From positions 1-24,845 of the forward strand of contig CBFFRP010000392.1 of NCBI GenBank assembly GCA_965644295.1: a DNA stretch of 24,845 nt. The letters run 5' to 3'. Below are positions 1 to 24,845 of the stretch, one piece after another; positions within the stretch are counted from its first letter, which is position 1, and the number at the start of each line of letters is the position of its first letter. Origin of the DNA: Paraphysomonas bandaiensis. Taxonomy: Eukaryota; Protista; Chrysophyceae. The notes below the pieces were generated by a model. It did not search any database. It was not told the origin of the DNA and worked only from the letters and a program-made list of their open reading frames with translations. Both the position numbers and the translations under genes were made by a program.

Positions 1-12
1 TGTAGTTTTGTA

Positions 13-3000
13 GTGAAATTAAAATTGAGGTTTGAAAGAGAAGACTCCAAGGGAGAGTTCGTGTTATATGAAGGGGATTTCATTGTTGCTGATATGGGTA
101 GCAACGATATTATCATTGGACTTCCGGCTATCGTTAAGGATCTATGGGATTATTTTCTATTTATGCTTAAAGGAAGGACTATTGAACGAATTGAATCAGA
201 AGTAAGTTTTATTAAAAGGCGTGAGGACGATGTTACCGAGGATGATTTGTTGTTGAATGCGGTTGAAGAATTATTGCAGCCGTGGTGTGACAGTAGTAGG
301 GAGGTAGCACCTGAAGAATTGGATGTTCCGGACCCTTCGCAGTTCGGATTTGCCTCAAGTTTTCTTGGAAAAACTAGAGGGAAGCTTTGAGCGAGTTCGA
401 GGATATGTTTGGTGAACACGTGTCTCCAGAGTTCTCAGCAGCGCGACCGGTGCTGGAGTTATTGAGGACTAAGGGAGTAGAGGTATTTGTTCCAGAGCGG
501 TGGGAAGGTATAAAAGGAGTGGATCCGTTGAACATCAAGTTCGCTGAGAATTTGCCTCCTAGGATTAAGCCGAAGGCAAGACCCGTAAATCCTAGATTAT
601 ATGAGGATGCGGAGAAGGAGTTCAGGAGACTGTGTGGTTACATCTATGTTCCTAGTAGGTCGCTATGGGCTTCTTGTTTGGTGATCGCGCCAAAAGCCAC
701 GAAACCTTTTATTAGGATTTGTGGGGATTACGTGCAAATCAACAAGTACATTCCAAGTCCACACTATACAGTTCCTAATGTAAGACATGAGTTGGATCGT
801 ATTATTGGCTATAAGATATTTATGGACATTGACCTCACGAATGCGTTCCATCAGATCAGGTTGCATGAGAACACATCTGAAAAATTGTCAGTTCAAACAC
901 CGTGGGGCCAATTTCAGCCTTTATTCCTTCCGGAGGGAGTGTCTCCAGGGATTAGTGTGTTGCAAGAAGCGGTAGTCAAATTGTTTGGAGATCTGGAATG
1001 GGCGCTGTGTATATTTGATAATGTTCTGTTATTGGCACATGATTTTGATGATGCGTATAAGAAGCTGGAGATTTTCCTGGATAGATGCATTGAACATGGA
1101 GTTGTGTTGAAATTTGCAAAGACCTGGTTAGGATTTAGGGAGATCAAGTTTTTTGGCTATTTAGTGAGGCACAATAGTTTCGAGCTCACGGACGATAGGA
1201 AAGAGGCTTTATTGAAGATTCCTTTTCCAGAGAATGGAAATAGATGTAAGAAGATTAGATCTTTGTTGGGTCTGGGAGTATTCTTTGCTCCATTTGTTCA
1301 GAATTACTCAGATTTGGTTAAACATCTTACGGATATGACTAAGAGTAGTTTTAATTGGGAAGAAACGACATGGCAGCACGATTATAGGCAGGAGTTTGAA
1401 AACTATAAGAGTGGTTTGCAACAGTCTTGTGCTTTGTTTTATCCGAATTATGATCTTGAGTGGACACTTAGGACAGATGCCAGTGACTATGGAGTGGACT
1501 GTTGAGGGAACTGGGTCTAGTCCGATTCAACAGCAAACTATTGCTATCTGTTCCAAGAAATTGTCAGAGCAAGCCTTGAAGTGGTGTACTATTGAGAAGG
1601 AGGGTTTTGGTATATTCTATTCAGTCAAGAAATTTTCGTTTTATCTGAGAGGAAAGAAATTTACAATCGAGACGGACCACAACAACCTTGTGTGGATGGA
1701 GGCATCAGAAGTTGCGAAGATAATTCGATGGAGAATTTATTTGCAGGATTTTGACTTTTTGATTCGTCATATCCCAGGGAAGAACAATGTGGTTGCGGAT
1801 TGCTTGTCAAGATTGCTGTATTTGTCCGGATTTGTGGACGAAAGTGACGATTTCGACTCAGATGAAGTGAACTTCGTGACACTGCATAACATCTTTGAAA
1901 AAGACGATTTTGAGGACGAAGTGCAGGAGATCGCGCCACCTACGGAGGAGCAGAGGATAGATTATCATCAGGCTATCAAGGAGGTTCACAACGCGCAAGT
2001 AGGACACTGGGGTGCGAAAGAGACGTGGAAGCGTCTGTGTAAGCAATTTCCGGGACACGGCGTGCCTTTCAAGGTGGTTGCAGACTTCGTGGACGAATGT
2101 ATCAACTGTCAGAAGAATAGGCGAGAGCTGAAGCAGCGATTGATTCCTATCACTAGACATTTAAAACCGCCTCATTCCAGGAGTGCTTTGGGAATTGACG
2201 CGGTTGCTATTACACCTGTTTCTAAATCTGGTTACACGCATATTGTGGTCATGGTTAATTTGTTTACGAAATTGGTGTACCTATATGCGGTGAAAGGAAT
2301 GACAGCTATCAATTTAGCTACAGCAGTGTGGAAGTGCTGGTGTACATACGGGCTCACGGATATGATTATATCAGATATGGGTCCTGATCTCAAATCAGAA
2401 CTTTTCGCAGAACTGGTTAAGTTGTCAGGACTTCGTCATGTTTTTAGTATTGCCAACAGGCATGTCAATGGATGTGAGCGTATTATTAAGGAAGTGGTTC
2501 GTCACATCCGTGCTATTTGTTTTGACAAGCGAATCGAGGCTGATGCTGTTTTGGAGGACGAACTGTTACTTGCCACTATCATGTTCATTCTGAATACCCA
2601 CGAGAGTAGTGAGACGGGGTATTCTGCGTTCGAACTGACGTTTGGGTCCCAGGATTCTATCTATAAGAATCTTTTGGCTGCCCAGGGGAGAGACAATGAT
2701 CCGTCTCATCAGCTGTTGAAAAGGCTGAACGATTACTTAGCTCTAGTTCGCCAGATATCAGCAGATTACCAGAAGTCTCTAGTTGAGAAACGAGCTGAAG
2801 CGGGTTTGGATCCTGCCAAACAAAACCAGTATTGTCCAGGCGATTTTGTTATGTTCGACGCTGGTGCTAAACCACATCCGAAATTATCCTCGAGGATGAA
2901 GGGTCCTTTCGAAGTGGTACGGCAATACAAGAATGATGTTCAAATTCGAAACCTTCTACCGGGGGAATTCGGGAATACTCTGTCTCTGATCTTGAGCCAT

Positions 3001-3588
3001 TTTTCGGAGATAAGGAATCGGCTATTGAAGCGGCGATGCGAGACCATGAACAATTTAAGGTGGAGGAGATTCTTTCATATACGGGAGATTCACGAACCAA
3101 ATCTACGATGGTCTTCAAAGGTGAAGTATGCGGACGGCGATATCTTGGACATTCCATGGACACCGGATATTCAGTGTGAGGCATATTATGATTTCTGTGA
3201 GTCTAGGCCTTACTTGCGGCACCTCGCATACGACTCGTTTACTGCGAAGCGTTTTATTTCTTCAATGAGGAAAGAGAATATCACAACAGTGTCGGTTGGA
3301 GATACTGTCTATGTTGATCTCAGGTTCTACGGTGACCTGTGGTACGAGAGTCTTGGTTTACCGGATTATGCCACGGCCGCGTATGTCATGGAATTCACGT
3401 ACACCCATTGGTATCACAAGAATTCCAAACGCAAGATTAGCGCCCGTTTTAATCTCAACGGTTCCAACTATGCCTTCGACAACTATTTGGTCTATTGTTG
3501 GGGGTCCCAGAAGGATTTTGACCCTGCTCGCATGATTTTGGTTGATGCGTCGCTCGCTGCGGCTTATCCCAAAATTATTCAGGAGTAG
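13..3588 (+). pseudogene. pol: Gypsy pol polyprotein (protease tail, RT, RNase H, integrase, chromodomain, C-terminal extension) with frame disruptions
   Basis: RT motifs RICGDY, DLTNAFHQI, FQPLFLPEG, IFDN, IKFFG. RNase H motifs TDASDYG, IEKEG, ETDHNNL, NVVADCLSR. Integrase H..GHWG..CINC, GID/SDMG/NGCER and GPF. Breaks at ~380, ~1497 (with apparent loss of the strand after TDASDYGV), ~2958 and ~3119. Confidence 0.93.
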
Positions 3589-3599
3589 CTACGGCATCC

Positions 3600-3619
3600 G
3601 GGGGGGGGAGAAAGGGTAA
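3600..3619 (+). promoter_or_regulatory. Polypurine tract of gypsy element
   Basis: GGGGGGGGGAGAAAGGGTAA begins 12 nt after the pol stop and is immediately followed by TG. Confidence 0.85.
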
Positions 3620-3941
3620 TGTAAAGCCGTGGGCTTTTATAACGCCCTTGGTAGTTTTATATGATGATATATATTGGTATAATAGGCGGTTATAGTATAT
3701 GGAGAAGGAATGAACAAGTTTTATAAGTAGTTGATAGATTGAATTATTAGAGTGATCTAAAGGGAACGAAACAAGACTTACTAACCATCATGGACACGAC
3801 TTCTGTATTTCCTACGAGCTTTTCGACGGGGATGAGTAATACCAGCGTGATTAGGAGGAGGCATACGGCAGCGATTGGGGTTAGGAAGCAGTGATACACA
3901 CAATTTCGTGGGCCTACGTGATTGCCACCCGTTGGTTTACA
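3620..3941 (+). repeat. Putative 3' LTR of gypsy element
   Basis: Starts TGTAAA directly after the PPT. The complementary TTTACA ends at 3941. No second LTR is in the window to confirm the end. Confidence 0.55.
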
Positions 3942-4809
3942 CCTATATCCATATAGCAGTCGGTGTAACAGCGATTTGAGTTAGGAAACATTGATTGGTA
4001 CCGCATGTGCGATATTCGTAGTCCATTCATCATTATGAGAAGCTTTCTGATGGTTTTGAACAGCTCTATGTGCTTGCTCATCGTTCCGGACTATGATATA
4101 CGATTATTTTCCCATTATCACACACCATCGATTTTCTGTGGAATGGGGAGGAATTCGTAGGGTGCCATTGGGCACAGATGCATAGGTGTTCTAGGCATGC
4201 TGATGGTAAAATTTCCCTATGTATAGATGGCTAGGTCTGTTGTACACTGGTTCGCAGGAATGGCGATGTTTAACGGGTTGAAATGTGATTGCAGTTGTCA
4301 TGAAATGTGCTTGCAATTTTTGTGGATTCGAAGATTGTCATTTTTGGGTGTTTGTGGCTCGAAAATCGGCGATTTTCTGCAATTCTCAAAAATTGGGGAT
4401 TTTTGGGTTTTTTGGGACTCAAAAATCGGAGGTTTTTGGAAAAGACCTATTTAGGCGTATTTCAGGGGGTTTTTGACTATAAACGATGTAGGATATGAAT
4501 CGTATGTAGTGTAGTACATGTTTGAGCATATTGTACGGTTGTGGTTGCATTCAATGTCCTGTGTATGAGGAGGAGTCTTTAGACTAGGGGTCTGTCTTTC
4601 GTTTTGCTTGTAACTTTAGTTTTTAATAATAATTCTCTATGAAATTAACATAGTTGGTTGACTGATCTGTCTATTGGGAGCTTTAGATTGCAGGATACAG
4701 GGGAGCTTGTGTTTCTGGCTGTTGGTTTCTTAAAGAGTTATTATTATAGCTTTCTGTTTTGTTGTTTCGATAAACAACCATTTCATATCTTTTCAGTGAT
4801 CTTCGACTT

Positions 4810-5141
4810 GTTGTCTATAGGCAAAGGCCTGCGTTTCATTTGGGATGTTAAAGCCTATGACACAGAGCATTATTTTATTCTGCCTATAGATAATTGCCTG
4901 CGTTTCATTTGGGATGTTAAAGCCTATGACACAGAGCATTTTATGTTGTCTATAGGCAAAGGCCTGCGTTTCATTTGGGATGTTAAAGCCTATGACACAG
5001 AGCATTATTTTATTCTGCCTATAGATAATTGCCTGCGTTTCATTTGGGATGTTAAAGCCTATGACACAGAGCATTTTATGTTGTCTATAGGCAAAGGCCT
5101 GCGTTTCATTTGGGATGTTAAAGCCTATGACACAGAGCATT
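4810..5141. repeat. Tandem array: five 45 bp cores with alternating 24/21 bp linkers
   Basis: Core GCCTGCGTTTCATTTGGGATGTTAAAGCCTATGACACAGAGCATT at 4827, 4896, 4962, 5031 and 5097 (periods 69, 66, 69, 66). Confidence 0.97.
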
Positions 5142-5268
5142 ACAAGGGGGGGGTTGTGACTCAGTCGAGCAATAGCCGATTGATGTCACGGTATTTAATA
5201 TTTATTTATAGGTTCATAATCTTATGGACGATAAGCAGATCAGGCGTTGGACTGAACATAGGAGGGTG

Positions 5269-5664
5269 TGTCGTCATCCCCGTATAGGACATTGACTGTC
5301 GTTGGATTGTGAGCTTGGCTTGGTAGTATACAGCAGTATACTGCACTATACAGTGGGTGCCTGGTATACAGGATATATACAGTGTAGTGAAGACAGCCAG
5401 CTACAGTATACAGTAGAGTAACGGTATACCATTATACGGTGTATGATGACAATACTATGTAGGATATGTACAGTCCAATATGTACAGTGGATTGTTGGTA
5501 TAGAGTAAGGGCATATATATGCCCAAGGTGTGAGCTGTAGGTGTAGTCTGTGATAGAAGATAGATTAGAATGCTAGTCATTATTATCACAGATAACCTCT
5601 GATAAAACAAGTTAATAACACTATCGTTTACTATCAACTTGTGGCTTGTTATTGCCTTACAACA
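5269..5664 (+). repeat. 3' LTR (396 bp, diverged family member)
   Basis: TGTCG...CAACA preceded by GAACATAGGAGGGTG. Homologous to 18695-19076 and 23031-23412 with several indels. Confidence 0.92.
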
Positions 5665-6178
5665 TGAGATCTTATGATTTTGGTGTGAAATATCTTCTTC
5701 CTCTTATCATTGCAATTGTCTAACAATTCGTGGGAATCATTTGTTGGAATCTAACAAATTTCATAAATCTAAGACCCTCCCCTTAGTTTTCATTTATTAA
5801 AACTTTTATACACAAAAATTCCACCGTAGGGAAATGGACTGTAGTCTAACGTATTCCAATATCATACATTAGAAAATTTCATGGGTGAACATCGGCAACG
5901 GCATCTATATTACAAAAACAGGGTGTTCTAAGACAAATCCTGTTTTAGTAAACGGTCGAAATCGTGCTAATTGTAAACCACAATCTACATTATTCTATTA
6001 TACAGTTCAGTACCGTATTATACAGCTCAGTATTGTGTAGTACAGTGTATTTATAGGCTAGTGCTTGTTATCGCCATATCTTGGTGTCTAAAAGTGTCCA
6101 TAACTATAGCGGTTAACACACTATCAGTATTAAGCAATTTGAGCTATTTCACATTTCAATTGAATTACTATCATCGTG

Positions 6179-7119
6179 ATGGAAGACTTGTGCTTGGTAG
6201 TGCAAGGTCAGCAGGAACGAAATATTCTAAATTCTTCAATGAGAGACTATTTGAGCCGCTGCCGAACTATGACCAGACTCATCAATGACATTGAGGGGTT
6301 ACGTGAAGTGGCTCTTGATATCGATGAGACTGGAGTGGCAAGGAAACATACTGGACTAGCCAAAGATGTTCTCAAACTGAAACTTCCAATGGCAGTACAA
6401 ACAGCTAAACTCTTGTTCGCAAAAATTTCTGTAGACACCACATTACCAAAGAAGCGGAAACACGGTGGGCAAGACCCAGTGGAGAACCTTGATGATCCTG
6501 CAGTGGTTGACACTCACAACCCTGCTGCAAATAAAGTAACGGTTAGTGCACAGACTTATCAAAACTATAAGTCAGCCCTTAAATGGTGGCACTGTTACGA
6601 TCTTCCTGACATGGACAAAATAGGATCACCATGGCCAGGTGGAATGGACGAAGCCCTAAAAAAATCTATATCAAGTTACAAACGAGACATAGCAAGCAAG
6701 AAAAGAGCCGGCATTATGCGACAGAAAGAAGGAAAGGAGGCCTACAATCTCAATGGCTACATCGAAATTAATAAGGCTTTCGCTAGGATGAGGCCCACTG
6801 GAAAGCAACGAACTTGGGATGAAGGAGTATTTGCCAGTCTGTTCACAGTGTTATCTGTTTCAACTATTGGAAGGAGTGATAACGTTGATGATTGTTTGCT
6901 CTCCAACTTTGGATGGAGAAACGATGCACTAACAGTGGTGTTTGGAACTACCAAATCCGACCAGACAGGAGAAACAACTTCTGATATAGGGACAACGAAC
7001 AAGAAGTGTACGATTCTGCCTACACTAAGTTGCTACAGGATTTGTACGATGTCTACCCTAAACGACCCGCTACAATTAATATAAATACCATAGCCAACAA
7101 AATAAAAATTAGAAGGTAA
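6179..7119 (+). pseudogene. Crypton-type tyrosine recombinase N-terminal part, fused out of frame to its extreme C-terminus
   Basis: YQNYKSALKWWH, KEGK, VLSVSTIGRSDNV (first catalytic Arg) and W.NDAL.V.F..TKSDQTGE resemble Crypton recombinases as I recall them. From ~6988 the DNA equals the last ~130 nt of the ORF ending at 12205. Confidence 0.78.
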
Positions 7120-7166
7120 GATATCAGCAAGCTTCAATTAATTTGAAAAAAGTAATAATAATCAAA

Positions 7167-8068
7167 CAATAATAAAAGCTGCACAACACACACATACACA
7201 CCTTACACTCTCAGCGTAAACACAATGCTCTTCACTGTAGTTATACACTCATGCCTCAGGATCATACGGACTATGCATCAGAGGCTCCTCTTATATATTG
7301 CTGGATATATAATGCCATTAATAATACACAGCACACTGCATCGTACTATACTTACGTCATTGTGACCTCAAATGACAGAATGAATGGTATATCATATATA
7401 TAATATATTTTCAGGGATGCTGCAGTAGTTCCGTACTGTAAGCTACAGTTAGCACCTCCACATATGATTATCTCACAATGGGGACATCATACCATCATTC
7501 ACACCTCATCAATCAATAATAAAGCAACACAATACACACATACACACCTTACACTCTCAGCGTAAACACAATGCTCTTCACTGTAGTTATACACTCATGC
7601 CTCAGGATCATACGGACTATGCATCAGAGGCTCCTCTTATATATTGCTGGATATATAATGCCATTAATAATACACAGCACACTGTATCGTACTATACTTA
7701 CTTCATTGTGACCTCAAATGACAGAATGAATGGTATATCATATATATAATATATTTTCAGGGATGCTGCAGTAGTTCCGTACTGTAAGCTACAGTTAGCA
7801 CCTCCACATATGATCATCTCACAATGGGGACATCATACCATCATTCACACCTCATCAATCAATAATAAAGCAACACAATACACACATACACACCTTACAC
7901 TCTCAGCGTAAACACAATGCTCTTCACTGTAGTTATACACTCATGCCTCAGGATCATACGGACTATGCATCAGAGGCTCCTCTTATATATTGCTGGATAT
8001 ATAATGCCATTAATAATACACAGCACACTGCATCGTACTATACTTACGTCATTGTGACCTTAAATGAC
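7167..8068. repeat. 346 bp tandem repeat, ~2.6 units
   Basis: CCTTACACTCTCAGCGTAAAC at 7201, 7547 and 7893. Confidence 0.97.
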
Positions 8069-9600
8069 CACATGGCACTGTATCGTATTCTACTTACTTC
8101 ACTGTGAGCTTAAATGACAGGATGACGTATATCGTATTCATATATAGATATGGTTCTATAACAGCTAGATTCTATATATATATATACATATGGTTCATCC
8201 TGCACTGTACAATCCCATACACTACTGCTGTACTGTACAATCCTACCAGACAAGTCCAGAAAAACGAGAAAAGTTCTCACTCATCATCACCACTCACTAT
8301 TCCCCACACCCTCAGATTAAAGGATGGCGGCAATTTATTTTTTTCTCCCATTTTTACTATTTTTACTCATTTTACCCTAAAAATACAGCATTCTATTGAG
8401 AAAAGGGTAGATGTAAAAAAGGTAATTTATTGCATACGGTTTACCCCAATAATGGAGCTCTATCTGTGGAAGAGATAAAAGACGTGATAGACACATTAAA
8501 AGATAGCAACAAATACAAGACAATATCGACATAAGACAGCAATGTCACAACCCTTTAAAGGAAAGATAAGACGAGGTTTATTCGTGGCATCATTAAGTGG
8601 GTCATTCCAGTCGTTATTAAGCATCTTATTGAGCAAGCAGGCGATCTGGTAAGCATGAAGAAGAAGAAGAGCAGTAGAAGGCCAAAAGTTGACTTAAATG
8701 TATGGAGTCTATATATATTTATACTCATAGAGCGTATAACTTTTATCTTTTCTATAGTGAGAGTATGAAAATATGTACAGAGTTGAAACACATTGACACA
8801 CGCTCACACGTCACACCCTTAATATGCATATCACCAGTATTCATCACAGTGAGCCCTTGAGCCGAGTGCACCTTCATAGACATCGTAAAAACATATAAAT
8901 CATAAGTATATATACTGTGACAGCAGGTAACCCAAGAAATAATAATAAGCTTGTAATTTATTATTGCAATACAGATATATATTATGTATACTCCAGGTGT
9001 TAGAACATGACAAGTACATTGTATACTATATGCACGCTGTATATTTAGCTATATTTTGACATTTATACGCATGTTTATACGTATGGAGACTCTTATTTTA
9101 CTAATTATACCCCTATCGCAAGCACTTACATGCACCACCCCAGCAGCTCCCAGAGGGCACCCAAGGCATCTGGTACACTCTATACTATCTATGTCTATAA
9201 TGTTTTTATAGCCTTGAAATTTCATCAATATGTGTTTTTATAACATGTTAATATACTCTATTTCTAGCTATACCTCAGAATCCCTTCAGCGTCTTTCAAC
9301 TACTTCTCCCAGTGCCCTGATAAACTTGTATTACAATTCATTATTTCCCCGATATGGAATTGGTTATAGTCAAATATGTTTGCACGACACACTACATACT
9401 ATATACACACTATAAATCTATAGATATTAAAGCTACCGGAAACAGCCCTTCAACACCCCCAAGCGATGATTCAAACATTCACTTAATTACCGAAATAATA
9501 ATGATAGGAAAGATTGGCTAACTAAAATTATATATATATTCAAACTAATCTAAGCAAATTCATGGAGATGAAACCTAAACATTATCAGATTCAAGCATTG

Positions 9601-10680
9601 TCAAAACATGAAATTGTATGTACCAACCGTTCCTTTTTTCCGTGCATTAAGAATAAAGTGCACCAACATAGACGTAGTAATCATCGCTTTATCCACCTTT
9701 GCGGCTAGGCGAATGTTGTCAGGGTCTGTCTTCGATTTATTAGTATACTCAATTGGCAAAGGACTCAATCCTGCGGCGATTTTTTGGCGTACATCGTCGT
9801 TGCTAGATTTAGCTATGGCGTCTCTTTCTGATTTGGCCATGGAGAGCTGTAATATTAATTTGAACAAAGTCGGGGCAGCAATAGCATCTTGGGTCTTGCA
9901 GTCCCTCAGGAATGGGGCTACATCTCGAAGGCTAGGATCATTTGACATTTCATCATACGAGCCATATTCAGCCTGGTAGTGTCGACAGATTTCCTCTAGC
10001 TCATTATCAACAGCCTTCATTAAGGTGTTTATACAGTCTATATCATTATATGTAGTACTCGCGCCACCTGTGATATAAATTAAACAAAACCTCAAAGGTT
10101 ATGCTAATAAATAAAATGTATATGCTATATATATGCATATGTGTGGTGATTCTACCGTCAGCTTCACTGGTCATTGCATTACCAGATCCCGCACTCGGGC
10201 TAACATAGGAGGGTGCTGGAGTTCGGACACCCCCTGGCTGGAAACAAAACCCAAACTTGTATCATCTTCGGTCTTGCTAAAGGATAGCAAATTGGCATAT
10301 TTTTGCAAAGAATCTTTATTATTGTCGGTTGTTCCAGCAAAACAGTGTAACCCTCGATCAAATGGAATGAATTCGGCAGCAACAACTTGTCGGCAGGGCC
10401 GCATTTCACTGCATGTTATGTCTCTATAATACTCTGCAACATGCAAAATTTGACCCATTTCTCTACACTTTTTCTTAATATATGCTCTCTTGCTTTCACT
10501 GGACCTTTGACTTCCCAAAGTGACGCCCAGAGCTGCCGCAAGGAAACTGAATAAGTCCGCACAGTGGCAGAACCAGACACCCTTGTGGTTAACGTAGTGG
10601 AGTATGAAGCCACCCAATGAGAGGTAGGGCATATTAGACTGCCTAATATCGAGACTTAAACAGTTCTTAGGTGTTGTCAT
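9601..10680 (-). CDS. Hypothetical protein, probably spliced (intron 10155-10068) with one frameshift near 10230
   Basis: Two long minus-strand ORFs with protein-like composition, separated by an AT-rich GT...CAG segment. The true 3' end is uncertain. Confidence 0.5.
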
Positions 10681-10873
10681 CGCGCCTTATGGTGGCCACT
10701 GGAACATATTTGTTATTTCATGACGTTCGCTTATTCACTGGGAATACTGACCTGATTACACACGGTAGATATTGTCAGTAAGGCACATAGTAGTAATAAG
10801 AGTCCTCTACAAGAATATATATATATACAAGTACTTTTACGCAGCCATACGCTCGATATGGTCGCTAAGAGGG

Positions 10874-10912
10874 ACGTACATTAACGCAGAATCACGTACA
10901 TTAACGCAGAAT
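10874..10912. repeat. Direct duplication of ACGTACATTAACGCAGAAT (period 20)
   Basis: Copies at 10874 and 10894, upstream of the minus-strand gene. Confidence 0.9.
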
Positions 10913-11347
10913 TCTGCAGACCAGAATATCTCCACTGCAACCCCCCCCCTACACACACTCCCATACAAAAAAACAGAATTCATTTTTCTGGACTTGTGTG
11001 GTAGGAATATGTATTGCTCCTATACAATCCTACAGTGATTTAAAAGTAGCATATTTCCCCTATACAGAAACAACAGTCGAATTGTACGTGGATTTTCATA
11101 TGAACCATAAACGAAACATCAAAAAACATGTTACAGTATCACAATAGCACACAGCCAGTACGAGTTTTAGTAAACGGTCGAAATCGTGCTAATTGTAAAC
11201 CACAATCTACATTATTCTATTATACAGTTCAGTATTCTATTATACAGTTCAGTACCGTATTATACAGCTCAGTATTGTGTAGTACAGTGTATTTATAGGC
11301 TAGTGCTGTTATCGCCATAGCTTGGTGTCTAAAAGTGTCCATAACTA

Positions 11348-12205
11348 CTATTCACTGATCCTATTGTGTACGATGCACTCAAAGATAAACCTATTCTATG
11401 CTTTGGTGAGTGTGAGAAGAGTAATATGTACGCTACGAGAGTTCCTGCTTTGATTCTTGTGTCCAGAGAAGTCAGACAGATTAGTGAACAATTTGAAGCT
11501 GAAAGAAATACCTGTCGTAATGACATTCGCGAGTTTAAAGAGACAGTGATGCATCAAATTGATGCAATGCGGACTGGTATGCCACAAGATTTGGTACGTG
11601 TGCTAACAGAGCGATTTGAAGTGAATGGCGTCATTCCATTAAGTCGAAGTGACGTAACGGCTTGTATAAATGAAATTCTCAGTCATCCAGAAGGCAATTT
11701 AATGGTATTAACGAGATGTGTAAAAGAATTAACTAATTCTGGTCGCGTGCAAACTACGGCAGATGATGAAAGAAGCAGCGACAATTCAGGTGAATTAAAA
11801 TCTCGTAATATTCATGTTTGGGAAGGTAGCCCTAATCTACATCGAGTACCTAAAGGATTTAAATTTCCCAGCTATGTAGTAGGTACAATGTGGAATCTAT
11901 GGTTCTTGGGAAACCGGAGAGAGAACATTGGTCCATATAGATTCATTGCACCATCAGTGGATCTAGTAACCAGAGCCTGCAGAAATAACTTTAGCCGTTG
12001 CAAAAAAGTTATGTCAAAACTACTTGACATAGCTATCCACGACAACAAAATCACTCGGGCACAAGATATAACAAGGGACAACGAACAAGAAGTGTACGAT
12101 TCTGCCTACACTAAGTTGCTACAGGATCTGTACGATGTCTACCCTAAACGACCCGCTACAATTAATATAAATACCATAGCCAACAAAATAAAAATTAGAA
12201 GGTAA
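11348..12205 (+). pseudogene. C-terminal part of Crypton-type protein
   Basis: The open frame begins at the deletion junction (11347). HRVPKGFKFPS...MWNLWFLGN...IGPYRFI...DL resembles the conserved C-terminal domain of stramenopile/fungal Cryptons. Confidence 0.75.
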
Positions 12206-12252
12206 GATATCAGCAAGCTTCAATTAATTTGAAAAAAGTAATAATAATCAAA

Positions 12253-13154
12253 CAATAATAAAAGCTGCACAACACACACATACACACCTTACACTCTCAG
12301 CGTAAACACAATGCTCCTCACTGTAGCTATACACTCATGCCTCAGGATCATACGGACTATGCATCAGAGGCTCCTCTTATATATTGCTGGATATATAATG
12401 CCATTAATAATACACAGCACACTGCATCGTACTATACTTACTTCATTGTGACCTCAAATGACAGGATGAATGGTATATCATATATATAATATATGTTCAG
12501 GGATGCTGCAGTAGTTCCGTACTGTAAGCTACAGTTAGCACCTCCACATATGATCATCTCACAATGGGGACATCATACCATCATTCACACCTCATCAATC
12601 AATAATAAAGCAGCACAATACACACATACACACCTTACACTCTCAGCGTAAACACAATGCTCTTCACTGTAGTTATACACTCATGCCTCAGGATCATACG
12701 GACTATGCATCAGAGGCTCCTCTTATATATTGCTGGATATATAATGCCATTAATAATACACAGCACACTGCATCGTACTATACTTACGTCATTGTGACCT
12801 CAAATGACAGGATGAATGGTATATCATATATATAATATATGTTCAGGGATGCTGCAGTAGTTCCGTACTGTAAGCTACAGTTAGCACCTCCACATATGAT
12901 CATCTCACAATGGGGACATCATACCATCATTCACACCTCATCAATCAATAATAAAGCAACACAATACACACATACACACCTTACACTCTCAGCGTAAACA
13001 CAATGCTCCTCACTGTAGCTATACACTCATGCCTCAGGATCATACGGACTATGCATCAGAGGCTCCTCTTATATATTGCTGGATATATATTGCCATCAAT
13101 AATACACAGCACACTGCATCGTACTATACTTACGTCATTGTGACCTTAAATGAC
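12253..13154. repeat. 346 bp tandem repeat, ~2.6 units (second copy)
   Basis: CCTTACACTC at 12287, 12633 and 12979. Confidence 0.97.
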
Positions 13155-13530
13155 CAGATGGCATTGTATCGTATTCTACTTACTTCACTGTGAGGTTAAA
13201 TGACAGGATGAAGTATATCGTATTCATATATAGATATGGCTCTATAACAGCTAGATTCTATATATATATATACATATGGTTCATCCTGCACTGTACAACC
13301 CCATACACTACTGCTATGCTGTACAATCCTATATGTATTGCTCCTATACAATCCTACAGTGATTTAAAAGTAGCATATTTCCCCTATACAGAAACAACAG
13401 TCGAATTGTACGTGGATTTTTATATGAACCATAAACGAAACATCAAAAAACATGTTATCACAATAGCACACAGCCATATTTTGTAACGGCTGAGTAGCAT
13501 ATAAGTACGAGTTTTTGTAATATATACGTA

Positions 13531-13606
13531 GAAAAAAATAAATCGCCATCTGAGGGTGTGGGGAATAGCGAGTGGTGATGATGAGTGAGAACTTTTCTCG
13601 TTTTTC
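13531..13606 (-). repeat. Subterminal remnant related to the left end of the TIR insertion
   Basis: Reverse complement of ~8259-8345 (GAAAAACGAGAAAAGTTCTCACTCATCATCACCACTC...CCCTCAGA...GATGGCG..ATTTATTTTTTTC). It lacks the outer ~18 bp of the TIR. Confidence 0.88.
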
Positions 13607-13644
13607 GAGGTGGGTGGCTGAGGTGTGAGTGTATTTCTAGAACT

Positions 13645-14382
13645 TATGTATGTATGTATGTATGTATGTATGTATGTATGTATGTATGTATGTATGTATG
13701 TATGTATGTATGTATGTATGTATGTATGTATGTATGTATGTATGTATGTATGTATGTATGTATGTATGTATGTATGTATGTATGTATGTATGTATGTATG
13801 TATGTATGTATGTATGTATGTATGTATGTATGTATGTATGTATGTATGTATGTATGTATGTATGTATGTATGTATGTATGTATGTATGTATGTATGTATG
13901 TATGTATGTATGTATGTATGTATGTATGTATGTATGTATGTATGTATGTATGTATGTATGTATGTATGTATGTATGTATGTATGTATGTATGTATGTATG
14001 TATGTATGTATGTATGTATGTATGTATGTATGTATGTATGTATGTATGTATGTATGTATGTATGTATGTATGTATGTATGTATGTATGTATGTATGTATG
14101 TATGTATGTATGTATGTATGTATGTATGTATGTATGTATGTATGTATGTATGTATGTATGTATGTATGTATGTATGTATGTATGTATGTATGTATGTATG
14201 TATGTATGTATGTATGTATGTATGTATGTATGTATGTATGTATGTATGTATGTATGTATGATGTATGTATGTATGTATGTATGTATGTATGTATGTATGT
14301 ATGTATGTATGTATGTATGTATGTATGTATGTATGTATGTATGTATGTATGTATGTATGTATGTATTATGTATGTATGTATG
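13645..14382. repeat. (TATG)n microsatellite, ~740 bp
   Basis: Near-perfect tetranucleotide run with single-base interruptions at ~14261 and ~14366. Confidence 0.99.
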
Positions 14383-14484
14383 TGCATGTTTGAAGCAGAG
14401 AGACTGAAGACGTGCATGAATTTACATCAATTTGTTAGAAATAATAGTAAATAAGCAACTACACTTTTTTGACAGTACTCGTAA

Positions 14485-16424
14485 ATGCAGAATGGTAAGA
14501 TTAATAAGAGTTACTTATTCGCGTATCATTTTTACTTAGAATCAGGAGTTTATGTACCACCTCACTTGAGAGAGAGAGGAGGCCCCCCTTCAGACAGCTC
14601 CCATAGCGAGGGAGCGGATCAGCGAAACAGTCGTGGAGGATATCAGGGTGGATGGGGAAAAGGTTCCCGTGAGGCGTGGGGTGGAGGGGATCAGCAAGAT
14701 CGTGGATATCATGGTCGAGGCTACGAAACTAATTCTCGTTGGAAAACAGGAGGTGATGAAGGTTATGGATCTCGAGTAGGTGTCTATGGTCGCTCAGGGT
14801 ATGGTGGTGGAGGGGGATACCATGGTGGCGGTGGTGGGTATGGTCCAAAGCGGAATTCTTTGGGATTTCATGGCGATGAACGCCCGAACCGGCGGTTGGA
14901 GCAGGAATTATTTGATATTACAGATTCTCAGAGTATAGGCATTAACTTTGACAAGGTATGGAGTTCAGAAATATGGTTGTAGTTTTTGTAATTGAATTAC
15001 AGTACGATGATATTCCGGTGGAAGTGAGCGATGGATGTCCAGAACCAATAGCCGAGTTTTCTGTGGAGTCAATTGGTGAGGGATTGTACAAGAATGTTAC
15101 GTTGTCGAAGTACTTGAAGCCAACACCTGTGCAAAAGTATTCGATACCAATTGGACTTGCTGGTGCAGATATGATGGCTTGTGCCCAGACTGGATCGGGA
15201 AAAACCGCTGGTTTTTTGTTTCCATCAATATCGTCCATGTTAACACATGGGCCACTTATTCTTCCAGGGGGGACTAGCAGCCGCAGTATTTACCCAACAG
15301 CCCTAATTTTGGCACCTACTCGGGAGTTGGCGGGCCAGATCTATGACGAAGCACAGAAGTTTTGTTATTGCACTGGGATCCGTCCGGTTGTGGTTTATGG
15401 CGGCGCCAATATACACAACCAAATGCGTGAGCTTGAGCGTGGTGCCGACATGCTTGTTGCTACGCCAGGAAGATTAGTCGACCTCATCGAGCGAGGACGA
15501 ATTAAGTTAGATGCCATCCGTTTCCTTATTTTAGATGAGGCTGACAGAATGCTGGATATGGGGTTTGAACCTCAAATACGGAGAATTGTTGAGCAGGAAG
15601 GGATGCCAACTGAAAGACAAACGTTTATGTTTTCTGCGACATTCCCCACTGAAATTCAAAGGCTTGCAGCAGACTTCATGAAAGACTATATCTTTCTTGC
15701 TGTAGGAAGAGTTGGAGCTGCATCAAAAGATGTAACTCAGAGTATTGAATGGGTAGAAGAAGCTGATAAAGTAGCGTATACAATCGATTTCCTTAAGAGA
15801 GCCCCCGAAGGATTGGTATTGATTTTTGTTGAGACGAAACGAGGTGCTGATTATTTGGAGGAATGTTTATGTAGAAATAACTTTCCCGCGTCTTCTATAC
15901 ACGGTGACAAATCTCAGCGTGAAAGGGAAGAAGCTCTGCGTCTCTTCAAGACAGGACGCACACCAATTCTTGTTGCAACTGATGTAGCCTCCAGGGGTCT
16001 GGATATTCCGAACGTCACACAAGTTATCAACTTTGACCTTCCTTCTCATATTGACGACTATGTCCATCGCATTGGGCGTACTGGACGTGTGGGTAATGTA
16101 GGTAGCGCACTCTCTATGATGAATGATCGTAATCGCAACATATCGAAAGATTTAGCCGACCTATTTATTGAGAACCAGCAGCTGTGTCCGCATTGGCTGG
16201 AGCGGATGTCTGTGCCGCAATACGGAGGCAAAGGTGGAAGAGGGCGAGGTAGAGGAGGAAATAAGTTTGGCGCCAGAGATATGCGTAAAGATCGTGGAGG
16301 GGGGGGAGGACGAGGTGGAAATTGGGGAGGTCCCCAGAGCCATGTGTACAGCAGTGCTCCGCCTAATGCTGGGCCGCGCTATCCTGATACCAGACATGGA
16401 TTTTCTGACAACAGTGCGTGGTAA
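14485..16424 (+). CDS. DED1: ATP-dependent DEAD-box RNA helicase DED1/DDX3 (exons 14485-14494, 14540-14955, 15003-16424; 615 aa)
   Basis: YVPPHLR, GINFDK|YDDIPVE across a GT-AG intron (14956-15002), [43 protein letters not shown], and RGG-rich termini. The first intron (14495-14539, GTAAGA...TTAG) is inferred. Confidence 0.96.
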
Positions 16425-16910
16425 TTCCCTTTATTTGTTGTTTGGAAGGAAGATTTTTGAAGTAAATTGAGCTTTTACTACTGTTGGACGCATTTATATA
16501 CTTTAGTAGTGGTATTAGCTGCACTTCTTTTTCTATATATATTCATCTGAGTATGAAATTCCTGAACACAGTAAGAACCATCCGTGCAACACGAAGCGAA
16601 TATAATATAGAGTTATTTCACCGCTGATTCTTTAAAGCTATAACAATTTGGTATTATTTCAAGCCGCATTCGTTTGTATAAATGCAGTAAAATTGGGGTA
16701 TTATCAAAGTTTGACATCATATGAGAAGTATTAACTTAACAACGAATAAAGAATTGATCTTAGTAAGTAGTGAATGTCTGATTATTTAGCAATAGGCGTT
16801 GAGACCTTGCATCAATTAATGGCTAGAAGAATGCTAGTCATACTAGTTAGACCACTACCCGTAACTAATCAATACAAACTCTTTTATCCTACTATTTAAC
16901 GCTACGAAAG

Positions 16911-18430
16911 CTGCTTGTGCGTCGCCGCAAGCACCAAGGTGCAACCACTTCCGTTCTTTTTGTGTGATATGAAATTCGCCTTTATCGAGTGTCCGTGGAA
17001 TCACCGGCGCTTTTGATCTGGGGGTCTCCCTTTGGGATGGGTCTCTGTTGGGTTTGGAGGAGGCTCAGTGTGGTATATTAATGCCATAAGTGTTCCGAGT
17101 TCCAGGTGAGTGGGTTGAGAGGTGGATGAGGTGGTGGGGGGTGGTGGTAGATGTGTGGGGGTGCCAAGGTCGAGTACTCTGATAGACCTATGCACGAGAT
17201 GACCATGATGATGATGATGGTCTGGAGGAGACACTCGGACGTCCTCAGCTGCCCTTGGTAGTGTCTGTGTCAGTGCAGGGGGGTACAGGCTGAGGCATAG
17301 AGAGTGTGTGGAAGGAAGATGACGGCAAGGTATCAGAGACGAAGGGAGAGGAGATAGTTTGTCCGGGGGTTTTCTAGGAGGAGGTAGAGTGTACTGTGTG
17401 TGTGTATGACAGTGCAGTGATAATATCGTATCGGCAGTCTGCATCTTATTTTTCGGGAATAAATTGAAGCAAATATTCTCTATATTACTGCAATACAACT
17501 ACGGCTGGAATACACATAATTGTTATCTCAATATTAGAGCCATCTTTGAACAAAAATACACAAAGGATGCCGATACGATGAGTGTGTTGGACAGTGAGAG
17601 AGAGCTGGTGATGTGTCCAACAGTACAGGTAGACAAGTACATGGACATGGTGATGTGTCCAACAGTACAGGTAGACAGGTACATGTACATGGTGATGTGT
17701 CCAACAGTGCAGGCATACAGGTAGGGAGGTAGGACTACCGCCTGTATACCTACAGTACCAGTGTAGTCGTGTGGGTTGGAGCTGTGTGGTGTACTGCAGT
17801 ATATTTGCATCGTCTTGGCATGGTATACATCCTGTAGGGCACAGTAATACAGTAGTCGAGTATACCGTATGCGGAATACAGTGTCTATCCAATGAGATGG
17901 ATGGGCTGTGGGGGTGATAGGTGAACAGGGTGAGGGGGTAGCCTGCTGGGTGGATGGACCACAGACAAACCATGTTGGGTTGGGCTGAGTTGTCGTCAGG
18001 AGACGGCCCTGTTGTGCAGTGGAGAGGTGTCGAGAGGAGACAGGGGTTGCAGAGAAGGTACATGGGGGCCGTTTGCGTGGATCTGCTCGCACGAGTCATG
18101 CTGTAAGTGGTTGTATCCGTAGAGAACCGTGTAGGAGACGAAGGTGTCTCCTTAGGTGATAGCATATGCATGCGGTCAGCGCTGCATTGGTGCAGGCACG
18201 TTGTTTACCTGAGACAGGTGGGTAGGGTGGAAGTTGCAAGGCCACGCAGTGAGGCTTGGAGCATGTACACCATGGTAAGACAAGAGATTTGTCGGAAGGG
18301 TGGTGGTCTACAAAATTCAGCTGTACGGGGGAGTAAGAGGCCGATCGAGGCCTGGACACGCTGATGTGACGCTGCCACGGTCTCAATAGAGACATTGGGC
18401 TTGGAGCTGGCTAGAAGGGTGCAACTTTTT
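16911..18430 (-). mobile_element. Degenerate copy of unidentified repeat family (Pro/Thr-rich ORF ending PKGRPPD)
   Basis: The 3' end matches 24744-24845. Peptide fragments resemble the ORF at 23755-24654. Boundaries are approximate. Confidence 0.45.
17606..17724. repeat. 42 bp tandem repeat, ~2.8 units
   Basis: TGGTGATGTGTCCAACAGT at 17606, 17648 and 17690. Confidence 0.95.
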
Positions 18431-18694
18431 GTTGGACTGTATTTGCAACCGTAGGGCAGAGAATATATGATCTTAGTAATAGTTAAACAGTGTTGTGATT
18501 ATTAGGGCGTCCAGTAATGAACACGATAGAGTGAGAATTATAAACAACATATAAAACATAACTATCATGCACAACGGAATAGTTAGAAGTGTAACTGATA
18601 ATGACGACGTTATGATGACGATCATGTATCTTCAACAGCCAGATACTCTCTCTAATTCAGTTCTTGATATATTTCATTGGACATTATAACTCAC

Positions 18695-19076
18695 TGTTGT
18701 CATCCCCGTATAGGAGGTTGGCTGTCATTGGAGTGAAAGCTTGGTTTGATAGTATACTGCTGTATATTGCACTATACTGTGGATGTATAGTATACAGGAT
18801 ATATACAGTGTAGACAGCCAGCTACAGTAGGGTAACGGTATACCATTATACGGTGTATGATGACAATACGGTGTAGGATATGTACAGTCCAATATGTACA
18901 GTGGATTGGTATAGAGTAAGGGCATATATATGTGCCCAAGCAGTGAGCTGTAGGTGTAGTCTGTGATAGAAGATAGATTAGAATGCTAGTCATTATTATC
19001 ACAGATAACCTCTGATAAAACAAGTTAATAACACTATCATTACTATCAACTTGTGGCTTGTTATTGCCTTACAACA
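18695..19076 (+). repeat. 5' LTR
   Basis: TGTTG...CAACA. By eye it differs from the 3' LTR only at 18941-18942 (CA vs GT). Confidence 0.97.
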
Positions 19077-19099
19077 TTAACTTGTTCTCGAGAGTATGT

Positions 19100-22000
19100 T
19101 ATCTGAAGCATGTCGCTCCAGCAGTTGGTTACGATGACCGGAAGAGCAGAGAGAGTGTATGTATGTATATGGAGTATAGGAGTGCTGTTTTTGAGTTTGA
19201 GGAGACTGTGGAAGAGGAATTGAAAAAGGCTAATTTCACGGGTATTTTGGAGAACACAGATCACCAGCCGTTTGCTCCTGTTGTGGCCTTTTGGAGTGTT
19301 TATCAAATAAGGAGGCCCTTGTGTACAAAATAATGACTATTCGAGTGGTTCAACGGCATAATAGAGGAGTGTAACTAGTGCAAGTAATTCTTTGTTGGGG
19401 ATTTGATTGACTTTTATTATTTCTTCTGGGTTGATTGGTTTATAATGTACCAAGGTGGCATCAATATTCCTCCTGCTCTGGCTTTTCCTGAAACATTAGC
19501 CTCACCTTCATTGAGCGTTGAGAAGTCAATGACAGAGATTGGAATGCGTGGAAAGTGGTGATCTTCGAAACAGGATCTTACGTGTATCATGATTTTTGCG
19601 AATGTCCGGTTGTTGTCTGTGATCGTCAAACATAGAGAACGATCAAGAGGGCGATGTTATAATTAGTGAAGAATATGAGTTAGGTCCAGTGGAGTATCGA
19701 CAGAGTGTATGCAGCGGTTTGTTGGGGTGAATAAGGGTCAGAATCAATGGGAGGATGCATGCATGATGGCCCTTGTGGATTCAGGAGCAAACAGAAGTTG
19801 CTGCTGTGTTGAGGTTGAGAGTATATTTGAGTGTGGGATCGGCATGGAAATTTGGTTGTACGACAGCCGTATATATTATTACGTAAGGCATATACATCAG
19901 TTGGATTATGTTGATATCAGAGCCTTAGTTGAGTGTGAATATAATGTTCAGGAGGGTTCAGTAGATGACTCGAGATATGTATCAGGTGTTGGCAATTTAG
20001 AAAATGGTGCTTGTTGCCAGGAGCTACTGTTAATCCGTCAGTGATAGAGGAGGTGTATTTACATCAGATGTTTCGCATGTTTGCTACTAGCTAAGGGCAA
20101 CCTAATCTGTTGCATCGAACAGTTGTTTCCGGGATTCATATTGTGATAGTTGGACATATGATTGGATTGGATTATATATATATAATATATGTGTGTGGAC
20201 GTGTCAAGAAGATATAAATGGGCGTCGTTGGTAAGAGAACACGAGGAGTCGGAAGATCTATATTGGCTGCAGTTGTGTCAACTCGTGCGTTTCTATAAAT
20301 AGATGGTCATGAGGTTAAGGTACTTAGTCTCGTTGCGAGAATTGTTGTAGAGCCGGCAGCTCCTGAAGCATAGTTTTAAAAGCTTGCGGTATGGTCGATG
20401 CCAACAGTGGATAAAGGAGTACCGGTTGTTCTTGCGCATCAGTTTCATAAAAGCTTTTAGTGGAGAATATACTCCGTATTATTGGGTAGCGGCCGGTGGT
20501 GTCAGTGGTATTGCATCACAGTAGCAGTTAAAATTTTGTGTTTGTACCGCATGCAGAGTTTGAATTTGGGTATATAGGCTCAACTTGTGGTACAAAAATG
20601 GAGCTACACTTGTTTATATATACCGGGTCGAAAGGAAGTGGAAAGTTCTATGTGCGTGGAGATGTGCGGGTGGTGAAGTTAGGAGTTGAAGATTATGTTA
20701 AATGAATGAAAGATTCAGGAGATGGTTCCTACGATTGATGAGAAATGGACCACAGAGTTATAAATCAGTTCAAGGACTTCTGTGGGAACTGTTGAGTTGT
20801 GTGCGGCATCATGGTACTCTAACCATAAATAGATATGTTTGGTCAAGAGTTCAGGAGGGTGTATAGGCAATGGAAACAGTACACATGCTCAGGAGGGTGT
20901 GCTACAGGAGAGTATCATATATGTTACAGGGGTCTGGTCTGGTCTGGTTTGGTTGTGTCGTGTATGTGGCTATATACAAGAGTTTATTTAGAGATCGACA
21001 ACCTATTCAAAAGTATATACACCCGCCGAGTGACAGCAACACGAGGGAAACCCGAGAGTTAAAATTACGGTTAGTTTTATTCAAGGACCTACTAGTAGGT
21101 ATATACAAAGCAGCAGTGCGTTTATTTCGTTTGGTTGGTTTCTGGGATTTGTACTGTTATTATTCGACTGTGTGAAGTTACGATTTCTTTTGAAAGAAAG
21201 AGTTATTATGTTGCGAATGAGGTGTCAGCGTATCAAAGTTTTTTTTTTTTTGGGAGAGACTGAATGATCAGGGTGAAAGTTTTGTCAGTGTGATCAGTTA
21301 TATAGTTCTTCGTCGTTCTTCACTGTTTCAATGAATGCAAAAGAAGAGTTAATTCGGAATAAGTTGAAAAGTGTCTCAAACATATAATAGGGTATATGTT
21401 ACATGGTGAAGTAAAGTACATATATTTTGTTCTGCAATTTGTATGGATTTAGTTGATGATCTTAATAGATTGTGTGAGAATCTTTGAGACAAAGTAATTC
21501 GGATGTTCAGTTGTTCGTTATGAGTTATGTTTAAATATTGTGTTACAATTATAAAGGAAAGGAGTGATTGGTATTTCGACAATGCCGGTTCAGTGTTCGA
21601 CAGCTTGTGAATTCAATGACCATGCAACATTATTTAATTCGTGCAGTGGTACAGTGTGTGTGTTTTCTTTTTTCCTCGAATGACCCGTTGTTATTTATAT
21701 TCCAATGGTTCTTAAAGTTACGCATTCGTGATGGTTGTGTGTGATGTTACGAAGAATATGTGTTCAACAGTATCATATTATCAGGAGTGTTATTGTAGCG
21801 ACGACATTATTTGATCATAAATTTATTGGAGATTTTCCTGACAGCAAGTTTCAATTTCGATGATGGTTATCGGCAGCAGTTGAATGAATGACAAATAATT
21901 GCATCTGCATTCTCCATGTGAGTTTATAATGTTGACATTGTTGGGAGGAGTGTGATACTACTGTATACTCTTTCGAGAGTGTTATTTTCAAACAAATCCA

Positions 22001-22350
22001 TCATTACTGCGAAGGATATAATGTCGAAAGAGTTCAATGCATTGGTCGATAGTTTATTTCAGTATGAGTTGGTGATATTATGAAGGAGAACTTGGTCCTT
22101 AGGCACGAACAAGGATCAGAGCTGGTTATATATGGCAGTTCAAAAGGTCGACTACATGGTGATCATTTGTGTGAGTTAAAGTCCAATACTGAGAGATATT
22201 TGGTTTCGAAAATTGCTTGCGGGCTAGGCCTACTTGTGTGCAGTTGGAACCTACTCTAATATTTGCAGATAAAATGCGTTGTTGATTATTATGGAGGAGT
22301 TTTTTTTAGTGGAAATCATAAGAAGGTCCTGCGGAGGATAAAAGAGAAAA
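19100..22350 (+). pseudogene. Heavily degenerated gag-pol remnant (Copia-like)
   Basis: No long ORF. Only the protease DSGA motif and RNase H fragments (KEFNALVD, IWFRKLL, PTLIFAD, GNHKKV) are readable. Confidence 0.6.
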
Positions 22351-22440
22351 CAGGGAAGGATGATCTGGTTTGTATTTTGATATACGATGACTAATATATT
22401 GTTTTCAGATTATAAATCAACAATTATGATCGATATCATC

Positions 22441-22902
22441 TTGTCTTCGGACAATTGCCTGCGTATCATTTGGGTTTAAGCCTATGACACAGAGCATTCT
22501 TTTATTCTGTCTATAGACAATTGCCTGCGTTTCATTTGGGATGTTAAAGCCTATGACACAGAGCACTTTTTGTTGTCTATAGGCAAAGGCCTGCGTTTCA
22601 TTTGGGATGTTAAAGCCTATGACACAGAGCATTCTTTTATGTTGTCTATAGACAATTGCCTGCGTTTCATTTGGGATGTTAAAGCCTATGACACAGAGCA
22701 CTTTTTGTTGTCTATATAGGCAAAGGCCTGCGTATCATTTGGGATGTTAAAGCCTATGACACAGAGCATTCTTTTATTCTGTCTATAGACAATTGCCTGC
22801 GTATCATTTGGGATGTTAAAGCCGATGACACAGAGCACTTTTTGTTGTCTATAGGCAAAGGCCTGCGTATCATTTGGGTTTAAGCCTATGACACAGAGCA
22901 TT
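22441..22902. repeat. Tandem array: seven cores with alternating linkers
   Basis: Cores at 22457, 22523, 22589, 22658, 22726, 22795 and 22861. The first and last cores are 3 nt shorter. Confidence 0.97.
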
Positions 22903-23030
22903 ATGGGGGGGCGGTTGTGACTTAGTCGAGCAATAGCCGATTGATGTCACGGTATTTAATATTTATTTATATAGGTTCATATTTTATGGACGATAAGGAG
23001 ATCAGGCGTTGGACTGAACATAGGAGGGTG

Positions 23031-23412
23031 TGTTGTCATCCCCGTATAGGAGGTTGGCTGTCATTGGAGTGAAAGCTTGGTTTGATAGTATACTGCTGTA
23101 TATTGCACTATACTGTGGATGTATAGTATACAGGATATATACAGTGTAGACAGCCAGCTACAGTAGGGTAACGGTATACCATTATACGGTGTATGATGAC
23201 AATACGGTGTAGGATATGTACAGTCCAATATGTACAGTGGATTGGTATAGAGTAAGGGCATATATATGTGCCCAAGGTGTGAGCTGTAGGTGTAGTCTGT
23301 GATAGAAGATAGATTAGAATGCTAGTCATTATTATCACAGATAACCTCTGATAAAACAAGTTAATAACACTATCATTACTATCAACTTGTGGCTTGTTAT
23401 TGCCTTACAACA
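23031..23412 (+). repeat. 3' LTR
   Basis: TGTTG...CAACA after GAACATAGGAGGGTG and followed by the CTCAC TSD. Confidence 0.97.
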
Positions 23413-23754
23413 CTCACAGATACAATCTTGTATTAAGCTGAATCCTAATACGCCCCCTCAATGAAATAATCAGTGAACCGTAGATAATAGAGAGAATATG
23501 AACTTATGCACACTAAGTCGATGTAACGACTACGGGTGATTGAGTCTCGCTATAATGACTAACATTGCTGGTCTTATAATCCCTGTCCATGTGCGCAGGT
23601 GATGTAGGGTAGGAATAGTCTTCTCACAACACTCAGCACTTAACTTACTCTTCTTACTCTTTACTTCGCTACTTCTTAACTTTCAACTCAACTACGATAT
23701 CAACTTTCTCTTATATATCTAAAAATCCATATCCTTCTACCTAGATCCCCATAC

Positions 23755-24654
23755 GTGCTCCTCCACCCTAGCTGTGACCAAACCACCATCGTCAAGCTAC
23801 AACATGCTCTCACAGCCATGACCAGCAGGCATCAACACACATACGCCACCCCGGACGACATTCGTCACTGGTTATCTGTCCGCGAAATGCACTGGCTCGC
23901 CACATTCTTCACCCCCACAACCACATGGTCCACTGATGGAGAATCAATCAGCATTGTTGGCATACCCAGCGACCCCCACGCGTACGGTCCTGCGTGGACG
24001 TCAGACGAACTCCGTGAAGCCATACTTCTGAATCTCCCTCACATAGTCCTGCACAACGCACACTTCTTCATCATCAACCCTGCCGGCCTCGCCATCAACC
24101 TTGACAACGCTCTACTCAACCTTGAACCACACATTCAAGTGCGAGAACCCAGCGTTCAGCGCGACGTCCCGCCCATCAATGCACGCCCACAACATCCCAC
24201 CAGCCCCGTAGTCACACCCACATGCCCTCCTGCGCCTTCAGAGACCACAGTGGCCGACATCATACCATCACCAGACACCATAAACTCCTCCCCCCACAAT
24301 TCTACATCTAGGCCACGGAAAACTCCCCGGACAAAAGGCAACCGGACCCCCACACTCCCCACCAGGACACAGCCCCCTCGTAAAGCCCGACACGCCCAGT
24401 CCTATGCAGACCTCCCTGACACAGTCCCTACACATACATTATACTGTCCACACGTGCCCTTCCGCACCTTACTCCAAGCAGCGAATCCACCCCAACCGCT
24501 CACATGGGACCCTACACTCAAATATAAAGTCCTGATGGGCCTAGCAGACACCCTGCCCAAAGGAAATGCCTTATACGCCGGAGAGAGCAGATCCCGGCCC
24601 ATGCCATCATTTCCGAGTGCACTGGCCAAAGACTCTCTATATATAAAGATCTGA
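23755..24654 (+). CDS. Hypothetical protein fragment (globular part plus Pro/Thr/Arg-rich linker), probably repeat-derived
   Basis: 299-codon open frame beginning at a GTG. C-rich strand bias. Distant peptide similarity to minus-strand 17900-18171. Confidence 0.45.
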   Translation: MLLHPSCDQTTIVKLQHALTAMTSRHQHTYATPDDIRHWLSVREMHWLATFFTPTTTWSTDGESISIVGIPSDPHAYGPAWTSDELREAILLNLPHIVLHNAHFFIINPAGLAINLDNALLNLEPHIQVREPSVQRDVPPINARPQHPTSPVVTPTCPPAPSETTVADIIPSPDTINSSPHNSTSRPRKTPRTKGNRTPTLPTRTQPPRKARHAQSYADLPDTVPTHTLYCPHVPFRTLLQAANPPQPLTWDPTLKYKVLMGLADTLPKGNALYAGESRSRPMPSFPSALAKDSLYIKI

Positions 24655-24743
24655 TTATTACATGAGAGAACTACTTTGTTTTTAGCTATCTACGACTTTA
24701 GACTAGTGGTATCAAAGTTGCTAAATACTGAGTTTTCTCGGGA

Positions 24744-24845
24744 CTGCTTGTGCATTGCTGCAAGCACCTTGGTGCAACCATCCCTTGTGTTGGGCTTAGT
24801 CCGGTGGTCTTCCTTTGGGTAATGTCTCTGCCGGTCCGGAGCCAC
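24744..24845 (-). mobile_element. 3' end of another PKGRPPD-family copy running off the window
   Basis: The minus strand reads GSGPAETLPKGRPPD* (stop 24796-24798), then a 37 nt motif shared with 16911-16947. Confidence 0.6.

Follow-up and report, generated by a model that had tools for sequence, protein, structure and literature searches.

A circle step has been hypothesized for Cryptons since 2003 and was proposed for the family. In bacterial tyrosine-integrase elements (phage attP, Tn916-type elements and tandem ICE arrays), the joined ends constitute a dyad site and integration beside a resident copy produces tandem arrays. CryptonS and CryptonF elements, in the available part of their description (PMC3212892), resemble the element reported here in being about 3-4 kb long, in carrying one tyrosine recombinase gene and no reverse transcriptase, in having short direct repeats at both ends and in giving rise to non-autonomous derivatives. 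The accessible part of a study on CryptonF-1_cRei of Chlamydomonas (PMC9977147) documents donor-target recombination, clean excision and copy gain, with activity and clean excision seen in lines; it describes a donor motif of 5 bp, a target that tolerates either pyrimidine at one position (CACCG/CAYCG, compared with AAAAC/AAAAY here) and a copy number that rises, as here, whereas tandem arrays and arm structure are not reported in that part. How Cryptons gain copies despite clean excision is, according to the same portion of this source, an open question. The Starship Hephaestus (PMC10104507) likewise combines a tyrosine recombinase with a short micro-homology target, its joined ends being the proposed active form, and a Starship circle has been demonstrated that raises recombinase expression (10.64898/2026.09.21.753150). 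However, Starships are giant, loaded with cargo and equipped with a DUF3435 captain, while the present element is 3.8 kb long without cargo.

The window analysed here, a 24,845-nt stretch of Paraphysomonas bandaiensis DNA taken as a whole, contains two differently broken Crypton copies lying exactly end to end (5942-13510) and having one GTTTT core in common. The element is of a known kind and what is new is its anatomy. No mention of head-to-tail arrays or of subterminal co-varying arms was found in the available part of PMC3212892, and GTTTT/AAAAC is not among the Crypton terminal repeats in its Additional file 1. Differences from the bacterial elements are the eukaryotic host, the crossover core placed off the dyad axis and the fact that no excisionase or accessory gene was seen. 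The features that define the dimer are as follows.

5942-5946, plus strand: left core GTTTT, invariant in 16/16 left ends of the family, preceded by unrelated flank.
5942-11163, plus strand: Crypton unit 1, non-autonomous, lacking parts of a 3,843-bp full copy.
6179-6988, plus strand: 5' fragment of the recombinase gene (residues 1-270, including invariant R232 and K259), 99% identical to the frame of C69.
7161-8068 (unit 1) and 12247-13160 (unit 2), plus strand: internal 346-bp tandem repeats.
11150-11193, plus strand: middle joint, made of the right end of unit 1 (arm deleted), a single core and the left end of unit 2.
11164-13510, plus strand: Crypton unit 2, non-autonomous, both ends complete, without 185-1676 of the full copy.
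11345-12205, plus strand: 3' fragment of the recombinase gene (about residues 474-760).
13511-13524, plus strand: right core (13511-13515) and remainder of the right arm of a hairpin, representing a virus-like TIR end.

On re-reading the sequence, the three junction cores (5942, 11164 and 13511) stand as the first-pass annotation had given them. The dimer boundaries set there are confirmed by flanks that rebuild an inverted repeat across the dimer: 5906-5922 is matched, across a 16-nt spacer, by its exact reverse complement, composed of 5939-5941 and 13511-13524, and once the dimer is removed in silico this 17-bp repeat is the only perfect one in the window (spacer ≤60 nt). The middle joint has one core (11164-11168) common to both units, and its sequence equals that of the predicted circle joint; this att-like architecture agrees with the circle-type (attP-like) junction proposed earlier, and the joint probably retains the site at which the element closes on itself.

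Attribution of the element to the Cryptons, also proposed at first sight, is supported by an intact 3,843-bp copy on contig C69, which encodes a Cre-fold tyrosine recombinase. Its best PDB matches in a fold search with the predicted structure (pLDDT 86.8) are of the Cre/Flp/XerH fold, the catalytic R-H-R-Y residues are present, and R232, K259, H343, R346 and Y380 are invariant in 49/49 aligned proteins. Recombinase identity relies on this fold search and these invariant residues, since neither the fragments in the window nor the complete protein matched a recombinase family in Pfam, and PDB sequences searched with a profile returned no match. On the plus strand, the only one translated, the full copy contains two frames of >100 aa, one of 765 aa and a stop-to-stop frame of 110 aa; the recombinase is the sole long one, and there is neither a reverse transcriptase nor a DDE transposase. 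GTTTT occurs at both ends of the complete loci C69, C114, C263 and C392, which have no TIR and only short subterminal arms. The element is thus a Crypton whose catalytically complete gene lies in another copy: both window units lack recombinase residues 271 to about 473, and with them the catalytic H, R and Y.

The GTTTT/AAAAC core is not the TATGG terminus of most CryptonS members, which is found in a distant sister family of the same genome (about 30% identity). Pfam GCR1_C or NDC10_II was detected in 0/49 proteins, and the core measures 5 bp against the mostly 6-bp repeats of CryptonF. In the Atlas, the cluster that best matches the entire protein has NDC10_II at 77% and GCR1_C at 56%, a resemblance that may leave room for a distant CryptonF link; the C-terminus of the recombinase alone scores <0.9. 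A Starship assignment is at odds with a 3.8-kb, one-gene element without a DUF3435 Pfam match among the families listed, and DUF3435 clusters rank low for the recombinase in the Atlas (0.91 versus 0.98).

Compared with the full-length copy, unit 1 lacks 1067-2407 and 3810-3836, with an extra 20-bp loss near its left end; the 27-bp loss (3810-3836) takes away one inverted arm adjoining the middle core. The 346-bp repeats differ in copy number between family members. The deletions of the two units are not the same and their sequences differ in at least 13 places (98.1% identity over 1,258 bp), so that they form a mixed pair and not a fresh duplicate, and a recent duplication of a single unit is rejected. 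The genome yielded no identical donor for either unit. With its nested insertion, three small indels and lost right arm, unit 1 looks older, and unit 2, with complete ends, is the likelier late arrival.

Array building by the element, surmised from this single locus in the first-pass annotation, proves to be a family-wide habit: 9/16 left ends lie in exact single-core joints. A left-end search allowing one mismatch yielded nothing beyond these 16 left ends; of 19 matches to the right-end pattern, four chance hits and one diverged relative were dropped (a control search gave 12). The array count excludes C26 and its duplicate C140, which are rearranged with a duplicated flank, and C517, which consists of one permuted unit. 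In three sister families, end-to-end joints involve 19/58 left ends, spread over 11 contigs of which one is a duplicate, and a motif test recovers such joints at 10/80 metagenome loci, where a permutation test flagged 2/80 and terminal overlap 4/80. In these contig data, joints and permuted contigs fit circles and arrays alike. Growth of arrays by recombinase-driven re-integration at an own end is plausible.

The joints also reveal what may be the binding sites of the recombinase, in the register given by the analysis of arm pairing.

5960-5971 (unit 1) and 11182-11193 (unit 2), plus strand: subterminal 12-bp arm, predicted recombinase binding site, 13 bases inside the core.
13493-13504, plus strand: right subterminal arm of unit 2, 6 bases inside the core.

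In 13 distinct joints the 12-bp arms co-vary, with 85.9% of positions paired, as against 26-41% in nine shifted registers and 62.7 +/- 2.7% when an arm is matched with the partner of another joint, a value reaching the observed one in 0/20,000 shuffles. The nine metagenome joints alone give 85.2% versus 65.5%, some of them being close kin (L191, L208 and L217). Since these joints were chosen by a motif fixing the inner TTT/AAAA, the inner dyad does not count as an independent line of evidence. Perfect arms of 15 and 10 bp occur in two more distant families. In the window's family, only 7/12 positions of an arm pair with the opposite arm. The dyad of co-varying arms exists only where right and left ends are joined.

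The balance tips slightly towards a dimer made of two deletion derivatives joined by the family recombinase acting in trans, through recombination between a predicted circular copy and the core at another copy's end. The recombinase would bind the arm inside each end, draw the ends together and excise a circle with a joint of the form arm-6 bp-GTTT-4 bp-AAAC-6 bp-arm. Through a 4-5-bp core, this circle would recombine with AAAA(C/T) in the chromosome, preferentially at a resident end, which offers the core and one arm. Uniform arrays would arise when the circle reinserts next to the donor or its sister chromatid, and mixed ones, as in the window, when it arrives from another locus; two circles joined before insertion would leave the same sequence. 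Insertions close to other Cryptons' ends are seen at C94, where a second core lies 20 bp within a left end and both flanks fit, and at C210 and C247/C436. By a rough estimate, the chance of striking a terminal core is about 4 in 10,000 per insertion, compared with three mixed arrays found. A broader reading is possible, if tentative: a widespread protist Crypton clade would form a true attP-like dyad (12-bp co-varying arms, off-centre AAAAC core) only at joined ends, and its recombinase would prefer resident Crypton ends, including those of sister families, whence mixed arrays. The system would then be a eukaryotic integrase of compact, one-gene design that has a landing-pad preference, and arrays would be the missing copy-gain route. 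With the exact joint sequence that the arrays supply, along with predicted binding arms in which compensatory changes occur naturally, a simple target and a recombinase gene that is intact, the long-proposed circle step becomes directly testable. If joined ends switch on the recombinase, as reported for the Starship circle, every inner array unit would mimic the active form.

Homologous recombination is rather unlikely to account for the pair, yet it is the alternative that survives best. A circle or tandem array from elsewhere would have joined a resident monomer by single crossover or gap repair, so that the two units would again lie head to tail around a central circle joint, and the recombinase would only have made the circle. 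The window units offer >1.4 kb of shared, 98% identical sequence for such an exchange. In the mixed array C127, unit 1 combines a lineage P left part with an X right part, unit 3 an X left part with a mostly P right part, and unit 2 is pure X and identical to the units of C186; the outer units thus look like left/right mosaics, pointing to homologous recombination and not to clean terminal insertion, and C78 unit 2 may be mosaic as well. However, this scenario leaves unexplained the insertions at other near-end cores or into another family's end, and no donor pair is at hand to reveal mosaicism in the window.

In-place duplication of one copy, by unequal sister exchange or rolling-circle copying, followed by divergence through deletions, point changes and gene conversion without any targeting of ends, is less probable still. 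It is suggested by the 13/16 arrays that are uniform (three are mixed), with 99.9-100% identity between units versus 98.1% in the window; several carry an array-private deletion or nested insertion, such as the same 2.5-kb insertion in both C30 units. Local duplication or rolling-circle copying explains these uniform arrays equally well, which counts against end-joining. For the window, however, the compared segments contain no private variant common to both units, six variants at the left end of unit 1 recur in the C310 copy, the terminal variant of unit 2 recurs in C114, and the family is young (97-100% identity).

One last account of the dimer is an assembly chimera. This is highly improbable: the region is repeat-rich, several other arrays stop at contig edges, C517 is one permuted unit and the window-specific middle joint is not among the public-run matches listed, but the two flanks, though separated by 7.57 kb, together restore a single hairpin that shows a compensatory change relative to its paralogues, a 469-nt contig of run X1 (possibly the assembly's own sample) is identical to 5759-5971 across the left junction, right-left joints occur in runs X1, X2 and X18, and units that differ exclude collapse or expansion of one unit.

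The insertion site lies in the terminal part of a virus-like element.

5665-5941, plus strand: left part of a TIR remnant of a Polinton/virophage-like element, the insertion host.
5906-5922, plus strand: left arm of the 17-bp repeat, outer stem of the terminal hairpin of this element.

The identity of this remnant to the 257-bp TIRs of an element of 15.7 kb (contig C79) is 85-96%; that element has an 8-bp target duplication, an rve integrase and an A32-type ATPase. Paralogous hairpins have the same structure, with both arms altered in a compensatory manner and some 20 additional inner bases. As to the suggested check for empty palindromic sites, the three paralogous hairpins in the assembly are all empty; no orthologous empty site was found there, and among the matches listed for runs X2 and X18 the TIR contigs belong to the paralogous type, an absence that carries no weight.

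The first-pass annotation implied that the recombinase recognizes the palindrome and a 10-bp target, which is very improbable and rejected here: despite the 9/10 match and the perfect 17-bp symmetry at the window site, the family's other outer flanks are unrelated, and the three paralogous hairpins are empty. The palindrome belongs to a virus-like TIR, whose terminal hairpin it forms, and the 9/10 match, real in the window, does not extend to the other four of the five outer sites that could be scored (9, 7, 7, 6 and 5 of 10). The target in four families reads AAAA(C/T), accompanied by an A-rich bias some 7 bases from it, and such sites number about 293,000 by a rough estimate, so specificity is loose. 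The target is the 5-bp core only, and the first insertion would have struck by chance a core inside the end hairpin of the virus-like element.

Another transposon family is represented twice in this region.

8241-11006, strand not assigned: nested TIR DNA transposon in unit 1 (2,766 bp).
13530-13606, minus strand: fragment of the same transposon family, just beyond the virus-like TIR end.

Four frames of the longest copy of this family had no match in Pfam. A 5-bp target duplication flanks 12/14 paired copies and is absent at the copy nested in unit 1.

The element belongs to a Crypton family, of CryptonS or CryptonF type. In the 62.6-Mb genome, 8 loci carry its left-end 17-mer, with 16 occurrences in all (control, 0), and the locus on contig C69 is a 3,843-bp monomer whose open frame encodes a 765-aa protein with 88 homologues (27–66% identity). 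Residues R232, K259, H343, R346 and Y380 are invariant across 49 aligned recombinase proteins, none of which is called a recombinase by Pfam at its cut-off. The predicted structure of the C69 protein (pLDDT 86.8) best matches Cre, Tre, XerH and Flp, with Ndc10 lower in the list, and its nearest Atlas neighbours are an NDC10_II/GCR1_C cluster and unnamed diatom clusters.

In the window family, 9 of the 16 left ends abut a right end through a single shared core (GTTTT/AAAAC), as do 19/58 left ends in three sister families; arrays also occur in two more distant Crypton families. One distant array-forming family has TATGG ends and is inserted in (TATG)n microsatellites (C357, C432 and C482; L089–L091); its subterminal arms are perfect over 15 bp. 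Among 16 arrays compared (C26/C140 and C517 excluded), 13 are uniform and three mixed, namely the window pair, C78 (order A-B-A) and C127, and non-element DNA lies on both sides of at least nine. Right-left joints are also found in public sequencing runs X1, X2 and X18, and upstream of the recombinase gene at 10 of 80 metagenome loci; L190 combines a joint and the gene with a flanked outer end, which marks it as a chromosomal array. C26:59380-68250 (L082–L083; also present as duplicate contig C140) is a rearranged array, in which 955 bp of left flank are repeated internally and joined through a 5-bp micro-homology. C517 (L177; 3,385 bp) is one circularly permuted sister-family unit, either a collapsed array or a circle.

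Judged from its sequence, the right-left joint is att-like, with co-varying arms. Arm pairing was measured in 13 distinct joints (four genome families and nine from metagenomes), in a register derived from the genome families (12-bp arms lying 13 bases from the core on one side and 6 on the other). It reaches 85.9%; shifting the register (nine shifts) gives 26–41%, and exchanging partners between joints gives 62.7 ± 2.7% (0/20,000 shuffles reach the observed value), statistics that include kin among some of the joints. For the metagenome joints alone the values are 85.2% and 65.5%. At several arm positions, two to four kinds of base pair occur; the window family's own arms pair at only 7/12 positions. 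One metagenome joint (L229:1199) reads AAAAT, not AAAAC, a target-type base within a right-left joint. The element is of a known kind; frequent exact arrays, mixed arrays and a co-varying dyad joint constitute anatomy that was not found in print and may be new, the openly accessible papers and preprints searched giving no account of tandem Crypton arrays or subterminal arms. This anatomy makes the Crypton circle model testable. Some Starships have asymmetric TIRs, according to PMC13465315.

By comparison with the 3,843-bp copy, the window pair is composed as follows.

5942-11163: unit 1, lacking 1067-2407 and 3810-3836 of the full copy
8241-11006: TIR transposon nested in unit 1, 2,766 bp
11164-13510: unit 2, lacking 185-1676 of the full copy

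Recombinase residues 271 to about 473, including H, R and Y, are missing from both units. In the segments covered by both, the units show at least 13 differences and no private variant in common, and six left-end variants are common to unit 1 and the C310 copy; by this comparison the two units are separate lineages rather than a recent duplication of one. The arm left of the middle core, at the right end of unit 1, is deleted; on its own, unit 1 would therefore be immobile, and complete ends seem to be kept by unit 2 and by the pair as one block. Relative to the gene, the window family's end types (5942-5971, 13493-13515) are inverted with respect to the three sister families, the end that lies upstream of its gene being found, reverse-complemented, downstream of theirs, a layout also seen at 1/80 metagenome loci (L207). 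The nested transposon's family is abundant (28 left-end and 19 right-end matches) and, of its 14 paired copies, 12 are flanked by a 5-bp target duplication, which the window copy lacks; its longest copy (C67:29466-35036, L297) gave no Pfam match.

How the pair arose can be stated with somewhat better than even confidence: a recombinase supplied in trans would have recombined a predicted circular copy with the terminal core of a copy already in place or, in the alternative order, two circles would have been joined to each other before insertion. Random targeting would strike a terminal core in about 4 in 10,000 insertions (about 115 terminal cores among an estimated 293,000 sites, the density being taken from part of the window only), and the three mixed arrays seen against this expectation favour joining by the recombinase, as do insertions close to the ends of other Cryptons at C94, C210 and C247/C436. 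The predominance of uniform arrays speaks against it, and so does C127, where a middle unit that matches the C186 units at 100% identity is flanked by outer units that are mosaics. The C127 pattern points to homology-driven exchange, a possible though less likely origin of the window pair. Duplication in place followed by divergence is improbable.

That the dimer is a misassembly is scarcely credible. The junctions at 5942, 11164 and 13511 were reproduced exactly where the first-pass annotation had put them, and a 469-nt contig from run X1, identical to 5759-5971, spans the left one; as X1 is possibly the assembly's own sample, this contig tests the assembly rather than generality. The window-specific middle joint was absent among the read-contig pieces listed.

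The annotation's observations held, and its interpretation was borne out in part. Its claim of sequence-specific integration survives as a preference, not as a unique site. The proposed 10-bp target, matching the Crypton's own junction at nine positions in the window, matches at 7, 7, 6 and 5 at four other sites, and the bases preceding the core differ at 7/7 outer left ends, those following it at 5/5 outer right ends. In four related families, one end type shows AAAAC in 17 and AAAAT in 9 of 26 distinct outer junctions, and the opposite type has an A seven bases out in 23/33 flanks. The AAAAC/AAAAT wobble parallels the donor/target motif CACCG/CAYCG of a Chlamydomonas Crypton (PMC9977147).

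Once 5942-13510 is cut out in silico, the flanks form, as annotated, a perfect 17-bp inverted repeat around a spacer of 16 nt, and the emptied window contains no other of this size. Three paralogues of the left flank exist in the genome; two of them form the TIRs (257 bp each) of a 15.7-kb element.

C79:about 4140-19840 (L070–L072, L298, L299): virus-like element with TIRs and an 8-bp target duplication

This element, which we take to be Polinton/virophage-like, encodes an rve integrase, whose match (E 4e-7) falls slightly short of Pfam's cut-off, together with an A32-type ATPase; it also carries unassigned frames of 488, 436 and 325 aa. A second type lies at C66:485109-485300 (L059). The outermost 69 nt or so of each virus-like TIR fold into a hairpin, with compensatory changes between copies; in the window, about 20 inner bases of it are missing relative to the paralogues. 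A compensatory change affects both arms, to the left and to the right of the insertion; the palindrome thus confirms the Crypton boundaries, as claimed, but is part of the element that was hit. All three paralogous hairpins are without a Crypton. Targeting of the palindrome by the recombinase is very improbable.

Elsewhere in the window, a Gypsy-type pol with RT, RNase H and integrase (378-3588) is followed by an LTR-like repeat (about 4650-5664) with 135-bp internal repeats, which stops at the start of the virus-like TIR remnant; further repeats lie at 18695-19077 and 22438-23412. A (TATG)n microsatellite of about 750 bp (13640-14400) precedes a DEAD-box helicase gene (14952-16424), presumably DDX3/Ded1-like by its motifs.
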